A stretch of DNA of 64,000 bases from Pseudogymnoascus verrucosus (Eukaryota): NCBI GenBank assembly GCA_001662655.1, contig KV460260.1. One strand, 5' to 3'. The translations under genes and the position numbers were made by a program. Of the stretch, positions 1-64,000 are shown piece after piece. The notes beneath the pieces were generated by a model. That model saw nothing but the letters and a program-made list of their open reading frames with translations, ran no database searches and was not told the DNA's origin. Numbering within the stretch: the stretch's first letter is position 1; the number at the start of each line of letters is the position of its first letter.

Positions 1-277
1 TTACAGCCACGGGGCATACAACACTCGATACTCGACACTCGGGCTTCATACACTTTTGCTCGACGAGGAGCTTATATACCACCACCACTACGAGCATCAA
101 CAAAACTACACGCACCGAGTCAACAACAACATCGCCCTCGCCCATGCACCTCAACCTCACAAGGCTACACCTCACCCCCTCCACCCCACCACGCTGAGAT
201 GCGCCCCTAACAACCACCACCACAACCACAAACCTCACCACACCTGACCCCACGTCACCCCCCACACCCCGCCCACA

Positions 278-1192
278 ATGCCCACCACCCTCGAAGCCAA
301 AATCGTCGTCCTCGGCGCCCAAGGCGTCGGCAAAACCTCCCTCGTCCATCGCTACATCCACAGCACCTTCCTCCCTCCCCACCCCTCCACAATCGGTGCA
401 TCCTTCTTGACGAAACGAATCCACGACACCGATTCCAACACCCTTGTGCGGCTGCAACTCTGGGATACTGCTGGACAGGAGCGGTTCAGGTCGATCTCGC
501 GACTGTATTATAGAGGAGCGAACGCGTGTATAATCTGCTACTCCATCACCGACGCAGCCAGCTTCGAGGAAATGGGCCGGTGGCTAGCGGAGCTACGGCG
601 GGAGTTGGGAGAGGGCGTTGTGCTACACGTCGTCGGCACCAAAGCGGATATTGTGGCGAGGGAGCCGGGGAAGAGGGAGGTCCCATTTGAGAGGTGTATT
701 GCGTATGTGGCGGAGAATCTGTATCCGGCGCTCAGCTCGACGCCGCCCTTGACTGCTACGGCGGATGGGGCGGGGTTTGGGGGGAGGTCGAGAGCGACGA
801 GTGGTGGGACGGGGGAGCTGAGGAGTCCGGGCGCTACGAGCAAACGGAGTAGTGGGTTCTGGGGACAGGATGTTGGGTGGGATTGTTGTCATGAGATCTC
901 TGCTGAGAGCGGCGAAGGCGTCGATGAAGTCTTTCGAGTCGTTACGCGGAAATTGGTGGAACAAGCCAGGAAACGGGAGGAGGAAGGTGAAGGGGCTGCG
1001 GGGGCAGAGGAAGGGGGGGAATATTTTGGAGGGGAGGCGGGGAGGGGGAGTTTTAGGGTCGGGAGGGATAGGAGGAGTTGGTTGGGGTTTCCGACGGGGA
1101 TTGGGATGGAGGATGTTATTGAGGAAGGTGGGGGCCCGATTGGGGGGGCGGGGGTGGGGGGGAAGAAGGGGAAGGGGAGGAAGTGTTGTTAG
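278..1192 (+). CDS. Rab-family small GTPase (Rab5/Rab24-like, atypical G4 box)
   Basis: Intronless 304 aa ORF: P-loop GAQGVGKT, switch [17 protein letters not shown]4 variant GTKAD, G5 EISA, C-terminal KCC prenylation motif. Confidence 0.9.
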   Translation: MPTTLEAKIVVLGAQGVGKTSLVHRYIHSTFLPPHPSTIGASFLTKRIHDTDSNTLVRLQLWDTAGQERFRSISRLYYRGANACIICYSITDAASFEEMGRWLAELRRELGEGVVLHVVGTKADIVAREPGKREVPFERCIAYVAENLYPALSSTPPLTATADGAGFGGRSRATSGGTGELRSPGATSKRSSGFWGQDVGWDCCHEISAESGEGVDEVFRVVTRKLVEQARKREEEGEGAAGAEEGGEYFGGEAGRGSFRVGRDRRSWLGFPTGIGMEDVIEEGGGPIGGAGVGGKKGKGRKCC

Positions 1193-3097
1193 GTTTTTGG
1201 GGTTTGTGTTAGGAGGGGAGAGTTTGTTGTGATAGGGGGCTGATGGGATGGGTTGGATTTGTTTGGTTTGGTTTGGGCGGAAAGGATTCTTGGGTAGATG
1301 GATGGGATGGCTGCATTGGGCATTTGGGGCGGGTTGGGGGAGGGGGCGTTATATCTGGGTTTTGGCGTTGGATGTTCTGGAATCATTACGCGTGAGTGCG
1401 TTTCACACGATATTGTTTTTTGTGGTGTTTGGTTGTGAATACATGGTGCTGGCGATGGTGATATGTGTATGATACCCCTTTCCATCCGAGGATCCCAGTC
1501 AGCATCCATACACCCGGAACCTGCTTTCAGAGAAGCTGAGCCTCGATAGCTGGATTATCTCCAAACCCAAGAATGGATACCCGAAGCAATACAGAAGAAG
1601 ATGAGATGGATGCTGAGAACCATAAAATCTTTAACAGCCGGTCCCCCGCTTACACAAGTTATAAGGAGGCACAGGGAAGGACCAGAATGTTTGTGGCAGG
1701 TATGGAGATTCGAGAACTTCAGCCTAACGAAATGTGGATGGGTGGAGGCGGGGATGAAACTCTTACTTTTTTGTTGTTAAGGTCAGAGTAACCCTTTTGA
1801 CCAGAACGGAGGCGGATACCGACCTGGAGGTGGGAAGATCCATTCCCAGTGCTTTAGATGTGCAGAATTCTGGGCTGAAAGGACCGTGTTGTTGCTACCG
1901 CCACCTCTTCTTGTGGCCATAAGGCATTTCTTGTCGAGAACTCTCTCTTCTCACCTACTTCTGTCGTCGTTGCCCTCCACCCCCGCCGTTGCCATCTACT
2001 CCCCAGGGATGATGAGCGTCTCAGGCTGCTATAGCATAAATCTTTGTCGCGTACCCCGCGAGCAAGGGTAATTTTCATTTTTGTATGGTATCTTTTCCAT
2101 GCCAACGTCAACTGGCTCGTTGGAGGGTGCAATGTATGGGATGTGCGGTGGCTATTTATTCTTGTATGACAGGGGTGGGTAGGCGTATGAGATGGGGAGA
2201 AGTGGAGTTGACTTAACTTCAATTCCGAACATGCCTCCAAAGCCTGCTAGAGAAAATGATAGGGAGAAAGGAAAGCTAGACCATCCCTTTACTTACGAGT
2301 CCAGTCAGTGTAAATCTATCACAACCACCCCCATCCTTCCGACTAGCCAGGAGATCCCGAACCCCCTCAGCAAAATAAGTGCAGCTTTTATCAATAACTC
2401 GTGCGAGTCCTTGACTTACTTTGCCCCCAGGAGCAAAGAAAATATTTGAACATTTGATACCGTTGGCTGTATCGAGAAGCTCAAGAATGATCAACTTACA
2501 AAGCTTAGGAATGATCAACTTACACTCGTGGGCCTCCTACGTGAATTGGAGGGGGTGTGCGATTCTTGTCGTCTTTAGGCTTTATCTTGCTGTTGCTGCC
2601 CTGTTCTTCTCACTGTGAGGCTTTTCTAGTCGGGAATTGCTGCCATCGCGCTGTTCTGCTGTTGTTGACACACGCCCTCTCGCCTCCATCTACCCAGCCA
2701 TAGATCACCATGGCGTAATGCGGTTGTGATACACGAAGCCGTCAGACGGCGCGGAACCTCCAGTCGTTTGTTGGATTCTTTTCACAAAAGAGCTGTGGTT
2801 GAGGGTATAATATAAGGAGGACAAGAGTGCCGGTTTTATAGTTGTTTCCATCAGTCTTAAAAAACGGGCTAACCAAGCTTTCAGCGCGAATCGATACCTT
2901 GCTTTGGAAAGTAGAATTAGTGAAGAAGGAATCAGGAGATAAGTAGCCAAAGAAGTCATAGCATAGCAACTAACTATCTCTCATCTATTTTTTTGTTATC
3001 CCGTTTCCATTCCCGCACACGCCCCCTCACCTTCGATCAAAACGCTAAATAATCAAACCGACCCATTCCCCCCTTTCCATCCCTCCACCCTTTTTCC

Positions 3098-5511
3098 TCA
3101 AAGAGCCGAGTACGAGTACGCATTCCCCAAATTGTGTTCCTATCACGCACAGTTAGCCAATGTCCATACCAAAATCCTCCACCCCTCCAGGCAAGAAGAC
3201 GGAGAGCAAAGCAAAAAGACAAACCTTAATATAATCCCCCCCTTTCTCCAACCACTCCCCCCTCGTAACCCTCCCCCTCTTCCACTCCGCCCCCCCCTCT
3301 TTCCCCACCCACCCCCCAGCCCCCCTCCACGCATCCCCTACGGCATCCTTCGCCCTCCTCACCTTCACCTGTCTCTCAACCGGCAACACAGCCCTCAACT
3401 CCCTCGCCAACCTCTCCTCAAAGCCCTGAAACAGCGTTGCTCCCCCCGTCATGAATACATCCCGCATATCCACCTGCCCGCCGAGACGCTGCATCAGGAT
3501 ATCCGCTGCGATCTCCACGATGCCTGCTTGGTCCAGCCCGGCGATCGAGGGCTGGAATACTACCTCCGGGACGCGGAGCCTCTCAACGTTGAGGTGGAGC
3601 TGGTGTCCTTCCTTCGCTGAGCCGGCGTCGAAGGCGCGTGGCCCGCGCAGGAAGGCGTGGATGAGGGAAGTCGACCAATCGCTCTGCGCATCATGGGTAT
3701 GCAGTTCCGTGAAATCGGGATCGTGCTCCAGCAACTCCGCTTCGAGGGCCTTGAGACTAGCACCCAGATCCTCCTCCTCGTCCTCGGAGTTATCCCCGTC
3801 GTTGGCGACTTGGCGGTAGATTCCCCAATCGTCGTCGTCCGCGCCGAAGGTATCGTCGTCGCCTCCTCTACGGCGCTTTTTGGCGGGCGTGTCGGAGGCG
3901 AGTGCGGCGATGGATTTCATCCTAATTTGACTGGCAAGGGATTTGCGATTCCCCAGATCAGCCTTGAGGCGCTCACGCTCTTTGAGTTTCTTGACGAGCG
4001 CAGCGCGCGCGGCGCGTCGCTCCTCTAACCACCCCTCCAAATCGCCCTCGCGGCGCTCCTGGTCGAGACGCGCGATTTCAGCTACGCGAGCGGCTTCAGC
4101 GGCTTTTTCGGCCTTGGCCCGGGCGCGGGCTTCGTGGTTGGATTTCATGAGGCGTTGGTGGCGTTTCTGCTTGATTCCGGCGTCATCGAGGTCCTCGTCG
4201 GGGATTTCGAGGAGGTCGTAATTCGGGGGTTCGGCGTCATCTTCGATTTCAGGGCCACCGACATCTTTTTGCCGGGATTTGCGAATCGAGAGGTCGAGCT
4301 CCTTGATTGTCTTCGCGAGTGCATTTTCGTCCTTCAGGTCCTCGGCGTCGAGGAGGCGTTTACTCTCCTTCTTGTTCTCGGACGCCAGACGCGTCTGGAG
4401 GGACCGGTAGTAGTCGAGTTCCTGCTCCTTGCGGACCAGTTTCTCGAGACGCATCTTGGCGGCCTGCTCCTGTAGGCGGCGGCCGGACTCTTTCCGCTTC
4501 TCGGCGGCGCGCGCGAGCTCCTCTTCGGATTTCTGGATGATTACTTCTTCGGTGTACGGGTATTGGATGACCACGTCGCGGTCCTCGAGACCCGTCCAGT
4601 CGAGCACCTCGCCGACTTCCTTCATATAGTCTTGCGCCACGAAGCAGTGATCGCGAACCATGTGCTCCGCCTGCGAAGAGTTCAGCTTCCCCGTGAATCC
4701 TGGGTACTTCAGCCGGATCAGCTTAAGCAGGTACTCTGCGCTCTGAGACCCTCCCCAGTTCAGGCGCGTAGCCTGGGCGGGCTGAGCGCGCGAGTCGACC
4801 ACGGGAATCAGGTGCGTGGAGCTGTGGGAGGAGGAGACGACGAGACCCGTCTTTCCGCCATTGTGAGCATACGAGAAAAGCGCGTCAACGCCGTAGGCGA
4901 CGGAAGGGGCGCCGTAGCACTCGAAGAGAATCTCGTTCATGGATTTGCGCGAGTACGGTAGGTTGGCGAGGGTCTCGGTCATGACTATGGGCATGTCGAT
5001 TGCGCCGTTTTGGCCGTCGATGCCGAGCTTGAGGAAGAGGTAGTCGAGGACGTACTCCATCACGTCCCAGTTGCAGACGACGCCGCTACCGGCTTCGAAG
5101 GCGTTACGCATGTGCCCGCGTGCGGTGGTGTCGGCGTAGACGTCGGAGCCGGCGAAGGCGAAGGTCTTGCCTAGCTTCCGGTCTCGATACTTTGCCATCA
5201 CGGGTGGGATGGAGAACCGGGGGTTGTCCTCAAATGACCATCCTGCGCGGACTGCCGATGAACCTGGACGTGTGTTGTCAGTAGGGAGACATGGTGTGAG
5301 GATTGTAGGCTGCTGCTGCGATCTTACCATTGTCAATAACGATCGCGACGTTGTCGCTCCCAATCTGCCGTGCTTTCTTGTATCCGTCTGGCTGTGGCGC
5401 CTGGTAGCCATCGAAATGTGCTTCCTTGACGGGATATATCTTTGCAGGTCCAGCTTCTGGCCGTCCCGTCGATACCTCTGGGGCATTCGGAGATATGGCT
5501 GAGGGCGCCAT
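3098..5511 (-). CDS. ARP5: Actin-related protein 5, INO80 complex subunit
   Basis: Exons 5511-5328, 5263-3225, 3139-3098 with GT-AG introns. Gives MAPSAI...AIVIDNG|SSAVRAGW (actin-fold start), a large charged insertion, LNVERLRVPEVVFQP and a YIKEHNLGN end typical of Arp5. Confidence 0.93.
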
Positions 5512-5973
5512 GGAGGTAGTGATGTTGGTGGCTGTGGATGGTATTTGTTGTTCAAGCCATTGACGGCTGTCGTTTATGGTTGGGGTTAACTATATTTGGC
5601 AGTCGTGGCTGCTGCGTTCATTCAATCTAGGCCTGAGATTATGAGCGGCGCCGCTGGACGTGAATGCGACGTTGTTGAGGGCCCAGGTTCGGTGTGGAAT
5701 TTGGGGCGCGATAGGAATGGGCGAGGCTGAGAGTTTTCGAGGCACGACGGCGGGCACGAGGCTGTGATAGCAACAGCGATGGTGGGATATAATTCAACTT
5801 TTTGTGTATATATGAGTGTTTATCGGGCATTACACGTTTAATAAATGTATTTGTATGAAATCTGCCATTTCTTTCTTAATAAGAAGGTATAAAACCGAGT
5901 AACAAAGACTCCCAGCGCCTCATCCAATTCGTCACTCCCTTCCCGTCACAACAACCCCGCTCGTGCCTCCTCC

Positions 5974-6394
5974 CTATGATGGCTCCTTCAGGTTGTCCGT
6001 TGCTAGGTAATAAATCAGTTACAGTTCTCAGCTGCATTGTATGGAAGCCCTACCTTCAAGGTGGAAGAGCACATTCGACTGGTAGTTCTTAAACATCTGT
6101 GCAACGAGCTCCACGTTCATGTTTTGGATGTTGATTTCCTGGGATAGTATTAGCTTAATTTCTTACATATCCCATAAAAATATTTACTTGTAGGCCCTTG
6201 TTGAGAAGTACAATAGCTTCATTGAGCTTCTCCTGGGCGATTATTAGCTTCGTAGTATGTACTGGAGCTGCCCAACTTACAACGTTGGTGATGATTCGGG
6301 ACAGCAGAAGGTTCTGCTGGTGCTCATGAGGGCTTTCCTATAATCGCTCCAATTAGTAAATGTGCAGACATCAACATTATCCTAGACTTACCAT
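5974..6394 (-). CDS. DAD4: DASH/Dam1 kinetochore complex subunit Dad4 (not in ORF track)
   Basis: Five small exons (the first is only ATG at 6394-6392) joined by four GT-AG introns give [72 protein letters not shown], a recognisable Dad4 sequence. Confidence 0.92.
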
Positions 6395-6634
6395 TTTGTT
6401 TGTCTTAGTGAAGTTGCAGGAAACTAAAAGCGATCCTGGTCATCCAAACGCGGTGTTGTTGACGCGAATCGGCCCAAATGGCGGTGACGGCTGGCAGTAT
6501 ACATATATCCAGTTCCCTCACTCGCATCACCAACAAGCCAACCTCGATCGCAAACGGCACAAAGGGCATTCCATTGAAACCTCACATACTCAACACACAC
6601 AACTACTACCGACACAACCAACCCCTCCTCCAAA

Positions 6635-7252
6635 ATGCCACCCCCAATCAACCCCGCGGCCGAAGAAATCGCCGCCGCCCAAGCAGCCCACCAAGCCCTC
6701 ATCGAGAAGCTCGACATCAACCACGTCCCGCGCTCCTTCCGCAACCCCTCCTGGAAGCCCAACCAGCGCCGCAACAAAAACATCAAGACCATCCTCGGCG
6801 ACTCCTCTCGCAAAGAAGCCTCCTCCCTCATGCCCACCCAAGACAACAGCGGCGCCGCGACCCCCGGCGGCGACGAGTCCGGCGGCACTTCCACCGCGGG
6901 CGACTCGACGCCCGCCTCGAGCGCGCCCGACAGGCGTCAGCCCCCGAACCTGGCGCAGGCGAGCAGGAACTTGAGTAAGCTTGTGCTGGAGCGGAATATG
7001 AACGCGAAGGCTACGACGGTTGGGGGGTGGGGCGCTGGGCCGGGAGCGACGTATATGAATATTGAGTCGGCGCCGACGCTGGCGCATCCGAAGCACTACT
7101 GCGATATTACGGGGTTGGTGGCGCCGTATACGGATCCGAAGACTAGGCTGAGGTATCATAATAAGGAGGTGTTTGCGGTGCTGAGGACCCTGGGACAGGG
7201 TGTTGCGGAACAGTACCTGGAGGCTAGAGGGGCGCACACGATTCTGAAGTGA
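6635..7252 (+). CDS. IES6: INO80 complex subunit Ies6 (YL1_C domain)
   Basis: 205 aa ORF with FRNP..RRNKNIKTIL and TYMNIESAPTL..KHYCDITGLVAPYTDPKTRLRYHN motifs; ends YLEARGAHTILK. Confidence 0.92.
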   Translation: MPPPINPAAEEIAAAQAAHQALIEKLDINHVPRSFRNPSWKPNQRRNKNIKTILGDSSRKEASSLMPTQDNSGAATPGGDESGGTSTAGDSTPASSAPDRRQPPNLAQASRNLSKLVLERNMNAKATTVGGWGAGPGATYMNIESAPTLAHPKHYCDITGLVAPYTDPKTRLRYHNKEVFAVLRTLGQGVAEQYLEARGAHTILK

Positions 7253-7489
7253 GGGGGGAGGGGATATGTTGTGTGAGGGTTATGGGAGCACATTTGGCAT
7301 TTGGCTATTGGTCATTTGAGGCATGGAGTCACTCAAGCACGGAGTTTAAGGCAGGAACGGCGCTGGTTGATACAGGGCATCGGATTCATAAAACTATGGG
7401 ATAGCTAAATAAGGGGGTATGTATGCTCAATCTAAGGTCTATACTTCCATGTGAAATATATGAAGCTAGACAGACAAGACGGCATGTTT

Positions 7490-8040
7490 GTTTCGTTGTG
7501 AGATCATCACAGTCAAGCTCATTCCATACGGCAACTGTCTTTCAACAACCGCATCCTCGGAAGCGCTCCGGCTTAATAGCGATCGTAGGGTACAACTCCG
7601 TAGAGTGCGAGTACCCCGGGTGTTCTTTGCCTTGACGGGGTACCGAGAGCATATTGGGGATAAACTCTCAGTTACCATAGCTATTAAAGCTAGGTGATCC
7701 GGCATGTATGGATTCGTGAATAGGATTGTAGGATCGTTGGGATCGTAGAATCGTATATAGAATAAACAAAGGAATAAAACAATGAAATGCAGCCTACCGT
7801 CATACGACGCAAGTTGAGGTCCAAGACACCACACCACACATCAGGACAGATATCCATCCCTCCCGTGGCTGTTGGTCCAGGCACCCGCCGCACACACAAT
7901 GTGCCAGCAAGAAGGACAACACAATCACCGAAGCCGCCACATTGTGTTGTGGACTCGCCGACGTCGTGGTGTTCAGCTCTCCATTATTGATCTCCAAATG
8001 GTATTGAAGAAATTTCTGTATTGAAACGGATCATCGCCTA
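7490..8040 (-). ncRNA. Putative structured non-coding RNA (one or two RNAs; class unassigned)
   Basis: Nested stems, minus-strand cUACGg (7595-7606) and cUUCGg (within 7916-7950) tetraloop hairpins, minus-strand TATAAATA at 8059-8052, and no credible ORF. Confidence 0.55.
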
Positions 8041-8284
8041 CAAAACCGAGCTATTTATACAGCCCCCGACCCCACTTCAGCTCAATCCGGTGCACGTCCC
8101 CCCCATTATCAGCGGCCGGACTGGGATCTACGAGTTTATCGCCGCCGTAATCTCGCTGCGCCCTCGAGAAAAAAAAAGGAACCTCTCCTCCTTCACACTC
8201 TTCTTCTCTGTGTCCGCTTGAAGCCCTAATTTATATTTCTGTTGCCATATACTGTACAGAAGGACCCTTCGAAATACCGCCAAT

Positions 8285-8880
8285 ATGCCTACCATGTGGT
8301 TATCAGATTCGCAGAGTACGTCGCGCTCCCACATCCCCATCTCCAGCTGCAGCCCCTTTTTCCCACTGTGCGCCTGTCGCCATACTCCGCTCATGAACAG
8401 ACTTCGCAATGGGGATTACATACTAACATTCACACAGAGGTCGGTGTCGCCTTCTGCTCCGGTGGTAAGCTCATCCCGCCGCTCCTTCCCGTGCCAACAA
8501 ACCCCTAACACAGCAGCACAGGCGCCTTCTTCCTCATCTTCGGCGTCTTCCTCTTCTTCGACCGCGCCATGCTCGCCATGGGCAACATCCTCTTTCTCAT
8601 CGGCCTGACCGCCATCATCGGCCCGGCCAAGACACTCCTATTCTTCGCGCGTCGCCAGAAGCTGAAGGGCACTGCGGCCTTCGCGGCTGGCATCCTGCTC
8701 ATCTTACTGCGCTGGCCGCTGATCGGGTTCCTGGTCGAGCTGTACGGCATCTTCATCCTCTTTGGCGACTTCATCGGCACCATCCTCGGCTTCATGCGCA
8801 ACATTCCCGTTATCGGTCCGTACATCGGGATGGTTGTGGATCGTGTGCCTGGGCTTGGCAACGAGACACTGCCGGTTTGA
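8285..8880 (+). CDS. GOT1: Got1 family Golgi transport membrane protein
   Basis: Exons 8285-8315, 8438-8464, 8522-8880: [44 protein letters not shown]...RNIPVIGPYI. Confidence 0.92.
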
Positions 8881-9322
8881 AGAGGAGGAATAAATGGCCT
8901 GGATTTTTTGGTGGATAAGGAAAGGAGATTATACGCGATCATGGAATTATTATATGTTGGCAGAACGAGGACGAGTAAACGATACGATCGCAGCTATAGA
9001 CTGTACGATAGGCTGGTGCTTGCCTCGAGTAAACGGGGTTGAGCGGGCGTTTGGACGGGGGAAGTCAAGACGATTATACCCAGGTGGTTATACACGTTAC
9101 TTTGCAGTATGGGGACGGAAATAATATTACGATGTACCAGCTTGATATTTTGGTTACCCTATCTACCTTCCTGGATCTTTCTGAAAAATAACGTATCGCC
9201 AAACCTGGAACCTGTGTCTTGCGGTCTAGTAGTGTACGCTTGTTGTGATAAATTGATAAGTGGAGTTTCTTTCCTGCTGTCGTCAAATTCGTTTTCTCTT
9301 ATCCTGGAAACGCTTAATGCTT

Positions 9323-11078
9323 TTATTTCGCAAGCTCATTGACGTCCGTCACCTCTCCGAGCCCCTTAGCACCTCCCTCCTCCACCAACTGCTGAGGAAC
9401 CTTTCCATTCACCCCATTGACGGGTTTCACGCCGTTAACCCCATTCGATCCATTCGCGATCTTGAGGGTACGAACCTCCTCGGTGGTTCGCACAATGATA
9501 TCAAAGGCGTTGAGAACATACTTCTCCTCAGCCAGCTCATTCGCACTGACCACACGAAGAATGTAAATTCCACCCACCACACTGCTGGTGATATAAATAA
9601 CACCGCCATTGTTAACAGCCTCATAGACCTGCTTCGACACGCGATTCACCTCCTCGCGATCCTCCCCATCCTTGGGAGTAAGAGCAAACGTCGTCAATGC
9701 AAAGCTAGGCTCGCCAATCACGGTGAACAAATCGGCTCTCTTCTTAACAAGACCATGGAAGAGATCGCCCAGCTTGACGTGGCGACGGATGTGCGCCTGC
9801 ATTCCCTCGACACCATAGGTGCGCATGACGAACCAGATCTTCAAGCTGCGGAAGCGGCGGCCGAGAGGGATCTGCCAATCGCGGTAATCGGTGACCAGGC
9901 CGCTCTCGGTGTGCTCATTGCGAAGGTAGCTTGGGGTCACGCTGAGGGCGTCGATGAGGTCCTTGCGCTTGCGGATGAAGAGGCAGGAGGCGTCGAAGTT
10001 GGTCAGAAGCCACTTGTGCATGTTCATGTCGAAGGAGTGGAACTCTCCAAAGTGCGAGGTCAGGTGGTGGTACTCCGGGCAGACGAGGGCCGAACCAGCA
10101 TAGGCGGCATCAACGTGAACCCAGATCTCGCCGATGCCGGGTGGAGCTGCGGTCTTGAGGGCTTTGGCGATGGAGCAGAAGTCATCGACGGCGCAGGTGG
10201 AGGTCGTTCCCAAGCTGCAGGTGAGGTAGAAGGGCTCGAGGCCCTTGGCTCTGAGCTCATTGATCGTCTTCAGCAGGGCGTCACCGGTCATGGCGAAGTT
10301 GTTCTCGAGGGTCGTAGGGACTGAGCGGTAGCGGACGCCGGAGATGAGGGCAGCCTTCTGGGTGCTGCTGTGGGCCTGATCGCTGCCAAGGGCAACGAGC
10401 TTGCTGCGCTTGTGGGCAATGGCATCTTCTTGCTCCTCACCGCTGAGGTGGGATGTGGTCTCACGGAGATACTTGTCACGGGCAGCCACCATGCAGGTTA
10501 CAATTGCCTCTGAGGCGGAACCCTGGATGACACCACCACCCTCCCCAGTGGAGAGGTAGCAGTCTGGGAGGTTGAGGAGCTTGGCAAGCCAATCCATGAC
10601 GACTGTCTCAAGCTCAGTGACAGCAGGGGAGCAAATCCAGTTAAAGGCCGGGGCAGTGAATGCAGCCGAGTAGAGCTCACCCAGCATGCCTGGGAAGGAG
10701 CTGCTGGCAGGGAAGAAAGCCATGAAGTTTGGATGTTGCCTGTCCGTGTTAGAATGGACTGGCGGGGTGCGGAATCAAAGGGACAAGGCACAAGGAAGTG
10801 GGAGGGGGTCATACCAGTGAGTCAGTCCAGGCACGATCTTCTCCTCGATGTCCTTCTGGATATCTTGCCATGACTCTCCTTTCTCAGGAGGACCGGATGG
10901 GAGGATCTTCCTGAGATATCCGGGCTCAACACTGGACAAGACCTTGCGGTCTGGCAGGGTGTCATAGTAGTTGACAACTGCTCCAGATCAGTATGTTACT
11001 TCCTTGTCATGGGCAGTGATACTACTCACTCTCATCAATCGCTGATGTTGCGGCCTCCTTGAACTGCTTGGAGTCCAT
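9323..11078 (-). CDS. Aromatic-L-amino-acid decarboxylase (group II PLP enzyme)
   Basis: Exons 11078-11030, 10977-10815, 10739-9323. Motifs MDSKQFKEAA, PGLTHWQHPNFMAFFP, SPAVTELE, HVDAAYAG, NMHKWL (PLP Lys), DYRDWQIPLGRRFRSLK. Confidence 0.93.
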
Positions 11079-12010
11079 TGTGGCGATTCAATGATTGCTA
11101 CAAAGCAAAGCTGTGCAAAGGAAAGGCAGCTTGTTGTTGCTTGAGATCGAAATAAGAGGAAGCAAGGGGAAAGAAAGGAATATATACACGCTACGCAATG
11201 GCGTATCTGGCGATAACGATAGGTAATTTACGACAAGTCTACTATATGTCTGAGCTGCATTTCGAATTCGAAGCCATCGCCGCCACATTCAATTCATAAT
11301 CGAAGTCTAACAGCGGAACGTTCCGCGCTTTGACAAACTAGCGCCGACGCCGTCGTGGATTATGGCCAACGACAGTGCTTATATGATTGTTTCCACAGTA
11401 AATTCTGGTTCTGGGCTGTCGTGCGCAGGTCAAGTCCTGTGACGAGGTTGATTAGACTGCAGTGCATGCAAGTGCCGTGATGGCATTGATCAATCAAAGC
11501 TATGAGAATGCAATAGTTGCAAAAAACTCGTCATTTCTTTTTTGCAGCTGAGAGGTCACATTGGACGAGATAAGATTAGATCCGTTGGGCGTTGGGGCCC
11601 TGCGTAAATCATCTGCAGGGACGTGCAAATCCGGCACAGCATGACCTGGGTGGGCGTTAAATTTTTGAAGCTATTTATAAAAAAAACTTTATACCAAGAC
11701 AATTGTTTCACCGCTGGTTCCGAGGCCGAGGCCGTGGAATCAGAATCATTGCTGCTGTGGTTGCTGCTGTAGCTGTATGTTTCCAGAAGAAAGTGATGCA
11801 TACCCCGCATGAAACAGCTCAGGTTCCATCAACCTCATTCGTCATCGTAGAACTTGGATTACCGAGCAAGATCACATAATCATCCGACAACTATAAAGCT
11901 TCATATTCAAAGGATTCATCGTGGTAGCCTTGCTACTTCATTCAAGACTCTGTGCTTCAGCCAAATATCATCACTTTTATCACACACACTACTGCAAGAA
12001 TCATCACACC

Positions 12011-12753
12011 ATGCATGCCACAGCTACTGTGAACGGGCAGGTGATTGCCGAGACTGACAACTACGAAGTTGTTGAGGGAAATATTTATGTATGCATAATG
12101 AGCCTCAACATGCCACTATCCATATGCAAGATGGCTAATAGTAGGGTGGATTAGTTCCCTCCGGCGTATGTGACTGACTCGTGCTCGATATATGGGGCTG
12201 AAGCTGGTTGTACTGACGATTATGGCAGTTCTGTTGATCAGAAGGTCTTCACGAAGTCTGACACTCATACCCATTGCCCTTGGAAGGTATAATACCCAAA
12301 CTCCATTCAAGAATTGCTATCTATCAGCCTCCATCCATGAGACTGTGTCCGTGAGACTCTGATGGGCCTCTATTCATAAGTTTCTATTCATGAACCTCTA
12401 CTCATGAGCCTTTGTTCATGAGCCTCTATACATAAGCCTCTATCACGATCCCCTATTTCCTGCATTAGTTGAGACTTGTGGTACGGGGTGGGGGCTGACG
12501 TGGCAGCAGGGCGACGCCTCCTACTACAATATCACCACCGGCAGTATGTAGCTCCTCCCATATGATAGGATCGAACTAATATCATGACAGAGACTGAATT
12601 GAAAGACGCTGCCTGGTATTACCCAGAGACGTTTGAGAAGGCGAATCACATCAAGAACTATGTTGCATTCTGTATGTTTACTGATTGCACAAGAGACATA
12701 TTCCTTGCTAATTATCCACAGATAAAACAAAGGTCGACGTGAAGTCTGAGTAG
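12011..12753 (+). CDS. DUF427-family small protein
   Basis: Six exons, including an 11-nt microexon (12155-12165), give MHATATVNGQVIAETDNYEVVEGNIYFPPA...THCPWKGDASYY...DAAWYYPE...IKNYVAFYKTKVDVKSE*. Confidence 0.85.
12366..12448. repeat. Degenerate 14-bp minisatellite (~6 copies) in intron 3 of the DUF427 gene
   Basis: Units gcctctattcataa / gtttctattcatga / acctctactcatga / gcctttgttcatga / gcctctatacataa / gcctctatcacga. Confidence 0.8.
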
Positions 12754-15700
12754 GCTTCTATGGGAAGCTACTGCATGGCAAATTAGCAGTTGCCTTTGTC
12801 ATTGTGGAACAGAGATTATGGACTTTTTTGCTTTCATTTTCCCGAAATCATTTGTTCTGAGGATATTCAATGAAGAGAGGCTGAGTGGATCTCTTCGAAG
12901 CTATGCCAATGCTGATTTCTCATTATATCATGAAACAAAGATAGCTACACAAGTTCTTTGAAGTCTATTATTTGCTATGCCTGTGCTTTTGACGTTGATG
13001 CAAAAGGAGAATGGCTTACATAACCAACATGCTGTGCCAGTGTCCCAACAGATGGGTCTTCTTCTCGGAACTTCTTCAGTGCGTCCGCTTGAAACATTTC
13101 AAGCATATACGAATTCCAGATATGCGCCCCTGACCGAATCAATATCCAACACACAGGTCCTCACATCCCTCCTGCTCCTTATTAGAGTTCGGAAGATCTC
13201 CTGCGCTCCCCGGGCCACCTTCTGTCGATCCGTGATCCCCTTGCAGGCCCCCAAAAATCTCCGAGCCGTTGAGATTCATACCATTGGGTCGTCATTCATT
13301 TACTCGTGCAGGAGGCTTAGAGAGAATTTCAAGTATATTCTTCAGCTGAAGGTATGCGCGGGCCAAGGATGCCTCAGCCACAGGACGCGCGGGATGCTGC
13401 TTGCTGCCCAGTATCAAACCCTGGAAAATGACGCATTGTGGCTGCATTTTGGCTGTAAGGTCCCTGATACGGTTTCTGAAGTTCGGATATCGGACCGCGA
13501 TGAGTAGTTATTGTACTGCTGTACCTCTCTCTTCAAAAACGGGCACCGCAAATGAGACGAACTGGAACTGGAACTGGAGATCATCCAGCGAGTGAGCTGG
13601 ATCACATTAAATCGATACAGGAGGCCTCGCATTGCTTATTTTATTGTCATAGATTCAAGTCCAAGGCAGCATGAATCAAACCGACGGACATATAAACGGC
13701 ACTATATTTTTATCCCTGGTACTGGTGGTATATGAAAGAACATTCGTCGTCAGCTGTGAGAGATGGCCCATTCCACCCTTGTTCTCCGTTGACGGTCGCA
13801 TTGCATTCATTAAGGAACGATGAAAAAGAATGCAAGCAAGCAATCTGCTTTGTAAAGCTGACTTATTCCTTAGAATTATTTACCCTAACATCGATAGGAA
13901 TGAGGCTATTCAAAAATTCTTGAGTAAAATTGAAGTCGGCAGCGGATAATACTCCTAGAACAACATCCCACGGATGTCTCACGCATTCCCCCACACTCAC
14001 TGCAGAAGCGACAGGCTGCAGGGGAAGCGGCCCGCAGCTTCCTACCCCAACCGCTGTTACCTGACTAAGCCGCATATAACTGCCAAACAGCTGCGGGTCA
14101 ACCAGATCGTTGTGGTTGTGACGAGGGTGGCAAGGGACGAGGGGACGAAGGAAGAGGGGTGCCCCGAGTATGGTCTCACTTTCTATTTTGCCGATGCACG
14201 GCATTGACGCTTACCGTGAGTGAGTGAGCGTCCCGCCTCCGCCCTTCTGGGGTAAACTCCGAGTACCGCCCGAGATCCTTGCGGTGTGAGGCCTGTGTTC
14301 TGTTTACTGGCCACTTACCAGCTCCTCTTGGTGATCCGTCTCCATTCTTGTCTAAGCGCTTTGCTGGTTTCCACTATCTTTTTTGAGCTACGGCGCCGCG
14401 GAGTCGTCGGATCTCCAACAAAATCCTGCTCCTCGGAGGACCGCTTGACAGGGTCAATTGAGGCACAATATATGGTACAGGGGATGATCTACACCGATAT
14501 ATAGTAGATACACTTCGCTAGCCGCAACAAGCCGATAAAATCTCCGGCCTGCAGCGGTCTGCAGACGACTACGTACTGCGTAAGCTTGTCATACGACCTG
14601 GAGATGTGGCGAGCAATATACTGATACTTGGCAGAAGAACAGAAAAAGCCCCTCTGTGGCGATATCTGCCCACACGTGAATAGATCATGAGAAGCTCTCA
14701 GTGTGGGGAAGTGGGGTAGGACGGGATGGAGGGGGCGCGGCCAGTCCATCAGACGGCAACTCGGTGAAGCTGTCATATCGATAAACGCCCGAGTCGATCT
14801 CATGGGTGCCTTCAAGCTTTGGATTTGGCCGAGCAAACCCCGCCTTGCGGGATGGAACATGGATGATTCGGTATGCTCAGTCGCCGTTTTCAGCTGCGCT
14901 GGGCAGATCTGTGGCTGGAGTTATGTGCTATCCCCGCTCTTTCGATGCCGGATCCTGTGAGCCTCTTTCCGCCCCCGCGTCGGCATGCACCAATCTCATC
15001 TTGGACTCTTCCGGTGCATCCCAATTACCCTGCCTCCCCGCGATAGGTGCCAAGGCATCACCAGCTTCGCGTTCCTACAGGCTACAGCTGCATAGGTCTA
15101 AGATCGTGGCAAGTGCTATGATGAGATCGACAGTCGACTTGCTGTATACTGCCACACGTCCTTTTGGCTGTGCTCAGACCCGGCTTCCAGAAGCATCATA
15201 TCCCAGCTAGAAGGAGCGGGGTTTTGTTCTGGCGTACGAGTTCAGCTGCAGCTTAATCAACTAAACGTTGTCTTGCTGTCAGGTGACTATGGGAAGTTCC
15301 TTGCATAGATCTCTGTGGTCTGGACAATGCCAATGTCATCGGCGCGAAGACGCTATTGAAAACGTCTTGGCTATGATGTGGAGAACCTCATTCCTCGGAC
15401 GGAGATCCTTGGGATACGAGTTATCACCTGCTCCATCTGATATCATGAAGGTTGTCCAGTTGTGGATTCGGTGGAGACGGCTGTCAATATCGTCAAGGTT
15501 GGGGAATCCCATCAAGCCACTATTTCCGTAGAATTATGAGGCACCCTACTATGCCGTCGCCAAACTATTGGGAGGCACTGGGATAGTACGGGGATTGTGC
15601 TCAAAGCACAGAAATGATCCCCGTCACATGGAGCTAATACCTTGTACTTGGATGGGGGTTTATATTGCAAAGTGATAGCGATGACAGCGATTGATGACCT

Positions 15701-17621
15701 TCGTAAGGCCTGACTGTACCACACCACAGTCTGCAGATGCTGTACGTACAAAGTATGCGACAGAGAGACCTGGGGATGCCCAATATATCACACTTGGTAT
15801 ATAGCATCACGTGACACACACTGTTGAGATTCGTTCTGGAGGGGGACAAGGGAAGTCACTCCAAAAGGAATAGACATCAATAATGGTGCATATCACCCCA
15901 TAACTATAGCTATAGCTGCAATACTACCGACATGGCCGCGCAAAGCGCAAGTATACGCAGTATACGCGGAATATTTCCAGCATGTTATTACTCGGGGATG
16001 CCGTACGGTATATCCACAGACACACCTTGATGTCGCCCTGCGACCTTCCTCATATTGTATCATCTCCCGGCGCCGTCGGTATGGGCAGTCCATACCCCCC
16101 TCCCCACTGCTCCACCCCCAACTTTTGACGTTGCGATAGGTCTATCATTCGCGCCACCGGAGAGCTTCAGCTTTGATTGGAAGGACCGATCTTCGCGCGC
16201 GCGAGTGTTCGACGAGGACTGCGCACTCATTGCAAGCTGTGCCAGAATTAATGAGATCGCCCGAGTACCGTGGCTGTGGAAGACGCAGAGAGAGATTACG
16301 GAGAAAGGGACTCCGCACTCCTCTACGGGCTACTCATGCCCCCCACCATTAGCGCTGATGTGAAGTTGGGATGAGACGACTCGCAAGAGGGAAAGTGTGA
16401 GCGGCAACAATAGGGCGAGAGAGCGAGAGAGGGAAAGATACTCCGTATAACGAGGGGGCATATTGAAGGTGTGAAGGTCAGACACGTATCCTTGCAAAAC
16501 ACGTTGACATTTATGCAAGTTATGAGGGATGGGATGCATGTCGCGAGCACAACAGGACAGCAAGCAACCCCCATGTTGAGTACATGCGCATCTGGTACCA
16601 CGGATACTCCACCTATCGACCGTCCACAAATGGTGTTCCACGACGGCTTCCACGCCACGGCTCCACTCTCCCACTCCGCGCCAGTTCAGACATTGCTTGC
16701 TCTCCCACCTCCCACCCTCTTCTCCATCTTTTTCGAAGTTGGGGTGTCTGGAGACCCCGCATTCAGTTTTGCGAGGGCATACAACCGAAACCGCGGGCGC
16801 GTATGAGATACCGGACTAGCCAGGAGGTGATGGAGGGTGAGCGCAAAGTAGTGGAGGGTGATGGGGAAAACGAGGAGGGCCAAGGACATCGGACGGAGAT
16901 GAGATCAGAAGGCCGTTGAAGCGAGGCAGAGAGAGAGACTAAGAGGTGCAGCGGGAGGAGCGGAGTTATCTTGGGGCCCTTTTTGGTACGTATGGGGGCA
17001 GCTACCAACGGCTGGGTCGCCTTCGCCCCATCCCACGCCGACTTCGCAACGAGACCCTTTCGCATCTGCGCTCAACATTTCGCCATGGTGGCGCTGAGAT
17101 CGTTAAACGGACGCGCCGCGCTGTGCCCACTGTGCGTGCATACCCTGACCTGGCGTCGGACGGCGAGAGTCCAAGCACCGTCCCAATCTCCACCTTCTGT
17201 GGGCGGTGGGTGACGAGTGAGCGGCACATCGTAAAGCAAGGGGGTGCTAAGTAACTTTCCGACAGCGGGTGGGCATTGCGTTTTGATGCTTCAACTGTCC
17301 CCGTCCCCGTCTTTCATCTTTCCTCTCCATCCATCGTCTTGCATCTCAGCCACTCACTTTAGGCCGCCTTGGAAGGGCTGTGACAGCGAGTGGCTGACAT
17401 ATCATTACCACATTTGGGTGACCGTCAAGACATCGGGCGAGGTGGATGAGGAGGAGCCATGGACTGAGATGGAGCACCTCAGCTCTCAGACATTTTTATT
17501 TCCCCCGCTCTGGTGGAGGTTATTTTACCAGGCCCTTGTACCCTGTTAGCCTGCTACTATGAGAAGTTGGACCTTCTGGCGTTGAATCTAGTGGCTTTCG
17601 AAGGCTGCTAGTATACCTAGC

Positions 17622-17647
17622 GTGGCAGTAGTATATACTACTGCCAC
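17622..17647. repeat. Perfect 26-bp palindrome
   Basis: GTGGCAGTAGTAT|ATACTACTGCCAC, followed by further TACTGCCAC-like units. Confidence 0.9.
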
Positions 17648-18688
17648 TACTGCCACTACTGCGCATACTACTGTATAGCACAACTTTTTAATATCGAGGC
17701 CTCATGTCGAGCGCCTCCCTTCTGGAATCTTTCCAATTCGGTAAGCACGTGCCGACCCCGAACCCCAGATTCCACTCGGATACTGCTGGAAGGCTTGGAA
17801 GACCGGGAAGACTCCTGGATGACAATCTCCTGCACCGACTAAGCAGGCCCAGCATATCCAACAAAGCCCCGTCACTGGTCAGAACGCTTCCACATCCTCG
17901 CCGGGTGTTATGGACCTACTTCAAGGTTCCCTTACTAGCTACATAATCAACGCTACTAATCCCATCTATCTGCGCCCCGCGCGCTACAGACCGACTGTTG
18001 CTTCTACTCCTTCGTCTCATCTGTACATACTTGCATACTCACACTTGCCGATTCACCCTCTCACCTCGCACCTTTAACTACCTTCGAGTACCGCACCTCT
18101 CTCTTTTACCCCACGACATATCACCATACTGCATGATACTACACCCCTCTTTCCCCCTTCACCCCTCTCCTACTACTACCGCTACTACCAACTACTGTAC
18201 CTCGATAATGCACACTACTCGGGAAACGAGCCCAATCTAGGATTCCCCATCGTCCGAAAGATTGAGTTTTTACTACCCTTGCCCGCCTACCTCACCCTAG
18301 TCGGCGCCTCGTTGTGAAAAGCTGCGGAAAGGGACACTGCAGCTGCCTCGCATCCTTAGCAACCGCCACCAAAGCGCTCAGATGGTGGCTGCACGTTGAA
18401 GTAGGCTACCAAAGAACGAAATACGCCAGAAAAACATCCACCCCACCCCCTCAATATACCCTCACAGTTCGGCTCGCTTTCCTTCAAATACAGGCCAGTC
18501 GCACGGCAACTAACGGCGGCCCCTCTCTTTCCTTGGACATCATCGATATATCGGGCCTCAACTCAAGACAGCCAATAATCGACGTGACGTCGCATTGCAT
18601 CTGTACCTGTTTTCCTGCCCGGGTAATATCACGGGGGTATAACTACAACTCGTGGTACTAGAGTTCCCTTCGTCTGGCACCCAAAGCC

Positions 18689-20927
18689 ATGGCCATGTCG
18701 AACTCGTCCCGAGATAACTCACCAGCGGCCTCAGAGTCTACACAAGGCAAGCACTACCCAATGTCGCGCGATAACTTCGCCATCGATCTGCCCTCCCCAC
18801 ACCTATCGGCGACGTCGAACGGCGTTATCAAATCGCCGAACTCTCTCAAATCCCCCACTGACCGACGCGGCCTGAGTTTCAGCCGTGAAGGCATCCTCGG
18901 ATCGGCCCAGAAGGCGCGGAACCTGTCCCAGTCATCGGGAGACCGGGATTCTACCACGAATGGAAATGGACTGCAGAACAGGAAGGACAGTGATGATGGA
19001 ATTAACCCTCTCAAAAGGAGGAATACAGATGCAGGAAGTGACTATCCCAGGCGGAGGGCTACTATAGCTGTATGCACGCCATGATCCACCGCTGCGCTGA
19101 CCTACCTGGCTAACATGCAGTGTAGTGCGAGATATGCAGGTCACGGAAATCGCGCTGCGATGGGTCGAAGCCAAAGTGCCGGCTCTGCGTTGAGCTCGGC
19201 GCAGAGTGCATTTATCGTGAGCCTGGCATCAAGCTCGATGCTGGGGATAAGCTCATTCTGGAACACCTTTCACGCATAGAGGGTCTTTTACAGTCAAATC
19301 TAGTGAGCCAGACAAATCAATTGGCTCTTACGTCGGGATCGCCAGCTGTCAGCAGCAGCACGGCTATCAGCAATGAAGAGATGATCCAGAATCACGTAAA
19401 CTTCGTTTCTATGATTCCAGTTACTGGTCTTGGAACGTGGACCAGCCCGCCCACCAACATTTCCACAATGCCAAAAGAGCACACGAACGCAGCGCTCCAC
19501 CTCCTCCAGTGGCCTGTCATCCGCGATCTGGTATCTCGGCCTTACGACCCGCAAATTCTACTTCAATTGGAGATGTCTCGCGAACCACTCACCCTACCGA
19601 AATCGCTGCGTCTCGACCTCTCCAACACAGCAGCATACATCCGAGCATTCTTCTCGCGGGTCAATGTATGGTATGCAGTTGTTAACCCCTTCAACTGGCC
19701 GAGTCACTACCGCGTTGCGCTATCTAACGGTTTCCGCGAAGGACCAGAGTCCTGCATCGTCCTCCTCGTCTTGGCCTTGGGACAGGCGTCAGTACACGGT
19801 TCCATTTCCAGGGTACCGCTCTCGGAGGAGACGCCAGGACTCTCGTTCTTCGCGTCTGCATGGGCCATTTTACCAGCCCTCATGACGCGCAACACGGTGC
19901 TAAGCGCACAGTGCATGGTTCTAGCTTCGGCGTACCTTTTCTATCTAGTCCGTCCCCTGGAGGCATGGACGCTGCTGAGCAGCACCAGCACGAAGCTCCA
20001 GCTCCTTCTTTCAGGACCTGGGCGCGTACCTCCGGAGGAGCGCGAGCTGAGCGAGAGGGTGTACTGGAATGCTCTGCTCTTCGAGTCTGATCTCCTGGCT
20101 GAGCTCGATCTCCCTCATTCTGGTATTGTCCAGTTTGAGGAATGCGTCGGGCTTCCAGGTGGATTCGTTGAGTTCGAGCACTTTGATCATATGGAGGATC
20201 CCGAGGCTGCGGACAACGCGCAGTTTGTCGGCCGCGACGAGCTGTGGTACTTCCTAGCTGAAATCGCCCTCAGGCGACTGCTGAATAGAGTGAGCCAGCT
20301 CATCTACAGCAAAGACAGCGTAGCGACGATGAGTGCTCTGGAGCCAGTCGTAGCCGAACTGGACTTCCAGCTGGGACAGTGGTACGAGAGTCTCCCGCTG
20401 GCCCTGCAGTTCCCATACACGCGAGGCCTCCTGGCCGACCCGGTCCAGACCGTGCTTCGTCTGCGCTTTTATGCATGCAGGACTATAATCTTCCGACCGT
20501 ATATCTTGGCCGTCCTGGACAACGAGGCAGCGGCTTTGGATCCCGCGGTTCGCGAGAACTGTCGCAAGTGTCTCGATGCCGCGATTCGCCAATTGGAGAA
20601 CATAACGGCACAGTAAGTTCACCCCATCTCTCCCTCTCTCCTTGGCCCCTTCTAACAACCCGTAGCCACGCAGGTCACATGCCATATCTCTGGCAAGGCG
20701 CGCTCTCCATCGTATCGCAGACCCTCCTCGTAATGGGCGCCACCATGTCCCCGTCGCTAGCGCCCCTCCTCCCACCCCCCGACCAAATGGACGCCATCAT
20801 CAACGGCGTCGTCGAAGAAATCGCCCGCTACAGCCGTCTCGCGCCGTCTCTGGCCCTCTCGGCTGAGATCATTCGCGAAGCCGAGGCGCGCCGTCAAGAC
20901 GCCCTAGGAGGCATGGGTATGCGCTGA
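18689..20927 (+). CDS. Zn(II)2Cys6 fungal transcription factor
   Basis: Introns 19070-19125 and 20613-20665. Spliced protein has YPRRRATIA|CEICRSRKSRCDGSKPKCRLCVELGAECIY followed by a fungal TF middle homology region. Confidence 0.92.
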
Positions 20928-22761
20928 GCTCCATCACCCCCACACCACAACAAAGATCATCGTGACGGGCAAAAGTCGAGCCGCCTCGAGTCTAGGCCAG
21001 CACCCAGCCAGCGCGGGTGATCCACCCAGGTTGCCCACACTCGCTTCAGCCATCGATTGGCTCAGCCCCGGTAGCGGCAGAGTGAGTGCGAAAGGCCCGA
21101 CTTGACGGACGGGGTTCGAGGCCCTGGGAAGCGCCCCTTTCCTATTTCCCCCCTGCTGGACCCATTCGTGGTGGAGGGCGCGGGGCGGGGTTATGTAGGC
21201 CAGTGTTGGATTTGGGTGGTAGGAGCGTCGGTTGGCGGACCGCGGATCCGGTCGGGGATTTCGTCACGTGCGGGTTGGACGGCCCGCCGGGGAATCTGCG
21301 GTCCGAGGATCTGCCGGTGAGGTTGCTTGGAGGTGTCAAAGCACCGCTGTTTGGGCTGCAATTGAGGGGATTTGGGGACGTGGGTTGGAGGGGAGGAGGG
21401 AGGCTTCTTATACCGGTGGAGATGAGGTTTCGGGACAGGTTCCCGTCGTTTCCTTTTTTTGTCAGCTTTGATGCCATCGTCGGGGAAAGTCCGGCATGTA
21501 TGGGAGATGGGAGAGCATGTGGAGGTGGGATTGGATGTCATTGCTGGGTGTTATTTTCTTTTTTGCGCGCATACTACATATGTTTTTGCTGCGTACATAT
21601 TTTGGTTCTGGGTTTTGTGGGAGTAAAGAGGATGGGGTTTGGGGTGTGTATGGATATGGGTTGTGGGCTGGATGGGGAAGGCGCGGTGGGAGTCTGGATG
21701 GGATGGGAAGGGATGGGAAATGGGAAAATGGAAAGAGAAGGGAAGGAGGAGTGCTATCTGGGCTCAGTTTGCTCATCACTCACTCAGTCAGTCAGTCAGT
21801 CTATCTATTGATTATATATAGTATATAGTTGGACAATTTACATATATGGAATTTATACCGTGTCAGTCACGTGCATCCCAGGATGTATCCCAGTGTTTTT
21901 GTGATTTGAGAGAAGCTTAGTTAGTGTTGTTGGAGATGCATAGAGTGCTTACATACGTCTCCAAGCATACGTAAAGTCTTTTCTACTCTGACCTGTCAAA
22001 CTGCCAATATATCAAGCCTCAATTTCCTCTCAACTACCGCCCCGGCTTTGTTAGTGACTGCCGCACCACAAACAACCGCCGCCGACGCACCGCCACAGAT
22101 TGTAAGTAGCATGGGGCGGCCCATAACGTCGATCAGCACCCCCAATTTAACCCCGTCCTCTCCCCTCTACTCTCTTCCCAACGTCACCACCTCCCTCTCA
22201 TCTCCATATCCTCCAAATGCTAAGTCTATCCTCTATCTCTGTCGTCTATCTCTCTCATATTTCTCACTTTCTCACTTCTCAACTGCCTAAACTCCCCTAT
22301 ATTCAACCAAAGCCATTCCCGACAGCGGCCCGATGCCCTCCGATCATCCCCCGACTCCCGAGAAAGTGGCCTGATTTTTAGTCGTTAGCTGCGTTCTCCG
22401 CACCAGGGTTGGTCCAGACACAAGCAAAGACCAAGACAATCAGGTAGGGAACGGTGGCGGCATATCTCGATTTTTCGTCTCCTCTTCCTCCTCTCGTCAC
22501 TCTTCTTCCTTTTCTCGTTACTGTACTACTATACTATATTCCTGTTACTGTTCTCGATACCTGATTTCTACTCCTGGTATACAAGGCAGCTCCCCGTACT
22601 GCATCGCATCGAAAGTCTTCGTGCCGCGCTTATCGTGAGACATACCACTGAGACAATCCAAATCACCATCTGCTTCCCTTCTGTCTACCCCGCCACGACA
22701 CAGCACTCACCAGCATACTGGTACCCCGCACACCTCACACGACACCCTCATCTCACCTCAT

Positions 22762-23572
22762 ATGCAAAGCACCAAGATGTTCCCCGACGTCCACCGCGCC
22801 GCCCGGCGCCGCTACTCCATCCTCCCCGTCCCCAAGGACCTTATCCCCAGCACGGGCGAGAGCAAGGCGCAGATCCTCTGGGTCGGGTGCTCGGACAGCT
22901 GGATCACCGAGACGGCGGCGCTGGATGTGCTGCCGCAGGAGACGTTTGTGCATCGCAATCTGGGGAGCGTGATGAGTAATGGGGATTTGAGCTCGGCGAG
23001 TGCGATTGCGTATTGTGTTGATTTGTTGGAGGTGAGTTGGTTGATACCTACCTGGAGCTGGAGGATGGGAGGGGAGAGGGGAGTCATGGGAAAATAGAAA
23101 AGGGGGCTAATAGGTGTCTGCGTAGGTGAAGCATATTGTCGTCTGCGGACACTACGACTGTGTACTATTCAAGGAGGCCAGCGAGGCCCCAACAGCGATA
23201 GACGGGTGGTACGAGTAAGTTCCCCCTTTCCCCTTCCCACTCCCCCCTCCTACCCTCCTACATACCAATTCCACCAGCTAACCCCCACCTCCCAGAGACC
23301 TCTCCCGCCTCCGCGCCGCCAACGACGCCCTCCTCCCCGACCTAGAGACCGTACAGCGTGACCGCCACCTCGCGGAGGTCTACGTGCAGGCTGAGGTTGA
23401 GTGGGTGCGCTCGCAGCCGACGGTGGCGAAGGCGATTGCGGATCGTGGGTTGAAGGTGCATGCGTTTGTGTTTGATAAGGAGGAGGAGGCTTGTGTGAGG
23501 CTTGTGGAGGAGGGGGGTGAGGAGGGGGGGGTGGCGGAGGCGAATGGGGGGCCGAATGGGGTTGTTGCGTAA
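22762..23572 (+). CDS. Beta-class carbonic anhydrase-like protein (divergent active site)
   Basis: Introns 23032-23125 and 23215-23295. Motifs ILWVGCSDSW, ETFVHRNLG, VKHIVVCGHYDC, LKVHAFVFD. Start could instead be the ATG near 22777. Confidence 0.85.
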
Positions 23573-24373
23573 GTTGCTTAAGGGGAGGGTGCGGGAGATT
23601 GATGAAATGTTTGGGGGGGGTGGGAATGGTGGGGTGGGAGTGGAGGTACAAAAATGTGTGCTATTGATGAATACCTTTAGATAGATGGGGGTTGAGAGTG
23701 TGAATGAAATTTATGCCAATATTGTTTTATATTTGAGATATTGAGTTTGGATTTAATATTGAGATTGCAGATTATGACATGAATGCCTTCAACATCCTCT
23801 TTAAGAGTGAATAGGAGCGTTTCATCCAAGCTATTGATACTCTGGACATACCGACGGAGGAATTGAGAGATTGAGGTTGGATGTGTTGATATGAGAATGT
23901 GAGTTGAGGTAGAGGTCGCATTTTTTATATATATTATGACAACGAGCAAGCGTAAGTAAGCCTCCTAACCTAGCGGGACTGTGTTGTTAAACCATAATAG
24001 AAAGGTGTGCGACTGAGCATTATATATTATTTTGATATCCTCTACTTTACGAGCATTCGGACGTTATGCGCGGCGTTTTCAAGATCGTGGTTTCGGAGCG
24101 TTTCCGCTGTCATCGCCAGCCTCGGCATGTGGACCTCCCATCTCCAAAATCGGTGAACGGCGGACGCATATACACCAACCACCGCATCTTGGAAACTGTA
24201 CCCCTATTGAATCCGGAATTCCAAGGAGCAGGTTTCCCAACTCGCAAAAAATTGGATATTTCGCGCTGGAACCAGAAACCTCTACCCAGGGAAGATCACC
24301 GCCGTGGGATCGCCGGTATTCGGGTCAGCACTACCACAGGGCGCCGGCATAACCAATCCTCGCGACGTCAGAA

Positions 24374-25810
24374 ATGCCTACTACTATGGCACTCGCAAGC
24401 AGTTCCAACATGTGTCGCGGTGTCACTATGGCATCTCCACGTCATTTTAAGCTTCGAGGGAGCGGCTGGCGAAGCTTAACGCAGGGACACTCTGCGCCCC
24501 TTCCGCACGCCGAAGGCAAGGCGCCCAGCGCATGCTCCACTCGCTGCCAATTTTCCAAACGGGAATATGAGTTCTCCAAGCCGTCCCTTTCAGTGATCCC
24601 TAGCAGGCAAAGTCCTATCAAACCCCCTCCACGGATAGGAACACCCACCACCCACGCCCGGCGCGTCTACAGCACCACCACCACCACCCCTACCGCCGTC
24701 AAACCCCAACGCCCCCTCCCCGCCTCCTACTACCGCGGCGGCACCTCCCGCGCGCCCATAATCCACCTCTCCTCCCTCCCCCCCACCCGCAGCTCCTGGC
24801 CCCCCCTCTTCCGCACCATCCTCGGCTCCCCCGACCCCTTCGGTCGACAACTCAACGGTCTCGGCGGTGGGATCTCTTCGTTGTCTAAATTATGTGTTGT
24901 TGGACCTTCCGAGAGGGAGGGGGTGGATGTGGAGTTTACGTTTGTGCAGATGGGGATTAGGGATGGGGTCGTGGATTATAGGGGGAGTTGTGGGAATATG
25001 ACGGCGGGGGTGGCGGCGTTTGCGGTGGATGAGGGGTTGGTTGGGTTGCCTACTTCTGGAGAGGGAGAGGGGGAGGCGACGGTGAGGATTTATAATACAA
25101 ACACTGATAAACTCATCGAAGCCACCGTCCCCCTCATCGCGGGTGAAGCAGCCGCGATGGGCGATTTCGCCATCTCCGGCGTCCCCGGCACAGGGGCGTG
25201 CATCAAGCTCGCCTTCCTCGACCCAGCGGGCTCGGTGACGGGGAAGTTGTTACCGACGGGGTCGGGGACGGATGTATTTGACGGCGTCGAGGTGACGTGT
25301 ATCGATGCGTCGAATCCGTGTGTTTTCATCGCTGCCGAGAGTATGGGTGTCCCTGGCACTATCTCACCAGCTGAGATGAGCTCGCATCCGGATTTACTGA
25401 GGAGGTTGGAGTCAATACGGTGCCAGGCGGCGGTGAAGATGGGGATGTGTAGCACAGTCGAGGAGACGCCGGCGGGGGTGCCGAAGATTGCTCTCGTCTC
25501 CCCCCCTCCTCCCTCCCCGACAGCAGCGGGGGAAGAGGACAGCGGGGTGGATATTGTAGTCCGTGCTGTGTCGACGGGGGATCCGCATGGGGCGGTGCCG
25601 ATTAGTGTTGGGGTGTCTGTGGCGGCAGCGGCGGGGGTGGAGGGGTCGGTTGTGCAGAGGGTTATGGGGGAGAGAGGGGGGGAAGGGTGTGTGGTGGCGC
25701 ATCCGAGTGGGAGGATGGTGGTTGATGCGAAGTTTGTGGGGGGGAGGTTGGAGAGGGCGGTGGTGTTTAGGACGGCGAGGAGGATTATGAGGGGGTGGGT
25801 TTATGTTTAG
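24374..25810 (+). CDS. PrpF-family (aconitate/methylaconitate isomerase-like) protein, possibly with mitochondrial presequence; start uncertain
   Basis: YYRGGTSR, GSPDPFGRQLNGLGGGISSLSK, GSCGNM, FLDPAGSVTGKLLPTG, CIDASNP, HPSG and RTARRIMRGWV motifs. Confidence 0.88.
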   Translation: MPTTMALASSSNMCRGVTMASPRHFKLRGSGWRSLTQGHSAPLPHAEGKAPSACSTRCQFSKREYEFSKPSLSVIPSRQSPIKPPPRIGTPTTHARRVYSTTTTTPTAVKPQRPLPASYYRGGTSRAPIIHLSSLPPTRSSWPPLFRTILGSPDPFGRQLNGLGGGISSLSKLCVVGPSEREGVDVEFTFVQMGIRDGVVDYRGSCGNMTAGVAAFAVDEGLVGLPTSGEGEGEATVRIYNTNTDKLIEATVPLIAGEAAAMGDFAISGVPGTGACIKLAFLDPAGSVTGKLLPTGSGTDVFDGVEVTCIDASNPCVFIAAESMGVPGTISPAEMSSHPDLLRRLESIRCQAAVKMGMCSTVEETPAGVPKIALVSPPPPSPTAAGEEDSGVDIVVRAVSTGDPHGAVPISVGVSVAAAAGVEGSVVQRVMGERGGEGCVVAHPSGRMVVDAKFVGGRLERAVVFRTARRIMRGWVYV

Positions 25811-27067
25811 GGGGGAGGGGTGTGGAAGAGTTCTTGGGGTGCTGTGAGAGGGGGAGTTAGGAGAGGCGCATTGGAAGTTGGAGGGTGAAGTTGGTGTTCT
25901 GAAGGAAGCGAAGCGGTTACGAGGGCACTTTGGAGATGAAAGTGATACTCTGAGCGAGACTGTTACGAGGGTATATTGAAATTGAAAGACGCGGTGTGCT
26001 GACTGGGAACTCGACATGCTACTCCGCCAAAAGATGACTCTGTGTATACGGTGGTAGGGACAATGCCATGAAGAGGTAGATGGTTACGAGGGCACATTAG
26101 AAGTGAAACGCGCGATGTGCTGACAGAACTCACGATGCTACTCTACTGGAAGAGAGATTAGTCGAGATCTTCGTTTCTGACATCTGCAAGTGGATGCCTT
26201 CGCTGCTGCGACGAGATCTTCGTTTCTGACAACTACGAGTGAGTGGATGTCTACGATACTTCGCACTGGGATGAATACGACCCCCAAGATATTATTGGCT
26301 GTGTGTGCTGTCAGTGATAGGGGAACTGGTACCGGACTTGCGGTACGAGGTCGATGATTCGTAAGCAGACTGTCATCATGGAGAGGGCCAATTGCTTCGG
26401 GTTGGGATTCTTGAGGTTGTACTTGGAGTTCCGGTAGGTGTGGATGGGTGAGAGGTTCTGGGATTTGGTACACCGGGTCGGCGGAGGAGATAAAAGATGG
26501 ATAGGAGAGGGTGTATGGAATGGAGGATGCGCAGAAGGAGAGAGGAGGGAGGAAGAGAGAGTGAGAAGGTGAGATGGAGAGAGAGGATATAGACCCACTT
26601 GCCTCGTGTTTGGCCTCACCGGCTGTTAAGATTATAACGTTGTGTGTATGGCATCTGTAATTAAACCATAGCTAGATACCCGTTGTCTCATAGGAAAGTT
26701 TCATCGTAGAAATATCATAACAGTGTCACAGCGTCTCATCGCAGAAGCCACAGAAGTAAAAGAAGGGGGACGAGGTGGTTTAAGGAGGATATATCTCAGT
26801 CTTGGAAGCTGTCTTGCATACATGCACTCACGGAAGGCTCGGAAGTAGTCTCAACACCGTGGCAAGGCTGTTGTTTAGTCAGTAGTAGGATCATTCCATC
26901 CTAATTAAGAAGTGGCAAGATTGGACTTGCTGGCAGTGATAGATATATACACGGATATACGGGATAATAGTTAGTTACGACGGCGATAGGATGATGGCAT
27001 TGTTTTGCTTGGTGGTAGTGTTTATTTGATTACTTCCTACCTCCACCGAACGGACTAACAATAATGA

Positions 27068-27235
27068 TTACATAATTACGTAGCTTACGAGAGTCTTACA
27101 TAAGTCTATTTACCGGGCTCCGGACATAACTTCCTCCCCACTCCGAACTTCCGCCCCGCCCCACCCCGCCGGCACGACATAAACGCATACGCAACGCAAC
27201 TGGCTCACGTAAGAAATTACTAACAGATTACATAA
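27068..27235. promoter_or_regulatory. Cluster of bZIP (Yap/PAR-type) binding motifs upstream of the kapC-like gene
   Basis: TTACATAA at 27068, 27096 and 27228; TTACGTAG at 27076; TCACGTAA at 27205; TTACTAA at 27217. Confidence 0.6.
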
Positions 27236-27733
27236 GCTATACTGTCAAATCTACCCGAAGTATCCGTGGAACACTCATCATCCCTCTATCAGCTCCTCGT
27301 CATCCCTCTAAACTCTTCCAAACTCCAACGCAAGCCACAATCTCCAGCCTCAAAACCAGCCACTTCCTCAGCCACTTCTTCTCCCCTCCTGTCACCTTGT
27401 ATCATTGCTCCCTCTCCCTCGCTCTTCCCTCTATCTTCCCTTCTCACTCTCTTGTCCCTCTCCCTCCCTCTCTCTTTCTTAACTTCCTCTCTCTTTCCCC
27501 CCTCTTCACAACTACTCTTTCTCCTCTGTTTACCTCCCAATTCGACGACAATATCATAATAATTCACCTTGATCCTCCGACTATCACCACTACTACCACA
27601 ATTCCCTTTTTTTCACCTGATCCTCACTCTTCCCTGTGATCACAAATCAATAACTCCGATCAATACACAACTCTCACCCTCCCACTATTTACCAAGAGGA
27701 GGGCGCTACAAAGCTTCCCACCCCCCCCAGCGA

Positions 27734-29445
27734 ATGAACGCGATGCAGCCGACTTTGGCCCCTGCGCCTCCACATCCTGCTCAGGTAAGCAGTGATTACT
27801 CCTCCTTCTTTGAGAAACCCCAAAGCCCGCCCCTCCGCCGCGCTCATCTCGTTTGTTTGCGCCCGAACCCGAGAGAGAGAGGGAGGCAAGGCGATAGCTG
27901 AGAAAGGCTTTCTCACTCTATAATTCCCCGCGCCCCCGCCGTCGCGCTCTCCCTGCATCTTCATTGCTGACTCAACGGTGCTGCACCGACAATAGCAGGA
28001 TATGCATTCAGATAATGGTACGTACAATATACAAATCAAAATATCATCACGAGATTATTAGGAAGGACCGGAGGGAGGCAACACGACTCACTCTCATTGT
28101 CCGCCGCCTTACTCATCAATGCGCTTCCCATCACCACACCACCAACTCCCCCCCCATCCCCCTCTACCCTGAAGTCTGTGGGCTGCATAAACCTAACAAC
28201 CCCCTCCCTCCTCTTGCTCACCTCTCTATTTCCCTGGCTCAGCATTGTGAGCGTGCTGACATGATTTCGCGTCTTCTCCCAGACCTAAGAGCCCAGCTGG
28301 CTGCAGTCATCAACAACCCACCAAGCCAGCACCAGTCGCAACAACAACAACAGCAGCTGCAGCATCCTCACCACCAGCCACCACCGCCGCATCTCGTCCA
28401 TGGCTACAACGACGTGGCTTCCAACTCTGCAAGTCCGCACAACATCGATCCCGCCATCGCGGGCGCCGCGCACGCCCACCACGCCCTGGACATGATGGGT
28501 GGCAGCGCCGGCGGCGACAGCGGGGACGACAACGGTGATGGCCGGAAGGGCGGGAAGCGCGAGCTCTCACAGTCGAAACGCGCGGCGCAGAACCGCGCAG
28601 CTCAGGTACGTTGCGATCATTTTTCACGCGTTGGCGACGATAAGTCGTTTTCTATGATGGTTTGCGCATGGTCGTTGGGTTGCGATGGGGAGATCTTTTG
28701 ACGTTCGCGCGACCTAAGGTCTGCTTTGTCAACTCTTATGGCATCACCATCCACAATCCAGCTTACGTAAACCATCAACCTTTCAATCACCCAACGTCCC
28801 TTCATCAAAGCAATTTATGGCATACAATCCATCAAATACCCCCTTTGCTATCAAACCCAAGAATTAACCCGATCGTTCGCTAACCAACCCTCCCCCCCGC
28901 AGCGCGCCTTCCGTCAACGCAAAGAGGGCTACATCAAGAAGCTCGAAGAGCAGGTCCGCGAGCTCCACACCCTCGAAGACAACTACAAGGTCATCCAGAA
29001 CGAGAACTACTCCCTGCGCGACTACATCCTGCAGCTCCAGCGCCGCCTCCTCGAGTCACAAGGCGAATACCCCCAACCCCCCGCCGCCGTCTCGGTTCTC
29101 CTCAACCACCCCCACCAACACCAACAACATGAAGCTCCCCGCCGCGGCCCCGACCCAACCCCGCCAGCTGCGCACGCCCCCACCGCCGTGATGGGACAGT
29201 CGCCCGAACAGCAGCCTGGCAGTAGCCTGCAGAGCCAGATGGCGCCGCTGCAGGCGCAGCTTCAGGCTAGTGCGGCGCAGGCGGTGGCGGATCTGAGGGA
29301 GAGCGCGGCGAAGCAGAGGCAGGTGCAGGAGGAGTACCTGGCGAGGGGGACGTATAAGGGGGAGGGGGAGGGGGCGGCGGAGGAAGAGCTGAGTAGGCAG
29401 TTGCAGGGGAGTGCGGATATACCGGGGGGGATGGGGGGGATGTGA
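27734..29445 (+). CDS. kapC: Yap-type bZIP transcription factor, KapC-like
   Basis: Exons 27734-27784, 27999-28017 (or 27996, NAGNAG), 28283-28605, 28903-29445. N-terminus MQPTLAPAP and basic region KRELSQSKRAAQNRAAQ|RAFRQRKEGYIKKLEEQV followed by a zipper. Confidence 0.82.
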
Positions 29446-30234
29446 AGGGCGTGTCGTGAACATGGGTTGGGTGCCTGGAGGGGTTGAGTCATGTGGGAGG
29501 GGTTGTGACTCTTTGTCTGCCTGTTGCAACCACCCCGCCACTGTCCCGCTGTTAGGTACCTGGCACTCATGACACCTCGTCGCCTCTCTGGTCGTCACTC
29601 GCAACTCCGTCGTCGTCGTCATACTTGTGGCACTCCCATCGCCCGAGGTCGACGTTGCCAAGAATAGGACTCTACCACCCTCTTCTCACTCACCCGGATA
29701 TATCTCATCCACCTCCCTATTTTCCTCTCAACTCGCTGGGTTTTACCGTCTTACCTCATTTCTTCACACAACCTTTTTTTTGTTTTTGGATTCAATGGGT
29801 TACTACTTCGCTGGTTGCGTTTTGTCGTAGAGCGGTGGGAGGGTTTGGTTTGGTTTGGTTGGTGTGTGTGGCGTTTTTTTGTCGATTATGATGTGTCTTT
29901 TGTTTTGTTTGTGTTGTTGTTGGAAGAGGATTGTATGGATGGAATGTGCAGTGGGTGAGGAAGGGGAGGAAGGGTTGTATGGATGATTTGTCTGGATGGG
30001 GATGGAATGGGATAGAGGAGGTAGTGGGAGCTAAAGGCTGGAATGGAAATGGATGCCGAGGAAAAGGAAGAGGAGGGAGTAGAGAAACTCCGATTATAGA
30101 TGAATGATCTCACGCTTCACGACTGCTTGTTATTTGTACCTTTTATGTTTCTTGTCATGCTCTCGTGTTGGACTCTCTTCCCTCCTGTCTGCCATTTTAG
30201 TTTCCAAGAACTCGACTCATGTCGTAATACACCA

Positions 30235-33180
30235 TCCCCTCTTTTTTTGATCATGGCATCCCTAGCATCGATACCCCCCCCCCCCCCCCCTTTTTCAACC
30301 TCTGCAGTACTGCCGAAAGCATCTCATAAGTATAAGAAAGGCCCGAGACATATGACCAGCTCACCATCGGAGAAATATTCATTCGTGGACACATGGTGGG
30401 GCTGTCGTGTTGCTGCCGTGACTTGATATCTGCTATTTCTGCACCCACCGCGCTGTGGAGGGGATGCTGAGCTGGATGCTGGGGTGGGGTTCTCGTCACC
30501 GCATCACCCTGTCATTAGTTGTTTCTCGTTGGTGGGGGCTGCTGTCGTTCCTGCGTTCTCGTCGGGGGTTAGCTGCTGTCACCTCAACACCCTGGCTCCA
30601 TCAGACAGACAGCGGGACGTGTTTTGGTACATCTNNNNNNNNNNNNNNNNNNNNNNNNNNNNNNNNNNNNNNNNNNNNNNNNNNNNNNNNNGGGGGGAGG
30701 GGGGGGCCGGAGAGGGGAGGGGGGGTTGGGTCTTGTTGTTGTTGGGGGGAGTGAGAGTTAGGGGTGTGGGATGGGTGTATCAGTCAATTCTCATACCCCT
30801 TTCCCGTCGACTGCCAAAATCCTTGCTTCAACTGCGCGCATCCATTCCCACTCCCCACCGAACCCCTTTCCCAGCCTCTTCGCGCTGCAAAATATATCTC
30901 GTAAAGTATAAAAAGGCTACTAGCATCCCACCAGCCCATCATCATACAAAATCACCATCAACCAAGCATATTGCTACCCCATTGCGTTATCGTGTTGTTC
31001 ACACAACAGCTGGTAGCTGCTATTGACACGCAGTATGGAAAAAAGTATGCAAAGGGCCATCTTGTGTGCCTCTTTCTGTTTATATACCCGTTAGGGCACG
31101 TAAGAAGTAGCTGGAACCTGGAAGTTGAGGGTTCTTGTTACTGCTTTATCCCTTTGCTGGTTATTTCTCACCGGCAGAGGTCGGGTTTGCTGTCGTTAAT
31201 GTGTTCTTGTCGGGGAGTTGGGTGCTGTCACCTGTAATTTTCTTGCTGTCAGGGGCCAGGACTGGAGGGGAGCTTCAACAAGGTGCGTGTGGTACTAATT
31301 ACCAGAGTGGCCATTTCAGGAGAAAGTACGGACACCAGCATCTTGAGGTGCAGGGGTTTAGACCGTTAAGTCTTGTCAGATTAGTTCATGACTAGAGCTA
31401 GTTAAATATCGGATGAGTCCATCCGACATTTCTCATACCCCTTTCTCATCGCCCGCCGAGATTTCTGCTTCAGCCGCGCGCGCATCCATTCCCACCCGCT
31501 ACCAACCCCTATTTCCAGCCTCTTCGGCACCGCTGAACACATCTGAGAAAAAGTATAAAAAGGTCCTCCACATCTCACCAGCTCACCATCGCGAAAAGAA
31601 CCATTGAGCCAAGCACACTCCTCCTGCACCATTGCCTTATCGTCATTACATACTACTTTCTATTTATATACCCGCCGAGCTGTGGAGGGCAGCTGGAGCT
31701 GGAGGAAGGGTGAGTTTTCGTCACCACCTCATTATCTCGTCGTGTATTTCTCACTAGCTAGTGTTCTGCTCTTGTTCCTGTGTTCTCGTCGGGGGTTGGT
31801 TCCTGTCACCTCTAATTTTTCTGCTGTCAGGGGCCAGGGGGGCCCAAAGCTTAGTGGTGTGCATGTAGTACCGGGTGGTCGTTTTGAGGAAGGTTCCAGA
31901 GAGCAGATCTCTGTATCATGGCACTGTCTAAGATTGGCTTTGGGACTTGCGGATATGTGAACGTGGATCTGAGTTTTGAGGGTTGAGTTGTGAGGGACTG
32001 GATGCGGATGGGTGGGGGGGAAGGGAGGGATTGGGTCTTTGAGGGTTGGTCCGTTCAGGGGTTTGGTGAGTATGTGTGATGAGTGCATCAGTGGATTTTC
32101 ATTCTCATTTCTTGTATGTGGCAAAATCCTCGGTTTCGACGACGCATCCATTTCCACCAACGCAACTCCCGCTTCCATCACCAATCACCCTTCCCAGCCT
32201 CTTCGGTATTGTTGAATATGTGTCATATAATATGGAAAGGCTGGTTCCATCTCACTAGCTCACTTTCACACAAATATCACTATAAGACGTTTCTATGTTG
32301 CTGCGCCGTCGCGTTATCATCATCTGCATACTACTTTCTATTTTCACCATGACGTGCCTCCAGCCATCCGTACAAGCCCTTATGATACTGTGAACGGCAC
32401 TTTTGCTTTGCTTGAGACAATCATGGATAATAATTCTGATGATGGCCTCCGTGGGTTGTTTGAGTCTATTATTGCTGTACTGTAGAGGGTGGCTGGAGGC
32501 AGGGTGAGTTCTCGTTATGGTCTCTTTCAGTGAGCTCTCGTCATGGTCTCTTTCTCACTACCTATTTCTTGCTGCCACTACGGGGTTCTCGTCAGGGGGT
32601 TGCTGTCACCGTCTGATTTTGCTGATGTCAGGGGAGTGGGGCAGGGGGACCAAGATTCTGGAAGATGCGAGTGTGGACATAGACTGGTAAGTGCTGGTTT
32701 CGTTGAGGGGTACGGACAGCAGCATTTTGAGATTGAAGACTTTCGCGAATCGTGAATCTTGTCAGATGGGTTTGTCTCAGGGGCTTGTTATATACATGGG
32801 ATGCACCCGAATTCTCATACCCCTTTCTCATTCCTGTCTGAATCCTCACTCATTTCAACCGGCTGCATCCATTCCCAGCACCACCAACTCCTCTTCCTAC
32901 TCTCTTTGGAACGTCTCAACACACCCCATACGATATATAATACCATGTCCTCACCCACCAGTGCGCGACGGACTATGGTTGCCACACATATCAGTTCGCT
33001 ACCATGCCGTTAGTTTTTCTTGCGCATCGCTTTGTATTTCTGTACCCACCGAGTTAAGAGGGGGCCAGCTGGAGGATAGATGGATTCTTGTTATATGGAC
33101 TTATTCTTACTACTTGCTTCATTCTTGCTGGCGCGGGGTTTTGCTGTCGCCGCGGGGTTCTTGTCAAGGGGTGCTGGCTG
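30235..33180. repeat. Decayed tandem array of about five ~0.55-0.7 kb units
   Basis: Colinear shared words in successive units: TTCTCATACCCCTTTC (~30788, 31430, 32812), CCAGCCTCTTCG (~30870, 31516, 32194), AAAGTATAAAAAGG (~30903, 31550), GTTCTYGTCR-G-run (~30555, 31203, 31782, 32585, 33157). Confidence 0.8.
30635..30691. other. Assembly gap (N run)
   Basis: Run of n characters, followed by a G-rich tract. Confidence 0.99.
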
Positions 33181-33182
33181 CT

Positions 33183-33452
33183 GTGGTGCAAGAGTCCACC
33201 CCTAATAATGTTGCAAATCTCTTCGATGGTGGCCTTAAGGTGGATGTTGCTAAGGTACACCGTCCTGTTTCTGGCATCCATCCTATCATGGCCAGCTATA
33301 GCTACCGTTGCTGCCGCGATGTAGTCGTGGGCCTTTAAAAAGTTGACATCATTTAGTATTTCTTTAGTGGTAACCCCAAGGTGCTGAATCTGCTGAATCT
33401 CGGAAACAGGAGCCTGCCACCTCGGCTCTTTATTGGGAAGTGACTGGACTAA
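33183..33452 (-). pseudogene. Degraded fragment of an Nrd1/Mrn1-type RRM RNA-binding protein gene
   Basis: Minus-strand frame reads [14 protein letters not shown]...[10 protein letters not shown]...[29 protein letters not shown], matching the recalled family segment [29 protein letters not shown]; similarity then stops abruptly. Confidence 0.72.
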
Positions 33453-36021
33453 ATTTTGAGGGGACTGAAGAGAGCGTAAGTAAGTATTTGCATTATCATG
33501 GGGCTTTAACGTCGCCGTCGAGCTACTTTGGCTCATTGCTTGCCTTCTACTCTCAAGTTCTGCCTTTATCTTGCAACATCTCGATCGGAGGTGTAGTACG
33601 CCCATGATAGAGACTGTCATTTCACCTGGCATCTCAGGCCAAGCCCGCGGTGGATTTATTATATACCCAGCATTCCCACACCATCCCCTATTCCCGAACC
33701 CCTATCCCTGTATAAATCTCCCATGCTCACCGAACCAACCTCAGTCCCCCAAGACAGATATCACGCTATCAGTCACTGTAAAATCACGGATTGCAGGCCC
33801 AGACTAACCACGCGCGCCGCTCCTTCCGCCGTTGCCGCCGCTCCACCATCGCCGGCGCCCCTTTACTCCTTCCACATCACAACCACAACCGCCGCTCCTT
33901 CCACATCCATATCCACAACCTCAACCGCCGCACCTTCCCTCTCTTATCATCAAAATACACAGTCCATCCCATCCCCTCGTTCGATCGCTTCACCTCGCCA
34001 AACCTCGTCTCCATGAGATTTTGTTGACATCCAAAAAACTCCAAAAATCAATAACATCTCCTACGGGCGTCTGGGAGAGTTCTCATATAAGCCAAAAAAA
34101 TTACAAAAAATAGAGGATTCTCCTAGAAGGGGGGAAATACCCGCACCCAACCACTGCATACACTTTCTAGGTGCAATTGAACTTCGTGGGTCCTCCAGGA
34201 TGATTGACAGGTACTTGAAAGTGCCAAGTGCGTGCAGAGCAGTGTATGCTACTTCAGCCAGCCAACCATCCCAATTAATAGGTGAGGACATAGGCTGCAT
34301 TATATAGTTGGTTTTGGAGCTAGACTTTGACTTCTTTTGTATATGCTGCAGCCAGCAATGCTTTTTATGGTTTAAGCTGAAATATGAAAGGAGATGTGAT
34401 AACGGAGAACAGACTGGAAAAATTTAGAAGTTCTGAAAGCAACGGTGTGATGAGAAATAACTGGAAGACTGTTCTGCTGCACAGAAATGAGAGGTTGGGA
34501 GGGGAGCTTGTGCAGCGACAGCAGGAGGAGGAAGGCACGTGAGAAAGCAGGCTAGAGTGGGAGCCAGCATACCTCGTTTCCAGCGCAATTGCTCGCTTTC
34601 GGCGTGAGGCGGCAGTAAAACAAATAGAAAGAGACGAAAAGGGAGACACAAGGACAAGAGAAAGAAAGTAAGATATAAATAGGAGATTTGACTGGCCTTA
34701 TCAAGGAATGAAGACGTAAGTGTGGCGCGTGAAATAAATGCCACCTGATTTTCAGCCGCCCCCCTTTCTCGGGACCGAGGTCATATATCTTTATACCATA
34801 TCATACACGGCATCGATTCACAAACCAATTCTACTTGTAGTACCACCAACATTAATCGACCAATGGATAGGGGAGCTTCGGGCTCATTAGCGTTGTTTCT
34901 CTGTTCTCCCGTATCATGTGTATAACACGCCGCCCTTCCAACCACCCTGTCCTCCCCACCGCACACAAACTCCCACCATTGCCTTCTCACCACCGCCGCC
35001 CAGTTCTCACCACCACCACGAATTCTCACCACCACCCCCCTCCCCACTGCACCCCATAATCACCAGCCGACCCTCACGCACCACCCCCACCGCACCGCCC
35101 CAACACACAGCTGACAAACCACCCAAACCACCCCTCCACTTAGAGAGATAATATCAGTATAGAATATCTGTGGAGCTCACTCATCTGCGAGGAGAGGGTG
35201 CTTTTTATATGTTTTGGGGGGAGGGGCGGAGGTGTGAGGCTGAGTTGACCCGTTTCGGGGTTGGGGAAACTGAGGGCGTGTATGTGGGGGAGAGTGTTTG
35301 AGAGGAGATAGGAGGGCGAGAAGTTCTTTTGGTGCATTTGGAGTGCTGGGTGCTTTGGAATGGTGATTGCTGGTGGTAGTGTCTGTAACCTGGATAGTAG
35401 AGTAGAGGTCTTGTATGGAAAGGGGAAGTGACAGTATCTCTCTGAAGAACACGCGCACATGCAAATAGAAAATAGAACAAGGAAAACACCTCACTGGACG
35501 CACATACGTACACCAGCACACAAACATCACATCACATCACCACTCCCTCACCACGCCACAGAGACCATCAGTAAAAGCATAAACGTCTAAACGTCTAAAC
35601 TCCCAATCCCATTTATGAACAAAACTATTTATAATCCACAGGCCCCGCGACCATCGTGTACTTGTGCTGCTGGCTTCTCAAAACTCGCAATCCCAGCAAA
35701 AAAAGAGAAAAAAAAAAACGCCACTCTCTGAACAAGAGAACAAAAAAAGAGAGATAACAAAAACAGGAGACGGCGGAACATTACAAATGTACGTGAGTGG
35801 ACACCAACCCGGCCGGAGAGTGAGAGCTGCGTTGCGTAGCTCAATGCCGCATCCGCCTCTCTGTGAGAGAATGGGCACAGGAGAGCCGCATCATGAGCAG
35901 CATGCTGGGAATTCTCCCCTCCGTTCGGTCCTCTATCATACCCGGTCTCATCGCCCAGCGCTCACCCCCATCCAATTAGGCCCTTCACCCCACCCCACCC
36001 ATCACACCCATCACAACCCGT

Positions 36022-36811
36022 CTAACAGCACTTCCCACCCCCACTGCTTCCCTGCGCCACATCAACCCCCTTACTCTCCTCCGTCTTCGCGCTATCGACA
36101 ATCCGTCTCTTGATATCCGCCGCGAGGCTGAAGAAGGCCTTCTCGACATTGATGTTCGCCTTTGCGCTGACCTCGAGGAAGGGGATGCCCAGCTCGTCGG
36201 CGAGGGCTTGGCCGCGCTCGGTCGACACGGTGCGCTTGTCGTCCCAGTCGCACTTGTTGCCGATGAGGATCTTGTTCACGCCTTCCGTGGCGTGCTGCTC
36301 GACGTTGGAGAACCAGGTGCGGATGTCTGTGGAAGGGGGGGGGTGGTTAGCCATGTGCTCGGTCTTCGTTATTGTTCCGTCACTGGGGCCGACGGGGATG
36401 GACGGCCAACCCGGGAATGGCGTGGGGGGGAGGGGGAGGACAAACTGTTAAAACTCCTCTCATCTGTGACATCGTAGACTAATAAAATTCCCATAGCGCC
36501 GCGATAGTACGCCGTCGTAATGGTGCGGAAGCGTTCCTGGCCCGCCGTATCCCAGATCTGCAGCTTAACGCGCTTTCCGTCCAGCTCGATGGTGCGGATC
36601 TTGAAGTCGATGCCGATGGTGGTGATGAAGGAAGGGGTGAAGGAGTCCTCGCTGAAGCGCAGGAGGCAGCAGGACTTGCCGACGCCCGAGTCGCCGATGA
36701 GGAGGAGCTTGATCTGCGCGCGGGTTTGGTTAGTGGAGGGTGATCGGGGGATGGGCTGGCAGCTGGGGGGGAGGGCAGTACCAGGAAGTCATAGTTGCGG
36801 GATCCGGCCAT
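36022..36811 (-). CDS. SEC4: Rab8/Sec4 exocytic GTPase
   Basis: Introns 36714-36781 and 36327-36445. [53 protein letters not shown], terminal KCC. Confidence 0.95.
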
Positions 36812-37334
36812 CGTTGCGGTAGTGGTTGAGGTGGTTGTGGTGGTGGTGGGAGGGAGGGGAGGGAGGACAACGAGGCAGTCGTCGTCGTCTTTGTGGGGTC
36901 TGGTCTAGGTAGCGGGAACAGGAACAGATCGCGCGGCGTAGATTTCACGAGCTAGGTGTCGATTGGCATGGAGATCTCTGAGGGAATGAGGAATGGTGAG
37001 ATCGAAGCCGTAGCTGTGTAATCTGTTTTGGTTATTTCGTCGCCGGCGTGGGAATCGTAGAGTTGTGGTGGTGGATGTGACGAGGTTCGGTGGGAGGCAA
37101 ATCAATCAAGCAAGGTACGGACGGTATGTTTCGTTAGTTGGGTGACGATAAAGTTGTTCTGGGGTCTATGATGCGCGGCGGCGGCCGTGGGCTCCGCTAG
37201 AACTGCAGAACTGCATGACCCCTGCGGGTGGCGAGGTTGGTCTCGGTTGAAACGGTGCATGTTCATGTCCGCCACGACGACCTCACTGGAAGTACGATAC
37301 AGAGGATATAGAAGATACAGATTATAACGATTAA

Positions 37335-37765
37335 TTATTTAGTTGTAGGTCTGGTATCCTGATATTATATTTCATTGTCTATATGTTCTCGTTTTCTATA
37401 TTGTGTTTTCCCAGGGAAGGCGGTATTTAACTGTAAGTCTGGTATCATCGTTCTTGTATCATGAGACGACTGTTCTCTTGTTGGCAGTACAACGAATATT
37501 TTATAACTATGCGTCTGGTATCATGATATTGAATTTATTTTGCTAAAGGTCTAGTATCTCATACTACATTTCTTTTGCTTTAGGTTTCGTATCATTCTAT
37601 ATTTCTTCAGTCATAGGCGTCGTATCATCACACTATATTTCTTTGCTGGCCTCATTGAACTACAGCACGATGATATAACGAATATTTATATAACTGTAGG
37701 TCTGGTATCTTCAAACCATCTTTATTTAGCTGTAATTCTAGTATAATCCTATATTTCTTTGTCCA
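37335..37765. repeat. AT-rich degenerate tandem repeat (~35-45 bp unit)
   Basis: Recurring TAGGTCTGGTATC....CTATATTTC-like unit (about 8-9 copies); AACGAATATTT..ATAACT occurs twice. Confidence 0.7.
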
Positions 37766-37870
37766 TATCTCTGTCTATGTTGCCTTCCTTGCGGAACCAG
37801 TATGGTATCTATCCAAAATGTCCGTTCTCATCTCTCATCCTCTCACTCTCACCCTCTCATCCTCTAATTT

Positions 37871-39469
37871 CTATTCCTTCCCAATATCCACAATCGCCTT
37901 CACCAGCCCATCCAACGTCCCCCTCCTCGTCTGGACATTAACCACAACCCTAAAGAAATTCCCCCTCTCCCCCGGCGCATGATCAACCATAAACCCCCTC
38001 CCCACCAACCTCTCCACCACCCCCGCCGTCCTCACCGTGTTCTTCTCCGGCACCGCACTCAACCCCCCCGGCGCATAATAAAAGCACACCTGCAAGCACG
38101 GCGGCGGATTCTGCGACACAAGCACAAAATCCTTGTTCCCCTCCACCAACCCCGCCAAATACCCCGCCGCCTCAAACGCCTCATCGATCATGCGTCCGTA
38201 CCCCGCTGCACCGTAATACGTCCAGCTCAGCGCGACTTTCAAGCTATCCGGCCTACGTCCACACTGCGGCGTCAGATCCGCCAAATCCCACACCTCGCCA
38301 TCCGAGTCAGCGCCGTGGAAAAGATACCCGGCCGGCAGCGTATTCGCGCGATGGAACTGCCTCAAATCCTTCCCCAGCAGCAAGGAGCACGTCGTCGGGG
38401 CGCCGAGCATTTTATGCGGGTTCACAGCCACGGAATCAGCGAGATGAACGCCCTTGAGCTTGTATCGCTGTTTCTCGGAGAAGATGACGGATCCGCCCCA
38501 CGCGCCGTCAACGTGCATCCACATCCCGTACTTCTGTGCTACAGCAGCGATCTCCTCGAACGGGTCGAAGGAGCCGAGGACTGTGGAGCCTGCTGTGGCG
38601 TTAACGAGGAGGGGCGTCTTCCCCGCGTCCTTGGCGGCGAGGATGAGGCGTTCCAGTTCAGCGGGGATCATGGCACCTGCGTCGTCGACGGGGACGGGAA
38701 CGAGGTTGCGGGAGCCGAGACCGATCATCTGCGCCGCCTTCTCGAAGGAGTAGTGGCCATGCGCCGAGGTGAAGATGACGAACTTGTAGGTGCCATTCCC
38801 ATCAGTCTTGGTCTCGGGGTAGAGCGTGTTCCGCGCGATGATCAGGGCGCTGAGGTTACTCCCGCTGCCGCCTTGGGTTGAGAAGCCGCCGGCGTGGGGG
38901 CCGGTGAAGCCGTAGAGGTTGGCGAATTTCTTGGTGATTGCCTTTTCGATCACGGTGAGGGCGGGGGAGACTTGGTAGACGTGAGAGTTTGTGTTGAGGG
39001 TTGCGAGGAGGAGCTCGGAGACTACGCCGACGGGGTTGGTGCTGGCGTAGAGCTTGTCTAGGAAGCCTTGGTCCCATGTGTTGACGCTGTACTTCAGGAC
39101 TTGCTGGATCACATCTAAGAGTGCTGTTTTTCCGCCGCCGGTCTCGGGAAGTTGGAGGTTAAGCAACTTCACCAGTTCGGCAGGCTTGTGCGACTCGACC
39201 AGTGCGCTTCCGGAGCTTCCGCTCAAGCCGCGGCCTGTATGTTTCACAGCCGCTTCTTCATCCGCGCGGCGGATAAAAGGGATGATGAGCTCCTGGACGG
39301 AATTTAAGAGCTACAGACATGTCAGTATACTGAATATAAAGAGCAATTCGGGTATGTGCTTTTGCCACTTTGTAATAATGCTTACATCTGCAACCTCGTC
39401 TGCCCGGTTCAAGGGCGACTCGTTCACTCTGCCATTGCTCAACGGCGGCGCTGATTCTATGGAACCCAT
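37871..39469 (-). CDS. Glutamate/cysteine-sulfinate decarboxylase-like group II PLP enzyme
   Basis: Exon 39469-39386, intron 39311-39385, exon 39310-37871. YSVNTWDQGFLDKLY, HYSFEKAA, HVDGAWGG, VNPHKML (PLP Lys), QCGRR. Confidence 0.92.
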
Positions 39470-39877
39470 TACAAGAAAATATACAGATATATACAAATAA
39501 ACATATAAACTGGTCAAAAGAGAGTTAAAGAAGTATGACTCCCCCCTCCATATATTCACATGGCGAAAGCGTGGGGGGGGATTATGCCATGTCACGTGCT
39601 CAACCTCCGGTTTCCGCCACTTTTTGAGAAAAAAATTGGAGCTGTTTCGGGTACCAAATGGAGACACCGCCCCAGCAGAAAAAAAATGTCCAATAGCAGA
39701 GCTGATAAGTGGAATAAGGACTTGGTTCTCGATGGAGCTTGTTTCTATTATAAAATGGGGCGCTTCTTTATTATACTGTGACAGATCTAGTACACGTTAA
39801 ATTTACATATGTGATCATATGGCACTGTAGATTCTAGAACCCAGCACGCGGCAGCGGCCAACGCTTTGCACGCTCGC

Positions 39878-41950
39878 TCACTTAGATAGCCACTTCCCAT
39901 ATGCCCACCTGATGCGCTGCACAACCTTCAGCTGCCTCTCAATACCTATCGAGATGTCTCCGAGCTCATTCACATCCTCGAAGAACTCCCTCTCCACCTC
40001 ACCCGGGAACAGCTTCGCTGCCCTGGAGCGCAGCACGTGCACCTCGCAGAGCAGCAAACCATGGTCCTTGTATGACAAAATCCCACTCGGCGAGGGCGTC
40101 GAGGTCGTCAAGATACGATCGATATTCCGTAGAACCCTGATCATCTGCCCAGCCCTATGCCCGTACTTCTGTCCTCTCCTCTCGCCAAACATCCCGCTGA
40201 TATACCGACCAACACCAATGCACACCAAAACACCCGGCGTCAGCCCGACAAAGCCGAACACAAGTTCTTGGCTCTTGAGTAGAGCATCAATCCCGCTCAG
40301 CGCGACCTCAACATCCACCTTTGTCTTCTGCACTTGAATGAGCAGTGTGCGAACCAGGTCTCCACGCACGGTTCCCACGAACGGGCGGCGTAGATCCTTC
40401 TCATACGCGCGTAGCACAGGCGTCAAGTCACCCTCCTTGACCTTCGCGCGGATCTCAGCGATATGGGCATCGCTCAGTGATCCTCCGCCCATGCCAGCAG
40501 CCTGGGGGTTATCAATAGCGAAATCGACGACCATTCGCTCAAGGCTGTCGCGATCACCCTTGAGCGACTCGCGGCTCATGATAGCGACTTCGCTGCCTTC
40601 GTCGTGGCGGATTGTTTTGATAATCTTTTTAGTTGGGTCGACGATCCAGTTCATCCAGAAGTCTTGCATGGTGGAGCCGAGGTCTTGGATCCACTGTAGG
40701 ATGGCGGCTTTGCGGTTCACCACGATGCGTAGGATGGTGGTGGAGGAGAGGAGGAGCGCGGTGGCGGGGAGCCAGTAGCGGACGAGGCGGTTGGGACGGC
40801 CGTACTGGGATCGTAGGTGTTGCTGGGCCTGGACGTGTGCGGGGATGTGAGTGCCGAGGATATTCTGGAGACGCTTACACAGCTTCGCTGGCTTGTCTCG
40901 CAGTTCGCCCATACCCATACTCCGGGAGGAGACCTCTGGGTCGTTTGCCACGCTCGCAAAGACAATATCTTCGAACTCCGACACGCCGGTCTCGAGAGCG
41001 GTCACATTGCGTAGCACCGTATCCATCAGTGCCACGCTGCGCTCGACCACGACGTTCCAGTCGCTGCCATCCGTGCTCTGAATCCCAGTGTTATCCTCGC
41101 TAATATCAAAGTTGAGACCCTCGTCCATCAGAACTCCAAGGCCACTTGCGCTCATCTCCCTCAGACGCTTCAGGCCGGCCTGCTTCCGTCGTGCCTCGGA
41201 CCGCGATTTCGCCAGCGGCGAGAGAACCCTCGCTTGGATATCCGTAACTGACCGCTCGCGGATACTATCCCTCACTAATCCGTAAAAAGTCTTCCACCGC
41301 GCCGTGACGCGTGTGCCAATCGCTGTAGCCGAAAGTGTCTCCTCGGGCGCCTCCCTTAGCCTGGAGAACCTCTCCCGCGAATCCTCGTAGATGTCCTTTG
41401 TCCAGTCCCAGAACCGCAGCGGCGAGGTCTGGATCGTGTAGATGGCCGTGAAAGTGTATGACCCGAGTACCTCGTCCCAGTACCATATGTCGTTGCTAAG
41501 CGGGATCGTTTGCTCGAGCAGTGTGTTCAGCAGCACGCCGTACACTTGCACCGTCGCTTTGCTGACCAGGAGCCACTCCAGCTCCTTCTCATACGGACTC
41601 TTCGTCTCGCCCAGTGCATTAACTTCGCCTTCTGACAGGCCCGCCTGCTCAAGGAGTGTTGAGATCCGCCATGCTGTGAGTAGTGCTCTCGACGACGACG
41701 TTGCTGAGAGGGCTTTGATGAGGACCTGGAGCTCTTCGATTTGTGGGGAGGTAGATATTTGTTCGACAGCCTCGGAGGTGGTAGAGAGGCGTCGGTAGGT
41801 CAGTATAGGTGAAGAGGTGGCGGATTTGAGGTGCGCGAGTTGCAGTCTGTCCAACTGCGAGTCGACGCGTCGGACCTGACTTGGGGTTCATTAGCAATTT
41901 TCGAGTGACTCTGCAGGGGACAGGGTTCCTTACTCTGCCACTATAGACAT
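39878..41950 (-). CDS. NCA2: Nuclear control of ATPase protein 2
   Basis: Exon 41950-41934, intron 41880-41933 (AAG acceptor) giving MSIVADQVRRVDSQLD. Motifs YGRPNRLVRYWLP, SLERMVVDF, LLIQVQKTKVD, LLKSQELVFGFVG. Confidence 0.9.
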
Positions 41951-42965
41951 CACGCCGGACTGGGTATATGCATTGGCCGAAGCTCGAGAAGGAATTCAGT
42001 TCTGTGGCGTTTGGAAGAGCTGTGGGTTTTCGGGTTTCTTCACAAGCTCGGGGATTTTTTGGCGATGACGTTGTGAGCTACCTATGAAAAAGGTTCGTGG
42101 CAGGGATCGGCACTAACGGGTATATGGCGGCGAGAGTCAGCAAGGGCAGGTTCACTGAATTTATATATGATATTCTCAAGGCTCATGCCTCCTGGCTCAC
42201 GGGTATAGAGGTTGTAAATAGACATATTCAAGACGTTTGAAGAGTTCAATAGTTGGACGTTGAGGCATTCCCGATTGTAGTTTCACAGAGACCTTGCGAG
42301 TTTCCCGATGGAGGTGAAGGTCCAGAACATGACCTCCATGGTATCCGTAAACAGATGCCGAGTGACTGATGACTGTAATCCGGAAGCATGGCTATCCGGA
42401 GATACAATTGAGGCTTTGCTTATGATATATATATATGTTTTACTCAGTATAACTGGAGAAGAGAGTTGCGTGCTGGGGCCTGTCCCCGAGTACGATTACG
42501 GATTCGAGATCATATGCGAAGTATCTCTTCATACATGTTTTGCTGTGTGTGTACATAATCTAGTGGTTGTGGCCTCTAGGCTGGACCCTCAACCCGAATA
42601 CGATAGTGGCTGTCTGAAGAATCTGTGTCACGTGGTGATAACAACCCTTTATCCACCCCAACGACTCCAACGCGAAGTCTCTTACTGGACAATCTCCCAT
42701 CCATTTATGCGCTAGTCCAAATCAAACCTAGCCGCCCCGCGTTGCCCCTGCGTTGCACGCCACAATGGTGGCCATCTCCTCGGGTACGTACTCCTTTATT
42801 CTTCTAGTCTTAACCTTTTTATCACTGGAAGTCCTTCCATACCACTCCCTCCCACTCCCGTCTCCTTTCCTCCTCTCCACCTACTTATACTTCACAACTG
42901 CCCCCTCGATTGTGGCCGCGATATCCTCAACAATCGTCTGATAGCCTCTGTGCTATATCGCCATA

Positions 42966-44115
42966 ATGTAAGTATTCTCATCCCTCTTCTTCTGCAAGAA
43001 AGGCTCGGACAATACGCTCCACTGGGCGCGTTCTGTCTCCGGACAGAAAAATATCGCGGGAAATTAGTTCTAACCAGTGCCATAGGAACGCAACAATCGC
43101 CGCGGCGACATACTGGGACCAGTACAATGGCATCACCCACTACAATGGCGAGACTCTCAATGTCTTTGAGCGCCTCTGGGCCGTACGTTATTCCACCCCC
43201 TTGGCTCGACTTCAATGTGCTAACATACCCCAAGGCCTGGTACGCATACATGCAGAACGACGTGCTCGCGACTGGAATCATGTCCTTCGTGATGCACGAA
43301 GTTGTCTACTTCGGTCGCTCCCTCCCCTGGATCATCATCGACAGCATGCCCTACTTCAACAAATACAAGATCCAAGCAGTACGTCCCCCCTCATCCCCAC
43401 CACAACCCCCCTCCTTCCCACCCTCATCACACTAAACTAACACGCACCTCTCCAGGGCAAAATTCCAACCGCCGCCGAACAATGGCACTGCACCAAAATG
43501 GTTCTCCTCTCCCACTTCACCGTCGAGCTCCCCCAAATCTGGGTCTTCCACCCCATGGCCGTCTTCTTCGGCATGGACACCGGCGTCCCCTTCCCGCCCA
43601 TGTGGAAGATCGCCATGCACATCGCCATCTTCTTCGTCTTCGAGGACGCCTGGCACTACTGGACCCACCGCGCCATGCACTGGGGTCCCCTCTACCGCTC
43701 CGTCCACAAGATCCACCACAACTACTCCGCCCCCTTCGGTCTGGCAGCTGAGTACGCCTCGCCCATCGAAGTCATGATTCTCGGTGCCGGAACAGTCCTC
43801 GGCCCTGTGCTATGGTGCGCTATCACTGGCGACTTGCACGTTCTGACTATGTACCTCTGGATCGTCTGCCGTCTTTTCCAGGCTATCGATGCGCACTCCG
43901 GATACGAGTTCCCCTGGTCGCTGCACCACTTCTTGCCGTTCTGGGCGGGTGCTGAGCATCACGATGTTCATCACGAGCGCTTCATTGGCAACTATGCTAG
44001 TTCGTTCCGCTGGTGGGATTTCGTCCTTGATACGGAGGCTGGACCGGAGGCGGCGAAGGCAAGACGCGACAGGAAGCTCGCCAAGGATGCGAAGAAGGCT
44101 AAGAAGGCACAGTAA
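42966..44115 (+). CDS. ERG25: C-4 methylsterol oxidase
   Basis: Exons 42966-42967 (AT), 43086-43182, 43235-43378, 43456-44115. His boxes [26 protein letters not shown]-terminal KKAQ-type ER retrieval signal. Confidence 0.93.
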
Positions 44116-45046
44116 ATGTGTGTAGCCTTAGTGGTGGCATGGATATCGTTACAGTGCCGTTTTGTGAGGCGTGTAGTGGACCAGCCTCTGCCGTGGGGGA
44201 GGATGTGAACCCGAAACGAAGAATGAGATATCTGTAACGACAGACAGACACAGACGGCGTTCAGGCGTGCAGGGCACCGCCGTAGAAAAAGCTCCGCTCC
44301 TTTGTTTGGGAGGAGGGGCTGGCGAGATATTTGGATGGATGATGGGCCCGTAATTACGCCACTATTTCTTGTACAAAAACAGATGGGATTTTGTTGGGTC
44401 GGATAGATGGGAGGCAGATATATGAGCATTAATAATCGTTAATCAAGTTAAGAATGTAGTTGTATGTCTGCCTTGGTGAGGAACTGTGAATGTATGTATA
44501 GTATATTCGTTTATCATGCCTTCATGCCAAATCTCACATCCCTCATATCCATTTACCCAGCAAGCTATCCCATAATCCCCCACCAACAACGAATCCCACT
44601 CTTCTCCTGAGGTCAAACCATCATCGAATAGCTACCTACGGACCTCACCACACTATATAAACCACTACTACGTTGTGTCCTATTACCTCACACCAAGATG
44701 CAGGAAATGCAAATAAAGCTTACTTCCAAGAGAGAGGAAGGAGACAACAGTCTTCGGCAAGCATGGTAAGTGTTGTGACGGTGTGGAAGTACTGGGGAGG
44801 TGGTGCTCTTGCTGTCGTTTTAATCTCTTTCGCCATTCTGTTGTCGCTGTCAGAATCGTGTTGCTGTTGCTACCACTTTCCTGATGTTCCATTATCCTGT
44901 CGCCGTTTCGGTTCTCGTTGAATGAATCTTCGGACCTGTCATCACTGCCTGGAGCAACGCAGATATGCAATGTGGAGATGCGAAGTAAGGGTAACAAGGA
45001 CGACAAGCCGGAAGATCCTGTATATGTCGACGGATGTGTTATAATC

Positions 45047-45143
45047 CTTGCATTCTTTCCCTTGCATTCTTTCCCTTGCATTCTTTCCCTTGCATTCTTT
45101 CCCTTGCATTCTTTCCCTTGCATTCTTTCCCTTGCATTCTTTC
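45047..45143. repeat. Perfect 14-bp minisatellite (CTTGCATTCTTTCC) x ~7
   Basis: Identical units start at 45047, 45061, 45075, 45089, 45103, 45117 and 45131 (last one truncated). Confidence 0.95.
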
Positions 45144-45392
45144 AAGGAGCTCCTATATATATTGATTGGTATATCCGGGGGAAAGCAGTCGGTATGAAAA
45201 TTCGGATAGGTTAATAGTTTATATTAGATAGTTCTTTTTGAACAGATACAGTATCTACATCTCAACGAATGTGGTAAATAGAGATACACATAGATAAAAC
45301 AAAATTACACAACACCCCTTACTCCCCCGCCATTACACCGCCTCCTTCCCCCTTTTCCCTTCCCTCACCTTCCCATCCATCACCCCCTTCCT

Positions 45393-46165
45393 TCAAGGAC
45401 CCTTATCATGCAACTCCTCCGCCACCACCCCTTCCATCCTCTCCACCGCCCCCTGCCCCTTCCTCGCATACTTCGGCACACAACACTCCCCCCCCTCCAC
45501 CACCACCCCATCCGCCAACGCCTGCAATGGATCCCCCCCCTCTCCGGTTGGAACATCAGTTCCCACAACCGCAGCGGGTTTCTCAGCAGGCAGCTCGTCG
45601 TGCTCCGCCGCGCAGGTGTCGCAGAATTGGGCCATGGTGATGTCGGCAGAGGACAGGCCGGGGGGGTGGTGGGTGGTCCAGCGGATTAGGGTTGTGTTGT
45701 AGACCTGGGGGTGTTAGTATTCGATTCTTGCTGTTTTATTAATTGACTGGCTGCCTGCTTGGAGCTGGTGGGAAGAAGGGGGAGGGGAGAAAGGGAAAGG
45801 GAGAAGGGGCATACATTGGACCACTCGGGGTGATGTTTCGTCCTCGCTGCTTCAGCGGCTACGGCGTCCATGAATGCCCATGTCTTTTTGAAGGTCTTGA
45901 ATTTGAAAGAGCGTTGGAGTCCGGCGTTTGTGGGTGTCAGCGACCAGCGCTCGAGAAGAGGTGGGAGGGCCGCGGTGACGGCGTCGGGGTCTGAGTTGGA
46001 GGATACGCTGATAGCGGGGAGGGGTGGGGTGGTGGAGGACATGGCGCGGGTTGGGAGGTGGAAGGGGGAAGGGAAATTGGCTCGTGGGTGCCTTGGGATG
46101 GCGAATAGAGGCCTTGAGATTGTGAATCTGGGGGCTTGGAGAATGCACGGGGAGAGGCGTGGCAT
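45393..46165 (-). CDS. Pterin-4-alpha-carbinolamine dehydratase, probable mitochondrial presequence
   Basis: Intron 45705-45814. LQRSFKFKTFKKTWAFM...HHPEWSN|VYNTTLIRWTTH..GLSSADITMAQFCD. Confidence 0.9.
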
Positions 46166-46642
46166 TGTTGATTTGATGTATCAGAACATCAGGCAACAAA
46201 GATGTGACCTTGGAGGTTGAGAGATATATACTGTCACGTGATAGACGATTTCGTGACTAGGTGGAAGAAGGCTGTGAGAAAGGGGAAAAGGAGAATGTTG
46301 GAGAAGATATTAGATGATCACTTATATCATCCTTACTATAATGATTCCCAATTACAAGTTATGTTCAGCCCAAATATAAATTCGTAGAGTCCGTTTCCGG
46401 CCGAAATATTTAAAAAAAGACCTACCCCTCTATAAAAATGATATGATGGCAAAACAAACCCGCACTCGCTTACCGATTCCCGCCCCGGCAGCTTAGCTCC
46501 AGGCGTCATAACCCCCCACCCTGCTCCCCCCTCCGTCTCAACACTCGCACTTTTGCAACTTTTGTAACCACAAAACACACTTCTCAATACCGCCTTTTTT
46601 TCTACACCCTCACAGCTCCCTACAGTGTTAAGCGATTCCAAG

Positions 46643-47438
46643 ATGTCGTGGCAAGGTATGTTGGATCTCTGTTCGATGGAGGGGGGGAGTGCGAGACGTG
46701 GGGGAGATGTGTACCCCGCGGTGAGTAACGGTTGCTAACGGGTTGGTATAGCATATGTTGATAGCAGGTACACTACCCATCCCCGACCCATACAATGAGA
46801 GAATGAACGAGGGGGCCTACGAAATGCACCGGCGACGACATGATGGGACTACAATGTCGAGATGGAATACATGCTGATGGGGGACATAGCTTGGTGGGCT
46901 CCGGCCACTCAGACAAGGCCGCCTTGATCAGCGCTGCAGGCGACAGCGTGTGGGCCAAGACCCCAGGCTTTGAGGTGCGTACACCTCCACCACGCGTCGG
47001 AGGGTTATCTCTCGATGCTGCCGGGATGGAGGTCCAGATACGATGACGGTGCTGATGCCCAGCAGGTTAAGCCAGAGGAGATGCAGAGCATCGTTGCGGC
47101 ACTAGCAGGCGGCGCGGCAGCAGACAAGCTGTGGACAGAGGGCCTTCACGTTGCAGGGGAGAGGTTCGTCGTGTTCAAGGTTGAGGGACGGAGTATCTAC
47201 GGCCGCCAGGTAAGCCGGTTTTGTGTTTCCCCCGTTTGCAGTGCCCTGGGTACAGGCCAGGAGCTGTTGACTTGGGCAAACAAAATCTGACAACGTCGTA
47301 TAGGGCAAGAACGGTATCGTGATCGCCAAGACCACACAGGCCATCATCGTCTCGCATTACGGCGAGAATGTCGTTGCAGGCAACGCTGCCCAGACCGTCG
47401 AGACCCTCGCTGACTACCTCGTTGGTCTGGGCTACTAA
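46643..47438 (+). CDS. PFY1: Profilin
   Basis: Four GT-AG introns. MSWQAYVDSSLVGSGHSDKAALIS...GLHVAGERFV...KTTQAIIVSHY...VETLADYLVGLGY*. Confidence 0.95.
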
Positions 47439-47842
47439 GTCTGAGGAGCGTTTTGGCAGTGCTGTACGAGTCGTTTGTGCATTGGTGGCCGCCTCGCTGC
47501 GATTGTGATATTGGGAATTAGATGGATTGGGTGGCGGGCGAAGGGGGGGACGGATGATGTGCCTGTGAGGACGGGTATTTGGGATGATAAACATGGTGGA
47601 GGATTGGTATTGATCTAGACATCTTACCTTACTCATGGATGTTTTGTTGGTTGCGAATAGTGTGATGTTTGGGCCGTGAATTAGGCTGGGCACTTTTGCT
47701 ATAGATGACACTCGCTTCTATCATTCTCTATTGCCACGATCTCTATATTCAAACCCAACTCCATCTATATTCGTAAACGACTTCTATCCTTTTCCCTACC
47801 AATGCACCAAAAAACCCAACTCCTTCCCCCCCAACCTCCCTC

Positions 47843-50187
47843 TCACTCAGCTTCCACCCCATTCCCCACCCCCTTCGCCCACCTCCTATACCCCTCCACC
47901 ATCTCCTCCGTAATCTGCTTCTTCACCCTCCCCATCGCGACCTCAAAATCCCCCCTCCCAACCTTCGCCCCCATATCCCCCGTCTCCAGCACGCGATCAA
48001 TCACACAATCACACGCCGCCTGACAAACCCCCACAATCTCCGCTCCACTGTACCCCTCACACCTCTCCGCCAACCACGCCACCTCCACGTCCGCCTCCCA
48101 ATCCATCTTTCTCCTCCTCCCCTCTAGAATCTCCACCCGCCCTTCCAAATCCGGCGGCGCTACGTAGAGCAGCTCATCGAACCGTCCCGGTCGCAAGAGC
48201 GCTACATCTAACGCCTCTGGCTTGTTCGTCGCTGCTAAAACCATTACACCCTTGAGCGTCTCAATCCCATCCATCTCATTCAACAACGTCGTCAACACAT
48301 TCACGCCCCCTCCCCCCCTCCCCTCCCTCTTCCCTCCAATCGCCTCCACCTCGTCAAAAAACACAATACTTGGCGCCGCGCCCCTAGCCCTCGCAAAAAC
48401 CTCCCGCACCGCCCTCTCAGACTCACCAACATACATATTCAACAGCTCCGCCCCCTTCACTGCGAAGAAATTAAATCCCGCCTCCGTCGCTACCGCAGCC
48501 GCTGAGAGCGTCTTACTGCACCCCGGCGGACCGTACAGAAGGAGTCCTTTCTTGGGAGCAGCGCCAAGACGAGCAAGCAGAGCAGGGTGACGGAGAGGCG
48601 TCTCCACAGCGCGGCGGAGAGCGCGTTTGAGAGCGTGCTGGCCGCCGATGTCGGACCAGTGCACTTTGGGGGGGCGGAGGGTGATGTCGTGCATGGCTGT
48701 TGGGCGGACGGAGAGGAGCGCGAGGTCGAGGTCGGGTTGTGTGAGGGAGGGGGTGGGTGGGGTGGTAGATGAGGGAGCTGGGGTATCGAGTGGCGTAGAG
48801 GGAGCGGCGACTATGATGGCGTCGGTGGTTGGAAGCTCGAGTTGCCCCGGAGGGGTGGCGGGGGTGGTTGAGGCGGCTTCTCCGCGTCGACGGTGACGTG
48901 CGAGGAAGCATGCGCGGTCGAGGAGTAGGGCGAGGTCCTCGGCTGTGTATGCGTGGGTTCGCTCGGCGAGGCGGTCTAGGAGTTTGATTTCTCCCTCCTC
49001 CTTCGGGCCGAGAGAACGCAGGATTTGTCTCCGTGCATCCGCATCAGGGATGGGGAGGAGGATATCCGTCGTGAATCTACCGCGCTTGCGCAGGGGGAGC
49101 GGAACAGCAGATGCGGATGCCGCAGCGGCGAGAACAACAACCTGCACAGCGTCGCTGCTGAGACGGGCCATCTCGTCGCTGAGAAGAGCAGTGATAGCAG
49201 GCTTGGGTGGGTCGGCGGCAGCGAGACCCTCTAGGTCGTCGAGGAGGATTATGCTTGGGGCGGTGAGGCGGGCATCCTTGAAGACCTCGCGGATAGCCTG
49301 TGTCTTTGCATCGGCGTCGATGCGGAAGACGCGGCCCCATCCGGTAGCAGCGACGCGCTCGAGGAGGAGCGTCTTTCCGCTGCCATGGGCGCCGTGGAGG
49401 AGGACGCCGCAAGCGCGCCTGCCCCAGGCTGGGGAGGTCTTAGCAACGTCCGAGAAGTCCGCGAGGACGTCATTGAGTTTCTGGAGGGCGGAATCGATGC
49501 CTGCGATTCCTGAGACGTGGAGGGTTGGGCGGGGACCGGTGGTGGGGCGCTCGAGGGCGGCGGCTTGCTCGTCGATGATCTGGACGCGGGAGGTGGGGGA
49601 GAAGTGGGCGATTTTGTTGGGGAGGGGGCGTCCGGAGAGGAGGAAGGACTCGACTATGAAGGAGCGGCGGCCTTTGAGGGTGATTTCATATAACATGTCT
49701 GTGAAGATTGATTCGGCGCGGACTGTATCATATTAGCAAAGATGGTAATATAGAGCGCCACGGGACAATACATACCCAGTTTATCCTCTAAATACCACTC
49801 CCAATGAGCTCTATCCTTCTCCTCCAGTGCCGTACCTCCACTCACATCCCTCAAAACCACAATATCCGCCGTAACCAGCGGTCCAGCAGGCGCAACCGCA
49901 ATCCGATCCTCCAACCGGAACCCGCAGTGATCCTGAAAACTCTTAAACATCTGCATCACATTCCGATTTATCTTCTGCGCGCTCGGCCACGCAATAGCCT
50001 CCCGCCTTGAATCCGCATCCTCAACCTTCCATACCGAACAGGGCTGTCCTGCCTCCAACCTCAGCTCGAGGAGGGTGTCCATGGAGAGGAAGACACGTGA
50101 CACATCTTTGCGATCTGAGCGCTCTACGTTTGGCAGCGTGCGGATCTTAACCTCAGCGCATCTTTGCGCATTCTGGAGGTCAGTCAT
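47843..50187 (-). CDS. AFG2: Double-AAA ATPase of the Afg2/Drg1 (Cdc48-related) family
   Basis: Intron 49723-49775. D1 GAHGSGKT; D2 WSDIGG, LLYGPPGCSKT, KGAELLNMYVGESERAVR, FFDE, LLRPGRFD. Confidence 0.85.
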
Positions 50188-50469
50188 TATATCAGAGATG
50201 TCTTTGTCTGTTTTTCTCTGTTATTCTGAAGCTCTCCAGTGCTGCAGTTGTGCTTGAGAAAGGCGTTGTCGTTGCGGAATTCTCATTCGCCAATTTTTTT
50301 GTAGTGCACTTCTTCCTATCGACGCTTATCGCCGAGAGAAGCGTCGAAGGAAGCTCAACATCCACTTAACCACCCTACGTAACGAACGGCGACGACTCGA
50401 CTCGACTCGACGCACCACGCCCTGTGACCGGTCGAATCGCAGTCACCACCTGCGAGCTGGGCGAAGCTA

Positions 50470-51990
50470 ATGCTGCTGACTCGGCCGCGACACTCGCAAT
50501 GCCTGTCACCGACATGGGCCGCTCGGCGGTTCCTGGCCGCGGCGCGGCTGCAGTGTTATAGCACCGACGGCCAGTCGAATCCTCCGAACATACGACGCGT
50601 TGATTTGGCGCAGAAGGGAGAGGGCTCAGGGGTCAGTGCGGCGCTTGGAGATGGAGGTTTACATAGAGAAGGTGGGAGGGTGCGCGATGGGGCGCAGAGG
50701 CTTGCACGACGGCCACCGCCTAAGTTCAGGAGGAAGGAGGGAGTGGCTGGTGGAGATGGGATAGGAGCTGAACTCAAGGAGCTTGGAAGTGCCTTGAGAG
50801 ATGCAAGCCTGGTCGATTCCCCAGCACCCAACCCCCCAGTGACGAATACCAAAACCCTACGAGCGAACGAAAAACCGAATACAATCCTCGAAGAGCTCTT
50901 CCCAGAATACAAAGAAGCTCTCTCAAGCACCAACAACACCACTTCCAAACCCTCCACAGACGACCTCCCCAAACTCGACCCAAGCGCCCTCGGCCTCCCC
51001 CCATCCACCTCCTGGAAGCCCCTCAACACCCCCAAACCCGACCGCCCCTTCCTCCACCCCGACCACCAACCTCCGACCTCCCCCTCTCTCGACCCGCACA
51101 CCCTCCGCCAACGCCTCGCCGCCACTGTCCTCGTCATCTCCAGCACTTCCCGCCACCTCGCCCTGAGCGACTTCATCCGCCTCTCCCCGCGCGGCTCCCA
51201 CATCGAGGGCTGGACCTCAGGGATTCAGCGCGTGATTCCTGGCCGCGACCCAACGACGTTGGCAAGGCAATCGCATTACTTCGTCCTCTTCTCAACTGCA
51301 GCGGCGGCGCAGGCATATAAGGACAATATCGCGCGACTGCATTATCTGAGCCGCAAATGGACGCCGACGTGCGCGACAAGCAGGATGGCGCCGGTGCCAG
51401 GGGTGCTGGTTGATGGGGAAGATGTGGCTGCGCTCGTGAGCGCGTTTACGATTGTGCCGAGCAGCCAGAAGTTACTGTTTAGTAAGGTGGTGAAGAAACC
51501 GTATCGACCTGCGGTGGCACGGATGATTGAGACGGGGGGGTATCATCCGCTTATTACGCCAGAGGCGGGACGGCAGGGGGAGAATCTGGTGTTGGTGGGC
51601 TTGGATCGAGGGAAGATGAATGCGTTTGAGCTTGGGCTTGCGATTGGACTGGATGGGAAGGAGAGGAATTTGCAGTGGAGATTGGAGGGAGGAAAAGAGG
51701 ACATTGTGTTATTGGGGTCGAAGAGCGATCCTAAGGTTGCGCAGGGGGAACAGGATGAGGACGAGGAAGAGGGATGGGATAGCGAGGGTGGGGAGAGGCA
51801 GCGAGAGCAGAAGAAGGGGAAGGGGTTTAGGGGGCCGCCGAGGTTTATTGTCAAGTTCAAGGATAGTGCTGAGGCGCGACGGTTTGTGCGCGCGTGGCAT
51901 TCACGGATACTGGAAGGGGAGGCGCTGGAGCGTCTTGCGAAGGCGGGAGTGGGGGAGCAGGCCCAGGTCAGCGCGGAGGTGCTGTGGTAG
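50470..51990 (+). CDS. Uncharacterised fungal protein, probable mitochondrial presequence
   Basis: 506 aa uninterrupted ORF divergent from AFG2; Arg-rich N-terminus ending RLQCYS; same 5'-C/3'-G skew as neighbouring genes. Confidence 0.75.
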   Translation: MLLTRPRHSQCLSPTWAARRFLAAARLQCYSTDGQSNPPNIRRVDLAQKGEGSGVSAALGDGGLHREGGRVRDGAQRLARRPPPKFRRKEGVAGGDGIGAELKELGSALRDASLVDSPAPNPPVTNTKTLRANEKPNTILEELFPEYKEALSSTNNTTSKPSTDDLPKLDPSALGLPPSTSWKPLNTPKPDRPFLHPDHQPPTSPSLDPHTLRQRLAATVLVISSTSRHLALSDFIRLSPRGSHIEGWTSGIQRVIPGRDPTTLARQSHYFVLFSTAAAAQAYKDNIARLHYLSRKWTPTCATSRMAPVPGVLVDGEDVAALVSAFTIVPSSQKLLFSKVVKKPYRPAVARMIETGGYHPLITPEAGRQGENLVLVGLDRGKMNAFELGLAIGLDGKERNLQWRLEGGKEDIVLLGSKSDPKVAQGEQDEDEEEGWDSEGGERQREQKKGKGFRGPPRFIVKFKDSAEARRFVRAWHSRILEGEALERLAKAGVGEQAQVSAEVLW

Positions 51991-52617
51991 GGTGGCTGCG
52001 TGGGAGATACTGTATATATGTATGATATGAGGAGTGTATATGTAGAAAAGGCATAAGATCAATAAAACGTATAATAATCACCAGCCACACATATGTTGTG
52101 GATTCAGGAGATGCTGTGGTTGAGTACGTACCATACATCACAATGCTGCTACTGCCAAGTGCCGGCAGCCATTTCCTTGGAACATGCTTGTTATTTTAGA
52201 TTCTGACCCAACCACAGGGCCGTTTTAACCGTGCTCAAACGTCAGATCGGCCATTTCCTGTTAATTGTGGCACTTTTATGCCATTAGTATAGTTTGCTAT
52301 AGTATGGACCAGGGAGCTTCCTGTGATCAACAACAAACATGACGTCACATATAAAAAAAGTGAGAGCAGTCTGGACCCTGAGAGGTGGAGGGAAGAGGGG
52401 CAGCGACAGGGACGAGGGCATCAAGCTTGGTTCTGCCATGGATATAGGTCATATTTGTCGACGGTAGGTGGTATAAAGGTAGGCTGGTCTGCTTTCTTTG
52501 CGTGGTGGTCTTGTTCCGTGGATTTGAAGCACCAGAAAGGAATATATACAGCTCCAGAAGGAGCCATTACAACAACTACCACTATTACTGTCGTTCAAGC
52601 TCTGTGCCATAACCAAA

Positions 52618-53984
52618 ATGGGCATCTTCACTCGTCGGCGGGAAGAGCCTGTTCCCGGGCAGACCGCTCCCGTTGAAACCGTCACCGAGACCAAGCAGCC
52701 TACCCAACGACGAGGCCTATTTGGAAACTTTGGAAACCGCCAAACCAAAGGGAATCATGAGCCCTATGTCCTGGCCTACTCTCGCAGACCGACATTTGGA
52801 CAGTGGCTCAAGTGCACATGGCTTGACATCCTCACTATGGTTATCATGGGTGCCATTGGCCTCGGGGTAAGCAGTTCTCTCTCCATCCTATATCAATCAC
52901 TAATGCAGTCCAGGTCTACGAAGCGCATCCAGCGCCAACTCGATCCTTCCCTATTGAATTCCGCGACGGCGAGATAGTTTACCCCGAATTCTCCTACCCC
53001 CTCCGGAAGAACATCATCCCCATTTACGCCGCCGCGCTGATGGCAGCCCTGATCCCGATCTTCATCATCCTCTGCATGCAAGTCCGCATCCGGTCTTTCT
53101 GGGATGTCAACAACGCCATCATCGGGCTCCTCTACTCCCTAATCTCCGCCGCCGTCTTCCAAGTCTTCTTAAAATGGTTAATCGGCGGCCTACGCCCTCA
53201 CTTCCTCGCCGTATGCAAGCCTCAGATCCCCGAAGGCACCAACACTGGCACAGGCTACAAGCAGATCATGTACACGGACGCCATCTGCACCGGCGACCGC
53301 GACCAGATCGACGACAGTCTCGAGTCCTTCCCATCAGGCCACTCCACGGCCGCCTTCGCGGGCTTCATCTTCCTCTACCTCTACCTCAACGCCAAGCTCA
53401 AGGTCTTCGCCAACCACCACCCCGCGATGTGGAAATTAATCGCCATCTACGCCCCCGTCCTGGCCGCGACCCTCATCGCTGGCTCCCTCACCATCGACGA
53501 GTTTCACAACTGGTACGACTGCGTCGCCGGTGCCATCATCGGGACCATGTTCGCCTTCAGCTCGTACAGAATGGTGTATGCATCCGTCTGGGATTTCAGA
53601 TTCAACCACATCCCGCTGAACCGAAATGTGCCTTTCGGATATGGGGCGGGCGAGATGGAAGGCGGCGAGGCTGTGTTCACGCGCAAGGTGGGATGGGGAG
53701 TCGAGGGCGCGGGGATGGGAGGTGCGCCGTTTGATGCCTCTGCGCTTGGAGGGATGGGGATGGGAGGTGGACTTACGGGAAGGCACTCGCAAGGCGGGGT
53801 GATGACAGAGGGATATGCGCATAATGGGCATAATGGAGTCATGGGTGGGAACCATGCTGGTGGTGTGATGGGACATACCCAGCATGGCGTTCCTGGTGCT
53901 CACACAGGCCACAATGGTGTCCCGGGTGCTCGCGTTGCGGAGCCTTCTATTGCGCGCCGCCCAGTTGGGGATAGTATTGTTTGA
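52618..53984 (+). CDS. PAP2-family lipid phosphate phosphatase (Dpp1/Lpp1-like)
   Basis: Intron 52867-52913. KWLIGGLRP, SFPSGHS and DEFHNWYD motifs; several hydrophobic segments. Confidence 0.9.
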
Positions 53985-55005
53985 TGGGGTCTATCTTATT
54001 TTAACCAAGTTTCGCACGCGGATACCTTATGAGTAAGTAATAAAGAAGTGTGGATGATTGGGGGCGAGTATTATTTATTAGCGTAGTTATTTCAATGTTG
54101 GATATCTAATTCGAAAACACATACATCATACCTATTCGCTTCCCAAAAATCAGTACTGATACTACTAAACTTGACAACTGCTACTGGTGCACTGACTTGC
54201 GACTAATCCCATCATCGAGTTTGGCGCTCGATTATATTTAGGTGGATATCCAACAAGGCTTGCGCGCTGGCATGTACTGGCCGCATATAACGTGACCACC
54301 AACAACCATCCATCGACTCACAAAGTGAGAATCTACCTGGCCGCAATGTTGGAGATGGCCATGGGGAAGACCTCACCGCTACATCGGTGTAGATATCTCT
54401 TTGGACGTCATTTGAAATTAGGTCCTGGTTTGTGAGTAGAGATGCAATAGCTTTGATGAAGCGTATCCAGGACAGCAGGAGTTTTTACATTTACACCACT
54501 TTAAGCGCACCGATTCCAAGGTTCCCACTACCACGACTCCTTGACGCCCCTCCAGCCCCCACTACCCACCTGCCATCCCGTCCCCATGGTTTGTAACCCT
54601 GTTTCGAAAATGCGTCCTCGTGCAGCCTTGCATACTCGCAGAACCTGCATCGAGGGCATGATGCCTTCATAGGCCGTGCATGCTATGATGATGGTATACC
54701 AGGCAGCTGCATTGCATTGCAGATGGGAGTCACCTATTACCAGCCTCATAGTGGCGCGGAGGAGCGCGGGTGGTTCGTAGAGATGCAGCCGTTCTGACGC
54801 GCTTTGGCGCGCCGGAGGGTGTTTAAACGGGGATGGGGAATGCTTATAACTCCGTCTGGTGCTCGTCTCGGAGGAAGGGTGTTTGTAGGAGGTCCAAGTC
54901 GTCGTTATTTTCTCTGTGCTTTTTTTACTTTTTGATTTTCATTTCGTTGATTCACGCTCAAGACACATGCTTCTGGTCAATACGTTGAAAGAACGGACGT
55001 CAAGC

Positions 55006-55911
55006 ATGGCGGCGGGAGAAAAGTGTCGGGCGAGAGGCTGCCCGACTGATGTATGTGCAAACAGTACGTTTTGCAATATGCGTAAGTCCACCAGTGCTGA
55101 TATCACTCTCTCACTCTGCTTGTACCTGAGGATTTCCTCGACTGGAACCAAGACCTACCTTGATGTTAATAAAATTACATAGATACGTGCTCCTATCCGT
55201 TAGCATGCAACAACCCGACAGCTTGGCCAAGGCTATTTTGTATAATCCGTAAGTGTTCCCTATCTCAGGAGCTAGAAAATGATAGCTTGCTGACTGGCAT
55301 TTTTTCAGATACATGTCGGGTTCATACAGAAAAGGAAGGCTGCGGTGCACCTATTAGAACGCCGGAGATGACAAGTTGTAAGGACCGTAAGTTTCCATGG
55401 GCCATTGATTGGGCTGTACTAAACCTGACGGTTATGTCCTCAACACAGATCAGTGCACTGTTCCCTTCACGAATGGAGGAACCTGCCCTGTCCAAATTTG
55501 GACTTTTGGGTATACCCGTTGTTATGGCCGTAAGTCCCCAATGTCAGAAACTATGAGTTACATTAACTACGTCGATTGCTGACAATGTGGCGCCTGTAGA
55601 TTCATGTACCGTAGCTGGCTGTAGGAATATCAGATCAATTGAATCAATGTTTTGCGATGGACGTAAGTATTTCAGTTCTTTTCGGGTTAAATTTTACCTA
55701 ACATAACTGGAATTGGATGTGAAGTACCAGCTAACGTTGTTATCACTTGTCATAGATACGTGCAGGACTAGTGGGTGTTTTGAACAAACGGTTGGGGAAG
55801 AAGATAAGTGTGGCAAACGTAGGTATTCCATGGCACCACTTGAGCTTTTATGGTTACTAATTACTGTATACCAAACCAGACCACAGTGAGAGCTGCTGTG
55901 TAGTTATGTAA
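55006..55911 (+). CDS. Six-repeat C-C-C-H (zinc-finger-like) protein with C-terminal CaaX box, ~152 aa (not in ORF track)
   Basis: Exons 55006-55081, 55183-55248, 55309-55386, 55449-55529, 55600-55662, 55756-55818, 55880-55911. Donors GTAAGT x5 and GTAGGT; all introns phase 1 inside a His codon; frame stays open to CCVVM*. An alternative in-frame ATG lies at 54967. Confidence 0.85.
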
Positions 55912-56961
55912 GCTGTCGAAATGGCACGTAGCGGAAGAGTAAGTTATCATAGAATCAAACCACCACCTTCTTTTTACTTTGCTAACCGGTGTTAAATAGA
56001 TGCCATATCCGCATTCTAACGATGATGGGGACCCAACCGATTTCACAGGCAATTATAGCCAGAAAGTTGGAAAAATCGCAAGGGAACCCCACACATGGGT
56101 ATTGAAAAAGGAGCAAGGAGACCACACAAATGAAATGGCATAGAAAAGGAGTCTCGTGGTTTGCTGGCACTTGTTAAGTGGATGCATAAGTTCCACGAAC
56201 TAAATTCTGTGTTGAAAGTGCCGAATTATGATACCGATGATATTTGCAACAAGTTTTCAAAGGAGTGGATAGTCAGGAAGGTATAAGTTTATGTCTGGGG
56301 TTAGAATGGTGGTGTTTTTAAGAACCTTCATGTCTATTTGTATTGTTACGATGGAAATTTTTGTTCTCGGCCTTGTTAAATAAATTGTAACTATTTGTTA
56401 CAATTAATAATTCGAAATAAAATAGATCTACTTATTGTCTGATTCAAGGATCAAAGATGAGTATAATTTCACAGTAATGTTTGAGAATTATTATATAGCC
56501 GAATCTTTATTATATTTATGGCTTAAATTCTGAGAAGGCAGCCTAATGGGATAAACTCTGTGGTTGGACACATAAATCGTGGTTCCTTTGAAGCGTCGGC
56601 CACCAGCAGTGATTCCAACTCAAATATGAGTATGAGAGGAACCGTGAGTTGGGAAACCTACCCCAGTGGGGTCTATTCTGCGGCCGCCTGTGCTGCCTGA
56701 TATGCACATCCCTCCTCCAAGTGTTCAAAGGAGGCATCTAATCACCCAGTGTTGTAATCAACAAGCCAGCGACTCAAAAATAGAGATAAAGAGAAGAGTC
56801 CTATCATCTTAAATAGTTGATATAGATTCTCGGCAAAGACAACCCCTCTTTCGGACTTTTGGGCGGCGCGAGTATTTGTTAGTTGTTATAAGCGCCAATA
56901 GTGTTGGTAGCGACGAAAAGGAACTCGAAAGGAACTCAACAAATATCACACCATCAGAAAC

Positions 56962-57500
56962 ATGAGCAATAAACGCCGAGTATTTGTCTCAATTCATTAT
57001 CGTGGCGTCCTTTCGCTCGGAGAAAACAGACAGCGACTGGGTTACGCCGCATACCATTGGGGGATTCTCATCTCACCAAAAGTCTACAAGGAACCTGATT
57101 GCTACTCATTCGATGTCAGTGATGCAGCCAGGCCAGATCCAGAAACCAGGATTGATCTTAATCCAAACCATGAATGATTTTTCGGAGCAACCCTACCATT
57201 AGTGGCAGCTTACTCGGCTTGATTATGATTGGAAAGATTCCGAATGGGGTTGAGATATCAGAAATTCGAACACGCCTTCAGTCGATCCCAGTCCCTCAAA
57301 AAAATGTCATGCCGGAGCAGAACTGTGTTACGTGGGTAATGTCTGCTATTAAGACTCTACAGAAAAATGGATTTGCTGAACTGTTTGAGATAAATAAGTT
57401 CATGGACGCTGGAATCGAGTTTGCTGATGAAACTTTGGCGGATAAAAGTGGCACTCCCGCAACGGTTGCAAAAATGGACTATACAGGTCGAAAGATGTGA
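56962..57500 (+). pseudogene. Frameshifted gene for a small fungal protein with YHWGI...NCVTWV motifs
   Basis: ORF 56962-57177 and ORF 57174-57500 join if one G is restored (GAA TG[G] ATT TTT CGG = E W I F R). Could also be a sequencing error. Confidence 0.65.
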
Positions 57501-57704
57501 GATGGTGCCAGGTTGGTTTTTTATTGAGCTATGGAAGCTCTATATTGTTATTTTCATAGTTTCCCTCCCACCAGCAATTCACGTCAACGCCTCAAGAACG
57601 GGAGTTAGGCCGCTAGTTTCATTGCAAAAAGAGCGAGATCTCAATAGCTAAGCAACCATTAGATACCGAATATCATTCAAAATTACTGCCATACACGTAA
57701 ATAT

Positions 57705-57875
57705 TTAGCAAGGGCTAGGGTCATAACCGCAGGTCCCATCAGTGCAGTCCCAGCACAGCTTCTCACCTTCCCAGCAGATGCCGCAGTTGTCCTGGCGTTT
57801 CTCTGCCTCAGCTTGAATGGCGGGTGCCGCAAAGGCAACGGCGAGGAGGGCGGCAAAGACGAGAGTGAGCTTCAT
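57705..57875 (-). CDS. Small secreted cysteine-rich peptide precursor (56 aa)
   Basis: MKLTLVFAALLAVAFA signal peptide, pro-region ending EAEKR, mature QDNCGICWEGEKLCWDCTDGTCGYDPSPC with 6 Cys; minus-strand TATATAAA at 57970-57963. Confidence 0.85.
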   Translation of the reverse strand: MKLTLVFAALLAVAFAAPAIQAEAEKRQDNCGICWEGEKLCWDCTDGTCGYDPSPC

Positions 57876-58710
57876 GTTGACGGTGATGGTTATGTTTGTT
57901 ATTGGAAATATGCCTTTTGTGGTATAAGAGTTCGGGATGGAGAAAGGATGTGGGAAGAGGGGTTTATATACTGGGTTGACTTTACATAATTTATAGCTGG
58001 TTCCCCACATCTATTCCTTAAACATAGAGTTAAATGGTGGCGGTTATAGGCTTACTTGCATGAAATCTTGTACAGCGGGAATCCTCCTTGGCGAGAATCC
58101 TACGAAGGCCCCTTGAGGTTGGATAGGCCCGAATCACTCACCCCTAACTGCCTATTTCGTAACACGTGTACCATACGACGAAGGGTGCTCGTTGCTGCAA
58201 CTGGTCGCATGTCATGTGGAATGCACTTTTGTTCTATGCAATGCTAGTAATATGGCTGTATATGCCGGCATGGGCATATAGTGCAACCACATGAGAAGTC
58301 AGATCTCATCAGCAGGTTGCCCTACGGACACATTTTTTCTTCTTCACATGGCCGTTCCTCACACAAGTTCGTTTCTTGTATTTGAAATCCAATCCGTCGT
58401 AGATGACGTGGGAGCTAACAATGTTGTGAGAATGCGCTCCAGCTATCATATGTGATTAGCGCACGCCGCCAAGCACAGGCACTGTAATTAGGGAGCTGGA
58501 GGCGCGAAGGAAGGCGGGGAAAGATGGGGGCGAAAGCTTCGCATTGGCGATATGTAGCGTAACCTACTCTAGCGCCTTTAGCGTAGGGATGGCGCTCTCA
58601 GCGGTTGAAGGATTTTATGAGTAATTCTGGGCTGCAATGGGGACATATTCTCGTTGTTTTAAGACTTGTCTGATTGAACTCAACACTAAAAAGCAAAACA
58701 CCCATCCGTC

Positions 58711-59679
58711 CTAATCCTTCTTTGCCGGATGATTATAAACCCACTTCAGCTCGTCAACAATCAGTTCCGGCTCAAGGAGCTGAATATTATGCCCACTGTC
58801 CGTTGCATCTCGAAAGTTATGCACACTTGAAAGACCCAGTATCTCTTTGGCACGCATAGTCGAAGTCTCTCTCCAGAATTCCACAATATCTCGAAACTCC
58901 TGACGGTCACTTTCAGATCCATTGCCCGCCTCAATACCAGCTTCATACAGCCGCTGAAAATCTCGAGCTGTGTTGGCGTGGATAACACTGACTGGCCTGT
59001 TTCCTAAAGCTTGGTTTTGAAGCTGCTTCTTTGCTGCCAGAACTGAGGAATCTCCTTTTGCGCCTGCCTCCTCCGCCTTCGAAGTGATCGCGGTCGAAGG
59101 TTTTCCTTGTATATCCAACACAGTTTGAAATTCTTCCTTCGAGAGCGGGGTATTTGATTTGATACCCGCAATCTCGTAGTAATCAATGCCAATTAACATG
59201 GCTTCGAAACCTGGCGAAGGGAAGTCCTCGTGACCCGTAAACGTATTCTCCTGGTTCGCATCGACGAATACCATTCCCGCAACATCATTGGGGCGTAAAT
59301 GCAGAAACTCTCTTGCTGTAATGCCGCCTCGAGAATGACACAGTATAACATATGGTGGATCGATGCCTGCATTTTTGAGGAGGGTGTCGAGCTCCGTGGC
59401 TATAGAGACGGCGCTGATAGCTTTTGGAGCATTGGCTGGTCCCTCGCTTTTCCCCAATCCTGATCGATCGTAAAACAAGACCCGTGAAAATGGTTCAATG
59501 AGTCGTCGTACGGCCACCCATTCGTCGATGGTACTCCCAAGGCCTGTCATCAACACGACGATTGGTTCGCCTTCTCGTCGGTCGGGACCCGACACTGCCA
59601 TGTAGAGACTGTGAGAACCTATTGATACAAGACCCGATTTTTCGCCTCTGTTCCAGTCCTGACTAGACGCTTGAGCCAT
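58711..59679 (-). CDS. Alpha/beta-fold hydrolase
   Basis: Intronless 322 aa: VVLMTGLG, YDRSGLGKS, nucleophile elbow CHSRGG, GMVFVDA, SGHNIQLLEPE. Confidence 0.88.
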   Translation of the reverse strand: MAQASSQDWNRGEKSGLVSIGSHSLYMAVSGPDRREGEPIVVLMTGLGSTIDEWVAVRRLIEPFSRVLFYDRSGLGKSEGPANAPKAISAVSIATELDTLLKNAGIDPPYVILCHSRGGITAREFLHLRPNDVAGMVFVDANQENTFTGHEDFPSPGFEAMLIGIDYYEIAGIKSNTPLSKEEFQTVLDIQGKPSTAITSKAEEAGAKGDSSVLAAKKQLQNQALGNRPVSVIHANTARDFQRLYEAGIEAGNGSESDRQEFRDIVEFWRETSTMRAKEILGLSSVHNFRDATDSGHNIQLLEPELIVDELKWVYNHPAKKD

Positions 59680-60010
59680 CTTGATTATATTATAGATAAT
59701 AGTTCGCGAATAATTGATGGATTCCTCGTATAATTGATGGATTGAAGATGTGAGTATTCTTGAGAAAGTTCGTCTGGAAGTCGCGATTGCTGGTGGATAA
59801 GAAATACTAGGTAACTTATCATATCAGCACTTACTCCACTACCCGCTTCTTTCGGCAGGTTGGGGGTTTCCGCTTTCGGTTTTTTTTGCTTGTGGCTATT
59901 TATATATCTGTTTTTATATTGGTTCTTGGATTTATATTATTCTGTTATATATCCGTGGTTTCACTTTTTGTTCGCCCATTTGATATTATCCTCTATCGTA
60001 CAATTCCCAT

Positions 60011-61365
60011 CTATAACCTTGCTTTCTCTGCCCCCTCCGCCTCCATCCTCCCCACCCACTTCCCTACAACCCCTACTAACCTCTCCACCTCCTCGAAACT
60101 ATTCCCCGCATGCAAACAAACTCTTACCCTCTCTCCTCCTACCGGAACAGTTGGCGCCACAATAGCGCGCACCATAAACCCTGCCGCCTGGCACTCCCTC
60201 GCCAAGTCGCGCGGTCGCGGCGTGAGCAATGAGAAAATAGGGGATTCAGGACAGAGGTGTGGGATGCGCAGAAGGGGGTGCGATGGCGATAGTGAGAGGG
60301 CAAGGAGGCGTGTGTGAAGGTGCGATACTAACGCCCACATATGTGCCGCAGGCTGGCTAGGTGTAAGTAAGGGAGGAAAAAAGCAGGGGGAGCAACATAC
60401 AGTGACAGTTCCACCATCTATCATGAGATCATAAACGGTGCGGATAGCTACGAGTGAAGGGTAGGACATGAAAGTCGTGTAGATGAGCGGGCGCGCATAG
60501 TTAATCAGATACTCCCGCGTCAGCGGCGAGCAGAGCATAATCGCTTCACACCATCATCAGCTCAGCGAACACCAGTCAACCAGTGGGGCATGAGCATACC
60601 TCCATTACACGCCAGCGCCTTCCCGAACGTATGCAGGCGCGCAAATACCCGCCGTTCGAGGCCAAGACTACACACCACCCCGCGCCCGTTCTCGCCATAT
60701 AGGCCAGTCGAATGCGCCTCATCCACGATGATCTTGCCATTTCCCAAGGGCAACAGCTTCTCTACAGCTTCCACAATTGCAGCAAGCGGCGCTAGGTCAC
60801 CATCCATACTATACAGACTCTCCACCGCGATGAAAACGCTCCGTTTTCCCGTCCTTACGAGCGCATCTCCCGCCAGGACCCCCTCAAGCACGTGCTTCAG
60901 ATCCTCAACGTCGTTGTGCCGGAAGGACAGGCGGGCTCCAGCACGTGAGAGACGCATCCCTTCGTGCACGCTGGCGTGAATGGCAGCGTCATAGACGACT
61001 ACGTCGCCCGGCTGGGGCACACATGCGAAGAAGCCCGCATTGGCATCGAAGCCGGCGTTGAAGAGGCATCCGGCCTCGGCGCCGTGGAAGGAGGCGATAT
61101 CGGACTCGAGGGTCTCCGCGTACGCGCTGTTCCCGTCGAGGAGGCGGGAACCGCCGCTACCAAGGCGTTGGGGTGAGGAGTTGAGGTGGGCAAGGAAGGA
61201 GGCATGGAGACTTGGTAAGGATGACAGGGAGAGGAAGTCGTTGGAGGAGAAGTCGGTGGAGGTGGGAGGGGAGAGGGTGAGGGCACGAAGGGAAGATTTG
61301 GCGGCGCGCTTGGAAAGGTTGAGGCGCATGGAAGTTGCGAGGGCGTCAGCTGGGGGGTCGGCCAT
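60011..61365 (-). CDS. bioF: 8-amino-7-oxononanoate (KAPA) synthase with PTS1
   Basis: Introns 60544-60599 and 60353-60400. DFSSNDFL, GSGGSRLLDGN, HASVHEG, YSMDGD, DEAH, TFGKA; ends ARL. Confidence 0.93.
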
Positions 61366-61810
61366 GATGATTTAGGGGGAGGGACGGCGGACTTAGAGGG
61401 GAGAGAGGGAGGGGACGGGCTTCGGATGGATATGAGTAGCTATATGGATGTCGTTAGGTCTGGACCGCGGAGTGGGGAGTGGATAGAGGCCCATATTTTA
61501 TATTTTAGACATCGTGGAGCGCCGTTCGTAGCCGAGCATTAGCCCTGTGAACCGACTTTAACGATAATAATGTGGATAATACGGGAACTAGGGGTGGGTA
61601 TAAGCATGTGTATGTAAGATATAAATCGCTGACTACAACAACAAAAAAAGCGTTGGGGTTGAGTAAAATACGACCATCTCAACCAAAGCCAAAGTTATAT
61701 TGCCCTGTAAAATATCTCGGCGGTTGATGGTTGGCGAGATCCCGACCCCTACGATTTGTTGTTCCTAGTAGCCGATCACAGGCGGCGACCACCGAACACC
61801 AACTAGCAGC

Positions 61811-64000
61811 ATGCCCGCCTCTGGAATCACGGGATCTGTTCTGCGCCGCTCACTGCGCGCATATCAGATCTATGGCGCGAATACCGGCGTGGGAAAGACG
61901 GTCATGTCGACCATCTTGTGCGGCGCGCTACATCACGCTTTCCCCCAGGAACCCGTCTGGTACCTGAAGCCAGTGTCGACGGGCCCGCTCGACGACGCCG
62001 ATGACGGACACCTCGCGCGGTTCTCGCCGAGCACGAAGACAAAGACATTATTTCAGTTTGGAGAGCCCGTGAGCCCGCATATTGCCGCGAGGGGCGCTAC
62101 TGTGAGATGCCGAGATGAAGAATTTATGAGTCAGTCAATATCAAAGTTGCTAATCACTTTCTAGCCGCTCTCTGATTCGTCAATTCGAGAAAAGATCCAG
62201 GCGCACGTGACATCGTGTTCTCAGGATGGAAAGGGGACGCTGCTTGTCGAGACAGCTGGCGGGGTGCATTCTCCTACGCCGTCTGGGAGCTCACAGGCGG
62301 ATCTATACAGGCCTCTGCGCCTGCCCGTCTTGTTAGTAGGTGACCACCGCCTTGGAGGCATCTCGTCATCCATATCGGCCTTCGAGTCCCTCCATATCAG
62401 GGGCTACGACCTCAACTCCGTTCTACTATTCGAGGATGAGCAATATCAGAATCATGAGTATCTTCGCGACTACTTCGGCGAGCGCGGCATCTCCGTGCTC
62501 TCGCTCCCCCCACCCCCGCCACAGGAGAGCAGCAAAGAGACCGATCAGGCGCGTATGGCAGACTACTACCTAGAAATGAGCGAGCGCAAATCCGTCATAG
62601 ACATGGCAACCTCCCTCTCCACCTCTCACACCTCCCGCCTCGACAGGCTCGACTCAATGGCCGACAAAGCCCACAAACACATCTGGTACCCTTTCACACA
62701 GCACCGCGGCATCACCCCTGACAAACTCATGACCGTCGACTCCGCCCACGGCGACTTCTTCCAGACCGTCTCACCACCATCCTCCGAGACCGTCCTGCAA
62801 CCTACCCTCGACGGCTCCGCATCTTGGTGGACCCAGGGCCTAGGACACGGTAACCCCGCTCTTTCCCTCGCCGCTGCCAACGCCGCTGGTCGCTACGGCC
62901 ACGTGATGTTCGCATCAGCGATCCATGAGCCGGCCCTTGCGCTGGCAGAGCTTCTGCTCGAAAACCTACGGAATCCGCGGATGCAGCGGGTGTTCTACTC
63001 CGACAACGGGAGCACGGGCGTCGAGGTAGCGGTTAAGATGGCGTTGACAGCCGCGTCGGTGCGGTATGGGTATGAGGAATCGCAAGAGGTGGGTGTGATT
63101 GGGCTGAAGGGCAGTTACCACGGAGACACGATTGGAGCGATGGATTGCTCCGAGCCGTCGACGTATAATGAGCGTGTGCATTGGTACCGTGGGCGTGGTC
63201 ACTGGTTTGATTTCCCGCAGGTTAAGATGAAGGAGGGGGAGTGGGTGGTTGAGCCGCCTGAGGGGGGCGAGGGAGAGTTTGGGCCGGCAATGAGGTTTAA
63301 GTCGCTGGATGAGGTGTTTGATATGGAGGCTCGAGATGAGTCGCTTGCTGCGGAGACGTATAAGAAGCACATCCTCGAAACACTGGACAGGCTCGTACGC
63401 GTGGAAGGAAAGACTTTCGGCGCGCTTGTCATGGAGCCTATCATGCTCGGCGCCGGTGGCATGCTCCTTGTGTAAGTTCTCGTTAGCCCCTCCCTTTTCA
63501 CACACCAACTAATCCTTCCTAGCGACCCCCTCTTCCAACGCACTCTCATAAACACCATCCGGGACTCACACTCCCTATTCTCCGCCTCCCCTGCCCCAAC
63601 CGACCCAAACAACTGGACCGGTCTACCCATCCTCTTCGACGAAGTCTTCACAGGCATCACCCGCCTCGGCCCCTTCAGCCCATCCACCCTCCTTGGCACC
63701 CAACCCGACATCTCGGTGCACGCCAAGCTCTTAACCGGTGGGCTTGTCCCACTCGCCGCCACCGTCGCGAGTGAGTCTATCTACGACGTCTTCCTGGGAG
63801 ATGAGAAACGCGATGCCCTTCTACATGGACACAGTTACACAGCCCATGCGGTTGGGTGTGCAGTTGCCGAGGCATCGGTGAAGGAGTTGTTGCGGATTGA
63901 GAGCGGTGAGGAGTGGGAGGCATTCAGGGCGCCGTGGGGGAAGACGAAGGTGGATAGTGCATCCGGTGGGAAGGACGGGGTGTGGAGTATGTGGTCCCCA
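61811..64000 (+). CDS. bioDA: Bifunctional dethiobiotin synthetase / DAPA aminotransferase (3' end beyond window)
   Basis: Introns 62102-62164 and 63472-63522. GANTGVGKT, LKPVSTG, ETAGGVHSP, IWYPFTQH, SWWTQGLGH, YHGDTIG, FDEVFTG. Confidence 0.94.

Follow-up and report, generated by a model that had tools for sequence, protein, structure and literature searches.

A short six-finger member of an ascomycete CCCH zinc-finger-array family with a predicted lipid-anchor tail

The stretch of DNA analysed here (the window, 64,000 nucleotides) carries a compact seven-exon gene for a putative array of CCCH zinc fingers (Table 1), located in a block of reduced GC content, with a PAP2 phosphatase gene on one side and a broken DUF6914 gene on the other. 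Positions 54000–57500 have a GC content of 40–48%, against 57–58% in the conserved neighbours, and GC3 is 0.43 in the finger gene, 0.70 in the PAP2 gene and 0.47 in an intact-looking hydrolase gene nearby. The hydrolase is present in NCBI with its exact sequence and shares a 90% identity cluster with a protein of Pseudogymnoascus sp. 24MN13. The DUF6914/DUF6540-type gene downstream changes frame near 57175, and its two halves match consecutive parts of PF21858. It is followed on the opposite strand by a 56-residue open reading frame that begins like a signal peptide, has a Lys-Arg site and contains six cysteines in a mature part of 29 residues, a candidate small secreted defensin-like peptide. 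This frame has no meaningful Pfam match and, as called, is not in the protein collection; a related contig contains an in-frame 21-nt insertion at 57802, inside it. Farther downstream lies a divergent pair that, from motifs in the open reading frames, look like biotin genes, one bioF-like (reverse strand) and the other a fused bioD-bioA-like gene (forward strand). The window also includes an assembly gap of 57 N.

Spliced by coordinates, the seven exons give a single frame of 152 amino acids followed by TAA. The six introns are 60–101 nt long and all are in phase 1, each splitting the His codon of a C-x4-9-C-x10-11-C-x2-H unit; the junction codon is C/AT in five cases and C/AC in one, encoding His throughout. 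Coordinates, frame and junction codons agree with the original prediction, which had described seven exons, a His codon cut by every intron and the resulting product. Branch points of the CTRAY type lie 20 to 26 nt before the acceptor in five of the six introns, while intron 1 has weaker branch points near its 3′ end. The five internal exons each have a length that is a multiple of three, and removing any one of them in silico preserves both frame and tail, in line with their predicted symmetry. In the protein, a single residue separates the His of one unit from the first Cys of the next at all five links, and the charge is near zero (14 Lys and Arg, 13 Asp and Glu; pI 7.4). An in-frame ATG at 54967 would lengthen the N-terminus; the start-codon context is better at 55006, and both changes inferred within the extension from a second allele (below) are non-synonymous. 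The extension is probably unconstrained.

Table 1. Features of the finger gene and its surroundings, in window coordinates
Feature	Position	Strand	Description
Finger gene	55006-55911	+	seven exons
Exon 1	55006-55081	+	start codon; finger 1, C-x4-C-x10-C-x2, up to first base of His codon
Exon 2	55183-55248	+	finger 2, C-x5-C-x10-C-x2
Exon 3	55309-55386	+	finger 3, C-x8-C-x11-C-x2; nearest of the compared fingers is finger 2 of the metagenome gene L004
Exon 4	55449-55529	+	finger 4, C-x9-C-x11-C-x2
Exon 5	55600-55662	+	finger 5, C-x4-C-x10-C-x2; top score on family profile, 20.2 bits
Exon 6	55756-55818	+	finger 6, C-x4-C-x10-C-x2
Exon 7	55880-55911	+	last His completed, short tail, stop codon 55909-55911
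Introns 1-6	55082-55182, 55249-55308, 55387-55448, 55530-55599, 55663-55755, 55819-55879	+	GT..AG, phase 1
C-CVVM	55894-55908	+	CaaX box 55897-55908 and neighbouring Cys; candidate farnesylation/palmitoylation sites
Candidate N-terminal extension	54967-55005	+	13 codons, in frame, from upstream ATG
DUF6914/DUF6540-type gene	56962-57500	+	broken
Candidate secreted peptide	57705-57875	-	56-aa open reading frame
Biotin-type gene pair	~60011-63500	-/+	bioF-like (-), fused bioD-bioA-like (+)
Assembly gap	30635-30691		57 N

Within the window, this arrangement stands out from chance. The donor motif Cys-x-x-C/GTRRG occurs seven times on the two strands of the 64-kb window, and six of these are donors of the finger gene; the full exon-architecture pattern matches three times, always in the finger gene, and not once in any of 100 shuffles. 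On this sequence evidence, a real multi-exon gene with one predicted CCCH unit per exon can be regarded as confirmed. From the splice signals, together with an annotated relative described below, we infer the splicing of all six introns.

The last exon ends the protein with CVVM and a stop, a C-a-a-X box in which X is Met. This tail depends on the acceptor at 55879, the first AG past the branch point, and none of the 10 later AGs listed yields a CaaX ending. Elsewhere in the window, a CaaX motif terminates three of 2925 other stop-terminated stretches (about 1 in 1000). CVVM is the box of NRas, and human farnesyltransferase modifies it in yeast (PMC11152559). In Aspergillus RasA, cysteines beside the CAAX box are reported to be palmitoylated and required for stable binding to the plasma membrane (PMC5879109). 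Neurospora CSR-3 likewise terminates in CVVM, which is required for its function, and its authors consider prenylation to matter more for partner interaction than for membrane association (PMC12561907). With the Ras and RasA precedents, a farnesylation-type tail with a palmitoylatable neighbouring Cys, as first proposed for this gene, is credible. By this analogy, lipidation of the protein is likely and membrane tethering somewhat less so.

Evidence on constraint comes from an allele on a 1024-nt JGI contig, represented in protein collections by a read-through open reading frame call (P0001). In the stretches of this call that are off frame, in exons 1 and 4, all five inferred changes are synonymous in the exon frame, where a synonymous share of 0.29–0.36 is expected (P 0.002–0.006); this includes all four changes inferred in exon 1. 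In the in-frame part, 3 of 46 codons are changed in exons 2 and 3, compared with 16 of 73 codons in introns 1–3 (P 0.038); one amino-acid change falls in exon 2. These tests use small counts of changes, back-inferred from one protein sequence, and they give signs of purifying selection on the finger-gene exons. The same allele has a 1-nt deletion in exon 4, in a run of C near 55488, and a second deletion in intron 1; since both shorten homopolymer runs, decay and sequencing error are each possible. Contigs of a public sequencing run (X1) cover the block in the same order, all with introns. A distant contig of this run aligns over 55031–55087, 55181–55334 and 55851–55927, corresponding to parts of exons 1–3 and to exon 7 with its stop. 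It bridges intron 1, where it has no alignment. Over 55334–55851, which holds most of exon 3 and exons 4–6, it is unaligned at 80%, yet it joins across.

These data bear on whether the locus is an accessory gene that can be dispensed with and has begun to decay, what is left of a longer array after truncation, with an unused CaaX ending. The exon 4 frameshift in the second allele points in this direction, as do the broken DUF6914 gene next door, the low GC and GC3 of the block relative to the PAP2 gene, and the missing spliced product in the protein collections searched. However, the seven exons, twelve splice sites, 24 ligands and stop are all intact in the window, the changes in the second allele are biased towards synonymous sites, a CaaX ending would seldom arise by chance, and the intact-looking hydrolase has a GC3 similar to that of the finger gene. 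Decay is thus unlikely, though it deserves consideration.

The spliced product was not found among proteins of 69–223 residues, nor in a profile search of 1.84 billion representatives, and the gene has therefore apparently been missed by annotation. In that search, a profile built from the six window exons matched P0001 alone; this profile carries Arg where the His should be, which limits its power to detect distant members. Searches of proteins by word index gave 1, 1 and 5 candidates. A DNA pattern for the His-split exon architecture was more productive, matching 22 metagenome loci. Sixteen were dropped, 15 with a stop in a matched exon and one (L006) as a short tandem DNA repeat, and the six real loci represent four distinct genes. 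His-split phase-1 introns account for all 11 introns of L004, all five of L021 and the three complete introns of L017. L004 (positions 1106–3101 of its contig) gives a complete model of 12 fingers; one of its exons holds two fingers, and the His codon there is an unsplit CAT. An annotated protein from Coniochaeta (P0005, KAH8907365.1) shares 66% identity with this model and carries His at each of the junctions. Finger 1 of L004 has a loop of 50 residues between its second and third Cys, and the corresponding loop of P0005 has 52 residues and is 72% identical, so that the fold tolerates large conserved insertions. L021 has at least five fingers. In L002 (90–990), two finger exons are clean; there are more His-split donors, but the exons belonging to them are out of frame as read, and L002 is either a decayed copy or a poor contig. 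In a second Coniochaeta protein, from C. ligniaria (P0002, OIW27194.1), finger 11 is missing and the N-terminal half is unlike fingers 1–7 of P0005. Its model seems to be mis-annotated, and the absence of finger 11 may reflect either a lost exon or a mistake in the annotation.

Against a profile built from 25 fingers of the other genes, without those of the window gene, the window protein scores 25.0 bits, a value reached by none of 500 shuffles with Cys and His fixed (maximum 12.8). Its fingers fit the family pattern of tandem C-x4-9-C-x9-50-C-x2-H units joined by one or two residues. By these measures the gene is a member of an unnamed ascomycete family of His-split poly-CCCH genes, and the His-split architecture is a trait of that family rather than unique to the locus. 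Two Ascomycota clusters of the ESM Atlas (491 and 547 residues; scores 0.78 and 0.83, both below 0.9) are leads to the same unnamed family. The gene resembles KAH8907365.1 and OIW27194.1 in the unit, in the H-x1-2-C linkage and in carrying signal beyond the ligands, and L004 in its His-split phase-1 introns. The relatives differ from it in having twelve fingers and a long C-terminal tail lacking a CaaX box, whereas the window gene has six fingers and a nine-residue CaaX tail, and there is no clear finger-by-finger collinearity between them. With six fingers, a mean non-ligand identity of 12% to the fingers of L004 and a different tail, it does not fall within the 12-finger Coniochaeta orthologue group. 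A CaaX ending was not found in any of the four relatives with a readable C-terminus (L004, L021, P0002 and P0005; none orthologous to the window gene), and conservation in these relatives gives the tail no support; L017 and L002, being incomplete, were left out of this comparison. Among the members examined, the CaaX box is not a family trait, and the short CaaX-tailed form is new.

The original prediction also envisaged a modular recognition protein with swappable fingers, diversified by skipping, duplicating or exchanging finger exons. The internal exons are indeed all symmetric and skippable in frame, P0002 is without finger 11, and finger number differs among non-orthologous members, with six in the window gene, 12 in L004 and P0005, and at least five in L021. 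The fingers themselves tell against such turnover. Non-ligand identity among fingers is 16% within the window gene, 12% within L004 and equally low between the two, whereas orthologous finger positions of L004 and P0005 share 65%, which indicates that the duplications are old and that each finger is conserved in place. The highest within-gene values (0.24 in the window gene, 0.26 in L004) reveal no recent duplicates, and L004 and P0005 agree both in how many fingers they have and in how these are ordered. The swappable-cassette claim is not supported by this comparison, and such a diversifying protein is very improbable.

The statement that the gene belongs to no named family was borne out. 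No Pfam family reached its cut-off with the six single window exons, for which such scans are weak because the exons are short, or with full-length P0002 and P0005; NCBIfam and PHROGs, searched with P0005, likewise gave none. The best scores below cut-off were zf-CW on one L021 exon (E 0.0007) and CxC6 (PF18721) on P0002 (E 0.015). P0005 returned nothing in Pfam at E 10, nor in PDB sequences or phage genomes, P0002 had no match in the PDB, and the sole PDB matches of the finger profile had E values of 3.3 and 7.3. Zf_WRKY19, zf-C3Hc3H, zf-TRM13_CCCH, EsV_1_7_cys, CxC6 and the NF-X1 finger produced no gathering-score match with the exons, P0002 or P0005. AlphaFold2 models were unusable (mean pLDDT 31 and 46), and a Foldseek search was without match; Zf_WRKY19 (PF24906), zf-TRM13_CCCH (PF11722) and EsV_1_7_cys (PF19114) are weak structural neighbours of P0002 (TM by query below 0.35). 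An origin from KDZ transposons, suggested by CxC6, was set aside, its sole basis being one sub-threshold match. Of the zf-C3Hc3H fingers, present in KANSL2 and INO80D, those of KANSL2 are spaced much like the window fingers. The double fingers of KANSL2 are reported to make protein contacts, and no DNA binding was seen (PMC10456878).

Two further kinds of finger have a similar ligand pattern. The WRC domain of plant GRFs (PF08879) and HRT-type fingers have the form C-x9-C-x10-C-x2-H, near that of window fingers 3 and 4. WRC binds DNA and mostly occurs once per GRF, whereas the window gene has six tandem units that lack the WRC signature; PF08879 did not match the six window exons, P0002 or P0005. 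WRC is reported to bind one Zn, with a KD of 14.4 nM for WRC7, and to fold only with Zn (10.1101/2025.01.03.631214). The second kind is the N-terminal finger of phage HNH endonucleases (PDB 5h0m is one example), whose C-x4-C-x10-C-x2-H unit is like that of the window gene; it is single-copy and fused to a nuclease, whereas the window gene is a tandem array without one. A single such unit was present in 116 of 119 viral loci, 77 of the 119 being HNH-like, and HNH was confirmed in five of six viral proteins tested. On the fungal profile, phage fingers reach a median of 17.8 bits and shuffles 3.8, a comparison that is circular in part, since Gly and Tyr were already set by the DNA pattern. Conversely, the window protein is not significant on the phage-finger profile, where 71 of 300 shuffles reach its score. 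The window finger thus resembles WRC-type and phage HNH N-terminal CCCH fingers, with homology unproven. That the unit stands alone in viral proteins supports one unit per exon as a folding module. Two points make a Zn register across the intron (C-x2-H-x-C-x4-C, NF-X1-like, as in the automatic Atlas name) less likely: the two outermost ligands at either end would have no partners, and phage proteins carry the unit by itself. The phage HNH finger (L024–L036 and other viral loci) has no Pfam model of its own in the six proteins scanned and weakly matches WRC, CxC6 and EsV_1_7_cys, a hint of a wider unnamed finger superfamily.

Metallothioneins and plant isoprenylated metal-binding proteins offer another point of comparison, and the pairing of metal binding with a CaaX box is known. 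A membrane-bound metal buffer or sensor would accord with this pairing and with the composition of the window protein, in which Cys makes up 13.8% of residues and six metal sites are predicted in 152 residues. The strict spacing of three Cys and one His, with signal beyond the ligands, instead speaks for structural fingers; orthologues retain the long loops specific to each position, and the identified neighbours (PAP2, DUF6914, hydrolase) are not metal-handling genes. We therefore consider a metal buffer decidedly improbable.

Our preferred reading, in which we place moderate confidence, is that the gene, from a fungus resembling Pseudogymnoascus, encodes an adaptor without catalytic activity, an array of zinc fingers that is farnesylated and probably also palmitoylated. 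Within an uncharacterised family of tandem C-x4-9-C-x10-C-x2-H arrays in filamentous fungi, it would be a short form with six fingers, its layout of one His-split intron per finger inherited from an old duplication of a finger-plus-intron unit. Splicing of the six introns would yield a single 152-residue product, in which each unit, by analogy with WRC, would bind one Zn2+ and fold as a small finger. Following the Ras precedent, CVVM would be farnesylated and the adjacent Cys probably palmitoylated. The lipidated array may then reside on the cytosolic face of a membrane, where its fixed, position-specific loops could bind partner proteins; the near-neutral charge favours protein over nucleic-acid partners. 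The tail would be an addition made in this lineage, giving a new target to a kind of protein that has no lipid anchor in the other members examined.

Genes with one repeat per exon and CCCH fingers are both of known kinds, and the locus extends a fungal family of zinc-finger arrays, for which Pfam has no model, by a member with a predicted lipid tail. A literature search aimed at the family, with subscription journals mostly outside its scope, found no description of it. Built of exons of 60–130 nt, such genes are easily overlooked or mis-modelled: the spliced finger-gene product was not found in the protein collections searched though its neighbour is annotated, and the N-terminus of P0002 is apparently mis-modelled. 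The DNA pattern of His-split exons finds members where protein searches fail, so that the family can be surveyed. With 152 residues and a single, switchable predicted anchor, the window protein is a convenient first test case for identifying binding partners of the family.

Among known systems, the combination of fingers and tail is similar in plan to mammalian ZAP-L, the long isoform of ZC3HAV1, which unites CCCH fingers with a farnesylated CaaX box, as predicted for the window protein; this is an analogy of layout rather than a sequence comparison. ZAP fingers differ from the window fingers in spacing and class, and the window protein is without the PARP or WWE domain of ZAP-L. The farnesylated CaaX box of ZAP-L is reported to be needed for activity against some viruses (PMC10747524). 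A membrane-tethered nucleic-acid sensor of this type, with fingers that read RNA or DNA and an anchor that places them where mycoviruses replicate, would draw on the ZAP-L precedent, on the DNA binding reported for WRC fingers of the same ligand pattern (10.1101/2025.01.03.631214), on the single fingers of such spacing at the N-terminus of phage HNH nucleases, and on the fast divergence and patchy database presence of the family. The window protein, however, is not basic, has no effector domain, and scores no better than shuffles on the phage-finger profile, which together with the different ZAP spacing makes a sensor quite unlikely. We give similarly little weight to a broader proposal, of an unrecognised family of annotation-evading, one-finger-per-exon CCCH specificity arrays in filamentous ascomycetes, one of which this lineage has re-targeted to membranes by gaining a CaaX mini-exon. 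The tethered protein would sense non-self proteins or the RNA of viruses, and strains would differ through loss or skipping of finger exons; if true, it would constitute a fungal parallel of ZAP-L.

Ras-type CaaX tails are a further analogy for the lipidated adaptor that we favour. The window protein, which lacks a GTPase domain, is like them in its CVVM box and adjacent Cys, again by analogy rather than by sequence comparison.
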